DNA of 64,000 nt. Source: an uncultured Acidobacteriota bacterium (GTDB lineage Bacteria > Acidobacteriota > Vicinamibacteria > Fen-336). A program made the position numbers and the translations under genes. The notes below the pieces were generated by a model. That model did not search any database. It worked only from the letters and a program-made list of their open reading frames with translations, and had not been told where the DNA came from. The stretch covers positions 875,781-939,780 of the forward strand of contig CAVXEA010000003.1 in NCBI GenBank assembly GCA_963760685.1. The letters run 5' to 3'. Every line of letters begins with the position of its first letter. Position 1 is the first letter of the stretch. Shown in pieces: positions 1 to 64,000 of the stretch.

Positions 1-63
1 GGGGGCCGCGGCGGCTTTGGCTTCGCGGACCCCGTCAGCTTCATCCCGTTGTTCGCTTGCCTC

Positions 64-81
64 TATGTCATGCCTGACATA
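64..81. promoter_or_regulatory. Inverted repeat TATGTCA-N4-TGACATA about 12 bp upstream of the toxin-antitoxin start. Candidate autoregulatory operator.
   Basis: Perfect 7-bp arms read directly; sits just 5' of the first TA gene. Confidence 0.4.
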
Positions 82-92
82 CGATAGCCGTT

Positions 93-431
93 GTGAGCCC
101 AAAGGACAAGCCCCTTGCCTGGCTCCACGAAGAAATCAAGAGCCCACCGCTGGGTCAGGCGGCGAGGATTGAGGCAGGCTACCTGCTCCGTGAACTCCAG
201 AGGGGCAGGGGTCTGGGCATGCCTCACTCGCGGCCCATGCCTGGTATTGGGCCGCGGTGTCATGAGTTGAGAGTGACGGACCAACACGAGACTTGGCGGA
301 TCATCTACAGGGTGGATGCCGACGCGATTGTCATCGTCGAGGTATTTGCCAAGAAGACCGCGCAGACGCCGCAGGGTGTGCTGGAGACGTGTCGGAAGAG
401 ACTGAAGGAATACGACGATGCGACCAAGTAA
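93..431 (+). CDS. Type II toxin, RelE/HigB-like (Gp49/DUF891-like killer protein)
   Basis: 112 aa. Its C-terminus (...IVIVEVFAKKTAQTPQGVLETCRKRLKEY) is typical of HigB/RelE-fold toxins. GTG start. Overlaps the downstream HTH gene by 14 nt. Confidence 0.6.
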   Translation: MSPKDKPLAWLHEEIKSPPLGQAARIEAGYLLRELQRGRGLGMPHSRPMPGIGPRCHELRVTDQHETWRIIYRVDADAIVIVEVFAKKTAQTPQGVLETCRKRLKEYDDATK

Positions 432-741
432 GCGGCAGAAGCTTGAGCGGAAGGGTTGGCGAATCGGGAGTGTGCGGGACTTTCTTGGCCTTTCTGATGA
501 AGAGGCGGCGTACGTCGAGCTCCGTCTACGGTTGGCAGACAGCCTGAAGAACAGGCGGACCAGGCGGAACCTCACACAGGCGGCATTTGCCAAGTTGATC
601 CAGTCCAGCCAGTCAAGGGTAGCCAAAATGGAGGGTGGCGATCCATCGGTCTCGCTGGACTTGTTGATTCGGTCCCTGTTGGCCCTCGGCGCATCGAGCC
701 GTGACCTGGCGCGCACCATATCCACGGCTTCAGTTCCCTAG
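418..741 (+). CDS. XRE-family HTH antitoxin (HigA-like)
   Basis: 107 aa with HTH motif RRNLTQAAFAKLIQSSQSRVAKME; toxin-first HigBA arrangement. Confidence 0.6.
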   Translation: MRPSKRQKLERKGWRIGSVRDFLGLSDEEAAYVELRLRLADSLKNRRTRRNLTQAAFAKLIQSSQSRVAKMEGGDPSVSLDLLIRSLLALGASSRDLARTISTASVP

Positions 742-749
742 GTCAAGCG

Positions 750-812
750 AACACCGAGATCAGCTGCGAGGGCCGCGGCCGCTATGACCGACGCGGACCT
801 CGTCAGCTGCAT
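750..812. repeat. REP-like imperfect palindromic element, copy A (AACACCGAGATCAGCTG ... CGTCAGCTGCAT)
   Basis: Internal inverted repeat CAGCTGCGAGG / CCTCGTCAGCTG. Same terminal motifs as copy B at 2730-2787; CGTCAGCTKCAT also occurs at 33-44. Confidence 0.5.
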
Positions 813-893
813 TGATGAGATGGACTCCTCCACCGACTCGATCGGCATCGATGTGCCTGAGTCGGTGCTTGGTAAGCAATGGAGGAGCCCATC

Positions 894-1925
894 ATGCAGA
901 ACGATACTCGTATCGCCGTGGACGTGGCAAAGAGCGTGTTCGAGATCGCAGTGTCGGATCGACCTGGGCATGTCGTCCGCCGGGAACGTCTGCCTCGCGC
1001 CCAGTTCCTGGAGTTCTTCGCCAACAACCCAGCCGCCACCGTGTTCATGGAGGCCTGTGGCTCGGCTCACTTCTGGGGACGCCGGATTCAGGATCTCGGC
1101 CATCGGGTGATCCTCATGCCCCCTCATCACGTCCGTCCCTATATCCGAGGCAACAAGACCGATCGTACCGATGCCAAGGGCATCCTGGAAGCCAGCCGTA
1201 ACGAAGACATTCATCCTGTCCCCGTGAAGACCGTGGCCCAGCAGGTCCTGACCTCGCTCCACCGGATGCGCTCGGCCTGGATGACCGAGCGGACGGCCCG
1301 CCTCAATACCCTGCGGGGGCTGCTGCGCGAGCTGGGCGTCTTCATCCCGGTGGGCGCTCGCCAGGTGGTGCCCGCGGTGTGGGCCCTCCTCGAGGACGCA
1401 GACTCGGACCTGCCCGCTGCCCTACGGCCTCTCTTCGCCGAGGCCTGTCACGAGATTCGCGACATCGAGGCGCGCATCAAGGAGGTCGAGGTCCGCCTGG
1501 AGACGATGGCCAAGGAACTCCCGGTCGTGGGGTACCTCCGCACCATTCCCGGCATCGGGCTTCTCACCGCCACCGCCCTCTGGTGCTTCATCGGAGACAT
1601 CCATCGGTTCCCGACTGGTCGCCACCTGGCCAGCTACCTCGGTCTCACTCCGCGGGAGTTCTCGAGCGGACTCAAACGAAATCTGGGTCGCATCTCCAAG
1701 CGCGGTGACGGCTACCTCCGCACCCTCCTCATCCACGGTGCCCGCTCCGTCCTTCTCCACGCCCGCACCAAGCAGCCGGATCGTCTGCGGGAGTGGGCGA
1801 ACAAGCTCGCTCAGACTCACGTCCACAACAAGGCCGCCGTGGCCGTGGCCAACAAGATGGCCCGCATCGTATGGGCCGTCTGGAGCCGACTCACCCCGTT
1901 CACAGAGATCCAGAAGGCTGCGTAG
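894..1925 (+). CDS. IS110-family transposase (DEDD recombinase; Transposase_20 C-terminal domain)
   Basis: 343 aa. N-terminus TRIAVDVAKSVFEIAV, C-terminus LRTIPGIGLLTATALWCFIGDIHRFPTGRHLASYLGLTPREFSSG ... ISKRGDGYLR. GGAGGAG RBS 6 nt upstream of the ATG. Confidence 0.9.
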   Translation: MQNDTRIAVDVAKSVFEIAVSDRPGHVVRRERLPRAQFLEFFANNPAATVFMEACGSAHFWGRRIQDLGHRVILMPPHHVRPYIRGNKTDRTDAKGILEASRNEDIHPVPVKTVAQQVLTSLHRMRSAWMTERTARLNTLRGLLRELGVFIPVGARQVVPAVWALLEDADSDLPAALRPLFAEACHEIRDIEARIKEVEVRLETMAKELPVVGYLRTIPGIGLLTATALWCFIGDIHRFPTGRHLASYLGLTPREFSSGLKRNLGRISKRGDGYLRTLLIHGARSVLLHARTKQPDRLREWANKLAQTHVHNKAAVAVANKMARIVWAVWSRLTPFTEIQKAA

Positions 1926-2279
1926 ATACGAACGGCCTACGACCACGGCGCATTGATGAAAGGAGTTCTCGCCCAGGGCTGCAAGCGTAAAGTCGCGTGA
2001 CGGCAGAACAGGTCGGACCGGCGCAGGGACAGCCGATAACAACTTGTGGCCTTCGAGGCCGCTGCATCGATTGGCTCCCTGCGCGCGGATTCCGTCATGG
2101 CCCGGAGCCCTCGGGGGCTCCTTCAATGAGGCCGGAGATACGTCTGCAGTCCGCCCCGTTCCCAACACGCGACTCGCTTCCCGCCACGGCTCGACTATGA
2201 AGAAAGCAAACGGCTAGCGATTTCTCACTTGACAGGAGGAGTCCAGATACTCGTTGTTGGACGGCATGTGCTCTCGGTT
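1926..2279 (+). ncRNA. Candidate IS110-family bridge/seek RNA in the 3' non-coding tail
   Basis: Non-coding 350 bp directly downstream of the recombinase, with a strong hairpin GGAGCCC-TCG-GGGGCTCC near 2102-2125. Position matches ncRNAs of IS1111-type elements. Structure not modelled. Confidence 0.35.
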
Positions 2280-2711
2280 TCAATTCGAGCGAGCCTCGCA
2301 AGGGACAATCAGACAGCAAGCGAGCTCCGATTCCTGCCACTCCCCACTGGGCAGCCTGGTGTATGACACGCACCCCTTTTCGTTCGCCACACGTTCGACT
2401 ACCAAGCCCTCCCACCGGATGCGACGCTGCCTAGCAATCGCTTCGACGAATACCACCGGTACACCTCTTGAGGAGTCTTCCACGCGAAGATCGCGCCAAA
2501 TCTCGCGAATCTCCGTAAGTAGTGGCTCCGGAACGGACGCGTCCGTCTGGTACTCGAACCACACATAGCGCGACTCCGCCGATCCGACGACCGCCTGTGC
2601 GGTCACTTCAACAACCCGACCTGACGACAGTGCACGTGGCTTCGCCTGCCGATGATCAGGCAACGTACAACTAAGCGATAAGGCCGTGAAGAGCACGACG
2701 ATCCGTCTCAT
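2280..2711 (-). CDS. Small secreted lipoprotein, hypothetical
   Basis: 143 aa with signal peptide plus lipobox MRRIVVLFTALSLSC. Confidence 0.5.
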   Translation of the reverse strand: MRRIVVLFTALSLSCTLPDHRQAKPRALSSGRVVEVTAQAVVGSAESRYVWFEYQTDASVPEPLLTEIREIWRDLRVEDSSRGVPVVFVEAIARQRRIRWEGLVVERVANEKGCVSYTRLPSGEWQESELACCLIVPCEARSN

Positions 2712-2729
2712 CGGGATTGATGTCCGTCC

Positions 2730-2787
2730 AACACCGAGATCAGCTGGGAACGCGACCGTCGTCGGCCGCGCGTTTCGTCAGCTGCAT
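2730..2787. repeat. REP-like palindromic element, copy B
   Basis: Starts AACACCGAGATCAGCTG and ends CGTCAGCTGCAT, like copy A. Internal repeat CAGCTGGGAACGCG / CGCGTTTCGTCAGCTG. Confidence 0.5.
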
Positions 2788-2841
2788 CTCGTTGTTCTAC
2801 GGCGCGCCCATGATACCCGCTCCACGAGTAGCGTCTCGATC

Positions 2842-3261
2842 CTAGTATGAGCGAATGGTGAAGAAGGATCCGCCCTCGCGAATACACTGGACGCGCCCAG
2901 TGCGGTCGAAGATGACAAGGCCGTCATTGGCGAACCAATGGCTATAGATCCACGCCTCTCCGACAGGCTGAGTCCTGCAGCCCTCTTCGGGCCGGGCCCT
3001 GTCTGCCCACACCTGCCCGTCGATGTCGCGCGTGGAGGGTGGCCCTAGTCGCTGCAGCACCACGGCGCTCGAGTCTGAGCGGGCGATGGCGGCGGCAACG
3101 CCACTTGGTCTACCACCGTACACGGCAAAGCCCACCAGCCCAGCTACGCCGAGGGTAGGGATGACCCAACACGCCAGAACGATGACCCAGAACATCATCC
3201 GAACCGTCGGCCTGGCAGGAGACGGCCTGAGACGTTCGGGTTCGCCGTGCGCCTCTTCCAC
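2842..3261 (-). CDS. Hypothetical small membrane protein
   Basis: 139 aa with one clear TM helix (MMFWVIVLACWVIPTLGVAGLVGFAVY); ORF only. Confidence 0.35.
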   Translation of the reverse strand: MEEAHGEPERLRPSPARPTVRMMFWVIVLACWVIPTLGVAGLVGFAVYGGRPSGVAAAIARSDSSAVVLQRLGPPSTRDIDGQVWADRARPEEGCRTQPVGEAWIYSHWFANDGLVIFDRTGRVQCIREGGSFFTIRSY

Positions 3262-3754
3262 GCGTCGCTCTCAGTTCACACGTCCGTAGAACACGGGATT
3301 AAGCTGCGGCCGCGCGTCCAGTTTGCCGTCGCGCGGCCGTCAGCTCCTGAGAAATGAGTTGTCAAGAGAATACTCTTCCCGCGCGCCCGCGCAATCACTT
3401 GCAACGGGCGAATGTTGACACGTGCGAGAGAGCTCGTCCTGGAGGCATCGGCCCACGCGAATGGTTCGATGAGGGCTGGTCCCACGACGACGTCTGGTAG
3501 CGATCGGCCAACCTCGACCTGCTCGACCTTAAAGCCGTTGGTGCGATCTCCCGCAGTGCGGGCGCGCCAAGCTCCTGACTGGGCCTCTGTGGGCCAAGGC
3601 TTTAGTCGGCACTCCGAGGGGGCATAACCTTCAATCGGGGTCTTCCCGTCGCGTCCAGGTGACCAGCTGACAGCTGGATGCTCTCCCTCGAACCTTTCTC
3701 GAGCAGCAACGGTGGACCTGCTTCCAGACCTCGTCGCCTCACGCCTGAGACTCT

Positions 3755-4753
3755 CTAAGGCTGTTCGACGACCGCGTGCCGCTTCGAGTCGTACACCTCC
3801 TGGTGTTTCCACATCGAGAGCACCGTCGCAGCGATGCGTCGGGCCAGGGTCAATCGCGCCAGAGGCGGCTTGATCCCCTTCTCGATCATTCGCTGGTAGT
3901 GGGCGTGCAGCGGATCGTCGGGCAACTGCGTGATCACCGTCATCGCCGCACCCTTGAACACAGACTTCAACAGAGGCTGGCGTTTCCGGCTCAAGCCGCG
4001 GGTGGACAGGTTCTGTGACCGCTCCAGGCCACCCTTCCTCCCCGGTCTCCAGTCTGCAGACGAGCGCGTGACGATCCCGAGCCCGCAGTAGCTCCAGAAC
4101 TGTTGCCGAGTCCGGAATCGATCGGGCACCGCCACGATCGCGACCACCTGCGCCGTCCGAATGGGACCCAATCCTGGCGCCGTTAGCAGTCTCCGGATGA
4201 TCGGATGCGACTTCGACTCCGTCAGCAGCCAACGCTCCGCTTCGTCTCGTGCAGGCACCACCAGATCCAGTTGCCGCGCCAGAATCTCCGCAAGCTGCCG
4301 GTAGGGGCCACTCAACCTTGCCAGCCATCCATCCCGGCGTTCCGGGTCGTAGACCCCAGCATCCGCGACGATCCCTCGCCCCAGGAACACCGCCTTCAAC
4401 CGATTCTTGGCACGCACCACGTCGGTGACCGCGAAGTTGTACGCGCGCACTGCCGTACGCAGTGCCGCCAGGTGATTCGGTGCCTTGAAGACCCGCGTCT
4501 CCACCGCCCCCACTCGAAGCTCCTCCGCTCGTGCGAACGCGCGCTTGATCCAGGCGACGTAGGCTTTCTCGGTGCGGGGACTGTAGTGGCGAGTCCGAAT
4601 CGCCGCCCGCACTCGATCGAGGAGTCGCACTGGAGCGGGCGGGATGACGCGCGTGACCGACCTGCCGCCGGAACCAAGCTCGGACGAGTCGTCAGGAGGG
4701 ACCGCGAGTCCCGGTCTGTGGCTTGAAGGTGGTTGGGGCCTGCTTTCCCGCAC
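3755..4753 (-). pseudogene. Chimeric or degenerate ORF: tyrosine-recombinase (integron-integrase-like) N-terminal SAM domain fused to an IS110 transposase C-terminal domain; lacks the DEDD catalytic N-terminus
   Basis: N-terminus LLDRVRAAIRTRHYSPRTEKAYVAWIKRAF matches the IntI/Phage_int_SAM_4 motif RxxHYSxRTExAYVxW. C-terminal half (IIRRLLTAPGLGPIRTAQVVAIVAVPDRFRTRQQFWSYCGLGIVTRSSADW) is IS110 Transposase_20. Confidence 0.6.
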
Positions 4754-4943
4754 TTCCTTCCTCCCCTCGACCCCTGAAGGTCCCTGCCTTGGTCCCGCTC
4801 GATGGCCATCGGGGAGAGCGGCTGCCAGCGCCTACCCTAGCCGAAGGCCGGGACAGGGGAGGACCGAATTCTCTTGCCATGGAGGCCGCCGGCAGTTGAA
4901 GGCGTTCAAGCTCGATCCGGTGGAGCTGCGCCAGGTAAGTCAC

Positions 4944-4955
4944 GCCCCGCGGGGC
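4944..4955 (-). terminator. GC palindrome GCCCCGCGGGGC just 3' of alr. Possible terminator hairpin.
   Basis: Perfect 12-bp palindrome 13 nt after the alr stop; no clear U-tract. Confidence 0.25.
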
Positions 4956-4967
4956 GCGCGGGCGGTC

Positions 4968-6110
4968 TCAGGGCTCGTAGAGGCGGGGGACGCGATCGTT
5001 GATGGCGGTCAGCACTTCATAGGGGATCGTTCCCGCCCACGCCGCGAGCTCCTCCACGGTGAGGCGCGCGCCCTGCTGCTCGCCGATGAGGACGACCTCG
5101 TCTCCGTTGTAGCCGGTGCCGTCCTCGATGTTCACCATCATCTGGTCCATGCAGATGGCGCCTACCTGCGCGACCCGCTGGCCGCGAAGGATCACCTGCG
5201 CCCGGTTCGACATGCTGCGGAAGTAGCCGTCGCCGTATCCCACCGGCACGGTCACCACGCGGACGCGATGATCGCTCTTCCAGGTGGAGCCGTAGCTGAC
5301 GGGGCTGCCCGCCTCGACGAGCTTGAAGTAGACGACGCGGGAGATCCAGGACAGCGCGGGGGTGACCTCGACCACGTGGGGAGCGTCCGCGTAGGGGTAG
5401 ACGCCGTACAGCAGGATGCCCGGGCGCACGAGGTCCAGATGGCTCTCGGGCAGACGCAGGATCGCCGCCGAGTTGGCCATGTGTCGCTGGGGCACGGCCA
5501 GGGAGCGTCGCTCGTAGAAACGCAGCACTTCTTCGAAGCGCGTGAGCTGGCGGCGCGCGTCAGCCAGGTCTTCCGCGTCGGCGTTCGCGAAGTGAGAATA
5601 GATCCCCTCCACCTCGACGTGAGGAGAACGGGCGGCGGCCTCCAGCAGGCCCTCCGCGTTGTAGTAGTGGACGCCGATGCGCTCCATGCCGGTGTCGATC
5701 TTGAGGTGAACGCGGGCCCGGACCTTCCGGGCCGCCGCAGCTTCCTCCACGTCGCGCAGTCGAGCCAGCGAAGGCACGGTCTGGGTGAGACCGTGGTCGA
5801 GAAAGAGCGGGATCTGACGCGTCCAGACGCCGCCAAAGACGAGGATGGGGTTCAGGATGCCGAGCCGACGGAGCGCGATCCCCTCTTCGACCAGGGCCAC
5901 GCCGAATGCGTCGGCCAGCGGAGCCAGGGCGCGCGCCACGGCCTCGAGGCCGTGGCCGTAGGCGTTGGCCTTCAGGATCGGCATGACCCGCGCGGGGGCG
6001 ACGTGCCTCTTGACCGCCAGGAGGTTGGCGCGGAGGCGGGAGAGGCGCACCACGGCGTAGGTGGGGCGGAGGCGGGCTTCCTCGGGGGTCAGGGGCGAGG
6101 GGTCGATCAC
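4968..6110 (-). CDS. alr: Alanine racemase
   Basis: 380 aa with PLP motif VMPILKANAYGHG and full-length similarity to Alr. Confidence 0.9.
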   Translation of the reverse strand: MIDPSPLTPEEARLRPTYAVVRLSRLRANLLAVKRHVAPARVMPILKANAYGHGLEAVARALAPLADAFGVALVEEGIALRRLGILNPILVFGGVWTRQIPLFLDHGLTQTVPSLARLRDVEEAAAARKVRARVHLKIDTGMERIGVHYYNAEGLLEAAARSPHVEVEGIYSHFANADAEDLADARRQLTRFEEVLRFYERRSLAVPQRHMANSAAILRLPESHLDLVRPGILLYGVYPYADAPHVVEVTPALSWISRVVYFKLVEAGSPVSYGSTWKSDHRVRVVTVPVGYGDGYFRSMSNRAQVILRGQRVAQVGAICMDQMMVNIEDGTGYNGDEVVLIGEQQGARLTVEELAAWAGTIPYEVLTAINDRVPRLYEP

Positions 6111-6166
6111 GAGCGTATTGTCACCGACGGCGGGTAAACTGCGTGCAAGGAGGTCGGGAGCCCAAC

Positions 6167-6769
6167 ATGGCCCTCCCCGGTGCTGAAGGCTCGGAAAGAC
6201 CTGCGATCGATCGACGAGGGACGCCGTCGTCGGCCTTCCGGATCCGCGACGCCACTCCCGCCGACGCGTCCGCCTTGCTCGAGATCTATCGCCCCTTCGT
6301 CACGGAGACCGCCGTGTCCTTCGAGATGGAGCCACCCTCGGTCGCGGAGTTCGAGGAGCGAATCGAGAAGGCCCTCGGCAAGTGGGCCTGGCTCGTTGCG
6401 GAGAACGACCGCGGTCTCGTGGGCTACGCCTACGCGACTGCTCACCGGCCGCGCGGTGCCTACCGGTGGTCGGTCGAGACCTCGGCCTACCTCGACGGCG
6501 ATCACCGCGGGCAGGGGCTGGGCAAGCGCCTCTACCGGGAGCTGCTGCCGCGGCTGGCCGACCAGGGCTACTGCACCGCCTACGCGGGCATCGCGCTGCC
6601 CAACGAGGCGAGCATCGCCCTTCACCGGTCAGTCGGCTTCACGCCGGTCGGGGTCTTCCGCCGCGCCGGCTGGAAGTTCGGCCGCTGGCACGACGTCTCC
6701 TGGTGGCAGCTCACCTTGGGTGACCAGCCGCCCGAGTCCGACTCCCCTGGCGAGCCCACCAAGGGCTGA
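6167..6769 (+). CDS. GNAT family N-acetyltransferase (phosphinothricin-acetyltransferase-like)
   Basis: Motifs IRDATPADASALLEIY, HRGQGLGKRLY, IALHRSVGF. Start codon uncertain. Confidence 0.75.
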   Translation: MALPGAEGSERPAIDRRGTPSSAFRIRDATPADASALLEIYRPFVTETAVSFEMEPPSVAEFEERIEKALGKWAWLVAENDRGLVGYAYATAHRPRGAYRWSVETSAYLDGDHRGQGLGKRLYRELLPRLADQGYCTAYAGIALPNEASIALHRSVGFTPVGVFRRAGWKFGRWHDVSWWQLTLGDQPPESDSPGEPTKG

Positions 6770-6933
6770 AACGGGAGGGCGCGGCCATCGCATTCCGGAG
6801 ACGAACAGTCGCCTCCCGGTTCCGCACACCTCCCCCTCGAAAGCACCCGTAACCTCCTGACGGGCGGACCCAGCATCCCGTCAGGCATGGCACGGCCGTT
6901 GCTGTCTCTCGCCCGATGGGTGGAGGCCGAGCC

Positions 6934-9363
6934 ATGAAGGAACTGGTGCGTGACGCTCGCTTCGGTCTGCGACTGCTCGCGGGGAGCCCCGGCTTCACGA
7001 GCGTCGCGGTGCTGGCTCTGGCCCTGGGGATCGCCGCGAGCACGGCGATCTTCAGCGTCGTCTACGCCACGTTGCTCGCGCCCTTGCCCTATCCGGAGCC
7101 CGACCAGCTCGTCATGGTCTGGTCCAAGATCCAGGGAAACAAGAACGTGACCGCGGCCGGCGACTATCTCGACTGGAAGCGGGAGAGTCGCGTCTTTCAG
7201 CACCTGAACGCGTGGACGGGGAGGGGCGTGAGCCTCGCGACGGGTGCGAGCCAGCCGGAGCAGGTCCAGGCCAGCGTCGTGACGCCGGGCTTCTACACGA
7301 TGGTCGGGGATCCCCTCCTCCTGGGGCGCGACTTCCTTCCGGAGGAAGGAGAAGTGGGGAAGGATCAGGTGGCGATCCTGACCCACCGGCTGTGGCAGCA
7401 GCGCTTTGGCGGCGACCGTGCGGTGGTCGGCCGCGAGATCCGGATCGACGGCAAGCCGCACACCGTCGTGGGGATCATGGCTCCGGGCCTCGCCGACCGT
7501 GGCCAGGCGGGGCTTTCGGTGCCCCTGGCCTTCGCTCCGGACCAGATCAATCACGACTTCCACTGGCTGCTGGTCATGGGCCGCCTGAAGCCCGGCATCT
7601 CGCTGGCCCAGGCCAACGCCGACATGGCGACCGTCACCGGCGGCATCGCCCAGGCCCACCCTGCCTCCAACCAGGGTTGGGGAGCGAGCGTCGAGCTGCT
7701 CCAGAACAACTTCCTGAGCCGCGACACCGTCGCCGGTCTTTGGATGCTCCTGGGAGCGGTGGGCTTCGTCCTGTTGATCGCCTGCGCCAACGTGGCGAAC
7801 CTCATGCTCGCGCGCGGAACGTCCCGGCAGCGGGAGATCGCGGTGCGGGCCTCCCTCGGAGCGGGTCGTCGTCGGATCTTTCAGCAGATGCTGGTCGAGA
7901 GCGTGGTCCTGGCCGCGATCGGCGGCGTCCTGGGCGTGGTCCTCGCCCAGATCCTGCTGGACGGGATCCTGGCCATGATGCCCGCCAACACCCTGCCCAC
8001 GGAGGCGGACGTCCGGCTGAACCTGCCGGTGCTGCTCTTCACCTTCGCGGTCTCGGTCGGGTCCGGAGTCCTGTTCGGCTGCATGCCGGCTTGGCAGGCC
8101 ACCCGGCTCGACCTCAGCACCACCCTCAAGGAGGAGGGACGGTCTTCGCTGGGAGGCGGCCGCACGCGTCTGCGTCAGGGCCTGGTGGTGGCCGAGCTCG
8201 CGCTCGCGCTGACCCTCCTGGCCGGAGGGGGGCTCGCCGTGTCGAGCCTCGTGAAGCTGATTGGCGTCGACCTCGGGTTCCGCACCGAACACCTGCTGAC
8301 GTTCTCACTGCCGGTGCCGAGTGGGCGCTTGCCCGGGCCCGATCAGATCCAGACCTTCTACACGCAGCTCGTGGAAAGGATCCAGGCGGTTCCCGGCGTC
8401 GCCTCGGCCTCGGTCTCGACCGGGATGCCCGTGGCGGGCACGGGGTTCGGTATGCCCTTCACGATCGTGGGCAAGCCCGTCGCGGATCGGTCGCGTCGCC
8501 CCGGCGCCGGGTTCAACATGGTGACGCCCGAATACTTCCGCACCTTCGGCCTGCAGGTCGAGAGGGGCCGCGCCTTCACCGAGGCCGATCGCGCCGGCGG
8601 AGTGCCGGTGGCGGTCGTAAACGCCACCTTCGTCAAGAGGTACCTGCCCGGTGTGGATCCCCTGAACCAGAGGCTCCTCATCGAGCAGCTCATCCCGGGT
8701 GTCACGAAGCTCGGGCCCGAGATCGAGTGGCAGATCGTGGGGGTCTATCGCGACGTGCGGAACGGCGGGCCCGGTGGGGACGCGTTCCCCGAGATCGACG
8801 TGCCCTTCGCGCAGAGCCCGTGGCCGGGCACGACGGTCGCGGTACAGACCGCGGGCGCACCGGGCGGCGTGGCGAGCGGGATCGCCGCGGTCGTGAAGTC
8901 GCTCGACCCCGACCTGCCCATGGCGGACGTCAAGAGCATGGACCAGATGGTCAGGGAAGCCACGGCCGGCGCGCGCTTCACCGCCGTGCTTTTCGGTACC
9001 TTCGCTGCGATGGCCTTGCTGCTCGCCGCGGTGGGGATCTACGGCGTGATGTCCTTCGTGGTGGCCACGCGTACCCACGAGATCGGCCTGCGGATGGCTC
9101 TCGGCGCCGGTCGTGCGCAGGTGCTGTGGCAGGTCCTCCGCGAGGGCATGACTACGGCGCTCCTGGGTACTGCTCTGGGCACGCTCGGGGCCCTCGCGGT
9201 CGGCCGGGCCATGAAGGGAATGTTCTACGGGGTGGGAACGATGGAGCCGGTGGCCTTTGCTTCGGTGGTGGCCCTGCTTCTGGCTTCGGCGGTCCTCGCC
9301 TGCCTCGTCCCTGCGCGCCGTGCCGCCTCGGTTGACCCGATGACGGCTCTCCGGCAGGACTGA
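6934..9363 (+). CDS. ADOP-type ABC transporter permease (duplicated FtsX, MacB-like)
   Basis: About 810 aa. N-terminus MKELVRDARFGLRLLAGSPGFTSVAVLALALGIAASTAIFSVVYATLLAPLPYPEPDQLVMVW is the hallmark of Acidobacterial duplicated orphan permeases. Two FtsX modules. GGAGG RBS. Confidence 0.9.
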   Translation: MKELVRDARFGLRLLAGSPGFTSVAVLALALGIAASTAIFSVVYATLLAPLPYPEPDQLVMVWSKIQGNKNVTAAGDYLDWKRESRVFQHLNAWTGRGVSLATGASQPEQVQASVVTPGFYTMVGDPLLLGRDFLPEEGEVGKDQVAILTHRLWQQRFGGDRAVVGREIRIDGKPHTVVGIMAPGLADRGQAGLSVPLAFAPDQINHDFHWLLVMGRLKPGISLAQANADMATVTGGIAQAHPASNQGWGASVELLQNNFLSRDTVAGLWMLLGAVGFVLLIACANVANLMLARGTSRQREIAVRASLGAGRRRIFQQMLVESVVLAAIGGVLGVVLAQILLDGILAMMPANTLPTEADVRLNLPVLLFTFAVSVGSGVLFGCMPAWQATRLDLSTTLKEEGRSSLGGGRTRLRQGLVVAELALALTLLAGGGLAVSSLVKLIGVDLGFRTEHLLTFSLPVPSGRLPGPDQIQTFYTQLVERIQAVPGVASASVSTGMPVAGTGFGMPFTIVGKPVADRSRRPGAGFNMVTPEYFRTFGLQVERGRAFTEADRAGGVPVAVVNATFVKRYLPGVDPLNQRLLIEQLIPGVTKLGPEIEWQIVGVYRDVRNGGPGGDAFPEIDVPFAQSPWPGTTVAVQTAGAPGGVASGIAAVVKSLDPDLPMADVKSMDQMVREATAGARFTAVLFGTFAAMALLLAAVGIYGVMSFVVATRTHEIGLRMALGAGRAQVLWQVLREGMTTALLGTALGTLGALAVGRAMKGMFYGVGTMEPVAFASVVALLLASAVLACLVPARRAASVDPMTALRQD

Positions 9364-9491
9364 CCCATTCCTCCGGGGGCCTGGCCGCCCCGGCACCGCG
9401 GTGGGCTAGAATCGGCGAGTCGGCGAGGGGGGCGGGGCCGCATGGGGAGTGCCGAGCACCGCGGTGACACGCGAGGCAGGACGCCGGGCGG

Positions 9492-10895
9492 ATGAGCTCG
9501 CGCCCGCTCCCCCGGATCGGAGCGCGGCTCGCCCTCCAGGGCGTTCTCGCTCTGAGCTACTTCCTCACGGCCAAGCTCGGCCTGCAGTTGGCCTTCCTCA
9601 ATTCGAGCGCCACGACCGTGTGGCCACCCACCGGGATCGCGATTGCAGGTCTCCTGGTCGGAGGCGCAGGCCTGTGGCCCGCCGTCCTGGTGGGCGCCTT
9701 CCTGGCCAACGTGGCCACGACGGGGCTGGTCCTGAGCTCCGCGGGGATCGCCATCGGCAACACCGCCGAGGCCCTGATCGGCGCCTACCTGGTCAACCGC
9801 TTCGCCGACGGCCGGGATGCGATGAAGCGGGCCCAGAGCATCGTCAAGTTCGCTTTCCTGGCGGGAGTTGTGAGCACGGCCATCAGCGCCACCCTGGGTG
9901 TCACCAGCCTCCTCGCCGGCGGCCTTCTCCGGCCCGGAACCTACGGGGCCGTGTGGCTCACGTGGTGGATGGGCGATCTGGTCGGAGCGGTGATGGTGGC
10001 TCCCGTCGTCCTCACCTGGAGCGCGGAGCCACGCCTCCGGTGGACCCGCGGTCAGGCGTTGGAGGCGGGGGCCCTGTTGCTGGCGCTGGTCATCGGTGGT
10101 CTCGCGATGTTCGGTGGGTTTCTCCGTCTCTACCCCTTGATCTTCCTGGCCCTGCCCCTGCTGCTCTGGCCCGCCTTCCGATTCGGACCGCGCGAAGCGG
10201 CGAGCGCGGCGGTGGTGCTGGCGGGAATCGCCGTGGCGGGGACCCTTCGGGGCCACGGCCCTTTTACGCATGGGTCGCCGAACGAGTCCCTCCTCGAGCT
10301 CCAGTCGTTCATGGGGGTCAATGCCGTGACCGCGGTCGCGGTGGCCGCGGTGGTTCGGGAGAGGAAGCGTCTCGAGGCGAGGCTGGCCCACCTCGCCGAC
10401 CACGATTCCCTCACCGACGTGCTCACGAGGCGGCGTTTCCAGGACGAGCTCGCTCAGCAACTGGCCCACTCCCAACGCTATGGCACGCCGGGAGCCGTGC
10501 TCTTCCTGGACCTGGACAACTTCAAGTCCGTGAACGACCGTCTGGGTCACGGAGTGGGGGACCAGATCCTGATGAACGTGGCGAGATCGCTGCGCGCGCG
10601 GCTGCGGGACAGTGACTTCCTCGGTCGTCTGGGCGGCGACGAGTTCGCCGTGCTCCTGCCCTGGGCCGACGGGGCTCAAGCCCAGGCCGTCGCCGCGCAA
10701 TTGGTGCGGACGATCGCCTCGGAGCGCACCGTCGTCGGCGGAACCGAAATCGCTATCGCGGCGAGCATCGGCATTGCCCTCATCCCCGAGCACGGGCAAA
10801 CCGTGGAAGAGCTGTTGGCCCATGCCGATGCGGCGATGTTCCAGGCCAAGGCCGCCGGGAGCAACCACCTGCAGGTCTACGCCCCGGGGGTATGA
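9492..10895 (+). CDS. Diguanylate cyclase with MASE1 membrane sensor and GGDEF domain
   Basis: Polytopic N-terminus. C-terminus RRRFQDELAQQL ... LFLDLDNFKSVNDRLGHGVGDQIL ... RLGGDEFAVLL. Confidence 0.85.
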   Translation: MSSRPLPRIGARLALQGVLALSYFLTAKLGLQLAFLNSSATTVWPPTGIAIAGLLVGGAGLWPAVLVGAFLANVATTGLVLSSAGIAIGNTAEALIGAYLVNRFADGRDAMKRAQSIVKFAFLAGVVSTAISATLGVTSLLAGGLLRPGTYGAVWLTWWMGDLVGAVMVAPVVLTWSAEPRLRWTRGQALEAGALLLALVIGGLAMFGGFLRLYPLIFLALPLLLWPAFRFGPREAASAAVVLAGIAVAGTLRGHGPFTHGSPNESLLELQSFMGVNAVTAVAVAAVVRERKRLEARLAHLADHDSLTDVLTRRRFQDELAQQLAHSQRYGTPGAVLFLDLDNFKSVNDRLGHGVGDQILMNVARSLRARLRDSDFLGRLGGDEFAVLLPWADGAQAQAVAAQLVRTIASERTVVGGTEIAIAASIGIALIPEHGQTVEELLAHADAAMFQAKAAGSNHLQVYAPGV

Positions 10896-10940
10896 CCGGC
10901 CGACTCGGAGCAGCCCACCCCGCGGACCGCGACCGCCTCC

Positions 10941-12341
10941 TCAGGAGCCGAAGATCTTCTTGAGGACGTCCTTCGCCTTGTCGGTGTTCGTGACCCGATA
11001 GATCAGCGAAACCTTCACCCGCCATTCCTGAATGCGCGCCTTGCCCTGGACCTCGGGCCCGGGCGGGAGGCCGAAGTCCGCGGCTCGACCGACGACGTAG
11101 ACCGGAGTGAGATTCAGCGTGTTGCCAAAGTCGCCCCACCGATACTCCACGGACACGTCGAGCTTGACGCTGTTCGAGTTGAGGCCGGTGCCGGCGGCGA
11201 GGATCCTGTGGTTGGAGTCGTCGCGCACCAGGGGGTCCCGCCCTCCCTGGGGCTCGCGGCTCCAGCCGAAGCGGAGCGGGACGAACTGGCCGTTGACCGG
11301 GAAGAGCTTCTCGATCCCCGCGTTTACCGTGATCGTGTCGCGAGTGGCGCTCAGCTCGGGTGGCAGCCCGTCGAACCCGCTCGTCGGCTGATCGGGTGAG
11401 TTGGGCGAGCCGACGACCAGGAACTGCGTCCACTGGTCGTAGGTGACGTCCACGGCCAGTCGCAAGAGGGGCTTCGGAAGCCAGGCGACACCCACGCCGA
11501 TCGACCGCGGGAAATGGATCTGGGGCCCGTTCTCGAAGCGAGCCTCGAAAGGGTCCGTCAGGCTGGAGAGGGTCGTCTGCGAGACCGCATAGTCGCCGAG
11601 GAGAGCCCCGTGATAGACCATTCCCACCCGGAACTTCGGATAGCCAAGGAGCAGCCCGAGGGTCAGGTTTTCGCCACGGACCGAGTTGGTGATGCGGACG
11701 GAGCTGAAGTCGGTGGGACCGGCGACCCCCGGGTCTTCGCTGGTGTTGGCGCTATCCTCCCAGTCGCCTCGGTAGAGATCCAGGCTGAAACCAAGGGACA
11801 AGCGGCTCGTGAGGCGGGCCGCGCCGGCGAACGACCAAAGGTCGATGCTGCCGTTGGTCTCGCCGTCGAGGCGGACGACGCCCTCGGGCCGAGAGGTCGG
11901 GGAAGACGGAACCCGCCGCATGTCGCCCCGCAAGCGTGCGTTCAACTGGTAGAGACGCCGCCAACCCACCTGGAGGGTGACGGGCTTGCCCGCCACGCCG
12001 AACGGAACGGCGGCGCTCGCGAACTCGATGTCGGTGGTCGTCGCGCTGGACTTCAGGGTCGTGAAGAAGGCGGAGTCGTCGCGGGCCTTGTAGCCCTCGA
12101 GGAAGGTGGTGCGCCCGCTCGTGCTCTGGACGAGGGAGAACTCGGGCTTGCGGAGCTGGGAGAGGCCCGCCGGGTTCCAGGAAGCGGCCGTGCCGTCGTC
12201 CGAGACCGCGATGAAGGCGTTGCCCATTCCGGCCGCCCGCGCGCCCGAGCCCGCACGGTTGAGCGAGGTCTCCTGAGCGCCCGCCGCGGCCGCGGCCGTC
12301 AGGAGGGCCGTGGCCAGCAGCTTCGTGCCCACCCTGCTCAT
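10941..12341 (-). CDS. Outer-membrane beta-barrel transport protein, FadL/OmpP1/TodX-like (OMP1)
   Basis: 467 aa with signal peptide MSRVGTKLLATALLTAAAAAGAQE and AGMGNAFIAVSDDGTAASWNPAGL motif. Start abuts the upstream kinase stop. Confidence 0.7.
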   Translation of the reverse strand: MSRVGTKLLATALLTAAAAAGAQETSLNRAGSGARAAGMGNAFIAVSDDGTAASWNPAGLSQLRKPEFSLVQSTSGRTTFLEGYKARDDSAFFTTLKSSATTTDIEFASAAVPFGVAGKPVTLQVGWRRLYQLNARLRGDMRRVPSSPTSRPEGVVRLDGETNGSIDLWSFAGAARLTSRLSLGFSLDLYRGDWEDSANTSEDPGVAGPTDFSSVRITNSVRGENLTLGLLLGYPKFRVGMVYHGALLGDYAVSQTTLSSLTDPFEARFENGPQIHFPRSIGVGVAWLPKPLLRLAVDVTYDQWTQFLVVGSPNSPDQPTSGFDGLPPELSATRDTITVNAGIEKLFPVNGQFVPLRFGWSREPQGGRDPLVRDDSNHRILAAGTGLNSNSVKLDVSVEYRWGDFGNTLNLTPVYVVGRAADFGLPPGPEVQGKARIQEWRVKVSLIYRVTNTDKAKDVLKKIFGS

Positions 12342-13139
12342 CGCGCCGCCGCGAGGAAGTCGCTGAGCTCGTTCAGCAGCTCTTCGGCGGAGGGCCGCTC
12401 GGAGGGGTCCTTGCTCAGCAGGCGCAGGACGATCCGGTCGAGGTCCTTCGAGAGCGCGAAGTTCAGGGTGGAAGGGACGGGAGGCGGGGTGAGGCAATGG
12501 CTGCGCAGCACCGCGAAGGGCGTGTCGCCGCGAAAGGGCAGGCTGCCGGTCAGCATCTCGAAGAACACCACGCCGAGCGAGTAGAGATCGCTTCCCGGCT
12601 GGCTCGTCGATTCGATGGTCTCGGGGGCGGCGTAGCTCGGGGTGCCGAGGAACGACCCGGTGGTGGTGAGCCCCTCGAGGCGCTGCGCGCGGGCGATCCC
12701 GTAGTCCATCACCTTCAAGCCTCCCGACTGCTCGAGCATGATGTTCGACGGCTTCAGATCGCGGTGGATCACGCCCTTGTTGTGGGCGTAGTCGAGCGCT
12801 TCCGCCACCTGGGAGGTGATCCGCGCCGCCAAGGGCGGATCCAGCCGGCCTTCGAGGTCGAGGCGCGCCCGCAAGGTCTCGCCGTCCACGAGCTCCATGG
12901 ACGAAGTAGGGCGTGTCGCCGACCTGGCCCCGATCGAAGATGCGGATGATGTTGGGGTGGTGCAGGGCGCGGCCGAGCTCCGCCTCGCGCAGGAAGCGCT
13001 CGAGGAAACGGGGATCGTCGAGGAAGCCGGCCAAGGGCCGCTTGAGGGCGAATCGCTCGCCGCGCCGCTCGGCCTCGTAGACGCAGGCCATGCCGCCCTT
13101 GCCGATGCGGCGGATCAACTTGTAGTCGCCGAAGGGCAT
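12338..13139 (-). CDS. Ser/Thr protein kinase, catalytic domain only; interrupted by a +1 frameshift near 12898
   Basis: N-terminal half (IGKGGMACVY ... FALK ... HHPNIIRIFD ... DTPYFV) is in one frame. C-terminal half (MELVDGETL ... HRDLKPSNIM ... SFLGTPSYAAPE) is in the next. The junction reads TTCGTC-C-ATGGAG, a single extra C. Confidence 0.8.
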
Positions 13140-14196
13140 GGGGAAGCTCTCGTCGGTCCCGCGGTCGCTTCCGCTGCCGATCGACGGAGTCGAGCGCGGG
13201 CGGTTGCGGAGGAGCAGTACTCGCCCCGCTCCTGATCCAAAGGACGACGCCGAGGGCCAGGAACGCGACGAGAAGCAGGGCCGCTCCCCATCGCAATCCA
13301 GGATGGGTCTCCAGGGCGGGGGCCGCGGCCGGAGCCGGGGCCGCCGGGCGATAGGGCAGCGCTGCGTCGAACGCCAGCGATGGGCCGGCGAGATCGAGCT
13401 CGCGGATGAGATCGTCACGTCCCTCGGACGAGAGCCGGATTCGGTGGCGGCCCCTGGCCAGGCCCGTGAGCCGCAGTCGCCCGGTCTCCGGATCCGTGCG
13501 CCCGACGGGCGCGTCGTCGAGAAACACCTGCGCGCCAGGAGGGTGGGAGGTGACGTCGATCGACGCCGTCGCGTCGGATGGGGTGGGGCGCGGCATAGCG
13601 CTTTCCCGGCTCGGAGCGGCGGGGTGGGTTGCGGGCGTGGCCGGGATTGGGGGCAGGGGGTGCGTGGCCACGGGCGGGGGCACCGCTTCGGCTGAAGTCG
13701 TGGCCGGCGGCGGCGCGGGCGTGACCTGGGCGGCGACCACCGCCGGTGAAGGGCTTGGCGTCGCGGTTGGAGCCGGAGGCGGCCGCTTCGCGAGGAGAGC
13801 CGCGCGCGCACGCGCCTCGAGGGCGGCTCGTTCCTCCGCGGGCTCGGCCCCGAGCCGCGCGGAGGTCTCCAGCACCTTGAGCGCGTCCTCGTAGGCTTCG
13901 AGGAGCAGGTCGGCCTCGGCCAGCCGAAGGTACGGAAAATAGCGGGGCTCGAAGTTGGTCCCGTAGGTGGGGACGTTCACGCCGGCTTGCGGACGCTTCT
14001 CGATCGCCCGCCGCAGAAGCTCCGCCGCGCGCTGACCCTGGCGGTTGCGCAAGGCGCGCACCCCGTCCGCGTAGAGCTCGTGCCACTCCTGGGCTGAAGC
14101 ACCCACGGGCCAGAGGCAGGCGAGTGCCAGCAAGGCGGCGGCGGCGAGCCTGGTAGAGCGGCCGAGACCGCGTGCACGAATGTCGAAGGGGGCCAC
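13140..14196 (-). CDS. Secreted/membrane protein: signal peptide, TPR-like 'YFPYL' region, Pro/Ala-rich linker, PEGA domain, C-terminal TM helix; possibly fused to the downstream kinase in the true sequence
   Basis: Signal peptide MAPFDIRARGLGRSTRLAAAALLALACLWPVGASA. PEGA domain VTSHPPGAQVFLDDAPVGRTDPETGRLRLTGLARGRHRIRL. TM helix LRWGAALLLVAFLALGVVLWI. No stop before the out-of-frame kinase start, so a hidden indel or a fusion is likely. Confidence 0.55.
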
Positions 14197-14245
14197 TCGG
14201 TCTCCGCTCGGGGCAGGATTATGCCCTACTTGCGACGGAAGGGGC

Positions 14246-16501
14246 TCAGGGCCTGGGCGGAGCGGTCTCCACTCGGAACCGGCTCACACACAGCCGACGT
14301 CGATCCGAAACGTCCCGGTCGAGGTCAGGAAACCGGATCTCGGCGTGGGTGATGCCGGTCTGCAACCGGATCGGCACGCGGAATCTTCGGTACTGGTCGA
14401 CGGGCACCTCGAAGGCGGCGACCGGGGTGTCGACGATGAGCCGCGGTCCGAGACCGCGAGCCCCCGGGCCCGGGATCGCTTCCATCTCGAGAAACCCGTC
14501 GACGTCCCGCGGGGTAAAGAGGAGAGCGCGGGTCCTTGCGCGTCCGAACCACACGCAGCCTCCGGGCCCGGGGGCATCGTCGCTCGGGGTGAGGATCGCC
14601 AGCATCTGCGGACGCGTCCCGTCCCGGACGAGGCCAATGTGTCCACCGAGTCGAAGGACGCCGTCCGTGACCGCGCCACGGAGTCCCGTCACCAGCGGCA
14701 GCACCGCGTCGGGACCCTGGCGAGGGCTCTTGCCGAGCGCGGCCCACAACTCCACGAACCGCCGGCCTGGGTCCGGCGGGATCCACAGGCTCCCCGTCCA
14801 GTCCCCGACGAGTCTTCGCGGATAGGCGAGGAGACCGAGGTAGAGCGGAAGCTGCTGGCTGGTGTCCGGGATGCGATCGGTCGCGAGCAACGTTCCCGAA
14901 GGCAACTCGCGGAAGGCGCGCCGAAGGGTCGGCCACTCGTCGAGAGGCCGGGGGCCACCGGCGAAGGCCTCGAGGCTGCCGCCCAGAACCCCGGCCAGCG
15001 CCCAGTGCACCGGGAGGAGGCCCAGGGGAGCGGCCGCGAGCCACGGGATCCAACGCCCGAGTCTGCGGCCAGCCGCGAGGGCCAGGAGACCCTGAAGCTC
15101 GGCGAGAAGGACGAGAGGATAGGCCCATTGCACGAGCTTGAAGACGCTCCAGGTGTGACCCCTCTCGGCGGTCCAGGGATCGTGAGCCACGAGCGCGAAC
15201 CACGCGATCCCGAGGGCGATACCGAAGGCCGAGGCGGAGAGGACGCCCGCTCGCGGCGCCTTCGCGATCCGGTAGGCGCCGAGGAGCGCCAGCGCGGCAT
15301 ACACGGGGGTCAGCCAGAGGTGGGCCGCTCGAAGGTTCTCGACCCATGGACCGAGGGACTCGGCGGTGAAAAGCCGCGCGCCGAGCGCGAGCTCTGAAAA
15401 GCCGACGGGCGACAGCGGCACGTGGAAACCGACCACCGTGCTCCCGAGAAAGCCGAGACCCCGGATCGGGCTGATTCCCTGGCCCACCAGCAGGATCAGC
15501 GCGACGACCCCGAAGACGCCGAGGCCCGCGGCCAACTGCCGTCGTCGGCCGGGCGCGCGTGAGCGTGCGATGGCCGAGAACAGCCACCATCCGGACGCCG
15601 CCGCGGCGACGGGGAGGAGGGCCAGGTAGGTGCTCGCGAGCCACGCCGTGAGCAAGCCGAGCAACGTGGCCTCGGAGGCGCGCCACCGTTCCTCAGGCAA
15701 GGTGCGAGAGAGCGCGAGGACGATCCCGAGAAGCGCTGAGGTTCCGAGGGTCTGCGCAAGGAACCCCGCGTGGTGCGCCCAGAGGAGTGGTTGGGGTAGT
15801 GCGGCAATGACCAGCCCCAGGGGAGCCAGCAAGCGGACCGGCCACTTCAGCATCCATCGTCCGACCACCAGGATGGCGACCACCGCGAGCACGAGACCGA
15901 AAGTGCTGAGAGCAGGGTAGACGACCAGCGGGGACGACACGCGAGCCATCGCCTGGGTGCCCGCCAGCAGGAACGCCGGGGCCAGCGGTGCCCGGGCGCC
16001 CTGGTAGAGGGTGGGGTAGAACGCGATCGGCTCGTCCGCTCGCCACACGGTCGGCGTCCCGAACGAGTGGTCCTGAAGCCACTGGGCAAACGCGCAGTAG
16101 GTGAGGCTGTCGTTGGCGGTCGCGAAGCTCCCGTTCCTCAGGACCGGCAGGAGGCCGACGAGGGCGACCGCCAGCGCCGGGACGAGGATCGTCGCCCATC
16201 GGCCCCATCCTCCCCGCGGCCGGAGCACATCGAGCTCGCGCCGCCAAGCCACGAGGCCGAGTGCGACTCCATGGGCGATGAGGATGAGCACGGTCGCGGA
16301 CGGGATAAGGCAACCGCGCACCGAGAGCGTCGTGAGCGATACCGTCCACCACGCCGTCCCCACGAGGCTCGACGCCACCGCCTCCAAGGGTCCGAGAGTG
16401 CGCAGCCATCGCGGCCCCAGGAGCGCTACGTGCAGGCGGCCGGTGAGGGTCGTGATCACGGCGAGGAGGACGACGACGGCCAGGCAGGTTGCGGAGGCCA
16501 T
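14246..16501 (-). CDS. Large polytopic integral membrane protein, GT-C-glycosyltransferase-like (paralog A)
   Basis: About 751 aa from MASATCLAVVVLLAV. At least 12 TM helices plus a 250-aa C-terminal soluble domain; motif ERGHTWSVFKLVQWAYP. The annotated ORF is extended upstream by out-of-frame Arg-rich junk. Confidence 0.55.
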   Translation of the reverse strand: MASATCLAVVVLLAVITTLTGRLHVALLGPRWLRTLGPLEAVASSLVGTAWWTVSLTTLSVRGCLIPSATVLILIAHGVALGLVAWRRELDVLRPRGGWGRWATILVPALAVALVGLLPVLRNGSFATANDSLTYCAFAQWLQDHSFGTPTVWRADEPIAFYPTLYQGARAPLAPAFLLAGTQAMARVSSPLVVYPALSTFGLVLAVVAILVVGRWMLKWPVRLLAPLGLVIAALPQPLLWAHHAGFLAQTLGTSALLGIVLALSRTLPEERWRASEATLLGLLTAWLASTYLALLPVAAAASGWWLFSAIARSRAPGRRRQLAAGLGVFGVVALILLVGQGISPIRGLGFLGSTVVGFHVPLSPVGFSELALGARLFTAESLGPWVENLRAAHLWLTPVYAALALLGAYRIAKAPRAGVLSASAFGIALGIAWFALVAHDPWTAERGHTWSVFKLVQWAYPLVLLAELQGLLALAAGRRLGRWIPWLAAAPLGLLPVHWALAGVLGGSLEAFAGGPRPLDEWPTLRRAFRELPSGTLLATDRIPDTSQQLPLYLGLLAYPRRLVGDWTGSLWIPPDPGRRFVELWAALGKSPRQGPDAVLPLVTGLRGAVTDGVLRLGGHIGLVRDGTRPQMLAILTPSDDAPGPGGCVWFGRARTRALLFTPRDVDGFLEMEAIPGPGARGLGPRLIVDTPVAAFEVPVDQYRRFRVPIRLQTGITHAEIRFPDLDRDVSDRRRLCVSRFRVETAPPRP

Positions 16502-16503
16502 GC

Positions 16504-18123
16504 CTACTCGACGTGCTCTCGCGCTTGCGCACAGCGGAGTATTCGCACACCGCGAAGGCGGTAAACCTCGTTGCACCCCGGCGCGAAGTCGGCCCGGGTC
16601 CATCCGGCCATCGACCTCTCGGCGGGACCGACCCATATCCAGTCGATGCGCCAGTGTCGGATCAGGCGCGCGGCCGCTTCGGGCGCGAGACGTCCCTGGA
16701 AGAACGCTTCGGCTTCGGCGGTGCGGCCCGCGTAATCGGGGGTCAGCGTCCAGTGGCCTGCGAAGACGTGAGCGGAGACGTGGCGGGGCAGGCGATTGCC
16801 GCTCTCCGCCGTGGCCAGTACCAGATCGGCCGGCCGGGCCTTGGCCGCAAGCCACTCCCACGCCTGGCGCTCTCCCTCCGAGAACCGGAAGTACGGCGCG
16901 GCCGCATCGCGGAAGCGCATGGCGAGGACGATGGCGCTGCTCGGCAGGGCGAGGGCGAGGATCGCGACCGGAAGCCAGGGACGGGCGCCCCGCGGGCGCT
17001 CGTCCCCGGCGATCACCGGCACGGCCAGCAGGACGAGGGGCCCCATGCTGGTGACCATCAGTTGGGGACTGTACGCGAGGGCGGTGGTGAAACGATTGGC
17101 GTGCACGAGCAGAAGGATCGTCGCGCCCCAGATCAGGAGCAACCGGTCCTCCGGGGTACGCAAGGGCAGGGCGCGATCGCGAACGACGCGCGCGGTGATC
17201 AGCACCACGGAGACGCCGAGCGCCAGAAGGTGTGCGGAGAACGGCACCACCGGCATCTGGCCCTGCTGGGCCAGTGGACGATAGGAAGGCGCGGTCCAGA
17301 TGACCCACACGGGGAGCCAGGCCGGTGCGAGGATCAGCAGCACCAGCGCGCGCTGCCCGAGCCGCCGAAGGTCGAGGACGGACGGCGAGAGGATATGGAA
17401 GGCGGGCAGGACGAGCGTGAACGCCAGGAGCTCGTAGGGTCGCGAGAGGCAGGCCAGGAGGGCCATGGCACCAGCGAGGGCATAGGCCGACGTTCGGCCC
17501 GTTCGCTCGCCACGGACCACGAAGGCGAGAGCGAACAGGACGAGGCCATGCGGGACGGCGAAGTGCGGGTTCTGGAGCATCTGCACGAACGGGTGGAGAC
17601 CGAAGCCTCCGAGATCCAACGGGAGCGAAGGCACGGGGCTGAAGGGCTCGCTGGGCGCCAGGGTGTGGGCGAGCTCGGCGACCCATCCGAATCCGCCGCC
17701 CAGGCCGAAGAGCGCGAGGGCGATCAGCCGGGCCTCGTATCGGGGCAGCACACCGGAGAGGGTCCAGAACCCGAAGACGAGGAGCGCCAGACCCGCGAGG
17801 CGCCAGGCCGTCAGGACCGCGGGATCGCCCAGCCCGCGCATCGCCCAGCCGACGACGAGCCACTCCAGGTTGAAGAGGATCGGTCGATGGGCTTCGGGTG
17901 CGTAGCGGTTCTCGAACAGGAGCCGCCCTTCGGCCGACTGGCGGGCGAAGGAGAGATAGGCGTGGAGGTCGTCGGAATGAGCGATCAAGCCGTCATAGTG
18001 ATGGCCGGCACGCGCCGACCGACGTCCATTCGCGTAGGGGAGCTCGGTGACGCCCGCGAGGAAGGCTAGCGCGAGAAGGGGCGCCAGGAATCGCCGGCGC
18101 CCGGAGCTACCTTGGCCCACCAT
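16504..18123 (-). CDS. Polytopic membrane protein, putative GT-C/YfhO-like glycosyltransferase
   Basis: 539 aa, multi-TM, C-terminal domain SAHVFAGHWTLTPDYAGRTAEAEAFF. Stop lies 2 nt from the start of the downstream gene. Confidence 0.5.
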   Translation of the reverse strand: MVGQGSSGRRRFLAPLLALAFLAGVTELPYANGRRSARAGHHYDGLIAHSDDLHAYLSFARQSAEGRLLFENRYAPEAHRPILFNLEWLVVGWAMRGLGDPAVLTAWRLAGLALLVFGFWTLSGVLPRYEARLIALALFGLGGGFGWVAELAHTLAPSEPFSPVPSLPLDLGGFGLHPFVQMLQNPHFAVPHGLVLFALAFVVRGERTGRTSAYALAGAMALLACLSRPYELLAFTLVLPAFHILSPSVLDLRRLGQRALVLLILAPAWLPVWVIWTAPSYRPLAQQGQMPVVPFSAHLLALGVSVVLITARVVRDRALPLRTPEDRLLLIWGATILLLVHANRFTTALAYSPQLMVTSMGPLVLLAVPVIAGDERPRGARPWLPVAILALALPSSAIVLAMRFRDAAAPYFRFSEGERQAWEWLAAKARPADLVLATAESGNRLPRHVSAHVFAGHWTLTPDYAGRTAEAEAFFQGRLAPEAAARLIRHWRIDWIWVGPAERSMAGWTRADFAPGCNEVYRLRGVRILRCAQAREHVE

Positions 18124-20434
18124 CGTCCGCCAGCAGGGTCAGGGACAGGGCGCACAGTCGGTGGGGGTCAGAGGCGGCCTCGGCGGGGAACGAGATCTGC
18201 ACCCGGCTGGTGCCTCGTCCCAGGAGCACCGGGAGATCGACGCGCGGGTACTCGCTCACCAGGACCTCGTGCGACTCTCCACCGCTGGTCACCCCGAGGC
18301 TCAGGGCCTGGGCCGCCGCGCCGCGGCCCGGGCTCGCCGTCAGTCGGAGCGTGGCCTTCATCTCGCGCGGACTGTACGCCAGGACGGTGGTGCGGGCGCG
18401 GCCGAGCCAGACGCATCCTCCCGGGCCCGGCTGGTCGTCGCTCGGCTGGAGGACGGCCAGGACCTGGGCGGTCGTTGGCTCTTTGACGAGGCCGATGCCG
18501 CCGCCCAGGCGAACGACCGCCTCCGTGACGAAGCCTCGGAGGCCGGTGACTACGGGGGCGATGGCTTCGCGCTCTGCGACCCGTTCGCCATCGGCAAGGA
18601 AGCTCCACAGACGCTCCGCGTCGTTTGCGGGATTCCGGGGGATCCAAAGGGCTCCGTTCCAATCGCCGGAGAGGTGCTTAGGGTAGGTGAGCAGACCCAC
18701 ATACGTCGGGAGAAAGGGCGTGGTCGCGAGCGGCGTGTCCGCGGCGAGATAGTGCACCGCGGCCGAGCCGAGGAAGCGCCTTCGGATCCCACCCCAGGCC
18801 TCGAGGGGCCGCGTCGAGCCGACGAACGCCTCGAGCTCCGTGCCCAGCCGGCCGCCCAGCGACCAGTACACCGGAGCCAGCGTGATCGGTACGAAGAGCA
18901 TCGCGGGTCCGAGCCACCGACCCCAGGGATGACGTCGCAAGCTCGAGGCGCCCTGCACCAGGGTCAACACGACGGGCGGATAGGACCACTGGGTGAGCTT
19001 GAAGAGGTTCCAGGTGTGTCCCCTCTCCCCGGTCCACGGGTCTCGGGCCATGAGGGCATACCAGGCGAAGGCCATGCCCAGCACGGTCAGGCAGCCCAGA
19101 AGCGGTCCACTGCGAGAGTCCCTGGCCGACACCCGGAGCCCTCGCACGATCAGCCAGAGATAGAGAGGAACGAGCCAGAGATGCCCGGACCGCAGGCGTT
19201 CGACGACCGGCCCCAGGCGGAACGGAGTCCAGAACCAGGCGCCCAGGGTCGCCTGCACGTAGCCCCAGGGGGAGAGATCGACATGGCTGCCCACGCGGAT
19301 GCCTCGAAGGAAATCAAACGCCCCCGGCAGGCTCAGGCCCTGAGCGATGACGAGCACGCTCCCCGTCGCCATGGCCAAGGCCACCCACAACGCCAAGCGC
19401 CTGACGTCGCCCCGAAGGCGAAGCGCGCGGTCGACCAACCACCACGCTCCAGCCCCACCCAGAAGCACCAGGAAGGGCGGATAGGTGCTGGCGAGGCCCG
19501 CCGCCAGGATGCCCAGAAGCCCGGCTTCTCGCGGTTGCCACCGGCGCTTTGCGCGGACCTGCGAAAGCTGGAGCAGCGCCGCGAGCAAGAGCGGCGTGGC
19601 GAAGGTCTGGGCCAGGAAGCCCATGTGGTGGGCCCAGGCCAAAGGCTGGAAGAGCGCGGCGAGCCCGATGCCCACCCAGAGTGGCCACCGAAGCGGCCAG
19701 CGCAGGGCGCGTCGCCCGAAGGCGAGGAGGCTGCCGACGGCCAAGACCAGTCCCCAGGCGCTGACCGCTGGATAGACGAGCACCGGAGACGTGGCGCGGG
19801 CCATCGCCTGAGCGCCCGCCAGAAGGAAGGCCGGAGCCAGCGGATAGCCAGCGCCCTCGTAGATCGCCGCGTAGTGAGCGAGCGGCTGGTCCGGGGGATA
19901 GACCGCAGTGCCCCGGAAAGAGTGGTCCTGGTACCACTGGGCCAGCGAGCAGTAGAGCAGCGAATCGTTCTCGGTCGCGAACGTCGCGTGGCGGAGGACC
20001 GGAAGCAGGGCGACGAGACCGGTCAGGACCGCAGGGACCAGCAAGGTCAGCCATGCGCGAGCGTGACCCACCGGGCGAAAGGCCTCCTGTTTCCCGCGCG
20101 CCAGGACGAGCATGCCCGCCACGGCATGGACCAGCAGGCCGGCCATGACGGAAGAGGGAGCGCTCAATCCCGCGGTCGACCCCGCGGTCAGCAAGACCAT
20201 CCAGAAGACCGTGCCGAGCACCGCGGACACCTGGGCTTCGAATGGTCCGAAGGCCAGGAGCCGCCTCGGTCCGGCCAGGGCGATGTAGAGACGTCCGGCG
20301 AGCGTGCAGACGAGGGCGAGGCCTCCGAGAAGCGCCAGACTCCTCAACTCGCCGGTTCGGCGCGGCGTACCGCGGGCCCGGGTCGGCGCGGCGCCACCCT
20401 CACCTTCGCGCTGGGCGTCGCGTCGCCGAACCAC
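18107..20434 (-). CDS. Large polytopic membrane protein, GT-C-like (paralog B of 14246-16501)
   Basis: Collinear with paralog A (ERGHTWNLFKLTQWSYP; FATENDSLLYCSLAQW versus FATANDSLTYCAFAQW). True start is uncertain and may be a non-ATG codon between 20350 and 20512. Confidence 0.55.
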   Translation of the reverse strand: MVRRRDAQREGEGGAAPTRARGTPRRTGELRSLALLGGLALVCTLAGRLYIALAGPRRLLAFGPFEAQVSAVLGTVFWMVLLTAGSTAGLSAPSSVMAGLLVHAVAGMLVLARGKQEAFRPVGHARAWLTLLVPAVLTGLVALLPVLRHATFATENDSLLYCSLAQWYQDHSFRGTAVYPPDQPLAHYAAIYEGAGYPLAPAFLLAGAQAMARATSPVLVYPAVSAWGLVLAVGSLLAFGRRALRWPLRWPLWVGIGLAALFQPLAWAHHMGFLAQTFATPLLLAALLQLSQVRAKRRWQPREAGLLGILAAGLASTYPPFLVLLGGAGAWWLVDRALRLRGDVRRLALWVALAMATGSVLVIAQGLSLPGAFDFLRGIRVGSHVDLSPWGYVQATLGAWFWTPFRLGPVVERLRSGHLWLVPLYLWLIVRGLRVSARDSRSGPLLGCLTVLGMAFAWYALMARDPWTGERGHTWNLFKLTQWSYPPVVLTLVQGASSLRRHPWGRWLGPAMLFVPITLAPVYWSLGGRLGTELEAFVGSTRPLEAWGGIRRRFLGSAAVHYLAADTPLATTPFLPTYVGLLTYPKHLSGDWNGALWIPRNPANDAERLWSFLADGERVAEREAIAPVVTGLRGFVTEAVVRLGGGIGLVKEPTTAQVLAVLQPSDDQPGPGGCVWLGRARTTVLAYSPREMKATLRLTASPGRGAAAQALSLGVTSGGESHEVLVSEYPRVDLPVLLGRGTSRVQISFPAEAASDPHRLCALSLTLLADDGGPR

Positions 20435-21480
20435 TCCGCTCCTTCCACCAGCATCCGCCACTGGAAGACGTACTCCCCGGGCTCCGCGGGGGCGGCGAGC
20501 GGGACCTTCCACTCCTTCGAGGCGCCCGGCCGGATCTCTTCGGACGGCTCCAGGTCCACCCGCTGTGCCTCACGTGGCTCATCCCCGACGAGGCCCAGCC
20601 TGAACTGCACGTCGGGCTCGCTGCGCCACGTGCTCGCGCCCACGTTTTCCAGGGTCAAGGTCACCACCTTCCGCTCCCGGGGGGCCAGGGAAAGGAGCGC
20701 CGGCATCGGCCGGCCCTCGATGTCCATCCCCACGAAACGGGTGCGGTTGCAGGTGTTGGTCAGGTTGGGCGCGAGCTTCCTGGGGGCCTTCCGGTTGCAG
20801 CGGAACCGCTTCTTGAGCGCCGGCGGATTCTTCTGGAGGTCGTCGTCCTGGTAGTACTCCCACTGGATCCAACCCCACTCCCGGCTGTAGTAGAACTTCT
20901 CGTAGCTGTTGACCCGCTGCCGGTCGGGGATGCCGGTGCGCAGGCTGTAGTCGTAGCGCAGCACGATCACGTCCTGGATGCCCAGATCGCCCCCGGCGTC
21001 GAAACGTGGAATCCGTGCCTCGAGCACGGTCTTGTACCCGAGCCGGAGCATGCGCCCCGGACGGCAGTCTCGCCGGTAGACGAGGTGCGTCTGGTTGGCG
21101 GCCATGTCGATCTCCTCGCCCACCCGCATCCGCCGCTTCATCCAGAGGCCGGGGACGAAGGCCTGGGGTTTGAGGCGGTTGCCGTCGGCCGCGTCGCTCC
21201 AGCTGCGGTCTTCCTTCAAGTAGATGTATTCGTCGTCCCAGGAGTAGTACTCGTAGGTGTTCGGATGCCACTTGACGTAGTAGGCCGCGTTTCCTTCGAC
21301 GGTCAGGCTCAGGGGATGCGAGCCGGCGTTCGGGTTGCCGGGCTCGTCGGTGTCGCCGAGGAGCGCGGTCTCGGGGTGTTGCGACAGGAAGAAGGGGAGC
21401 GTGTCGATCGCCTCTCCTCTCGGAGCCCCGCCGCAGGACACGGCCCCCGCTGACACCAGGACGAGGAAGAGGAGTCTCAA
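20344..21480 (-). CDS. Lipoprotein with C-terminal Ig-like (CARDB/NEW3-like) domain
   Basis: TTG start overlaps the upstream stop (TTGA). Lipobox LVLVSAGAVSC. Tyr/Trp-rich middle region (YYSWDDEYIYLKEDRSW; WGWIQWEYYQDDD) and C-terminal beta-sandwich-like segment. Confidence 0.5.
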   Translation of the reverse strand: MRLLFLVLVSAGAVSCGGAPRGEAIDTLPFFLSQHPETALLGDTDEPGNPNAGSHPLSLTVEGNAAYYVKWHPNTYEYYSWDDEYIYLKEDRSWSDAADGNRLKPQAFVPGLWMKRRMRVGEEIDMAANQTHLVYRRDCRPGRMLRLGYKTVLEARIPRFDAGGDLGIQDVIVLRYDYSLRTGIPDRQRVNSYEKFYYSREWGWIQWEYYQDDDLQKNPPALKKRFRCNRKAPRKLAPNLTNTCNRTRFVGMDIEGRPMPALLSLAPRERKVVTLTLENVGASTWRSEPDVQFRLGLVGDEPREAQRVDLEPSEEIRPGASKEWKVPLAAPAEPGEYVFQWRMLVEGAEWFGDATPSAKVRVAPRRPGPAVRRAEPAS

Positions 21481-23606
21481 GGCTCCGACTCGCCGGCCGG
21501 GTAGACGGCCAGCCGTTCCACGCGCCAGGCGACGAGCCGGCGGCGGGCGGGCGCGTGCTCTTCTCCGGCCTCCACCGTCCAGCCGTAGCTGAATCGAACC
21601 TCGTTGAGCCCAGGCTTCCAGGCCGGAGCACCGATCTCCAGGGTCTGCGTCTGCAGGCCCCCGGCAAGCGTCCACGAGCCGATCGCACGCCCGTTCACCT
21701 TCACGGCCACCGTCTGGGGAAGGCCCGCAGGATGAGGGCTCGGCTCCCCGCGAAAGCTGAGCCGGTAGTCCCGCGGGCCGACCAGCGACACGAGCAGGGT
21801 CGACTCGCTTCCTTCCGACCAGCGGAAGGGAGTTCCGTCGGGCGCGGACTCCGCGTACGACCAGCCGCGGCCGAGGAAGGGTTCGTCCGTCGGGGTGCCC
21901 ACGGCCACGATCACTTTCGTGGTGGGCTCGCGCCCGTAGACCAGGTCGAAGAGGTCCGGCCGGACGCCGTAGGTCCAGGCGAAGATCCACGGGGCCGGCG
22001 CGGCGGGCAGATGACCCAGTTGTCGGTAGACGCGGTGCGCGGCCCGCGACGCCGCCTCCGAGAAGGCGAAGGTAGCGTCGCGCGGGATCTCTCCCCGCCG
22101 CACCTGTCCTGCGAGAAGGAGGTTCCAGGCGGCGAGGCCCCCGAGACCGAGGAGCCCCAGCACGGCCGGGCGCGCCATGAGCTGCGTCGCCACCGCGCAG
22201 AGCCCGAGCACGAAGAGCGCGAACGCCTCGGTGAGGCGCCGGCTGCCGAACGACCAGGCCCCGCTCCAGGAGTAGCAGGCGGCCAGGAGGTAGACCCCGA
22301 AGGCCAGGGCCAGCAACAGCGACGCGGCCAGGCCACGGTCTCGCCGCGCGAGGAGCAACAGCCCCAGGGTTCCCAGGTACGCCACGGGCGTCCACGACAA
22401 GAGCCCGTTTCTCGAGGAGAACAGCACCTCGCCCACGAGCGGGTGGGCCCAGTTCTGGAAGGTGAAGGCGACGAGGTTCGACTCGCCGAGCAGCGAAGCG
22501 TGGCGCGAGGTGAGGTTGGCGTAGAGGAGGGGCAGGAGGGTGACCCCGAGGGTCAGGAGCGCCGCCCCCGCCGTGGTCACCAGCACGCGTCGGCTTTGCA
22601 GCACGCGCGGCCAGGGCGTCCGCCAGAGAAGGCCGGCCGCGGTGACGGCCGGACAGAGCAGGAGGTAGGCATCGTACCTCTGGGTCGAGACCAGCACGCC
22701 GCCGGCCACGGAGAGAAGGAGCCATCGCTTGCGACGACTCGGGTCGTCGCGCACGCGCAGCCACAGCCAGAGAAAGACGGCCACCGCCGCGGACGCCGTG
22801 GCGTGTGACATGCCCGGCTCGAACACGCTGTACCAGAGCAGAGGCGTGGCCAGCCAGGCGGCCGCAGCGCAGGTCGCGCAGAGCAGGGGAGAGAAGAACC
22901 GGCGGGCGATCCGACAGGCCAGGATCACGGCCACGTAGGCCCAGACCAGGCTGCCCAGGCACACGGCGTTGACGTAGGGAGGGCCGTAGCCGTCCGCGGC
23001 CAGGGTGGAGCCGAAAGGCCGCGCGGCGAGGACGAGAGCGTGTGCGAGGAGGAAGAACGGCGCCCAGAGGATCGCCGGTCCCGGCTCGACGGTGGGGTTC
23101 GGGGTGCGCCCGAGCCGGCGGCCCTCTTCGGCCCAGTACTGATAGCGCTCGGGAATGAACTCGGCGAACTCGTTGGTGAGATCGAGGTCGTGGTCGATCA
23201 CCACGGACCGGAGCTGAACGAAGAGCAAGGGGCCATCGACCTCGAGCCGGCCCCCGCGGGAGCTCAGGACGACGAGGAGAGCGAGGAACGTACCCGCCAA
23301 CAGCAGGTCGGGTGGCCGTAGCCGGCCGAGCCAGGAGCCGGGGCGGAATCCCGGGGAGGGCAATCCCCCCGCGCCTTGGTTGCGCCAGACCCGCAGGGCG
23401 AGAAGGGCGAAGGCGGCGAGGACGGCGAAGAGGAGGAGGCCGCCCCGCCCCCCGAAGGCCGAGATGACGAGTGCGATGAGGGGCGCGAGGAGGCGGGTTC
23501 GAGCGCCGAAGGCGACGATGACGAAAGCGGAGAAGGCCAGGAGGGCGAGGAGGAGCTCGATCAGGGCGTCGGCGAGAGCTGGCCGCTGCAGGATGTGCTG
23601 GCCCAC
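21477..23606 (-). CDS. Large polytopic membrane protein, GT-C-like, with C-terminal periplasmic domain
   Basis: About 709 aa from GTG at 23606, with GGAG RBS 9 nt upstream. Multi-TM, then GRGWSYAESAPDGTPFRWSEGSESTLLVSLVGPRDYRLSFRG ... domain. Confidence 0.55.
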   Translation of the reverse strand: MGQHILQRPALADALIELLLALLAFSAFVIVAFGARTRLLAPLIALVISAFGGRGGLLLFAVLAAFALLALRVWRNQGAGGLPSPGFRPGSWLGRLRPPDLLLAGTFLALLVVLSSRGGRLEVDGPLLFVQLRSVVIDHDLDLTNEFAEFIPERYQYWAEEGRRLGRTPNPTVEPGPAILWAPFFLLAHALVLAARPFGSTLAADGYGPPYVNAVCLGSLVWAYVAVILACRIARRFFSPLLCATCAAAAWLATPLLWYSVFEPGMSHATASAAVAVFLWLWLRVRDDPSRRKRWLLLSVAGGVLVSTQRYDAYLLLCPAVTAAGLLWRTPWPRVLQSRRVLVTTAGAALLTLGVTLLPLLYANLTSRHASLLGESNLVAFTFQNWAHPLVGEVLFSSRNGLLSWTPVAYLGTLGLLLLARRDRGLAASLLLALAFGVYLLAACYSWSGAWSFGSRRLTEAFALFVLGLCAVATQLMARPAVLGLLGLGGLAAWNLLLAGQVRRGEIPRDATFAFSEAASRAAHRVYRQLGHLPAAPAPWIFAWTYGVRPDLFDLVYGREPTTKVIVAVGTPTDEPFLGRGWSYAESAPDGTPFRWSEGSESTLLVSLVGPRDYRLSFRGEPSPHPAGLPQTVAVKVNGRAIGSWTLAGGLQTQTLEIGAPAWKPGLNEVRFSYGWTVEAGEEHAPARRRLVAWRVERLAVYPAGESEP

Positions 23607-23655
23607 GTCCTGCTTCTCCAGCGAAATGGCGGTGCTCCCTTCCGAAGACGCTCGG

Positions 23656-23661
23656 ATTATA
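23656..23661 (-). promoter_or_regulatory. Perfect TATAAT (-10) hexamer 50 nt upstream of the GTG of gene 21477-23606, overlapping the stop of the XRE-cupin gene
   Basis: Minus-strand TATAAT seen directly; the -35 element is weak. Confidence 0.25.
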
Positions 23662-24310
23662 CCTTCCGCTTCTGTTCGGTCTGTTCCGCCGCCGCCGTGA
23701 GCGAAAGGCTGGAGCGGCGCGCAGGGGCGCCTTCGGGCCCGCGCGTGAGGAGCACGACCGAATAGCCCACCGCGGTCACGCGGCCCGGGTTCGTGTACGA
23801 ATGGCGCTGGTCCCCACGAAACACCAGGACGTCGCCGGGGCCGACGCGCCACTGCTCGCCGGCCACCGCCAGCGTCACCTCGCCGGACTCGCAGGTGAAG
23901 TACTCGCGGGTTCCGGGCATGTGAGGGACGCCCGGCACGCGTCCCCGGGGTGGGATCTCCATGCGGTCGAGGACCATTCCGGGAATCGGATCGGGAAGGA
24001 GCTGGCGGATCATCCCGTCGCCCTGCCGGCGATCGCGCAAGCTCGCCCTCGGGTAGATTCGGCCGGTGGTTCGCGGGGCTGCGATCAGCTCCTCGATCGA
24101 CACCTGAAGCGCGGTGGCGACCTTGTCGAGCACCACCAGGGTGGGGTTGGCGGAGCCGGTTTCGAGGTGCCCCCAGGTGGCGCGAGGGATGGCCGCCAGC
24201 TTCGCCATCTGTCCCTGGGTCTGCCCGCGCGCTTCGCGGAGGTGGCGCATGTTCTCGGCCAGTCGTGCGGAGAGCTTCTCGGCCATGCCCAGAGGATAGA
24301 GCTGTGCCAA
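23657..24310 (-). CDS. XRE-family transcriptional regulator with C-terminal cupin domain
   Basis: HTH segment LREARGQTQGQMAKLAAIPRATWGHLETG, and cupin segment GDVLVFRGDQRHSYTNPG. Confidence 0.8.
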   Translation of the reverse strand: MAQLYPLGMAEKLSARLAENMRHLREARGQTQGQMAKLAAIPRATWGHLETGSANPTLVVLDKVATALQVSIEELIAAPRTTGRIYPRASLRDRRQGDGMIRQLLPDPIPGMVLDRMEIPPRGRVPGVPHMPGTREYFTCESGEVTLAVAGEQWRVGPGDVLVFRGDQRHSYTNPGRVTAVGYSVVLLTRGPEGAPARRSSLSLTAAAEQTEQKRKV

Positions 24311-24374
24311 TGAATTGGCAATGATGTTGAAGGATTGTCAGGCGGGGCCCATGGTGGAGGGCGGAGGTAGGGGA

Positions 24375-25105
24375 ATGGGCATCGACGGGCGAAGCGTACT
24401 GGTGACGGGAGGGAGCCGAGGGCTCGGGGCGGCGCTGGGCCGGGAGCTGGCGCGCCGCGGGGGGCGCGTCGTGCTCGTGGCCCGCGAGGGAGGTCCCCTG
24501 CGGGAGGTGGTGGCCGAGATCTGGAGCAGCGGGAGGAGAGGCGCATGCCCTGGCCGCGGACGTCGGCGATCCCCTGGCCGTCCATCCGCTGATCGGTGCC
24601 GCCAGCGCCCTCGTGGGGCCCCTCGACGTGGTCGTCCACAATGCCAGCACTCTGGGCGCGTCGCCCCTCCGCGATCTGGCCGACACCGAGGGCCAGGACT
24701 TCGCGCGCGCCCTGGAGGTGAACCTTCTCGGACCCTTCCGCATCACGAAGGCCGTGGTGGGATCGATGCTGTTGCGGCGTCGGGGGCTCGTGGTGAGCGT
24801 CACGTCGGACGCGGGGGTCGTCGCCTACCCGCGCTGGGGGGCCTACGGTGTCTCCAAGGCCGCGCTCGACCACCTGATGCGGACCTGGGCCGAGGAGCTG
24901 CGCGAGAGCGGCGTGCGCTTCCTGAGCGTCGACCCCGGCGAGATGGACACGCGCATGCACAAGGAGGCGGTTCCGGAGGCCGACCCGGCGACGCTCGCCT
25001 CCCCGGACGAGGTCGCGTCGCGAATGGCCGACCTGATCGAGGCAGTCGGAATCGTGGCCGAGCGGGGCCCGGGTCGAGCTCGCGTCGTTGCGGGCCGCGG
25101 CATGA
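24375..25105 (+). CDS. SDR-family short-chain dehydrogenase; frameshifted near 24525 and probably again near 25090
   Basis: N-terminus VLVTGGSRGLGAALGRELARRGGRVVLVAR. After a frame change: EAHALAADVGDPLAVHPLIGAASALVGPLDVVVHNAS ... YGVSKAALDHL. An ATGA stop/start overlap with queA is visible only in a third frame. Confidence 0.7.
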
Positions 25106-26172
25106 CGCCCGCCGCGTGGCCACGCGCGGACCGCCTCGACACGCGCCTCTTGCTCGTGGACCCCGAGGGTCCTCGGTTCGAGGACCGCCGCTTCGCCGAG
25201 CTGCCCGGCGTCCTGCGCGCGGGCGACCTGCTGGTCGTCAACGACGCGGCCACTCTGCCGGCTTCGCTGCCGGGGTCGAGCGAGCGGGGCACGGTCGAGG
25301 TGCGCCTCGCGGCCAGGGGCGCGACGAACCGGGAGTGGACCGCGGCGCTGTTCGGGGCCGGAGACTGGAGGCAGCGGACCGAGGACCGACCGGCCCCGCC
25401 CGCGTTGGCCGCGGGGTCGGCGCTCCGCTTCGGCGAAGGGCTCGGCGCTCGGATCGAGCGTGTCCACGACGTCTCGCCGCGGCTCGTGGATCTCCGGTTC
25501 GATCAGGACGGCGAAGAGCTCTGGAGCGCGCTCTACCGAATCGGCCGGCCGGTCCAGTACTCGTATCTCTGCGGTCCGGTCTTGCTGGGGCAGGTCCAGA
25601 GCGCCTTTCCCGGTCGGCCGGTCGCGGTGGAGATGGCCTCGGCGGGCCGAGCTCTCACCATTGCCTTACTGGGCGATCTCCGGCGCCACGGAGTGGGGGT
25701 CGCTTCCTTGACCCATGCGGCCGGCCTTTCCGCCACCGGCGATCCCACCCTGGACGCGGCGCTACCGCTGCCCGAGCGCTACCTGATTCCCGCCGCCACC
25801 GTCGAAGCGATCCAGGGAGCGCGGGAGGTCGGCGGGCGAGTGGTGGCGACGGGCACCACGGTCGTGCGCGCGCTCGAAGGATGTGCGGCCGCCCACGGGG
25901 GCGAGGTGCGGGAGGGAAGCGGGGTCACCGACCTTCGCATCGCGGGCGGTTTCGCGCCCAGGGTCGTGGACGGCCTGCTCACCGGCATGCACGAGCCCGG
26001 GACCACGCACTTCGAGCTGCTGCACGCGTTCGCTCCCGAGCCCGTGTTGCAGGCGGCGCACCGGCACGCCGAAAGCCGGGGCTACCTCGGCCACGAGTTC
26101 GGGGACGCGTGCCTGATCCTGGGACCGGCGTCCGCTAGCCGCGCCCGACGAACGGCATCCGCGTCGCCATGA
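25102..26172 (+). CDS. queA: S-adenosylmethionine:tRNA ribosyltransferase-isomerase
   Basis: Motifs [79 protein letters not shown]. Confidence 0.85.
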
Positions 26173-26893
26173 TCGTCATGAACGGCACGTTGGCGTCGAG
26201 CGGCAGGTTCGCCATGTAGACCACGGCACTCGCGACGTGGGCCACGTCCATGAGCGGCTCGGCCCGGGTCGAGCCGTCGGCCTGGAGCACCCCCGTCGCC
26301 ATCTTGGCCGAAAGCTCCGTGAGCGCGTTCCCCACGTCGATCTGGCCGCAGGCGATGTCGTAGGCGCGGCCGTCCAGGGCGATGCACTTGGTGAGGCCCG
26401 TGACCGCGTGCTTGGTCGCGGTGTAGGGAGCCGAGTGGGGCCTTGGGGTGTGGGCGGAGATGGAGCCGTTGTTGATGATGCGGCCGCCCCTCGGCTCCTG
26501 GCCCTTCATCATCCGGACGGCCTCCTGCGCGCAGAGGAACATGCCGTTGAGATTGACGTCCACCACCTTCTTCCACTGCTCGTAGGTGAGGTCCTCGATG
26601 GGCACCGGGGGAGAGCTGCGGCCCGCGTTGTTGAAGAGCACGTCGAGCCGCGCGAACGCTTCCTTCGTGCGGGCAAAGAGCGCCTTCACCGCCGCGGGAT
26701 CGGTGACGTCGGTCGGTACGGCCAGCGCGCGCGAAGCGGGCGCTGCGCTCTCGCGCACGACCTCGGCCAGCCGCTCCGCCCGGCGCCCGGCGAGGACCAC
26801 GCGGTATCCGTCCGCGAGGAGGGCGAGGGCCGCGGCCTTGCCGATGCCGCTGCCGGCCCCGGTAACGACGGCGACCCGGCCGTGAGGGTTCAT
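26135..26893 (-). CDS. SDR-family oxidoreductase
   Basis: 252 aa. N-terminus [38 protein letters not shown]. Catalytic YTATKHAV (YxxxK). Confidence 0.85.
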
Positions 26894-26933
26894 CCCAAGA
26901 TAGTATCCCCGTGGAATCCAAGCGGAGGCACCG

Positions 26934-29649
26934 ATGCCCAAGTCCCGAAAGGCCGGGGTCGACCGGCGCCAGTTCTTGAAGCGAGTCGGCGCCGCGGCCG
27001 GCCTGGTCGCGGTCGGGCCGTGCGAGGAGAGCGCCGGGAGCCAACGGCCCACGGAGGGCCAGGAAGCCGAGGGCCTGGCCCTGGTCGTCGACCCGGACGA
27101 CACCATCGCCTCGTCGCCACCGGCACAAGGAGCGGCCGACCTCCTCCGCCGGACGTGCGAGTCTCGCGGCCTTCCCGCGCGCATCTGCCGGAAGATCGAA
27201 GAGGTCCGACCGAAGGAACGGTGCATCCTGGTGGCGGGGAGCGGAACCAGTGCAGCGCCCGAGTCGTTCGTGCTCGCGCCCACTCGGCGCGGCGACCGCA
27301 CCCTGGTGCTGGCGAGCGCGCCCGACGCGCTGGGGCTCGCCTACGCGCTCACGGAGCTGGCCGATCGGGTCGACTGCTCGCGCGACCCGCGGCAGGCCCT
27401 CCAGGTGGCCGAAGAAGGTCGAGGATCGGCCGACCTGTCGCATCCGCAGCATCATGCGGCTCTTCGCCAGCGACGTGGAGGACAAAGGCTGGTTCCACGA
27501 CCGGTCCTTCTGGCCCTCGTACCTCGACATGCTCGTCACCCAGCGGTTCAACCGGTTCAACCTCGCCTTCGGTATCGGCTACGACTTCGCGCGGCAGCTC
27601 CGGGACACCTACTTCTACTTTCCCTATCCCTTCCTCCTCGCCGTGCCCGGCTACGACGTGCGCGCGGTGGGTCTCAGCGATGCGGAGCGCGACCGCAACC
27701 TGGAGACGCTCCGCTTCGTGGGCGAGGAGGTCGCGAAGCGTGGCCTGCACTTCCAGCTCGGCCTCTGGACCCACGCCTTCGAGTGGACGGACAGCCCGAA
27801 CGCCAACTACACGATCTCGGGTCTCACCCGCGAGAACCAGGCCGCGTACTGCCGCGACGCGGTGCGTGCGCTGCTCGAAGCGTGTCCGGCAATCCGCGGC
27901 CTGACCATCCGCACCCACGGCGAGAGCGGCGTCCCGGAAGGCGACGAGGGTCGCTACGCGCTTCTGGCAGACCCTCTTCAGCGGCGTGGCCGGGGCCGGC
28001 CGGCCCGTCGAGATCGACCTGCACGCCAAGGGCGTCGACCAGCGGATCATCGACCTCGCCCTGGCCACCGGGGCTGCCCGTCCGCGTCTCCCCCAAGTTC
28101 TGGGCCGAGCACATGGGGCTGCCCTACCTCCAGTCCTCGATTCGCGCCCTGGAGCTGCCCACGGAGGAGCCGACCGCCGACCGCCTCATGGCGCTCAGCA
28201 CGGGCACGCGCAACCACATGCGCTACAGCTACGGCGACCTGCTGATGAAGGGCCGCCGCTACGGCATCCTGCACCGGGTCTGGCCGGGGACGCAGCGGCT
28301 GCTGCTCTGGGGCGATCCGGCCTACGCGGCGCAGATGGGCCGCACGTTCAGCGCCTTCGGGGCCGACGGCGTCGAGTTCATGGAGCCGTTGTCCTTCAAG
28401 GGCCGCAAGGGCTCGGGCCTTCCGGGGGGACGCGATGCCTATCGGGATGCGTCGCTCCGCGCCCCGGGGGGCGACTGGCGCAAGTACGAGTACACCTACC
28501 GGCTGTGGGGCCGGCTGGCCTACGACCCGTCCGCGGATCCCGAGATCTGGCGGCGGCCGCTTCGGCAACAGTTCGGCGCGGCGGCCGAGGCCGTCGAATC
28601 CGGCCTCGCCCAGGCGAGCCGCATCCTGCCCCTCGATCAGCAGCGCCCACTGCCCGTCGGCCGCCAACAACAACTACTGGCCCGAGATCTACAGCAACAT
28701 GTCGCTCGTCGACGGCGTCAACCGCGGCTCGTACTCCGACACGCCGACCCCCAAGGTCTTCGGCCACGTGAGCAGCCTCGACCCCCAGCTCTTCGCGAGC
28801 GTCGACGAGCTCGTGGAGTCGCTCCTGGGTGCTGACGCCCGCGGGCAAGATCACGCCGGTCGAGGTGGCCCGACAGCTCGACCAGTGGGCGGAGTCCTCG
28901 GCGGCTGAGCTGGCCCGGGCCGGGGCCCGGGCTCGCCGACCGCACGGATCCTCGCTACCGGCGGGTCGCCGTCGACTGCGCGATCGCCGCCGGCCTCGGC
29001 CGGTTCTTCGCGCGGAAGCTCCGGGCCGCGCGTCCTCTTCGGGATCTTCGATCGCACCGGCGACCCCCGCGCGCGGGACGAGGCGCTCGGCCAGTACCGT
29101 GAGGCCCGAAGCGCCTGGGCCGACTTCGCGGCCGGGCCCGCCACCGTCTACGTTCGCGACATCACCTTCGGGTTCGACTCCCATCTGCGGGGCCACTGGC
29201 AGGACCGGCTGGCCGCGATCGACCGGGACATCGCCGCGCATCGAGACGCGAGCGCCAGAGGGCGCGGGGGCGGTGTCCAAGGAACGAGTGGCCGCCGCGA
29301 TCGCCGCCGTTCTCGACCCACCCCGAAGGCCGGTCGTGGCGGTGGAGCACACGCCCGGCCGCGTCCTTCGTGCCCGGGCAGGCCGTGCCCTCTCGTGGCC
29401 CGCGTGTCGCCCGACGCGACCTCCGTCCGCCTCCAGTACCGCCACCTCAACCAGGCCGAAACCTACAGCGCCCTGGACATGGAGCGGGAAGGTGCTGTGT
29501 GGCGCGCCACGGTGCCCGCCGACTACACGCAGTCACCGTACCCGTTGCAGTACTACTTCGAGGTGCGGTCCAACGCCGGCGTCGCGCTGTGGCCGGGGTT
29601 CAAGAGCGACTTCCTGGGACAGCCCTACTTCGTGTCTTCGCCGGCCTAG
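26934..29649 (+). pseudogene. Tat-secreted glycoside-hydrolase-like protein, about 900 aa; reading frame broken at least 8 times
   Basis: Tat motif [13 protein letters not shown]. Conserved blocks sit in alternating frames: FWPSYLDMLVTQRFNRFNLAFGIGYDF ... LGLWTHAFEWTD; VEIDLHAKGVDQRIIDLALATG; VSPKFWAEHMGLPYLQSS ... LWGRLAYDP; NNYWPEIYSNMSLVDGVNRGSYSD; YVRDITFGFDSHLRGHWQDRLAAID; C-terminus LQYRHLNQAETYSALDMEREGAVWRATVPADY. Confidence 0.7.
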
Positions 29650-29651
29650 CC

Positions 29652-29695
29652 CGGACTATTCACGAAGTCCACCTGACCGCTTCGTGAATAGTCCG
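29652..29695. terminator. Perfect 16-bp inverted repeat CGGACTATTCACGAAG-N12-CTTCGTGAATAGTCCG between convergent genes
   Basis: Read directly, 3 nt after the stop at 29649; no U-tract. Confidence 0.4.
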
Positions 29696-29815
29696 ATCTG
29701 GCCACATGTAAGGGGCCATTCGGGCACCAGCCCGAGCCCCTTTCCACGCCATCGCCAATCCATCGCCGTGTCGTGCGCCAAGAGGGCCATTGAGGAGCCG
29801 TCTGACGACTTCAGA

Positions 29816-29859
29816 ACGGATCATTCGTTCGGAACATCACGCGGCCTCACGAATGATCC
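29816..29859. terminator. Second inverted repeat CGGATCATTCGT-N20-ACGAATGATCCG, 15 nt from the ADH gene 3' end
   Basis: 12-bp arms, sequence-related to the first inverted repeat (ATTCACGAAG versus ATTCGTTCGG). Confidence 0.35.
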
Positions 29860-29873
29860 GGACTAGCGATGGC

Positions 29874-30893
29874 TCAGACCTTCAGCATCAGCTTGAGGGT
29901 CGCGCCGGGGTCGTGAGCCATCTTGCGGAAGGCAGCCTCGCCCTCGCCGAGGGGCATGGTGTCCGTCCACGGCTTGAGGTCGAAAGGCCGGGTCTCGAGC
30001 AGTCGCACCGAGGCCTCGAAGTCGCGCGGGGTGTAGGCGAACGAGGTGAAGACGGAGAGCTCGTTTCGCGTCATCTCGATCCAGGGCAGAGGCGAATCGT
30101 TCTCGGCGAGGCCCAGGAAGAGGAGGCGGCCGCCCTTGCCGCACGCGGCGACGGCGGCGCGTCTCGTCGCGGCATGCCCCACCGCCTCGACCACGTGCTC
30201 GGCGCCGCGTCCCTCCGTCCAAGACCGCAGCACTTCCTCCGCATTCTCGCGACCGCTGTGAATCGTGAGGTCCGCGCCCAGGGTCCGCGCGGCTGCCAGG
30301 CGTGCATCGTTGACGTCGATCACGCAGACCTTGGGCACTCCGCGGATCTTGGCCAGGAGCAGGGCCAGAGCGCCGATCGGTCCCGCACCGACGATGACCA
30401 TGGTGCGGGGCGCTTCGACCAGGGAGATGCGGAAGGCGTGGATCGCGACCGCCATCGGCTCGGCCAGGATGGCCTCGGCCTCGGGAAGCGATTCCGGAAG
30501 GGAGAAGAGCTGGCAGGTGGGCACGCTGACGTACTCGGCGTAGGTCCCGTGCAGGCGGTCCATGCCGAAGATCTTCCAATCGGGGCAGACGTTCTGTCGC
30601 CCCGCGAGGCACGCCGGACACGAGCGGCAGCTCACCAGGGGGTTGAAGCAGACGCGCTGCGATTCCTTCCAGCCGGTCACCCCGGAGGAGACGCCCGCGA
30701 TCCGCGCCACGGTTTCGTGGCCCATGACCAGCCCGGGCTGCCGGCGTTCGCTGTGGCCGAGGAAGCCGTGGATGTCCGAGCCGCAGATGCCCGCGGCCGA
30801 GACCTGGAGCAACACCTCGCCTTCCCCGGGGGTCGGCGTGGGCAGGTCCTGCATCTCCATCCTCTCGGGGCCGACGTAGACGAGGGCTCTCAT
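29874..30893 (-). CDS. Zn-dependent alcohol dehydrogenase (MDR family; threonine/sorbitol-dehydrogenase-like)
   Basis: 339 aa. Motifs GICGSDIHGF, GHETVARI, structural-Zn C..C..C, GAGPIGALALLLAK. ATGA overlap with the upstream Nramp-like gene. Confidence 0.85.
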   Translation of the reverse strand: MRALVYVGPERMEMQDLPTPTPGEGEVLLQVSAAGICGSDIHGFLGHSERRQPGLVMGHETVARIAGVSSGVTGWKESQRVCFNPLVSCRSCPACLAGRQNVCPDWKIFGMDRLHGTYAEYVSVPTCQLFSLPESLPEAEAILAEPMAVAIHAFRISLVEAPRTMVIVGAGPIGALALLLAKIRGVPKVCVIDVNDARLAAARTLGADLTIHSGRENAEEVLRSWTEGRGAEHVVEAVGHAATRRAAVAACGKGGRLLFLGLAENDSPLPWIEMTRNELSVFTSFAYTPRDFEASVRLLETRPFDLKPWTDTMPLGEGEAAFRKMAHDPGATLKLMLKV

Positions 30894-32419
30894 GGGTTTG
30901 CTCCGGGCAGGAAGGAGCGCACGAGCGCTCGGATGGCGAAGAACGAGAAGAACGCGTAGAAGACCGCGCAGGCCAGGAGGGCTGCCTCGCGCCACAAGGC
31001 GGGACGCACCGGCCGCGGCAGGAACCGGCGGTTCACGATGAGGATCTGAACGGCGCCGATGGCCAGGACCAGGCCCGCGACGTTGGCGAGGACGGTGAAG
31101 AGGCGGAACGGCGAGGCCGAGCGGATGGCCAGGATTCCCCAGAGGGAGAACACCAGCAGGATCCCGTAGTAGATGGCGCGGATTCCTCCTGCCCAGTTTC
31201 GCGCGCGTGGGCTCGCCATCCACGCCGCGTCGGTGACGGTCCGCACGAGGACGTCGGTGTTGCCGAGCTGGGTCTTGAAGAGGAGCCAGAAGCCGTTGAA
31301 GAGGGTGAGGAACCAGAAGCCGGGCCAGATGGTCTCGGCAAGGTACTTGGCCTGGTAGGAACCGGCGGCGAGGCCCTGGAGGTCCGTGCCCCGGGGGACG
31401 ACGAAGGTGGCGAGGTTGACGTTCAGGTACATGCCGAGAAAGCAGAAGAGTCCCCACACCCAGATCTGGTCGGCGTGGACGTAGCGCAGCCACTCGCGCC
31501 ACCGTCGCAGGTTGTCCTCGTTGGCAGGGAAGACCTTGCCCACGTGGGAGAGCGTGATCTCGTGGCCGCCGATGGCGCTGGGGATGGCGCCGACCTTGGC
31601 GCCCATGCCGAAGCCCTTGTCGCGGACCCAGTTGGTCACGGTCAGGTTCCCGAGCCCACCGGATCCGGCGGTGGCCGCGAGGGCCCCGATGAGGGCCCAG
31701 TCGATCGGCCGCGGCAGCCCGGTGAACTGGAAGAATCCGGTGAAGGTCTCCGCCCAGTGGGAGAACGGGACGAAGGCCACGTTGACGAAGATCAGGAACA
31801 CGAACACGACGGCGAGCATCGTCCAGGCGAAGTACTCGAGCATCCGCTCGATGGTGCCGCCGAAGGAAAGGATCAGGACCACGAACGCGATCAGGGCGGT
31901 GGCAATCCAGGCCAGGACCTCCCGGTCGGCGGCTTCCGGCACCCGCCCCATCCACGCGCTCAGGAGCGTCGCCGCGGCGCTTCCTGCCAGGGCCGGCCAC
32001 CCGAGCTGGAGGAAGCCGATGACCGTGTAGAAGGCGGCCCAGAAGCGGGGCCCGGGCTTGAGCCGCATGATCCCGCCGAAGATCGGCTCTCCCGTGTAGA
32101 GCGTGTAGCGGATCGCCTCCAGGTTGAAGACGACCTGGAGGGCGATGGCCACGGTCACGATCAGGAAGATCGAGGCCGAGTACTTGACCGCGGCAGCGGG
32201 ACCGACGAGCCACTCACCGCCTCCGATGGAGGTCGCGGCCATGACCGCGCCGGGCCCGATCACCTTGAGCACGTTCCGGAAACCGAAGGGCGGCGGCCCG
32301 GGCAGGTCTGTCACCTCCCAGGCGGGAAGCTCTCCGCAGGTTCGGGGCAGGAGGAGACCGTCGCCGGGGCGGGGTTCGCTCATGGCCATTCGTTGGTTCA
32401 CTCCGGTGGCTGTAGGTCT
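30890..32419 (-). CDS. Nramp-family-like divalent metal transporter
   Basis: About 510 aa, polytopic. N-terminus IGPGAVMAATSIGGGEWLVGPAAAVKYSASIFLIVTVAIALQVVFNLEA resembles the Nramp/MntH core. Single uninterrupted frame. Confidence 0.5.
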   Translation of the reverse strand, partial: RPTATGVNQRMAMSEPRPGDGLLLPRTCGELPAWEVTDLPGPPPFGFRNVLKVIGPGAVMAATSIGGGEWLVGPAAAVKYSASIFLIVTVAIALQVVFNLEAIRYTLYTGEPIFGGIMRLKPGPRFWAAFYTVIGFLQLGWPALAGSAAATLLSAWMGRVPEAADREVLAWIATALIAFVVLILSFGGTIERMLEYFAWTMLAVVFVFLIFVNVAFVPFSHWAETFTGFFQFTGLPRPIDWALIGALAATAGSGGLGNLTVTNWVRDKGFGMGAKVGAIPSAIGGHEITLSHVGKVFPANEDNLRRWREWLRYVHADQIWVWGLFCFLGMYLNVNLATFVVPRGTDLQGLAAGSYQAKYLAETIWPGFWFLTLFNGFWLLFKTQLGNTDVLVRTVTDAAWMASPRARNWAGGIRAIYYGILLVFSLWGILAIRSASPFRLFTVLANVAGLVLAIGAVQILIVNRRFLPRPVRPALWREAALLACAVFYAFFSFFAIRALVRSFLPGANP

Positions 32420-32443
32420 CTCGAGGTCGCCTTTCCTCGGACG

Positions 32444-33381
32444 CGCTACCTTCCGCCCGGGGCCTTCAGGTACTTCAGCATCTCCGAGTCCGTGGTGAGG
32501 ATCAGCCAGGTCTTGGCGTCGAGACTCTGGTCGAGCGTCTCCATGGTCTTCCAGAACTGGTAGAACTCGGGCTCCTTGTTGTAGGCCCGGGCGTAGATCG
32601 CAGTGGCCTTGCCGTCGGCCGCGCCCTTTCAGCTCCTGGGCCGAGCGGTATCCGGCGGAGGAGGCGGCGAGGACGTCCCGTTCCTTCTGGCCGCGGATCT
32701 CGGCGGCACGGCCCTGTCCCTCGGAACGGCTGCGCTCGGCGATGCGCTTTCTCTCGGAGCTCATCCGCTCGAAGACCTTCTGCTGCACCGTCTCCACGTA
32801 GTTGATGCGCTTGAAGCGCACGTCCACGAGCTCGATGCCGAACTCCGGGGTGATCTTGGCCGCCTTGTCCAGGATGATCTGCGCGATCTTGGCTCGTCCG
32901 GCCTGGATCTTCGCCATGGCCTCGGCGGCGCCGATGCCCTCGAGCTCTTCGGTGGTCTGGAAGGGCCGATTGCTCGAGCGCACGACCTCGATGAGGTCGA
33001 ACGAGGCCACCGCGTTCCGGGTCTCGCCGTCCACGATGTCGTCGAGGCGGCTCTGCGCCCCTCGCTCGTCACGCACGGCCTGGTAGAAGCGCAGGGGATC
33101 CGGATGCGCCACCGCGCGTAGGTGTCGACCCAGATGTACTTCTTGTCCCGGGTGGGGATCTCGGTGGCGTCGCCGTCGTACTCGAGCCAGCGTTTGTCGA
33201 ACCGGTGGACGACCTGGACGAACGGAATCTTCACGTGAAGGCCGGGCTCCTTGACGAGCCCGCCCACCGGGCGTCCGAACTGAACGAGGATCGCCTGCTC
33301 GGTCTCGTTCACGGTGTAGATGGCCGAGTTCAGCACGAAGAGGGCGAGGAGGACCGCCGCGATGCGCCAGGGGCGGCTCAC
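32444..33381 (-). CDS. hflC: SPFH protease modulator HflC; two 1-nt frameshifts near 32626 and 33105
   Basis: Three frames carry RPWRIAAVLLALFVLNSAIYTVNETEQAILVQFGRPV; then DPLRFYQAVRDERGAQSRLDDIV ... AQELKG; then AADGKATAIYARAYNKEPEFYQFWKTMETLDQSL ... KAPGGR*. GTGA overlap with hflK. Confidence 0.8.
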
Positions 33382-34407
33382 TGGGCCTTCTCCTTTTCCT
33401 TCGGTTCGTTGTCGAGCTGAAGCAGAGGCATGATGTTCCTCGCCTTGTCGTCGAGCACGATCTTCTTCCCGAGCTTGGGCATGAGCTGGCTCATGGTTTC
33501 GAGGTACATCCGCTTCCGGGTCACGGCGGGCGCCTTCCGGTACTCGTCGTAGAGGGCGTCGAACCGTTTGGCGTCGCCCTCCGCGTTGTTGACCCGCTCC
33601 ACGGCGTAGCCCTCGGCCGCGCGCACGGCCTGCTCGGCTTCGCCCTTGGCCTTCGGCACCGCCTTGTTGTACTCGGCCCAGGCGTCGTTGATGGCTCGCT
33701 CCTTCTCCTGGATGGCCTGGTTCACCTCGTTGAAGGCGGGCTTGACCGGGGTCGGCGGGTTGACGTCCTGCAGGACGAGCTGCTGGACCTCGATGCCGAT
33801 TCCGTAGAGCTCGCACAAGCCGCTGCAGCTCCTCCTTGGCCCGAAGGGCCACCTCTTCGCGGCCGATGGTCAGCACCTCGTCGACGCTGTGGTCGCCCAC
33901 CACCATGCGCATCGCCGCCTCGGACATGTAGCGAAAGGTCTCGGGGACGTCGCGGACGTGGAACAGGTACTGGCGCGGGTCCTTGATCCGGAACTGCACG
34001 ATCCACTCGACGACCGCCACGTTCAGGTCCCCGGTGAGCATGACGGACTCGCCCAGGGTCTCCGGCGACTCGGGGGCGAACTCGGAGCGCGCGGCGGCGC
34101 GGACGGTGCGGAATCCGAACTCCATCTTGAGCTGGCGCTGGACCGGCACCTTCGTCACCTGCTCCACCCCGAACGGGATCTTGAGATGCGGCCCGGGGTT
34201 GGTCGTGCGCTCGTAGGCCCCGAAGCGCTGGATCACCGCCACCTCGTCGGGCTCGACCTGGTAGTAGCCGGTGAAGAGCAGTACCACCGCGAAGAGGACG
34301 ATCGCACCGATCCGGAGCATGCCCGGGTTCGGACGAGGGAACGGGGGCAGGCGGAGGCCCTCGGGCCCGATGTCGATCGGACCCTGGCCCCAACCACTCT
34401 TGGCCAT
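33378..34407 (-). CDS. hflK: SPFH protease modulator HflK; 1-nt frameshift near 33820
   Basis: N-terminal TM plus ERTTNPGPHLKIPFGVEQVTKVPVQRQLKMEF. After the shift: GIGIEVQQLVLQDVNPPTPVKPAFNEV. Confidence 0.8.
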
Positions 34408-34459
34408 GAAATGTTCGTCTCCTTGGTCGTCTCCCGCGAGCCCGACAGGGGAGTCTACC

Positions 34460-35795
<1,336 letters not shown>

Positions 35796-35889
35796 TGGGC
35801 CGGTCCTTCTCCTCGAAGCGCGAGCCGCCGCGCCACCGGGGCCACATCCTAACCTCGTTGTGGGCCTTGCGCCTCCGTCCGCTTCGACC

Positions 35890-36375
35890 TTATCGGGAGC
35901 TCATGCCGACCCATCGCTCGACCTCGACCGCGGCCCGTCGGGTGAGGGGGCCGAGACGCTCGCGCGTCGCGAACCGGCACGAGCCCTCCGCGTCCAGGAC
36001 GCCGAGGTGGCCGGCGAGTTGGCCCCGGGCGTCGAGGAGGGGCAAGGTGAAGCAGTGGGTGGGCCTGGTATCGGCCAGCTCGGGCTCGTGCGGAAGGGCG
36101 CGGTGCAGGACACGGCCCAAGGGCAAGCCCGCGCTCTCCACGCCCTCAGGCGTTTCGAGCTGCGCGAAATCCGACCGAAGGCCGTAGTCACGAGCGAGCC
36201 AAAGGGAGAGGCGGCGCGGCTCGGACGGAGGATCGAAGGCCACCACGAACGCGAACCGCACGTCGAGCGCCGAAGCCACGAAGCCCACGAGACGGAGCAA
36301 GGTGCGGCTCGCGCTGCCGCGGGTCTCTTCCGATTCGGATTCGCCCACGGGGGGGGCAGCTTCGCAGAGGCTCAT
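35890..36375 (-). CDS. Small GAF-like domain protein, hypothetical
   Basis: 161 aa from MSLCEAAPP; GAF-like hydrophobic core, weak match. Confidence 0.3.
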   Translation of the reverse strand: MSLCEAAPPVGESESEETRGSASRTLLRLVGFVASALDVRFAFVVAFDPPSEPRRLSLWLARDYGLRSDFAQLETPEGVESAGLPLGRVLHRALPHEPELADTRPTHCFTLPLLDARGQLAGHLGVLDAEGSCRFATRERLGPLTRRAAVEVERWVGMSSR

Positions 36376-36542
36376 CCCGGGTCCGCAATGCAACTCGACT
36401 GCCAGGAAGGGGTCAGAGCCGCAAGTCACAGGCCCAGAAGGGATAGCGGGGCCAGGGGTCTCAACGGGCGCCGGAGCCGCGTCCGGCTTCCGCAAAGACT
36501 GCGTCCTGAAATCCGGAGAATGCGGTCCGCTCGCTGGCCGGA

Positions 36543-37907
36543 TCAGCCCTCGGCGGGCCTTCGAGCCAACACGATTCCGTGCTTCTTGATGCGCTCGTAG
36601 AGAGCGCTTCGCGACAGGCCCAGGCGCTCCGCCGCCCGGGGCACCGCCCCGTGCTCTTCGCGCAGCACGGCCTCGATGTGGAGGCGCTCGGCTTCGGCGA
36701 GGGTTCCCAAGGGGCCGGTTGCGGACGCAGGTCCACTCGCGGGCAAGCCTCCACCCAGATCGGCGTCGCTCAGGACGGGATGGTCCGAGAGGAGCACGGC
36801 CCGCTCCAGCACGTTCCGGAGCTGCCTGATGTTGCCCGGCCAGGGATGTGCCTTGAGCGCTCGCTCCGCCCCGTCCGACAGCGTGACCCGGGGTCGGCCC
36901 ATCTCGGCGCCGATGCGCTCCACGAGCCGCCTTGCGAGCAGCACGACGTCGTGGCCGCGTTCCCTCAAGGGAGGGACGACGAGGGGGAGGGCATTGATGC
37001 GATAGAGGAGGTCCTCCCGGAACTTCTGCTCCGTGACGAGGCGCCCGAGGTCCCGGTGGGTCGCGGCCACCAGCCGGATGTCGACCTGTCGGTCCCGCAC
37101 GTCGCCCAGGCGCCGGAAGCGGAAGTCCTCGACGACCTTCAGCAGCTTGGCCTGCACCTGAAGGTCCACGTCGCCGATCTCGTCGAGGAAGAGCGTGCCC
37201 TTGTGGGCCATCTCGAGGAGGCCGGGCTTGGACGCCACCGCCCCGGTGAACGCCCCCTTCTCGTGGCCAAAGAGCTCGCTCTCCAGGAGCTCGCGGGAAA
37301 GACCGGCGCAGTTGAGGTCCACGAAGGCCTCGTCGGCGCGCGGCCCGTTCCCGTGGAACCAACGGGCGAGGACGCCCTTGCCCGTGCCCGTTTCTCCGTG
37401 GATGAGGACCGGCACCGAGGACGAGGCGACGCGAGCGGCCTCGGCCGCGAGCTTGCGGATGGCGGGGCTCTCGCCGAAGAACGGGTCCACCGCCTGGCGG
37501 GTCTGCGCCGACTTGCCCACCAGCGAGACCCGCCGCATGCGGCGTGTCTCGAGGCCGCGCTCGACGACGACGAGCAGGGCGGAGAGCTCCACGGGCTTGG
37601 TCAGGAACTGGTCCGCTCCCTCCTTGATCGCCCGCACCGCGAGATCGATGCTCCCGTGCCCGGTCAGGAGGACCACGGGCAGCGACGCGTCCTGGGCCTT
37701 CAGGGCTCGCAAGACGTCGAGGCCGTCCCCGTCGGGCAGCGAGAAGTCCACGATCGCGGTGTCCGGCTGCTGCTTGCGCACGATCTCCAGCGCGGCGGCC
37801 AGGCCTCCGGCCTCGAGCGTCCGGTAGCCCTTGTTGGTCAGGAAGCGCCGCAAGGGAAGCCGCACATCGTCCTCGTCGTCGACGAGGAGGATCGTCCCCT
37901 CAGGCAT
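36543..37907 (-). CDS. Sigma-54-dependent response regulator (NtrC family: REC + AAA+ + Fis-type HTH)
   Basis: REC segment LLVDDEDDVR ... VVLLTGHG. AAA+ segment GETGTGKGVLARWFH, and GAFTGA motif. C-terminus ERLGLSRSALYERIKKHGI. Confidence 0.9.
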   Translation of the reverse strand: MPEGTILLVDDEDDVRLPLRRFLTNKGYRTLEAGGLAAALEIVRKQQPDTAIVDFSLPDGDGLDVLRALKAQDASLPVVLLTGHGSIDLAVRAIKEGADQFLTKPVELSALLVVVERGLETRRMRRVSLVGKSAQTRQAVDPFFGESPAIRKLAAEAARVASSSVPVLIHGETGTGKGVLARWFHGNGPRADEAFVDLNCAGLSRELLESELFGHEKGAFTGAVASKPGLLEMAHKGTLFLDEIGDVDLQVQAKLLKVVEDFRFRRLGDVRDRQVDIRLVAATHRDLGRLVTEQKFREDLLYRINALPLVVPPLRERGHDVVLLARRLVERIGAEMGRPRVTLSDGAERALKAHPWPGNIRQLRNVLERAVLLSDHPVLSDADLGGGLPASGPASATGPLGTLAEAERLHIEAVLREEHGAVPRAAERLGLSRSALYERIKKHGIVLARRPAEG

Positions 37908-40387
37908 CGGGCGCCTCCGCCGGGGAGTCGATGTTGCCGACGGGGAGGATCAGGGTGAAGCGGGCGCCGGCCCCCGGCCGGTTCTCGGCGAACACGTCGC
38001 CGCCGTGGGCCTCGGCCACGCGCTGCACGATCGGGAGCCCGAGCCCGGTCCCGCCCTTGCGGCGGCTGAAGAACGGCTCGAACGCCTGCTTCAGGTTCTC
38101 GCCGGGCAGGCCCGGACCCTCGTCCTCGACCGCGCAACGGGCGCAAGGCCAGGGGCCCTCCGTGTCGAGGCTTCCCACGATGCGGACCACGGAATCGCGG
38201 GGCGAGTGCTGGATCGCGTTGGCGAGCAGGTTCTCGAGGGCCTGCTCGACCCGGGCGGCGTCGATATCGAGCGCGGGCAGGTCGTCCGCGACCTCGTCCG
38301 CCACTCGGACCTGTCGCTCCCGGGCGAGGGTGGCGCAGGAGCGGACCGCGCGCCGCACCACGTCGAGGAGGCGCGTGGGTCCCCGGCGCAGCACCGAAGG
38401 CTTGCCGTAGTCGAGGAGGTCGCGCATGAGCTGGTTCAGGCGATCGACCTGGGAGCGCAGCAGGGCCGCGCCCTCCACGAACTCCGCCCCTTTCCCAAGC
38501 TCGCTCTCGAGCGCATCCACGGTGGCCGAGATGCTGAAGAGCGGATTGCGCACCTCGTGGGCGACCCCCGCCACCAGGGACCCGAGCGCCTCCATGGTCC
38601 GCGCCCGCCGGAGCTGGCTCTGCATGGCCATGAAGTCGGTCACGTCGCGGAAGGTGATGACCCGCCAGGGTGGCTCCCCCTCCCCACGAAACCAGGGGCT
38701 TCCCAGGAGATAGAACGAGCGCCCGCTCGACTCTTCGTGCGCCTCCCCCACGACCGACACGCGGGTCTCCCCGACCTCCCCGTGGAGCCGGTGAACGGTT
38801 CGCCACGGCTCGCGATCGGCGATGTCCTCGAGCTTCCGCCCCACCGCGTCCGCATAGGTCGACCCGGTCTGGAAGTCGCGCGCGGTCCGGTTGAGGCGCA
38901 CGATGCGCCCCAGGGCGTCGGCGAGGATGATGCCGAGGTCGAGGGCGTCGAAGGTCTGCCGCCACTCCTCGGCCGCCTGCCGGAGCTCGGCTTCGAGACG
39001 GCTCTGGCGGGCCTTCGCCATGACCCGGGCAGACACGTCGTTGATGGCACTGACCCGCACGGTGCGGCCCCGATGGGGAAGGGAGCGGGCGCGGACCTCG
39101 ACCGGAAAGACCGAGCCGTCCCGACGTCGGGCCAGGTGCTGGTAGGGTTCTTCGGAGGCGCTACGGAGGCTCGCCCTCACGCGCTCCTGATCCTCGTCGG
39201 CCACGAAGGCCATGACCTCGCGCCCGACCAGGTCGGCCACGCTGTAGCCCAGGAGCGCGGCGAGCTGCTCGTTCGCGTCGATGAACAGCGCCCCCCTCGG
39301 TGATCGCGATCCCCTCGAACGCCGCCGCGGCCAGTCTCTCGAATCGCTCCTCGCTCTCCCGTATGGCCTCTTCGGCGCGCTCGCGCTCGATGGCGGCGGC
39401 GAGGACGGCGGCCGCGGCCTTCAGGGCCTCGATCTCGGGGCCCGACCACTGGCGCTCGAAGCCCATCTCGTGGATGCCCATGACCCCCCACCACTGGCCG
39501 TTGGTGAGGATCGGCACCGCGGCGAAGGACTTCGTGCCCAGGATCTTGAACACCGCCTGCTCTTCCTCGGAGAGACGGCTCACGATGGCGACCAGCGGCT
39601 GGCCCTGCCGCATGCTGTCTTGCCGATGCCCCAAGCCGACGTCCTGCCAGCGGATGCCCTCCTTGATGCGAGGCTCCCTCAACAGCCGCGGTATGTCCGG
39701 CGCGGCCCATTCGGCGAGAAGCACGCCGCGGAGCGCATGGTCGGGGTCGACCTCGTTTCGGGTGATGCCGATGCGAGAGACGTTCACGGCGCGCCCTAGT
39801 CGCTCCAGGGCGAGGTCGATGTGGGTGAGCCAACGCCCAGGCTCGAGGAGCTGGGCGGCGCCGAAGGCCACCGCCTCCAGGATCCGGCCGCGTCGCTCCC
39901 GGTCTTCCTCGGCCTGCTTTCGCGCGGTGATGTCGGTGAGGGTGAGCCAGTAGCTGAGGAGGCGGCCCTCCTGGATCACGCCGAGCGCGCTGCCGTTCAC
40001 CCAGCGGCTCGACCCATCCTCCAGACGGTGGACCTCCTCGCCGTCGACCAGCCGATAGCCCGCGCGCACGAACTGGCGAATGCCCTCGAGCCGCTCCGGG
40101 TCGTCGTGCGGCATCAGCTCGGGGAGCAGGCGCCCCACCATCGCCGCCGCGTCGCGGTCATAAAGGCGCGCGAACAGCTCGTTGCAGTCGGCGATACGGC
40201 TATGCTGGGCGATCCGAGCAACCTGCTCTTCCTGCGGCGCCCCGACGTTCACCGGCTGATCGAGGGTGAAGCGGGCGATGGCGTTCCCGCTCAGGGCGAG
40301 GAACTGCCGATAGCGGTCGTCGCTCTCGGCTCGAGCGCTCGGCTCCGCACCACTTGCGACCCGGGGGACATCGGCCGGCCCCGTCAT
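37900..40387 (-). CDS. PAS-GAF-PAS sensor histidine kinase (NtrB-like); single indel in a G7 homopolymer near 39285
   Basis: HisKA H-box HEVRNPLFSI; HATPase GGTGLGLPIV. Upstream PAS/GAF modules continue in a second frame. The junction is ACCGAGGGGGGGCGCTGTTC. Confidence 0.8.
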
Positions 40388-40438
40388 GGTTTCTATGCGC
40401 GCTAGTCTACGCTCACCGGGGCCAGACGGGCCACCCCG

Positions 40439-41976
40439 TCAGCGTCCGGCGATGCGCAAGGCCAGGGCGTACGAGCTAGGACGGGCAGCGGGCAGCTCGA
40501 CGGTCAAGCCCGTGTCGTCGCGCGACCACGTCACGGGGGCCTTGGCCCCCAGGAGCTCGACCGACGCGATCTCGCGCGTCCAGTGCGTCGATTTGCGGGA
40601 GAGCGAGCGGATGGTCACGCGTCCGCTCGCGGGCCAGTCGAGCACGATCGCGTAGAGCTTGCCATCCTTCGTGGTGAAGCGGACGTCCTCGGCGGTGAAG
40701 GGCTTGCGCTTCTCGTCGGCGAAGGGTCCCTCGACCACGGCGGTCGGGCCTTCGCCGAAGATGACGAAGGGCCGGGTCCCGTAGATGGCCTCGCCGTTGA
40801 CCGCGAGCCACTGGCCGATCTCGCGCAGCATCTTCTCCTCGGGCTCCGCGATCGTACCGTCGGGCTTGGGTCCGATGTTGAGGAGCAGGCTGCCGTTCTT
40901 GCTGACGATGTCCACGAGGTCGTCCACGATCGAATCGACCGTCTTGTACTCGTGGTTCTTGACGTAGCCCCAGGAGGTCTTGGAGACCGAGGTGTCGGTC
41001 TGCCAGAAGAGCGGCCGTAGGTTCGCGAGCTGGCCGCGCTCGATGTCGAGAACGCCCGCGGTGTCGGGGAAGGACTCGCCGCCGTGCTTCTTGTAGTTGA
41101 TCGCGACTCCCTTGCCCCACTCCTGGCCGCGGTTGTAGTAGAAGGCCGCGAACTTCTGGAGGTTCGTGTGCGCCGCCGGCTGCGCGATCCACCAGTCGAA
41201 CCACACGAGCTGGGGCTTGTACTTGTCGACGAGCTCGGCGGTGCGCGCGAGCCAGTCGTCGAGGAACTCCTGGCTCGGCGGAGTCTCCTGCTTCTCCGAG
41301 CGCTCCCGGTCGGCGGCGGGGGCGTAGAGGCCGGCGTAGCGCGGGTCCTTGACGTCGGAGTCGAACTTCATGCCCTCGCCGAAGAACCACCAGTGCTCGA
41401 TGCGATGGGAGGAGAGGCCGAAGATCAGCCCCTCGGCCCGCGTGGCTTCCGCGAGCTCGCCCACCACGTCGCGCTTCGGCCCCATCTTGGCCGCGCTCCA
41501 GTCGGTGAAGGAGCAGTCGTACATGGGGAAGCCGTCGTGGTGCTCGGCCACGGGAACGACGTAGCGAAAGCCCGCGGCCTTGAAGAGCGCCGCCCAGCGC
41601 CGGGCGTCGAACTTCTCGGCCTTGAACATGCGGGATGAAGTCCTTGTAGCCGAAGCTTCGACTGCGGACCATAGGTGGCGACGTGGTGCGCGAACTCCTT
41701 CTCGCCCTGCTTGTACATGTTGCGCGGGTACCACTCGTTGCCGAACGCGGGCACGGAGTAGATCCCCCAGTGGATGAAGACCCCGAACTTGGCGTCCTCG
41801 TACCACTCCGGGGTCTTGAACTTCGCGAGGGACGCCCAGCTCGGCGCGAAGGGGCCCAAAGCCGCCACCTTGTCCACCTCGCGCACCTTTTCGGCGACTT
41901 TCCCATCCTCGGCCCCCTCGACGCCGGCTGCCCAGGGCAGCGCGAGCCACAACAAGGCGATCCGGATCTGGCTCAC
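40439..41976 (-). CDS. Alpha-L-fucosidase (GH29); frameshift near 41630
   Basis: Signal peptide, then WYEDAKFGVFIHWGIYSVPAFGNEWYPRNMY. After the shift: FKAEKFDARRWAALFKAAGFRYVVPVAEHHDGFPMYD. GTG start with GGAGG RBS. Confidence 0.8.
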
Positions 41977-41989
41977 GACGCTACCCTCC

Positions 41990-43842
<1,853 letters not shown>

Positions 43843-43843
<1 letters not shown>

Positions 43844-44706
43844 CAGTGCAGCTCGAGCGCCTCGCGGATCGCCTTCTCGGCGAGAGGGGCCATCACCGCG
43901 TAGCCGGCGGCGTTCGGGTGCAGGCCATCGTCGGTGAGCTCCGGCTTGAGCAGTCGGTTCGCGTCGGCGAGCGCCGAGAAGTAGTCGAGGTAGACGTGAT
44001 GGTTGGTCCGTGCGTAGTCGGCGAGCCAGCGGTTCAAGGTGAAGAGCGTCGCGGTCGGCCGATCCCTGGTTCGCACCATCGCCTCACCCTTCGCGTCCTT
44101 CTTGTCGTCGGACACGGGAAGCAGCGAGGCGAGCACGACCTTCAAGTGGTGAGCCTGCGCGAGCTCGGCCATCGTCGCCAGGTTGTTCTCGACTACCTCG
44201 AGGGCGACCGGCCCGGCGTTGCCGGCGATGTCGTTCGTCCCCGCCAGGATCACGACGGCATCGGCCTTCAGAGAGAGGACGTCGGCCCGAAAACGCACGA
44301 GCATCTGGGCGGTGGTCTGGCCGCCGATGCCGCGGTTCACGTAGGGCCGGCCGGCGAAGAACCCGCCGTACCCCGCCTTCGACCAGTTGTCGGTGATCGA
44401 GTCGCCGAAGAAGACCACGCGCCGCTCGCCGGACCGCGGCGCCCCGAGGGCTGCGTTGGCGGCGGCGTAGCGCGAGAGCCGTCCGTAGTCGAAGGCCACG
44501 AACTCCAGGCACTCGGTCCTCTCCCCGCCTTCGAAGCGCGCGCAGCCCTTCGGCCAGACCGGGAACCTCGCGTCCGGCGCGGCCGGCTCGTACTGCCCGG
44601 GGAAGGCCACCTGTGCGGGGGCTGGAGTCGGGTGGGCCGCGGGCGCCGGAGCCTGCGCCGCGGCGGCCGCGAGCCACGAGAGGAGGAGGGGAGCGAGCAT
44701 GGCCAT
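43843..44706 (-). CDS. SGNH/GDSL hydrolase (lipase/esterase)
   Basis: Signal peptide MAMLAPLLLSWLAAAAAQA. Motifs FFGDSITDNW, GTNDIAG, DDGLHPN. TGATG overlap with the GH3 start. Confidence 0.85.
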
Positions 44707-44809
44707 GCGGCATCCTACATTCCCCACTCCGCGGATGCCACGCGCCGCCCACGCTGGTCGAAGCCGTGCTTCGCATGGAGAAGGTAGAATGCCGGACCGA
44801 AAGGACCAC

Positions 44810-45648
44810 ATGAGCAGAGTGGGTCGGACGATCGGGTCGCTCCTTGCCGCCGCGCTCTGGGTACCGCCGGCGGCTTCGCCTCAGGACGCCCCGGGACCGC
44901 CGCCGCCGTCCTCGACTCGTTCGTCGGCCGGTCCCGAGGTTCACGAGCTGCTTCCCGATCTCGGGCGGATCGGGTCCGAGGTCGGGATCCTGGCCGGACC
45001 TTCGTGGAACCCCTACGAAGTGGGGGGCGGCTATCACGTCGGTGGCTTCATCGACCTGCCCCTCCTCCGGGTCCCAGGCGGCACGCTGTCGTACGAGATC
45101 CTGATCGCCTTCTCGGACGCGAAGAGCGATCCGTTCATGACCACCAACTCCGTCGCCTTCGTGGCGAACCTGGCCGCGGGGGCGAGCCCGGCCGACGCCC
45201 TCGCCGGCCCTCCTGCCGCACCCTTCCCCGTGCGGCGCCAGGTGACGACGCGGCTTCATCTTCTCGAGGTGGCGCCTTTCGCGCTCAGGTATGAGATCCA
45301 TACCCTCGACCACCTGAGGCTCCGGCCCTACTTCGGCCTCGGCCTCGACTTCCTGGTCACGATCACTCGCCAGGATCCGGTGCAAGGACGAGAGCCTGAT
45401 CTTCACGGGGACGGCGCCCTTCGACGCCGCGCTCATCGCCGCCCTCATCGCCCAGGCCCCGGAGCTCACGGACCGCAAGGTGCCGACCGGCCAGGGCAAC
45501 ATGGAGATCGGGGGCCACGCGATGGCTGGCTTGGAGATCCGCGTCTCGCGCGCGCTCTCCTTGAACCTCGAATACCGTCTGACCCAGATCGGATCCTCGA
45601 GCGGTCGTCTGCACGCCTTGAGCACCGCGGTGGGCCTCCACTGGTGAG
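44810..45648 (+). CDS. Small outer-membrane beta-barrel protein (OmpW/OmpA-like); frameshift near 45395
   Basis: Signal peptide MSRVGRTIGSLLAAALWVPPAASP. After the shift, C-terminus ...LEYRLTQIGSSSGRLHALSTAVGLHW*. Confidence 0.55.
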
Positions 45649-45654
45649 CGACCG

Positions 45655-46131
45655 TTGAATCGCAGGGCCCTGCTCGGAACCCTGTTGGGCGTTCCGGGGG
45701 CCGGCGCCCTCCTGCCTTCGACGGCAGAGGCCACGGAGTACACCTCCGCCCTCTCGGTCTTCGCCGCCGTCGACCTCCTGGAGGAGGAAGTGGACCTGCG
45801 TCTTCGTGCTCTGGCCGAGGCTTCGCCGGGGGCCAAGGCCTTCTCCCTGAGCGCCCTCGCCGACCACGAGCGCGCGCGCCAGGCCCGCGCCCGCCTCCGC
45901 CGTCGCCTCGCTCTGCCGCCCTCGTCCGCGGCGCGACCGTCCGCCTCCGGGCTCACGTCGCTCGAGGCCTTGCGGACGGCCCAGGAAGCGCTGGTGTACG
46001 CGCATGCCGAGGGATTGCCTGCGCTCGGCGATCCCCTTGCCGTGAACCTCATGGCGGGGCACATGGTCGAGCTCTCGCGCCAGCTCACCGTGACCCTTCT
46101 CTGGATCGAGTCCGAGGCGAGTCGTGGCTGA
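45655..46131 (+). CDS. Tat-signal small protein, hypothetical
   Basis: MNRRALLGTLLGVPGAGALL; overlaps the next gene. Confidence 0.45.
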   Translation: MNRRALLGTLLGVPGAGALLPSTAEATEYTSALSVFAAVDLLEEEVDLRLRALAEASPGAKAFSLSALADHERARQARARLRRRLALPPSSAARPSASGLTSLEALRTAQEALVYAHAEGLPALGDPLAVNLMAGHMVELSRQLTVTLLWIESEASRG

Positions 46132-46672
46132 GAGCCGGAACGAGCCGACCCAGGTCCTGGTGCCGCGCCGCGATTTCGTGGTTCGGATCGCGCAGGCCGC
46201 GGGCGTCGCGCCCCTGGTTCTCGGCCTGCTGGAGGGCACGGCCACGGCCTTGCCCCGGAGCGAGGAGACCGACTTGGCGATCCTCTATGCCGCCCTGGCC
46301 CTCGAGCACCACGCGATCGCCGTCTACGACGAGGGGCTGAAGCGCCGGCTCGTGCCCCCGGGCCTGCGGGACTACGCGGTCGAGTTCCGGGGCGACCACC
46401 TGGGCCATCGCGACACCCAGATCGCGATCGCCGAGGAACGCGGCGGCCGGCCCCCCGCGCCGCTCGATCACTACGAGATGGGACCCCTCCGGAGCGCCGA
46501 CGATCTCGTTCGCCAGGCGCTCGAGATCGAGGTGGCGGCACAGCGCGCGTACCTCGCGGTCATCAGCCAGATCCGGACCAAGGACTACCTGCTCTCCGCG
46601 GCCTTCATCCTGGTGGACGAGGTCCGCCACATGACGGTCTGGCGTCGCGTGCTCGGCCTCAAGATCTACTGA
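46124..46672 (+). CDS. Ferritin-like domain protein
   Basis: Four-helix-bundle-like pattern LALEHHAIAVYDEG ... LEIEVAAQRAYL ... ILVDEVRHM. Confidence 0.5.
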   Translation: MAESRNEPTQVLVPRRDFVVRIAQAAGVAPLVLGLLEGTATALPRSEETDLAILYAALALEHHAIAVYDEGLKRRLVPPGLRDYAVEFRGDHLGHRDTQIAIAEERGGRPPAPLDHYEMGPLRSADDLVRQALEIEVAAQRAYLAVISQIRTKDYLLSAAFILVDEVRHMTVWRRVLGLKIY

Positions 46673-46733
46673 CCGCCCCCGGCCGGGAAGGCGAGGCTTT
46701 GTGGCCCGCGGCCTTTGTGGTAACTGATGAGCC

Positions 46734-47276
46734 ATGCCGATCTACGAGTTCTACTGCTCGGACTGCCATCGGATCTTCAGCTTCCTGTCGAGGAGCGTGA
46801 ACACGAACAAGCAGCCGGCGTGCCCTCGCTGCGGCCGGGCCAGGACTGACCCGACGCGTCTCGTCCTTCGCGATCTCCAAGGGCCGCAAGGAAGAGCCGG
46901 CCCGGCCGGTCGAGCCCGACCTTCCTGGCCTTCCTCCGGGCATGGACGAGGCGCGGCTCGAGCAGGCGATGGCGACCCTGAGCCGGGAAGCCGAAGGCAT
47001 GAACGAGGAAGACCCGCGGCAGGGGGCGAAGCTCATGAGGCGCCTCTTCGAGGCGACGGGAATGCCGGTGGGCGCGGGAATGGAGGAAGCGCTTCGCCGC
47101 ATGGAGTCGGGGGAGGACCCGGAGAAGATCGAAGAGGAGATGGGGGACGTGATGGAGGATCCCCTCGCCCCGAAGGAGGGGGTGAGCCTTCGAGCGACGG
47201 GCCCCGGAAGGCGCTCCGGGGCTTGCGCCGGCGGGTCCTGCCGCCCAGCGTCGATCCCGAGCTCCACGAGATGTAG
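46734..47276 (+). CDS. FmdB-family zinc-ribbon regulatory protein; frameshift near 46848
   Basis: [36 protein letters not shown]. Junction GGGCCAGG is probably one C short. Confidence 0.6.
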
Positions 47277-47292
47277 AGTTAGGGAGCACGCC

Positions 47293-48519
47293 ATGGACCC
47301 AGCGTTCCGAGAGTTCCTCGCCGGCGAGCTCACGCAGATCCAGGAGCAGGGCCTCTTCAAGGAAGAATGGCCGCTCCTCGGGCCCCAGGGGGCCGAGATC
47401 CGCGTGTCGCGGGCAGCCCGAGCCCGTGCTCAACTTCTGCGCGAACAACTACCTGGGCCTCTCGGGCCATCCCGAGCTGATCGCCGCCGCCCACCGCTCC
47501 CTGGACGAGTGGGGCTACGGCATGTCGAGCGTGCGCTTCATCTGCGGCACCCAGGCCCTCCACCTGGAGCTGGAGCGTCGCGTCGCGCAGTTCCTGGGCA
47601 TGGAGGATGCGATCCTCTACGCCGCCTGCTTCGACGCGAACGGCGGGGTCTTCGAGCCCCTGCTCGGCCCCGACGACGCGATCGTGGCCGACAAGCTGAA
47701 CCACGCCTCGATCATCGACGGGGTGCGCCTCTGCAAGGCCAAGCGCTACCTCTACGAGCACGCGGACATGGCCGACCTCGAGGCGAAGCTCGAGGAGGCG
47801 GCCGGGCGCGCGCTTCCGCATGATCGTGACGGACGGCGTCTTCTCGATGGACGGCGACATCGCACCCCTCGGGGCGATCTGCGATCTCGCCGATCGCCAC
47901 CGGGCTCTCGTGATGGTGGACGACTGCCACGCCACGGGCTTCATGGGCAAGACGGGTCGGGGGACCTTCGAGCACTGCGGCGTCGGCGGGACGCATCGAC
48001 GTCATCACCACCACCTTCGGCAAGGCGCTCGGAGGCGCCCTCGGGGGCTGCACCGCGGGAAGCAAGGAGATCATCGGGCTTCTCCGCCAGCGGAGCCGGC
48101 CCTATCTCTTCTCGAACGCGCTCCCCGCCGCCGTCTGCGGCGCCACCCTTCGCGCCCTCGAGCTCGTGTCCGAGACCACCGAGCTTCGGGACCGCCTGGA
48201 GGCCAACACCCGCGTCTTTCGCGAGCGCATGACCGCGGCGGGCTTCGACATCCGGCCGGGTGTCCATCCCATCGTGGCCATCCTGTTCTCCCGGTTCGCG
48301 CCCGACGACGCGCCCCTGGCCCAGCGCTTCGCCCGGGCTCTTCTCGAGGAGGGCATCTACGTGAAGGGCTTCTTCTACCCGGTGGTGCCCAAGGGCCTCT
48401 CGCGGATCCGCGTTCAGGTCTCGGCCGGGCACACCACGGCCCACCTCGACCGCGCCGTCGCCGCGTTCACCAAGGTCGGACGCGACGCTCGGCGTCCTGT
48501 CCCGCTGAAGGAGGCCTGA
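47293..48519 (+). CDS. kbl: 2-amino-3-ketobutyrate CoA ligase (glycine C-acetyltransferase); 3 frameshifts
   Basis: [26 protein letters not shown]; then [18 protein letters not shown] ... [18 protein letters not shown]; then [16 protein letters not shown] ... [10 protein letters not shown]; then [19 protein letters not shown] ... [22 protein letters not shown], in successive frames. Confidence 0.85.
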
Positions 48520-49374
48520 ATGCTGGCCGCGACCGCGTTGCTCCTGTCGACCCTGGCCCTGGCCGGGCCGGAGAACCTCGGCCTGGCTCGAGCCCTATCG
48601 GGCCGGTGTCCGTCTCGTCGAGCAGGGCAAGGGCGCCGAAGCCAGGAAGGCGCTGGAGACGGCCCTCGGCCAGCGCGGCGTCGGCGGCCTGCGCGTGCCG
48701 GTCGGAGGCGTCGAGTACGTCGACTACCTGCCCCATCTCTACCTGGCGATGGCCTGCCAGATGAGTGGCGACCCCGATGCGGGGCGCGCCTATCTCGTGG
48801 CCGCCGAGCAGGAGGGGTTCGCCGCGAAGAGCGAAGCGCGGCCGGCCCCTGCTCGACGCGCAACGGGTCCTGCTTGCGCGCCGAGCCGCCGCCGCCCCGC
48901 GCCGCGACCAGCGCCCCGCGCTCCGGGTCCGTCCCTCGCTACCGGGACTACGAGCGCAAGCCGGTCGTCCTTTCGGAGCCGCGAGGTCGACGACGCTGCG
49001 CGCCGAGGTCCTGGCGCGCTGCCAGCTGAAGCCGGAGACCCGGCCCCAGGACGCGCCCTGGTACTTCCACTACGAGCTCGGCCGGGACCTCTACCGCCGC
49101 GGCGACCCGCAGCGGGCGCTCGACGCGCTCATCGAGGCCGCGACCCTGCGCGCGGACCCGGGCCACGGCGCGCGGATCTACGGCATGTGGTTCATGGACT
49201 ACCTGCCCGTACCTGGAGATCGCCCGCGCCCACGCGCGGCTCGGGAACTGGGACTGCGCGCAGAACGCGCTCGAGTTCTCACGCCAGGCGAAAGAGGTCT
49301 CCGAGCACGACAAGGAGTTCGCGGAGTTCCGGAGTCTCGCCCTCGAGACCGAGAGCCACCTCAAGAAGAAGTAG
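48520..49374 (+). pseudogene. Secreted TPR-like protein with 'YxxYLPxxYL' repeats; about 4 frameshifts
   Basis: Signal peptide [17 protein letters not shown]. Repeat blocks [29 protein letters not shown] and WYFHYELGRDLYRRGDPQRALDAL ... MWFMDYLP. C-terminus ...FRSLALETESHLKKK*. Confidence 0.5.
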
Positions 49375-49397
49375 CGCGAACCCCGACGCCCGGTCGG

Positions 49398-50628
49398 TCA
49401 GAACCGATAGACGACCGAGACCAGGCTTTCCTTCAGCGCGCTTCGCGAAGTTCGCCGCGAAGTCGATCTGGAAGTGGCCGCCCAGCACGAAGCCCGCTCC
49501 GAAGGTGCCGTGGACCTGGTTCGAATCCTGGAGCTTCTGGCCGTCGTGGTCGGGATCGGTGAAGACGCCGGCCCGGATCGAGAAGGGCGTCTTGCCCGAA
49601 AGGAAGGTGTACTCGGTGCCCAGGTGGAACTCGACAGCCGTCGTCGATTCCCTCCAGGATGTCGGCGTTGTCGGTCAGGTCTTCCCGACTGGGGGACAGC
49701 ACCGAGTACTTGATCCACCGGACCTCGGTCGACAACACCCAGCGGTCGGTGGGGCGGAACGCGATGCCGCCGCTCAGGATGTCCGGGACCTGGTAGTCCA
49801 CGTCCTCGGGGGTGGGTCCGCTGGCGAGGGCGTCGCCGAAGTTGGGGCCGGAGGAGAACTCCTGCGTCGATCCGCGTGAGGCTGTACTTGCCGCCCTGCT
49901 CGTAGAACGACCCCGGCCGAGAACTTGCCGTTCGGGTTCACGAGCACGCCGACGTTGAAGGTGACCTGCCGGTTCTCGTCGTTGATCTGCCGCGACAGCC
50001 GATACGTGTCCCCGTCCACGTCGGCGTAGTCGAAGACGTTGCCGGTGTTCTGCGAACCTGAGCGCGAGAATCCCGGACGGAGGCTCCCACCGCGAGGTTG
50101 GGAGTGATCTTGAAGGCCACGGAGGCCCCGATGTTGTCGAGCAGGAGGTCCGCACTCGAGCTCAGGGCGAGGTTCGCGGGCGTGCCCTCGAAGACCTCCC
50201 CCTGGTCGGAAGAACGGGAAGAGCTCTTGAAGTTGGTCGCCTGCTGGTAGTAGACGGAGATCGCCGCGCCTCTTGAAGGGGTAGACGAAGCTGAAGTAGG
50301 CGGGCGAGACCACCTTGCGTCGCGAAGGTCGCCTGTCTGATTCGGGTCACCCAGGAAGGGGTTGACGAACTCGTTCTCGAACCGCGTGGTGCGCAGGTGC
50401 GCGGAGATCTCGGGCTTGGTCAGGATGGTGAGGCCGGCCGGGTTCGACTCGGCCGCGGTCGCGTCGTCGGCGATCGGCGACGAACGTGGCTCCCATGCCG
50501 AGGGCCCGGGCCCCGGGCGGCGCGAACTGGAACTGGACGGGGATGGTGCGGGCCCGTGGCTTCGTTTGCGCCATGGCCAACGGGGCCGCCAGGAACAGGA
50601 CACCGAGACCCATCATGGTCCGCCGCAT
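49398..50628 (-). pseudogene. FadL-like outer-membrane beta-barrel (OMP2, paralog of 10941-12341); at least 4 frameshifts
   Basis: Signal peptide MRRTMMGLGVLFLAAPLAMAQ; GARALGMGATFVAD. In another frame SPIADDATAAESNPAGLTILTKPE (compare OMP1 AVSDDGTAASWNPAGL). C-terminus ...LVSVVYRF*. Confidence 0.6.
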
Positions 50629-50715
50629 CGGACGACTCCTTTCCATGCCCAACACGGGAAGGAGCAACGAATACCATAGGCGCACCTTCAGGGGCAACCG
50701 TCCCCAGGATCCCGG

Positions 50716-51815
50716 TCACCGGCTCTGCTTGAAGAGCTCGACGAAGCGGGGGCGAGAACGCCTGCGGATCGGGGCTCGCCTGAGGATCGAGCTTCTTGCA
50801 GGCGCGGGCGTCGGCCTGTGAGCTCGCCAGGAGGCCTTGATCCTTCTCCCCGCCGATCAGGTAGAGGGCGTGGCGGGCCGCCGCCCGCAGCATCAGGCCT
50901 TGAGCGCCCGCCTTGCCGGGGAGCGCGTCCGCGCCCGCGAGGAGCGCTACCGTTTGCGGGTACTGGGCCGCGAAGAACGCCCGCGCTCCGGCCCGCAGCT
51001 CGTCCGGGGCCGGCGCCCTGGTCGGCGGCGCCGTGGGGACGGTGCTGGGCGACGGAGTCGGCTTGGGAGCAGGGGTCGCCTCGGCGCGCCTTCGCGTGGC
51101 ATGGCTGCATCACCCCGTCGAGCTGCTGGGCCGCGCGGTCCGCGGCCTCGCGCGCTTCCCCGAGCGGACCGAGATCAGGCTTCCGGCGCGCGGCCTCGAG
51201 CTTGGCGCGGGCTGAGGCCAGAGCCTCCCGCGCCCGTTCCTGGGTCGGGCCGAGCGCGCCGTCCTGGCTCCAGAGCGGGGCCAGAACCGGATCACCCGAA
51301 AGCGCTATCACCGCTCGCATGGCGTCGTCGGCGCGCTTCAGCGCGGCTTCGGCCGCCTGCGTGGCCTGGGCCACGGCTGCGGGGTCGGGCCCGGGCAAGA
51401 CGGCGGGGGAGTGGGCTTGGGCGGTGCGGACTTGGCCTCGCACGACCCCCTTGTTCTTCGCCAGGGTCCGGTACTGATCGGTCTTGCGCACCGCCCCCTG
51501 GGCTTCGGAGATGGCCCACGACCGCAGAGCGCCCGGGCAATCGCCGGAGTTGAAGAGGGCGAGCCCGAGGTAGAAGTGAGGCAGGTAGGTCTCGAAGCGC
51601 TGGCCGTAGAAACGGATCGTCTCGCCTTCGGTGGGCCTGGAAGCGATGGCCTCCTGCATCAGACGGGCAGCGTCTGCCCACTTGGACTTCTCGACGGCCT
51701 CGACGCCCTGCTTGTAGCCGTCCTTGTAGTCGGCCGAGGCGAGGCGCGCGAACCCCGGCAGGGCCAGGAGCAAGAGGGCGACCGGCGCGAGAAGGCTCCG
51801 GGTCCGCCTCCTCAA
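50716..51815 (-). CDS. Secreted 'YxxYLPxxYL'-repeat TPR-like protein (paralog of 48520-49374); at least 1 frameshift
   Basis: TTG start with GGAGGG RBS. Signal peptide MRRRTRSLLAPVALLLLALPGFARLASA. Motif RFYGQRFETYLPHFYLGLALFNSGDCPGAL. Start overlaps the stop of the upstream kinase-PEGA gene. Confidence 0.55.
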
Positions 51816-54168
51816 AAGCCGACCCTCCGAAGGTATTCGTCGGCGTCGACGTGCTGGAGCTCGACGAGCAACGGCTCGGTGGCCGCGGCCCGGACGCGCG
51901 CCTTCCGTGTCACCGCGGGGCCGGCCTGGGGGTTCTTGAGCGTCACCGTGTACTCGCCTATCGGCAAGGTCAGGAAGAGCGGCGTGAAGCGCGTCGGAGG
52001 AAGCGACACTCTCTTGCCCGACGCGTCCACCACCTCGACCACCTCGGCCCAGGGCAGCGCGTCGACGGTCGAGCACCCCGGAACCCGCGGCCACCGGCTC
52101 CGAAACCGGGGGAGCGGTCGGGGCGGCCGACGGGGCTGCCGTCGGGCTTGGAAGCGTCGAGGTGGAGACGGAGGTCGAGGGCTCCGGTGCCGGAGCGTCG
52201 CCGCGGCCCTTGAGGACCCAGTAAGCGCCACCACCGACCACGAGCAATGCCAGGAGCCCGCCGATTCCCGCCCAGAGGCCGAACGACATGTCGGTCTTCG
52301 TCTGAGCCTGCGGGCGCTGGGCGCTGGCGGGCGGTGCCGGCCCCCGCGGAATGGCGGTTGGCTGAATGGCGGTCGGAGGAGCCGCCTTTACCTTGACCGT
52401 CGCCTCGCGGGCCTGTCGCTCTTCGTCCTTCAGGCGCTGCCGCAGAGCGCGAAACGCCTCGGCTCCGAGCTCCCGCTCGTGACGGGAAAGGAGGCTCGAG
52501 GCCTCCCGCAGGTCGCCGACCTCGATCCGCTCTTCGACCGCCGCCACCGCGGCCGCCACGCTCCGCCCCTTGCGTTCCTCGTCCAACTGCTTCTGGACGG
52601 CGGCCGTCACGCGCGCCAGGAACTTCTTGACCTCGTGGTTCTCGGGGTGGAGCTGGAGGGCCTCGCGCAGGAGGTCCTGGGCTTCGGCCGGGCGCTGCGC
52701 CTGCTCGAGCGCCTGGGCCCGGCCCAGGCGCTCCTTGACCGCAGCATCCCGTCGCTCGATCTTCGCCTGCTGCAGGAGCTTCTGGGCGGCGGGCAGCGGC
52801 TCGCGCCCGCCGTGACGATGAAGCGCCTCGGCCAGCGCCTCCTCCGCCCGCTCCAGCTGGCCTTCGCGCAGGTAGCCGCTCGACCTCGGCCCCGGCCGCC
52901 CGGGCCCCTTCTCTCTCCCGCTCCTCGTATTGCTTCTTCTCGATGGCTTCGTCCACGGTCCGGAGAAGCGACTGCACCTCTTCGTTGTTGGGATCGAGGT
53001 CGAGGGCCGCGGTCAGGGCGATCCGGGCCTCGTCGAGGCTCTTCTCGGCCCGCAGGGCCCGGGCCCGCTCGACGAGGCCGGAGAGGCGTTCGGAACGCTG
53101 GCGGTCCTCCTCCCACGCCTTGCGGATCTCGGCGATCCGGGCCATGAGCGGGTCCATGACCTGCGAGAAGGTCGCGCTGTCGCGGTGCCGCTTGCGGGCG
53201 AGGGTCAGCTCCAGCTCGGCCGCGGTCAGGTCGCCCTTCTCGACCGCGTCCCGGAGGCGCTTCTCCAGGCTGCGGAGGGTCTCGAGCTCGACCGCGGTCT
53301 GGGCGGTCGAGATGACCTGGGTCGCCGTCTCGGGCGTGGGCGCCACCGGGGAGGCGTTTCCCTTGACCTGCTCGCGGATCGGCCGCAGGTCGGCGAGCAG
53401 AGGCGTGAAGCTCGCGTAGCGTTCGGCCGGGTTCTTGGCGAGGCTCTTCTTGACCAGCCGCTCGAGGGCGGGCGGACACTGGGGCCATACCGAGGACAGG
53501 GGCGCAGGCTCTTGACCGATGATCTGGAAGAGGACCGCCGACATGTTGTCCGCCACGAACGGGCGCTGGCCGGCCAGGAGCTCGTAGCTCATGACCCCGT
53601 AGGAGAAGATGTCGGCGCGCAGGTCCACCTTCTCGCCGCGGATCTGCTCCGGGGGCAGGTAGCCGGCGGTGCCCATCGCCATGCCGGTGTGGGTGAGCTG
53701 GGTCTCGGCGCTCGCCAGCTTGGCGATGCCGAAGTCCATGATCTTGACGCTGTCGTCTTCGAGGATGCGGATGTTGGCGGGCTTGATGTCGCGGTGCACG
53801 ACGCCCTGCGCGTGCGCGTACTCGAGGCCCTCGGCCACCTGGACCAGGTAGCTCAGCTTCGTGTAGTCGTCGAGCGGATCGCGCCTCTTGATCTTGTGGG
53901 CCAGGTCCTCCCCGGGCAGGTACTCCTGAACCAGGTAGGGGACCCCGTCCTGGACCCCAAGATCGAAGACGGTGACCACGTGCCGGTGCTGCAGGTTGCC
54001 CGCGATCTCGGCCTCGCGGAAGAAGCGCTTACGTATCTCTTCGTCTTCCGTGGAGCAGGTCTTGATCGCGACCCTTCGCTTGATGAAGGGATCGCGGCCT
54101 TCGAAGACCACGCCGAAGCCGCCCTGGCCGATCTTGCGAACGACCTCGTATTTTCCGATCTTCTGCAT
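51812..54168 (-). pseudogene. Ser/Thr kinase - coiled-coil - TM - PEGA membrane kinase; frameshifted at least twice
   Basis: Kinase domain MQKIGKYEVVRKIGQGGFGVV ... HRDIKPANI ... DFGIAK ... GTAGYLPPE. Long coiled coil. TM FGLWAGIGGLLALLVVGGGAYWVL. PEGA domain LPWAEVVEVVDASGKRVSLPPTRFTPLFLTLPIGEYTVTL. Spread over three frames. Confidence 0.7.
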
Positions 54169-54310
54169 AGGGTGATGGGGACCGGCTCTCCGGAAAACGG
54201 CGCCATTGTACAGCCTGATGCGTCCGTCTCTTGAGGCGAAAGCGCGCGGCGCGTATAGTCCATCTCCTAACGCACCTCTGCCGCCACCTTGGCGTCGCAG
54301 GGGAAGGGTC

Positions 54311-54739
54311 ATGCTTCGGGTCCTCGTCGTCGAAGAACGCCAGGCGGTCCGGGACGGCCTCAAGCGGCTGCTTGCCGTGGCCGGTGAGATCACCGTCGTC
54401 GGAGAGGCGGGGGGAACCGGCGAGGCCGCCGAGATCGCGGGGCGCGTGGACTGCGACCTCGTGGTGCTGGGCATGGCGGGGCTCAGCCCCTGCGGTATGG
54501 ATGCGGTCCGGCGGCTCAGGGCCGCGCTGCCGGGCCTGCACGTCCTGGCCGTGGGACCGGTCGCGTTGGCGGATCAAGCGCGCGAGGCCGTTGCCCAGGG
54601 CGCTTCCGGCTACCTGGACATCAGCCGAGCGCGCGAGGATCTGGTCAAGGCCATTCGCGCGGTGAGCCGAGGCAGCGTGTTCGTGAGTGCGTCGGCCAAG
54701 GAATCCCGCCGCCGGGGGCCTGCCCCGGTGAACACCTAG
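54311..54739 (+). CDS. Stand-alone receiver (REC) domain, atypical or pseudo-receiver
   Basis: CheY-like fold MLRVLVVEERQAV ... CDLVVLGMAGLSPCGMD. The acidic pair is EE rather than DD. The phospho-acceptor position reads Gly (LVVLG) rather than Asp. Confidence 0.6.
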   Translation: MLRVLVVEERQAVRDGLKRLLAVAGEITVVGEAGGTGEAAEIAGRVDCDLVVLGMAGLSPCGMDAVRRLRAALPGLHVLAVGPVALADQAREAVAQGASGYLDISRAREDLVKAIRAVSRGSVFVSASAKESRRRGPAPVNT

Positions 54740-54825
54740 CCGGCCTCGGTCCTCCACCATCCGAGTCGCCCCGCCGCGGCATGTCGTGGATTGACAAGGT
54801 AGCCTCCGGAAGCTACCTTTGGCCC

Positions 54826-55116
54826 ATGAGAGCCGTCGGCCTCAAGATTCTCAAGAACCGGCTCGCCGAGTACGTGCGCCTGGCCGCCTCGGGCGAGACC
54901 GTTCTCGTGACCGATCGCGACCGTGTTGTGGCTGAGCTCGTGCCTCCCACCGCGGGACGCAGTCCCTGGCTGGCCGATGCCCAGCTCGCGGAGGCGGTGC
55001 GCGAGGGGCAGGTGACCGCGCCCCTCATGGTTGCCGAAGGGCCACCCCCTAGAATGCCGGTCGCCCCCTTGAGAGAGCTTCTCGTAGAGCTCGACCTGGA
55101 TCGCCAGGACCGTTGA
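54826..55116 (+). CDS. Phd/YefM-type antitoxin
   Basis: MRAVGLKILKNRLAEYVRLAASGETVLVTDRDRVVAELVP. Confidence 0.65.
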   Translation: MRAVGLKILKNRLAEYVRLAASGETVLVTDRDRVVAELVPPTAGRSPWLADAQLAEAVREGQVTAPLMVAEGPPPRMPVAPLRELLVELDLDRQDR

Positions 55117-55508
55117 TCTACGTCGACACATCGGTCGTCCTCGCTCACCTGCTGGCCGAAGACCGCACGCCCCCGGCGAGGCTCTGGTCAGAGCCCCTGG
55201 TTTCCAGCCGCTTGCTGCACTACGAAACCTGGGCCCGCATCCACGCGCGCGGGCTCGGGTCGAGCCATGGCGAAGCCGTTCGCGCCACCCTCGCGAGGAT
55301 TGCCGCTGTGGAGATGCAGCCGCTCGTGCTTCAGCGCGCGCTGGAGCCGTTTCCGGCGTCGGTGCGGACGCTCGATGCGCTGCACCTGGGCTCCCTCGAG
55401 TTCCTGCGCACGCACGGCCAATCGGTGGCGCTCGCAACCTACGACGAGCGCATGACGACGGCCGCCCGGGCCCTCGGGATCCCGCTCTTCGCGCTCTTCG
55501 CGCTCTAG
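55113..55508 (+). CDS. PIN-domain toxin (VapC-like)
   Basis: MIYVDTSVVLAHL ... with TTGA overlap with the antitoxin. PIN acidic residues at positions 5 and 86 (DTS ... TLD). Confidence 0.65.
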   Translation: MIYVDTSVVLAHLLAEDRTPPARLWSEPLVSSRLLHYETWARIHARGLGSSHGEAVRATLARIAAVEMQPLVLQRALEPFPASVRTLDALHLGSLEFLRTHGQSVALATYDERMTTAARALGIPLFALFAL

Positions 55509-55527
55509 CGCCGCCGCCCGGCGCGGG

Positions 55528-55746
55528 TCAGCGCGACAGCCAGTACGGTCGGTAGTAGTGGTCGGGACCAGCGAGCTTCGAGGGCTTCAGGGGCCGTCGA
55601 AACGCGGCTTCGATCGCGCGCGAGGCGGCTTCGGGGTTCTCCAGCGTGTCGAAGACGAAGCCCACGAGGAACAAGGTGACGAGCCCGCCGGCGACGACGA
55701 CGAGGGGCACGGCCACGATGAAGAGGAACTGGATCAGGGCCATCAA
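55528..55746 (-). CDS. Small membrane protein, hypothetical
   Basis: 72 aa, one TM (LIQFLFIVAVPLVVVAGGLVTLFLVGFVF). Confidence 0.35.
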   Translation of the reverse strand: MMALIQFLFIVAVPLVVVAGGLVTLFLVGFVFDTLENPEAASRAIEAAFRRPLKPSKLAGPDHYYRPYWLSR

Positions 55747-55753
55747 GGCTGCC

Positions 55754-56206
55754 TCACTGGATTCGCATCCTGCCGCTGAATCCTTCTTCGTGGGTATGGA
55801 AGAACTGGAGCGCCGTCTCGGGCCAGCGCCAGCAGTAGTAGCCGGAGCCGTTGTCGAAGTCGACGAGCCAGATGCCCTTGACCTCGATGCCGAAAGACCT
55901 CACCCGGCCCGCCCACTCGTTGACGATGATCGTGGCCTGGGCCTCGAAGCGCTCGGCATCGAGCTTTCCCTCCCCGACCGCGCTGCGCAGGTCCTCGACT
56001 TCCTGGTGCGCCTTCTCCGTGAGCTGACGCACCTCGGGAAGCAAGGCTGCCGCCTCCTCGTAGGAGAATGTGCGCTTTTCGGCGATTCCGCGATCCGCCA
56101 GGGGCCACCTCGCTTCGCGTCCGCGCGCCGCGCGTTCGCGACCGGCGGGAGTATAGCAAAGCTTGACCCCCTGGGAGGCCAGCCATAGACTTCCGCGGAT
56201 GGCCAC
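55754..56206 (-). CDS. DUF2203-like conserved hypothetical protein
   Basis: ...ATIIVNEWAGRVRSFGIEVKGIWLVDFDNGSGYYCWRWPE... Start is likely downstream of the annotated M. Confidence 0.45.
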   Translation of the reverse strand: MAIRGSLWLASQGVKLCYTPAGRERAARGREARWPLADRGIAEKRTFSYEEAAALLPEVRQLTEKAHQEVEDLRSAVGEGKLDAERFEAQATIIVNEWAGRVRSFGIEVKGIWLVDFDNGSGYYCWRWPETALQFFHTHEEGFSGRMRIQ

Positions 56207-59200
56207 CTCGTGGCACCTGACCTCTTTGACGGTCCTCGGGGGAACGCTTCACGGTAAGAAGCTCGCCATCGAAGACGTGGTGGTCGAAGTCCTGATCGGC
56301 TCCGATCCCGACTGCCACCTGCACCTCGACCTTCCGACTGTGAGCCCCATCCACGCCCGGCTCTGGATCGAGCCCGACGACGTGACGGTCTACGGGACGA
56401 AGAGCGGCCCCGGCGTCTTCGTCAACTTCGATCGGATCGACGGCGACGGAAAGCTGCAGCCGGGCGACTTGCTGTGGCTCGGGCCACCGCAGGCGGCCGG
56501 GAGCGTGATGCTCCAGGTCCGCTTCGAAGAGCGCGACACCCTGCCTTCGGTCGTGGTCAGCCCTCTCGCCGACGAGGACCAGGCGGCCGGGGCGCCGGAC
56601 CCGACCCCCGACGTCGCGGAGCCGGGTCCGATTCCCCTGTCGGTCTCGGTGGAGCCGATGCCCGCCGAGGCGAAGGTGGACGCGGAATCGAAGCCGGACC
56701 GCGCGGCGGAGGCCTCAGACGAAGAGCTCGGCGTGTTGCCCGAGGACGCGCCCCCGCCGTTGCAGATCGCACTGCACGCGGAAGAGCCCGAAGCATCGAG
56801 CCCGCCGATTCCCGCGCCGCTCCTGGAGACGCCGGCACTCCCGGCGGCCGCGCCCAGCGGGTTCGAGGACTTCCTGGTCATGGACTCGGCAGCCTCGGCT
56901 CCGACTTCGTTCGCCGCGTCCGCCGACGAGTTCGTGGTTTCGGGCTTCGAGGCCGAGTGGCCGGAGGCCAGCGAGCCCAAGGGTGGCGCCGCGTCCGAGG
57001 ATCGCGGGGCGCCGGTGCCCGAGGCTCGACCGGATCCTCCACCAGCCCCGCTCGCGAACGACGACGTCTTCTTCGTCGACGTCGGCGCTCAGCCGCCGCA
57101 GGTCGCCGAGGAGGCGGAGAGCCACGACGGGTTCTTCATCGACGACGGCATCGCCCCGGCCCCCCCCGCGGCCATGCCGGCCACCCCGCCCCGTATCGCG
57201 GCCCCGGGAGCCGACCAGGATCTGTCCTTCGCGGCCGCCTTCCTCGAAGAGCCTCTGCCCAAGGCCAAGCCGCCGTCCCCGCCGCCTGCCCCTGCACCGC
57301 GTCCAGCCGCTCCCTCTCCACCCCCCGTGGCCAAGCCGGCGCCCGCCGCCCCCAAGCCGGCGCCCGTCCCGCGGCCTTCCGAGCCGGCGCCGCCCAAGCC
57401 CTCGCCCGCGGTGTCGCAAGCCGTGGCCTCCCCGGCGCTTCCTCCGCGGCCGCCCTCGGCCACGAGCGCCGTGCGCCCCCTTCCGCGTCCAGATGTTTCC
57501 CAGTCGGTCGCGCGCGGCGACCGGCCGCCGGTGCCCCGCGCCGATCGCACCCAGGCCTTGCGGGCCCGGCCCCCGGCTCGCCCGCTCGGCCGCTACGCCT
57601 TGCTCGGCCTGATCGCCGTGGTCGTCCTCGGCGGGATCGGGTTTGTCGTGTCGACCTTCCTGCGCGGCGTGCGCCTCGAAAGGATCGAGCCGCAGCGCGC
57701 TCGGGTCGGCGAGACCGTGGCCCTCGTCGGCAGTGGATTCGCGAGCTCGCCGGGAGACAATGCGGTGCTCTTCGACGACAAGCCGGCCAGTGTGACCACC
57801 GCCGCTCCCACGCGCCTGGAGGTCGTGGTGCCGGACGTCGCCCCGAGCGGCACCGACGTCAAGGCCGCGGTTCGGGTGCGGGTGGGCCGCGCCGAGTCGC
57901 TGACCGTCGCGATGTCGGTCTTCTCGGGCCCCGTCCTGCACGGGATCTCACCGGACGTGGCCATGCCGGGCGACGAGGTCGTTCTCGCCGGCTCGGGTTG
58001 GGGTCTTGGCCCCACGGTCCGTTTCGGAGGCTTGCCTGCGGATGTGATGGAAGCCCGCGAGACCTCGATCCGCGTGCGGGTCCCCGCCATCGACGGGGGC
58101 CCCGGGACCTCGGCCCCGGTGGTGGTCAGCTCCGGCTTGCTCGAGTCGAACCCCGGGCCTTTCTACGTCGGACGCATTCCCCTGGTCACCAGGGCCGAGC
58201 CGACGAGCGTGGCCGCGGGGGACGTCGTGACCCTGAGTGGCCGTGGCTTCCGTCGCGAGCGCTCGCAGAACGTGGTCCAGGTCGGGGGGGTGCGGGCCCT
58301 CGTGGTCGCCGCTTTCGACAGCGAGATCAAGGTCGTGGTGCCTCGCGTGGCGGCAGGGTCTCGCCTGTTGGAGGTGCGCGTTCCGAGCTCGGTGGCTCCA
58401 GCCCAGGTTCCGCTCGTGGTGAGCGGGGCGACGGAGGCCCTCGATTTCCATTTCGTCGCGGAGCCATTCGAGGCCGCGCCGGGGCGTGACCACGCGGTGC
58501 TCGCCACCGCCCTCGGGCCCGCTTTCGTCCTCGCGTCGTCGGGCGGCCGCTCCGCCGCCGAGCGCGCATTGGAAGCGGCTCGCCGACTCAACGAAGCGGC
58601 CCCGGCCCTCAAGGCGGCGCCCGATCTCACGTTCGAGTTGCGGGACGCCGACTCGAAGCCTTCCCTGGGCCTCATCGGCCGGCCCGAGATCCTGATCGAG
58701 GTCACCGACGAGGACGCCGTCGCCTACGCCGAGGATTGGACCGGCCTCCGCGGGCGCGGCGGAGCCGTGACTTCGGGTCGCCTGGGAAAATGGTGGGAGG
58801 CGGTCGCCAGGGACCTCGCGCTCCTGCTGGTCCGCCGGGCGCGGCCTCATTTCGCGGCCGACCTCGCCCCCGAAGGGCGAGCTCTCGTGGACTTCTTCCA
58901 GGCTTCTGAGCGCGGTGGCGGCGCCGGAGCCTCGGCCAAGCCTCCGCTCCGCGACGCGCTCCGGCTCGTGGCGCTCCGCGTTCCTCCCGGGGTTCGGGGG
59001 CCCGTGATGGTGGCTCCGGTCTCCGGGTCCAGCCCGACGGCCTCCGGAACGCCCCCGTCGTCCGTCGCCCAGCCGATGCCACGTCTCGAAGGGCCTTGGA
59101 CCGGCACCGAGACCGAAGGCGACCGACAGCGGTACGTGACCGTGACCTTCCGCGGCGCGACGGGCACCCTCGCCTACGAGAGTGCCATGACCGTGAGCAC

Positions 59201-59375
59201 TCCCCTCCTGAGCGTCGACCAGCCGCAGCGGGGAGTGGCGCGGTTCAGCGTCGAGCTGCGCGGGGGGCTCCGCTACTACGTCGGCCGCTGGGAGGGCCAG
59301 GCCCTCTCCGGCAAGATCTCGACGGATCCGGGCGGTTCGCAGAGCCTTGGCACCTTCGAACTCCGCCCCCGATAA
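56199..59375 (+). CDS. FHA-domain membrane protein: FHA - Pro/Ala-rich linker - TM - 4x IPT/TIG-like - C-terminal domain
   Basis: FHA segment LTVLGGTLHGKKLAIEDVVVEVLIGSDPDCHLHL ... VSPIHARLWIE ... GTKSGPGVFVN. TM YALLGLIAVVVLGGIGFVVSTFL. Repeated RIEPQRARVGETVALVGSGF / ISPDVAMPGDEVVLAGSGW / EPTSVAAGDVVTLSGRGF modules. Uninterrupted 3.2-kb frame. Confidence 0.75.
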   Translation: MATSWHLTSLTVLGGTLHGKKLAIEDVVVEVLIGSDPDCHLHLDLPTVSPIHARLWIEPDDVTVYGTKSGPGVFVNFDRIDGDGKLQPGDLLWLGPPQAAGSVMLQVRFEERDTLPSVVVSPLADEDQAAGAPDPTPDVAEPGPIPLSVSVEPMPAEAKVDAESKPDRAAEASDEELGVLPEDAPPPLQIALHAEEPEASSPPIPAPLLETPALPAAAPSGFEDFLVMDSAASAPTSFAASADEFVVSGFEAEWPEASEPKGGAASEDRGAPVPEARPDPPPAPLANDDVFFVDVGAQPPQVAEEAESHDGFFIDDGIAPAPPAAMPATPPRIAAPGADQDLSFAAAFLEEPLPKAKPPSPPPAPAPRPAAPSPPPVAKPAPAAPKPAPVPRPSEPAPPKPSPAVSQAVASPALPPRPPSATSAVRPLPRPDVSQSVARGDRPPVPRADRTQALRARPPARPLGRYALLGLIAVVVLGGIGFVVSTFLRGVRLERIEPQRARVGETVALVGSGFASSPGDNAVLFDDKPASVTTAAPTRLEVVVPDVAPSGTDVKAAVRVRVGRAESLTVAMSVFSGPVLHGISPDVAMPGDEVVLAGSGWGLGPTVRFGGLPADVMEARETSIRVRVPAIDGGPGTSAPVVVSSGLLESNPGPFYVGRIPLVTRAEPTSVAAGDVVTLSGRGFRRERSQNVVQVGGVRALVVAAFDSEIKVVVPRVAAGSRLLEVRVPSSVAPAQVPLVVSGATEALDFHFVAEPFEAAPGRDHAVLATALGPAFVLASSGGRSAAERALEAARRLNEAAPALKAAPDLTFELRDADSKPSLGLIGRPEILIEVTDEDAVAYAEDWTGLRGRGGAVTSGRLGKWWEAVARDLALLLVRRARPHFAADLAPEGRALVDFFQASERGGGAGASAKPPLRDALRLVALRVPPGVRGPVMVAPVSGSSPTASGTPPSSVAQPMPRLEGPWTGTETEGDRQRYVTVTFRGATGTLAYESAMTVSTPLLSVDQPQRGVARFSVELRGGLRYYVGRWEGQALSGKISTDPGGSQSLGTFELRPR

Positions 59376-61741
59376 CCCGCCCGCCCCGCGCCCTCCGGGG
59401 CAGGCCCTGATCGGCGAGCACATCGGTCACTATCGCGTCGTCCTGGCGCCTCGGGCAGGGAGGCATGGGCGAGGTCTTCCTGGCCGAGGACATGACCCTT
59501 CGCCGCCAGGTCGCCCTGAAGGTCTGCGCGGCCGAGGAGGCGGGCGAGCGGCTCCTCCACGAGGCCCGTGCCGCTTCGGCGCTCGTGCACCCCAACATCG
59601 CCGTGGTGTACGAGGTGGGGAGCTTCGAGCGCGACGGACGCGAGCAGACTTACATCGCCATGGAGTACGTGCCCGGCCGTACCCTCGCGCGGCTCGCCCA
59701 GGAGCGCGAGCTCGCTCCGGGCGAGGTCCTCGACATCGTGGGCCAGGTGGTCGAGGCCTTGACCGCCGCTCACGCCCACGGCGTCGTCCACCGCGACATC
59801 AAGCCCTCGAACGTCATGGTGACCGAGGATGGCCGGGTCAAGGTCCTCGACTTCGGCCTCGCCAAGCACGTGCCGTTCGTGGGCGAGTCGGCCGACACGT
59901 GGAGCGGGCAAGGCCGCCTGTCGGAGGCGACGGGCGCGCTCGTCGGCACCGCGGCCTACATGTCACCCGAGCAGGTGAAGGGCCTGGACGTGGACGCCCG
60001 GAGCGACATCTTCTCCCTGGGAGTCCTGCTCTACGAGCTTCTCGCCGGGGGACGCCCCTTCGCGGGCGAGACCGCGGTGGAGGTCCTCGGCGCCGTGCTG
60101 CACCTCGATCCTGCGCCGCTCGAGGTCGCCGCGCTGCCCGGCCTCGAGCGCGTGGTCCTGAGGATGCTGTCCAAGGACCGGGAGCAGCGGTTCGCCAGCA
60201 TGGCCGAGGTCGGCGAGGCCCTCGCGGAGGTGCGTCGCGGGTCTTCGCCGCGCGAAGACGCGCCGGCGAGCCCGACTCCGACCGTGGCCGCGATCCGCTT
60301 CACCAACATCACCGGCCGCCCGGAGGACGACTGGCTGGGCACGGGGATCGCGGAGACCCTGATGTCCGACCTGAAGGTCCGGGAGGGGTTGAGCCTCGTC
60401 TCGCGCGAGCGGACGCATGGAGGTGCTGCGGAAGCTCGGGGCGCGGGGCGTGCGCGAGGAATCGCTGGCCCTGGCCCTCGGGCCGGGAGGTCGGCGCGCG
60501 CTTCGTGGTGAGCGGCGGGTACCAGCGGCAGGGCGAGGAGATCCGCGTCACCGTACGCGTCACGGAGATCGCGACCGGCGCGGTCGCGGGCACGTCGAAG
60601 GTCGACGGCCGCATGGGAGAGATCTTCGAGCTGCAGGACCGCATCGCCCAGGGCGCTGCGTCGCTTCTCCGGGTCAGCGTGGCCCCGCCCTCGCGGCGGG
60701 CCGGGAACGACACCGAGGTCCTCGAGGCCTACGAGGCCTACTCCCGCGGCCTCGTGTTCCTGCGGGCGGAGAGCCACGAGTCGCTGGACCGCGCGCTCGA
60801 GTCGTTCGATCGGGCGATCCATCTGGATCCGGCCTACGCGAAGGCGCACATGCAGCGGGGCGTGGCCCTGGCCGTGAAGGCCGGCCACCTGGGGCGCCCG
60901 GATCTCTACGAGCCCGCGCTTCAGAGCCTGCGCAAGGCCACCGAGCTCCGACCCTCGCTGGCCGAGGCCTGGCGGGAGCTCGGGGCCACCCTCGTCTATA
61001 CGCGCGAGGACGAAGCCGTCGAGGCCATCGAGCGCGCCCTCACCCTCGAGCCGGGAGACGCGAGCGCGCATGCCGCCCTGGCGCGGGCCTTCTTCATCGG
61101 GAAAGGGGACTTCGCGCGGGCGGCGGTCGAGTACGAGCGGGCCCTGCTCCTGAACCCACAGGCCGGGTGGACCGCGTTGCAGCTCGCCCACTGCGCGGCG
61201 TTCCTGGGCGAGTACGCCCGCGGGGAAGCGATCGCGCGGCGCGCCATCGTCCTTCAGGAGGAGCTGCTCGCCGGGCCAGGAGGGGCTCTTGATCATCGGC
61301 GCCTACCTCCGCCTCGGCCACCTCCACGCTCTCCAGGGCAGATACGCGGAGGCGAAGACCCAGTTCGAGCGCGAGATCGAGTTCCTCGGGCGGGTGGACC
61401 ATGCCTTGAAGGCGCGCATCTTCATCGAGCTCCACACCCGTCTGGGGGCCGCCCTGCCTGGGCCTCGGCGACGAGGCCGGCGGCCGCGCCACCCTCGACC
61501 TCGCCATCGGGACCTTCGAGCGCCGACTGCGCCTCGAGGGCGACGACCCTTTCACCCGCTACTACGCGGCTTGCGCGCACGCCCTGCGGGGCGATCGTGG
61601 GTCGGCCCTCGACAGCCTCGAGAAGGCGGCGGCCGGGCGCCGCGCTTTCACGCTCGCCCGGGCCAGGATCGATCCGCTGTTCGACACGCTGCGCACGGAG
61701 CCGCGGTTCCTGAGCCTGATCGGTCCCGCCAGTCGCCGCTA
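59347..61741 (+). pseudogene. Ser/Thr kinase with C-terminal periplasmic-like domain and TPR repeats; at least 4 frameshifts
   Basis: Kinase domain GMGEVFLAEDMTLRRQVALKV ... HRDIKPSNVMV ... DFGLAK ... GTAAYMSPE. Then FTNITGRPEDDWLGTGIAETLMSDL ... RFVVSGGYQRQGEEIRVTVRVTE. Then TPR blocks AYAKAHMQRGVAL ... AEAWRELGATL. C-terminus ...IDPLFDTLRTEPRFLSLIG. Confidence 0.7.
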
Positions 61742-61855
61742 ATCCTAATCTCTCGTCAACCCAGCGTTCCTTGGTTGACGCTTTTCAGATACATGAACAT
61801 CCCAGTTTACGTATCCTGTTCGCCACGTTTGGATAGAGAATGAACCAAAACCGAC

Positions 61856-61883
61856 TTGACAAATCGATCATAGTGCCTATCTT
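61856..61883 (+). promoter_or_regulatory. Near-consensus sigma70 promoter TTGACA-N16-TATCTT in an AT-rich island
   Basis: Perfect -35 hexamer, 16-nt spacer, TATCTT -10, about 80 nt upstream of the ATG at 61963. Confidence 0.5.
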
Positions 61884-61962
61884 CAAACTACTGAACCAAC
61901 CAACCGAGTCGCACTTTCTTGGGGGAAGTCCGCAGGGACTCGTAATTAGAGGGGGAGAAGTT

Positions 61963-62202
61963 ATGCGGCGTGCCATGATCGCTCTTGTCGGGGCAGCGGC
62001 TTTGGTGATCCTTAGCATGTCAATTTCCGCCTTTGCGAGCACAGCGTGCAAAGAGTGTAAATTGCAGACGGAGGGGCGTTTTCATGGAACGTACACCTGC
62101 ATTTTCAGCGAGGATCATTGCGACTGCAATCCCGATGGCGAATCGTGCGTTGAGACTTCCGGTTGTAATGGGCCAGACCACATTTGCGTCTACAGTGAGT
62201 AG
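61963..62202 (+). CDS. Small secreted cysteine-rich protein (8 Cys in about 54 mature residues)
   Basis: Signal peptide MRRAMIALVGAAALVILSMSISAFA. Mature part STACKECKLQTEGRFHGTYTCIFSEDHCDCNPDGESCVETSGCNGPDHICVYSE. AGGGGGAG RBS 6 nt upstream. Locally low GC. Confidence 0.6.
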   Translation: MRRAMIALVGAAALVILSMSISAFASTACKECKLQTEGRFHGTYTCIFSEDHCDCNPDGESCVETSGCNGPDHICVYSE

Positions 62203-62208
62203 AGGTCC

Positions 62209-64000
62209 ATGTCCCGCCGTCCTGCGTTCACGTTGGTGCTTCTTCTCCTGGCCTCCGCGAAGAGCGCAGCGGCCCAGCCAAACGTCGTCAATGTCAGCCT
62301 AGTCGGTCCCGACCAGAGCGCGATAAGCGGCCGAGTCACCGCTGAGCCGGTTGCGAGCGCGGTTCAACTCCGACCGGAGACATTCAATGTAGGCACGGTG
62401 GGTGGGCGGGTGACGCTGCACCTGAGACCGGGGCTCTGGCGACTCACGGCCGAGGCCACAGGCTGGTGGGTTCTACCTAAGGAGGTCCAAGTCGGCGCGA
62501 GCCTGCCGGAGCTGAATATAGGGCTGCGGGCTTGGCCGGCGGCCAAGATCAGGGTCCCTCTCCGGTCGCCGCCGCCTGAGCTACGCGTTCCGGTCGTCCG
62601 ACTCGTTCTCCGGCCCGAGGGTGCAACGGCGAGGGATTCGGCCACGGAATGGGAGGCGGCAGCCACCTGCCCACCGGTTGGTTTGGCCTGGGTATGTGAC
62701 GTGCCCGCGGCGCGCCTCGACCTGCAGCTGCGACCGAAGGGCTTCGTTCCTGTTTATTTGTGGGGTGTGGTTCCTGAACGAGGATCAACCACAGTTCTTG
62801 CCCCCGTTGCCTTGCGCCGCGGCCCATCGATCTCGGGCTGGGTACACGACCGGGCCAATCGTCCCGCAGGCGGCGCGAGCGTCGCCCTGACCAGCCCCGA
62901 CAGCGCAACGTGCTGTGCACCCGACGACAGTGCGCGTTCTGATCGAGTTGCGAGTCCACCTGAGCGGTCAAACGCCCGAGGCTTCTTCCAGCTGGCTCCC
63001 GCGCCTCTCGGCGAGCTGTGGCTGATAGCACGCCTAAGCGACCTCAGAAGCGTTCCAATGAGAATCGACCTGAAAGAGCCGGACGTGGAGATCAGCCTCC
63101 TCGATCCGCTCGTTCTGCAGCCCCCCGCGAGTTTGCTCGTCCACGCTCAGCCGCCGTTCGATCCTTCAGGGATGCCCTGGAAAGTGCGGGTACGGGCGCT
63201 CCAACCCAAGAACCGGGCCACCGTCATCGCTCGAAACGCTCCTATGTCCCGCGATGGTGAGTGGCAACGCGACGGACTAGCTGCAGGCGAATACAGCGTC
63301 GCCTTGGTCACGCGGGACGACGCGGTTTGGCGTGAGGAAGTGATTACACTCGAGCCGGGCCTACGCGAGGTAACTCTCGACACGAACGTGTTTCGCGTGA
63401 AGGGAAGCGTCTCGATGGGTCGTGCCGCTCTCGGGAAGGCCAAGGTTGTCCTGAGTTCCGGCCGTTTGAAAGCGTCCTTCTCAGCGAACGAGCAGGGAGA
63501 GTTCGAGGGCGATTTGCCCTTCCGCCTCGACCCAGAAGCATCAGTCACGGCGATGGTGACGACGGCGGACCCAGCCGTCGAGTATATAACCATGGCCGAG
63601 GTCGAGGGTGACAGTTCCGAAGCCTTCGTGCGGATACGCTTGGCCAACGGCGGCATTGAAGGCCGCGTGCTGGGCCCGAACGGGATGCCCTGGCAGGGCA
63701 AGGCTTCGATCATCGTGAGTGGCCTTTCCAGAGATTCGTCCCCCAGCACACAAGTGTCCATGGGGCCCTCCGAGGAGGGGCGGTTCCGACTGCGCGGCCT
63801 CGAGCCCGGTCAATACAAGATAGAGGCACTGTCGGCGCCCAGACTCGAATGCGAGAGCTTGACGGTTGACGTGACATCGGACGACCCTCGGAATATCGAG
63901 CTGCAACTCAAGGAACCACTGCAGATTAGCGGAACCGTTGCGGGCGCCGAAGGGTTGGGGATCGCCGCGGCGGAAGTGACCGCGTACGGCTCCAATCAGA
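62209..64000 (+). CDS. Large secreted protein with tandem carboxypeptidase-regulatory-like (CarboxypepD_reg) beta-sandwich repeats; 3' end beyond the window
   Basis: Open frame from the ATG at 62209 to the window end (at least 597 codons, hand-translated, no stop). It is absent from the ORF track because it has no stop. Signal peptide MSRRPAFTLVLLLLASAKSAAAQP. Repeats ISGRVTAEP.., ISGWVHDRANRPAGGASVALTS, VKGSVSMGRAALGKAKVVLSSG, IEGRVLGPNGMPWQGKASIIVSG, ISGTVAGAEGLGIAAAEV. GAGG RBS 7 nt after the upstream stop. Confidence 0.7.
   Translation, partial: MSRRPAFTLVLLLLASAKSAAAQPNVVNVSLVGPDQSAISGRVTAEPVASAVQLRPETFNVGTVGGRVTLHLRPGLWRLTAEATGWWVLPKEVQVGASLPELNIGLRAWPAAKIRVPLRSPPPELRVPVVRLVLRPEGATARDSATEWEAAATCPPVGLAWVCDVPAARLDLQLRPKGFVPVYLWGVVPERGSTTVLAPVALRRGPSISGWVHDRANRPAGGASVALTSPDSATCCAPDDSARSDRVASPPERSNARGFFQLAPAPLGELWLIARLSDLRSVPMRIDLKEPDVEISLLDPLVLQPPASLLVHAQPPFDPSGMPWKVRVRALQPKNRATVIARNAPMSRDGEWQRDGLAAGEYSVALVTRDDAVWREEVITLEPGLREVTLDTNVFRVKGSVSMGRAALGKAKVVLSSGRLKASFSANEQGEFEGDLPFRLDPEASVTAMVTTADPAVEYITMAEVEGDSSEAFVRIRLANGGIEGRVLGPNGMPWQGKASIIVSGLSRDSSPSTQVSMGPSEEGRFRLRGLEPGQYKIEALSAPRLECESLTVDVTSDDPRNIELQLKEPLQISGTVAGAEGLGIAAAEVTAYGSNQ

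Follow-up and report, generated by a model that had tools for sequence, protein, structure and literature searches.

Close to the right-hand edge of the window (the whole 64-kb stretch of DNA that was analysed) two tightly coupled genes form an operon behind a promoter, and both encode exported proteins, the first a cysteine-rich miniprotein and the second a large protein built of beta-sandwich modules. This gene pair is a conserved module that recurs in about 25 Acidobacteriota loci and falls outside any described family. Acidobacteriota are a major, poorly studied component of soils, and the docking hypothesis developed below addresses their opaque but abundant 'carboxypeptidase regulatory-like domain-containing' proteins.

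Organisation of the gene pair

The module and its surroundings comprise the following features, given in nucleotide positions of the window unless stated otherwise; compared with these re-read positions, the coordinates of an earlier, sequence-only reading of this DNA were shifted by one base.

61744..61962, + strand: AT-rich intergenic region, GC 0.47, the minimum of the whole 64-kb window
61754..61780, + strand: terminator-like hairpin (inverted repeat with 11-nt arms and a 5-nt loop), then CTTTTC
61856..61883, + strand: sigma-70-type promoter-like site TTGACA-16-TATCTT, 10/12 matches in a motif scan
61950..61957, + strand: Shine-Dalgarno-like AGGGGGAG, read directly, 5 nt 5' of the ATG at 61963
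61963..62202, + strand: gene for the 79-aa precursor, an ORF with a signal peptide and 8 Cys in the mature part
61963-62037, + strand: predicted Sec signal peptide (residues 1-25), with a signal-peptidase-type cleavage site between AFA and ST
62038-62199, + strand: mature 54-aa miniprotein, 8 Cys, net charge -7
62202..62205, + strand: GAGG, ribosome-binding site for the large gene, overlapping the TAG stop codon of the small gene (62200-62202)
62209..64000, + strand: first 597 codons of the large gene, open to the window edge, with a signal peptide at about residues 1-22
Residues 483-568 and 572-651 of the large protein P0002: Pfam CarboxypepD_reg domains, the second extending beyond the window end

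The sharp drop in GC content that the sequence-only reading had noticed is confirmed, with 0.47 in the spacer compared to a window average of 0.69, 0.72-0.73 in the genes immediately upstream and 0.53 in the small ORF. The hairpin, which starts 11 nt past the stop codon of the upstream kinase/TPR gene, is the upstream limit of the two-gene module; its RNA fold has an energy of -13.3 kcal/mol (z = -2.6), and a strict terminator scan did not detect it. The promoter-like site ends 80 nt 5' of the small-ORF ATG. The promoter scan over 3 kb returned 1 site versus 0.3 expected, and the pattern TTGACA-N16-18-TANNNT occurs 2 times in 64 kb versus 0.06 expected. This promoter had been called 'textbook', a label that is generous because the -10 hexamer TATCTT agrees at only 4/6 positions, although the site itself is present. 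The third-position GC content (GC3) of the module genes amounts to 0.61 and 0.71 versus 0.86-0.90 in their neighbours, a contrast that makes the previously suggested horizontal acquisition of the module in the source genome plausible, short of proof.

The ribosome-binding site, the 79-aa precursor and its 54-aa mature part with 8 cysteines were all found as first described. These cysteines most likely form four disulfides, and the last of them is followed by the 4-residue tail VYSE. An AlphaFold2 model of the mature miniprotein showed no helix, at a confidence too low for the model to be usable (pLDDT about 44). At the junction, both the GAGG site and the 597 open codons could be verified, and the overlap of GAGG with the TAG stop codon is consistent with translational coupling; the gap between this stop and the large-gene ATG at 62209 measures 6 nt, where seven had been counted.

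The large beta-sandwich protein

When followed beyond the window, the large ORF keeps recognisable domains and terminates about 460 nt past the edge. The full protein (P0002, which matches the part encoded in the window at 100% identity) is 751 aa long and is therefore not giant, as had been supposed. It scores 93.5 bits as a whole against Pfam PF13620 (CarboxypepD_reg), above the gathering cut-off of 32.3 bits and thus within this family, and has the transthyretin-like seven-stranded beta-sandwich fold. Its AlphaFold2 model (pLDDT 74) consists of about eight all-beta modules. Searched in isolation, only the modules at residues 481-570 and 571-654 exceed the CarboxypepD_reg cut-off (33.2 and 37.3 bits, respectively); sub-threshold similarity is weak for residues 204-300 (19.8 bits, E 0.001) and marginal for 301-392 (13.4 bits, E 0.11), and four modules have no Pfam match. 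The at least five tandem CarboxypepD_reg domains claimed before are borne out as a modular architecture, with about eight beta-sandwiches in the model, but only two of these reach the Pfam threshold. The name of the domain implies no carboxypeptidase function in this protein.

The sole hydrophobic segment of the large protein is its N-terminal signal peptide. A motif and hydrophobicity check found no LPXTG, no PEP-CTERM and no C-terminal transmembrane segment such as a sortase- or exosortase-anchored surface protein would have, and the CxEQ thioester motif of alpha-2-macroglobulin/thioester (TIE) proteins is absent in 7/7 members of the large family examined.

Conservation of the gene pair

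An ORF with a signal peptide and 6-8 Cys stands immediately 5' of the large-protein homologue in 25/28 assessable loci, comprising the window, 11 loci from protein matches and genome scans, and 13 of the 16 assessable metagenome loci. Most large-protein homologues share 24-45% identity, and the named genomes carrying the pair are Acidobacteriota/Thermoanaerobaculia MAGs. Intergenic gaps are 2-36 nt in 8/10 measured loci and GGAGG-type sites precede the small ORF at all 12 loci examined. As a control, the same filter was applied to 278 kb, where it returned elsewhere only Arg/Pro/Ala-rich out-of-frame junk; across the 64-kb window its sole match was the 79-aa ORF. The tight pairing, which had been described as an unusual operon, is real, and its conservation in 25 loci was understated.

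Two pairs of miniprotein homologues gave dN/dS values of 0.26 and 0.13, indicating purifying selection. The large proteins group by miniprotein type, so the genes of the module are inherited together. The miniprotein gene is tandemly duplicated in loci L009 and L016. Three loci, L021, L027 and L032, retain the large gene but have no miniprotein gene, and the large protein may therefore be able to work on its own. No third gene or neighbourhood that would give a functional anchor is conserved across the loci.

Homologues of the Cys-rich ORF share a conserved cysteine core in family alignments; as the large ORF has recognisable domains too, neither of the refuting outcomes named in the sequence-only reading came true. 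Members carry 6-8 Cys within 50-90 residues, an even number in nearly all of them, with a spacing that differs between subfamilies and with occurrences of CxxC and CxC motifs. Mature peptides are anionic in 15/16 members (net charge -2 to -12), and the tails past the last Cys count 2-7 residues, mostly 3-4, and are usually aromatic or aliphatic. Among 1.84 billion representative proteins the family accounts for only about nine clusters, and it has no relative in Pfam, NCBIfam or PDB; when its profile was compared with all PDB chain sequences, the top match had an E of 0.8 and none of the matches was a carboxypeptidase inhibitor. PADLOC and PHROGs gave no match either, and a targeted full-text literature search returned no matching paper. 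The family thus appears to be undescribed.

A PDZ-linked subfamily

A PDZ gene lies directly 3' of the large gene in L002, L005, L011, L013, L017, L018, L021/L023, L025 and L026. Whenever such a locus has a miniprotein gene, the miniprotein is of the C-x3-C-x4-C-[Y/F/L/V]-x-[V/T/A] C-terminal type and, conversely, the subfamily with this C-x3-C-x4-C-hydrophobic-x-[V/T/A] ending always has a downstream gene that encodes a small exported PDZ protein. L032, syntenic with L013 (flanks with 88-91% nt identity), is missing exactly the miniprotein and PDZ genes. PDZ domains typically bind C-terminal tails. The way in which PDZ presence tracks the miniprotein C-terminal motif, together with the linkage of the partners, leads to a testable tail-docking hypothesis. 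In the window a PDZ gene is missing from the module, and the miniprotein tail VYSE is acidic-ended, unlike the PDZ-linked type, so tail docking is here extrapolated from the sister subfamily.

Possible roles of the module

The reading that we favour, with about even confidence, is that the pair represents an undescribed conserved extracytoplasmic module of Acidobacteriota, in which an exported miniprotein and a beta-sandwich protein act as a complex through tail docking. A single promoter in the AT-rich spacer would drive both translationally coupled genes. The first would yield an acidic miniprotein, about 54 residues long and exported by the Sec route, whose export and disulfide bonding by its 8 Cys we infer, and the second a Sec-exported soluble string of 751 residues and about eight transthyretin-like/CarboxypepD_reg modules, devoid of membrane anchor and catalytic motif. 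Outside the cytoplasm the two products would most likely form a complex, in which the long beta-sandwich protein would provide a scaffold or spacer and be bound or capped by the miniprotein, presumably docked by the short free C-terminal tail past its last Cys. The cellular role of such a complex may lie in a surface structure, in adhesion or in the organisation of the envelope. In the sister subfamily the product of a third gene, the small exported PDZ protein, would join the same module.

A more far-reaching possibility, which we consider rather doubtful, is a new extracytoplasmic system forming a novel surface or periplasmic structure, with the tail as a plug-in ligand. In one subfamily this ligand would be read by a dedicated periplasmic PDZ protein, and elsewhere, including the window, by the last, C-terminal module of the rod. 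As a sub-case of this possibility, the miniproteins could be carboxypeptidase inhibitors of the tail type, the first from bacteria. If the miniproteins prove to be stable disulfide scaffolds whose binding tail is defined, they could interest protein engineers as scaffolds or serve as inhibitors, whereas a module that is a structural envelope component only would be a modest addition to the protein family catalogue.

It is improbable that the miniprotein is a tail-docking protease inhibitor like the metallocarboxypeptidase (MCP) inhibitors PCI, LCI, TCI, ACI and NvCI, with the large protein as carrier or co-factor. MCP inhibitors consist of a disulfide-rich core and a 2-5-residue C-terminal tail past the last Cys (PMC9966942), and such a tail on a disulfide-stapled core would enter the peptidase active site substrate-like. 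The family shares this architecture, having 6-8 Cys in 50-90 residues and short tails (4 residues in the window, 2-7 in the family), and serine carboxypeptidase (S10) and M13 peptidase genes are found near L005 and L004. The neighbourhoods examined share no conserved peptidase, however, and the conserved third gene, where present, encodes a PDZ protein instead. Neither the PDB profile search described above nor Pfam linked the family to these inhibitors, and the described ones listed in PMC9966942 are all of plant or animal origin.

In line with the idea preferred in the sequence-only reading, the miniprotein could be a secreted antimicrobial or toxin (a bacteriocin or defensin-like effector); the large protein would then act in an accessory, carrier or immunity role. 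The peptide is small, exported and rich in disulfides, and its gene follows a strong promoter within a patch of foreign composition, all of which would fit this idea, as would the tandem duplications in L009 and L016, since toxin genes are often tandemly duplicated. We nevertheless consider it quite improbable. The mature peptides are anionic, and a 750-aa exported protein would be atypical for an immunity factor. A bacteriocin or microcin locus was rejected on the basis of the leaders, which are Sec-type (AXA cleavage sites) and not double-glycine, and of the neighbourhoods examined, where no locus has a gene for an ABC exporter or for a small immunity protein of the membrane. The peptides also have no counterpart in PADLOC or PHROGs. 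A knottin or defensin-like fold had been proposed as well, but the knottin/inhibitor cystine knot (ICK) consensus C-X(3,7)-C-X(3,8)-C-X(0,5)-C-X(1,4)-C-X(4,13)-C is matched by 0/16 members. The bacterial cis-defensin pattern C-X(2,18)-C-X3-C-X(2,12)-C-X(4,17)-C-X-C used in PMC11561630 is likewise found in 0/16 mature members, the window peptide included.

Alternatively, the cysteines might be metal-binding or redox-active and the miniprotein a periplasmic metal-binding or delivery protein working with the beta-sandwich protein, which is plausible for anaerobic Thermoanaerobaculia and in line with the CxxC and CxC motifs, yet seems hardly probable to us. The sole weak PDB sequence matches are zinc-ribbon or PHD-type proteins, but with E about 1 they are not significant. 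Genes for TonB and a TonB-dependent receptor follow downstream in L006, a link already gone in its close relative L033, and an iron-dependent repressor gene adjoins L027, a locus without miniprotein gene. Moreover, metal sites usually conserve cysteine spacing, whereas here it varies by subfamily, and nearly all members have an even number of Cys.

That the small ORF is non-functional or its adjacency fortuitous is effectively refuted by the conservation data (syntenic homologues in 25/28 loci that keep the signal peptide and the cysteines, and dN/dS of 0.13-0.26). Its strong ribosome-binding site and an identical protein, P0001, in an independent short-read assembly (Logan) also speak against this reading, even though P0001 is recorded only from that assembly, indel-like frameshifts occur elsewhere in the assembly of the window and the public NCBI annotation of the source genome apparently has no call for this easily overlooked gene.

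Comparison with known systems

CarboxypepD_reg (PF13620)/transthyretin-like domains occur, for example, in SusC/Oar-type TonB-dependent transporters, where they form an N-terminal extension, and in carboxypeptidase D, as its C-terminal domain. In contrast to such proteins, the large protein has no Plug, beta-barrel or M14 catalytic domain and consists of its about eight beta-sandwich modules alone, the four unrecognised by Pfam among them. Its best relative of solved structure by sequence profile is NOMO (9c7v_B, E 1.3e-18, 3 stretches), a rod-shaped subunit of the BOS complex in the ER lumen of eukaryotes, composed of tandem Ig-like/CarboxypepD_reg-type domains. Both share a beads-on-a-string beta-sandwich architecture, a similarity at the domain level only, since NOMO is eukaryotic, comprises 12 domains and is anchored in the membrane at its C-terminus, whereas the large protein is bacterial, unanchored and made of about eight modules. 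Whole-chain TM-scores are <0.2 with Gram-positive pilins, TIE proteins, the CnaB-type SdrD B repeats and MG-domain proteins (bacterial alpha-2-macroglobulin), from which the large protein also differs by lacking LPXTG, the thioester CxEQ and a nearby sortase.

The miniproteins resemble the MCP inhibitors in combining a small disulfide-rich core with a short free C-terminal tail, but they are bacterial and have neither a sequence relationship to these inhibitors nor a conserved peptidase partner. With the bacterial cis-defensins (CS-alpha-beta; xanthusin-1 and classes I-V of PMC11561630) they share being small, disulfide-rich bacterial peptides with a signal peptide; unlike these, they are anionic and tied to a large partner gene.

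Results

Organization of the operon and its upstream region

The last part of the window carries an operon of two genes, coding for an exported cysteine-rich miniprotein (precursor P0001) and an exported large beta-sandwich protein (complete sequence P0002), of which the following features were mapped:

61741-61743, forward strand: stop codon of the upstream kinase/TPR gene
61754-61780, forward strand: hairpin followed by CTTTTC, 3' of this stop codon (inverted-repeat and RNA-fold analysis)
61856-61883, forward strand: promoter-like site TTGACA-16-TATCTT in the spacer
61950-61957, forward strand: Shine-Dalgarno-like AGGGGGAG ahead of the small ORF
61963 (ATG) to 62202, forward strand: miniprotein ORF, 79 codons
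62209 to the window edge, forward strand: large-protein ORF, open for 597 codons, with a signal-peptide-like N-terminus

The spacer upstream of the small ORF (219 nt, 47% GC) is the GC minimum of the window (mean 69%); the genes just upstream of the module, one for an FHA/TIG protein of 1070 aa and one for a TPR-repeat Ser/Thr kinase, have a GC content of 72-73% and a GC3 of 0.86-0.90. The pattern TTGACA-N16-18-TANNNT occurs twice in 64 kb against 0.06 expected. The other match, TTGACA...TACCTT at 54791-54819 (forward strand), holds the inverted repeat GGTAGC...GCTACC in its spacer. Folding of the 5' UTR of the miniprotein operon showed nothing unusual (z +1.3) and an Rfam search of the whole window gave no match.

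The coordinates of the sequence-only reading were one base off, and it had correctly described the 79-aa ORF, its signal peptide and its 54-residue part with 8 cysteines. The GAGG and the 597 open codons of the large ORF were also confirmed, the claimed spacing of seven nucleotides becoming 6 nt: the miniprotein stop codon overlaps the GAGG and the large ORF begins 6 nt after the stop. This ORF was missing from the ORF track because the listing leaves out ORFs that run off the source.

The kinase-TPR gene itself (59465-61743, forward strand) contains at least 3-4 frame changes, near 60420-60500, 61290 and 61460, and in an independent Logan contig assembled from short reads an ORF of 589 aa runs intact to the same stop, which suggests indel errors in the assembly of the window or a pseudogene. 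Many further stop-to-stop segments across the window likewise appear broken. The product of the adjoining FHA/TIG gene (56163-59375, forward strand, 1070 aa) has its FHA domain at the N-terminus and also contains a long linker rich in Pro and Ala, a transmembrane segment and three IPT/TIG domains; the layout of this gene with the kinase gene resembles a transmembrane signalling pair.

The large protein, a probably soluble string of modules

A word-indexed search retrieved P0002, a complete protein of 751 aa that is 100% identical across the part encoded in the window and is on record in NCBI, ENA and Logan, with one occurrence on a 3.45-Mb contig. The gene therefore stops approximately 460 nt past the window edge, and its product falls short of the giant that had been proposed. 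Gene order is the same on the short-read Logan contig: the 589-aa ORF fragment is followed by the 79-aa and 751-aa genes and, 241 nt further, by a gene for 201 aa that matches CarboxypepD_reg faintly.

Pfam recognises CarboxypepD_reg in the large protein (1e-26). When the modules were taken one at a time, residues 481-570 and 571-654 of P0002 scored above the gathering score, residues 204-300 matched weakly (E 0.001) and residues 301-392 marginally (E 0.11), and four modules had no Pfam match. A thioester motif, LPXTG and PEP-CTERM are all absent from the large protein, as is any hydrophobic segment beyond the signal peptide. We read it as an exported and probably soluble protein in which beta-sandwich modules are strung together and no catalytic site is evident. 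P0002 has 7 cysteines: the pairs C155/C163 and C711/C727, both family-conserved, a CC doublet that is not conserved and lies in a low-confidence loop (residues 234-235, window 62908-62913), and a further single Cys at residue 548 (window 63850-63852); this odd total could permit an intermolecular disulfide.

The gene pair is conserved

On the contigs of all six homologues P0003-P0008 (24-32% identity to the large protein), the large gene is directly preceded by a small ORF that encodes a signal peptide and 7-8 cysteines. For further searches, patterns were designed on the four-sequence alignment A4, the seven-sequence A1 being too divergent; P0002 alone, as a query against species-representative genome contigs, gave no match. 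A genome scan added five full-length relatives, all with the small ORF and all from MAGs that bear the label Acidobacteriota or Thermoanaerobaculia. Another 17 loci came from a metagenome scan, 13 of which have the small ORF (two copies in L016; three cut by contig ends) and three of which do not (L021, L027 and L032), L023 being not assessable and kept outside the pair count. Gaps between the two genes are mostly 2-36 nt, with GGAGG-type ribosome-binding sites. Tandem miniprotein genes precede a single large gene at L009 (585-893 and 903-1208), both small ORFs being Cys-rich, and at L016 (2919-3281 and 3239-3658).

As a control, the same crude filter was applied to 278 kb, where it returned elsewhere solely Arg/Pro/Ala/Gly-rich out-of-frame junk, and to the 64-kb window, where the miniprotein ORF was the sole match. 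Pairing in 25 of the 28 assessable loci, this control and dN/dS values of 0.26 and 0.13 for the miniprotein gene in two close homologue pairs together establish the small ORF as a genuine gene under selection and the operon as a conserved module. The two-gene exported operon with its ribosome-binding sites is thus real, and the remark that its pairing is unusual understated the conservation. On the whole, the sequence-only reading was largely correct in what it observed and partly correct in how it interpreted this.

The miniprotein family

The window precursor has an n-h-c signal peptide, with the predicted cleavage site AFA|ST, followed by the 54 residues with 8 cysteines. Searched by words, P0001 found only itself; a profile search of all 1.84 billion representative proteins yielded about nine genuine clusters, two extra matches being repeat artefacts. 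Homologues with a conserved cysteine core do exist: alignments A2 and A3 share C-x2/3-C close to the start of the mature part, a variable stretch for which AlphaFold2 gives a weak hairpin model, 2-3 central cysteines, commonly C-x-C, and two C-terminal cysteines spaced 3-6 residues. Considering the even cysteine count together with Sec export, we infer four disulfides in the window miniprotein. Tat export was rejected on inspection of the leaders by eye, in which RR is not followed by a Tat consensus and KK occurs in one paralogue. That the cysteines instead make the miniprotein a metal binder seems improbable to us.

No Pfam or NCBIfam model matches the family, no relative was found among PDB sequences, PADLOC and PHROGs gave no matches, and the AlphaFold2 model from a 14-sequence alignment (mature part pLDDT ~44) is too low to use. 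The proposed likeness to knottins or defensins was not borne out, as none of the 16 members fits an ICK pattern or the cysteine pattern by which PMC11561630 defines bacterial cis-defensins. Of 16 mature miniproteins, 15 are anionic (net charge -7 for the window peptide); the bacteriocin idea is unsupported, and we regard an antimicrobial role in general as unlikely.

Beyond the last cysteine runs a free tail, 2-7 residues long and in most members 3-4, which is usually aromatic or aliphatic. A peptidase inhibitor acting through such a tail is an alternative to which we attach little probability. The tail is taken up again below as a possible docking element.

Genomic context and possible horizontal transfer

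Genes flanking the modules vary and include sigma-54 activators, a STAND regulator, UvrA, an M13 peptidase and HEAT-repeat proteins. A TonB/TonB-dependent receptor pair at L006 is absent from the close relative L033 and was for this reason not accepted as a conserved partner. The GC3 of the two window genes (0.61 and 0.71) lies far under that of their neighbours, a deficit repeated in L005, L013 and L014 and not in L004, L006 and L010. Given the low GC3 and the lack of conserved synteny, horizontal spread, as had been suggested, is plausible; no integrase was found among the ORFs sampled, and the window ends ahead of the downstream boundary. The sole tRNA call lies approximately 58 kb from the module: an unusually long (96 nt) tRNA-Val(TAC) called by ARAGORN at 3059-3154 (reverse strand); Rfam at its gathering threshold finds no tRNA in the window. 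It falls in a second lower-GC stretch (1-4000, 0.59-0.63 compared to 0.69 for the window).

A PDZ gene accompanies type-B modules

In sister modules designated type B, the miniprotein ends in C-x3-C-x4-C-[Y/F/L/V]-x-[V/T/A]-COOH. A PDZ gene directly follows the large gene, often overlapping it, in every type-B locus with visible downstream DNA (L002, L005, L011, L013, L017, L018, L025 and L026), and among miniprotein-bearing loci it occurs in no other type, the window included. It encodes a small protein (~130-145 aa) with a signal peptide and a conserved PGWLGxG motif. The PDZ gene also follows the large gene at L021/L023, L021 having no miniprotein gene within the 375 nt of available upstream DNA. 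L032 is syntenic with L013 (flanks 88-91% nucleotide identity) and lacks exactly the miniprotein and PDZ genes (L013 5448-5734 and 7980-8573 versus L032 3954-3961 and 6205-6417), while its large gene, at 78.7%, is more diverged than the flanks. Large proteins cluster by the same type grouping as the miniproteins, and therefore the module evolves as a unit.

Discussion

A literature search on the gene pair or on Cys-rich proteins in Thermoanaerobaculia returned nothing relevant, and this conserved module is apparently undescribed. With middling confidence, we propose that it encodes an extracytoplasmic complex, in which the beta-sandwich protein would act as the scaffold and the disulfide-stapled miniprotein would present its tail. 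PDZ domains characteristically recognize hydrophobic C-terminal tails, and the hydrophobic-x-[V/T/A] ends of type-B miniproteins match that type of ligand. Since the PDZ gene tracks these tails and such tails fit PDZ ligands, the comparison suggests that the miniprotein tail may be a docking element; carried over to the window variant, with its tail VYSE and no PDZ gene, docking would be an extrapolation from the type-B modules and their PDZ-ligand-like ends.
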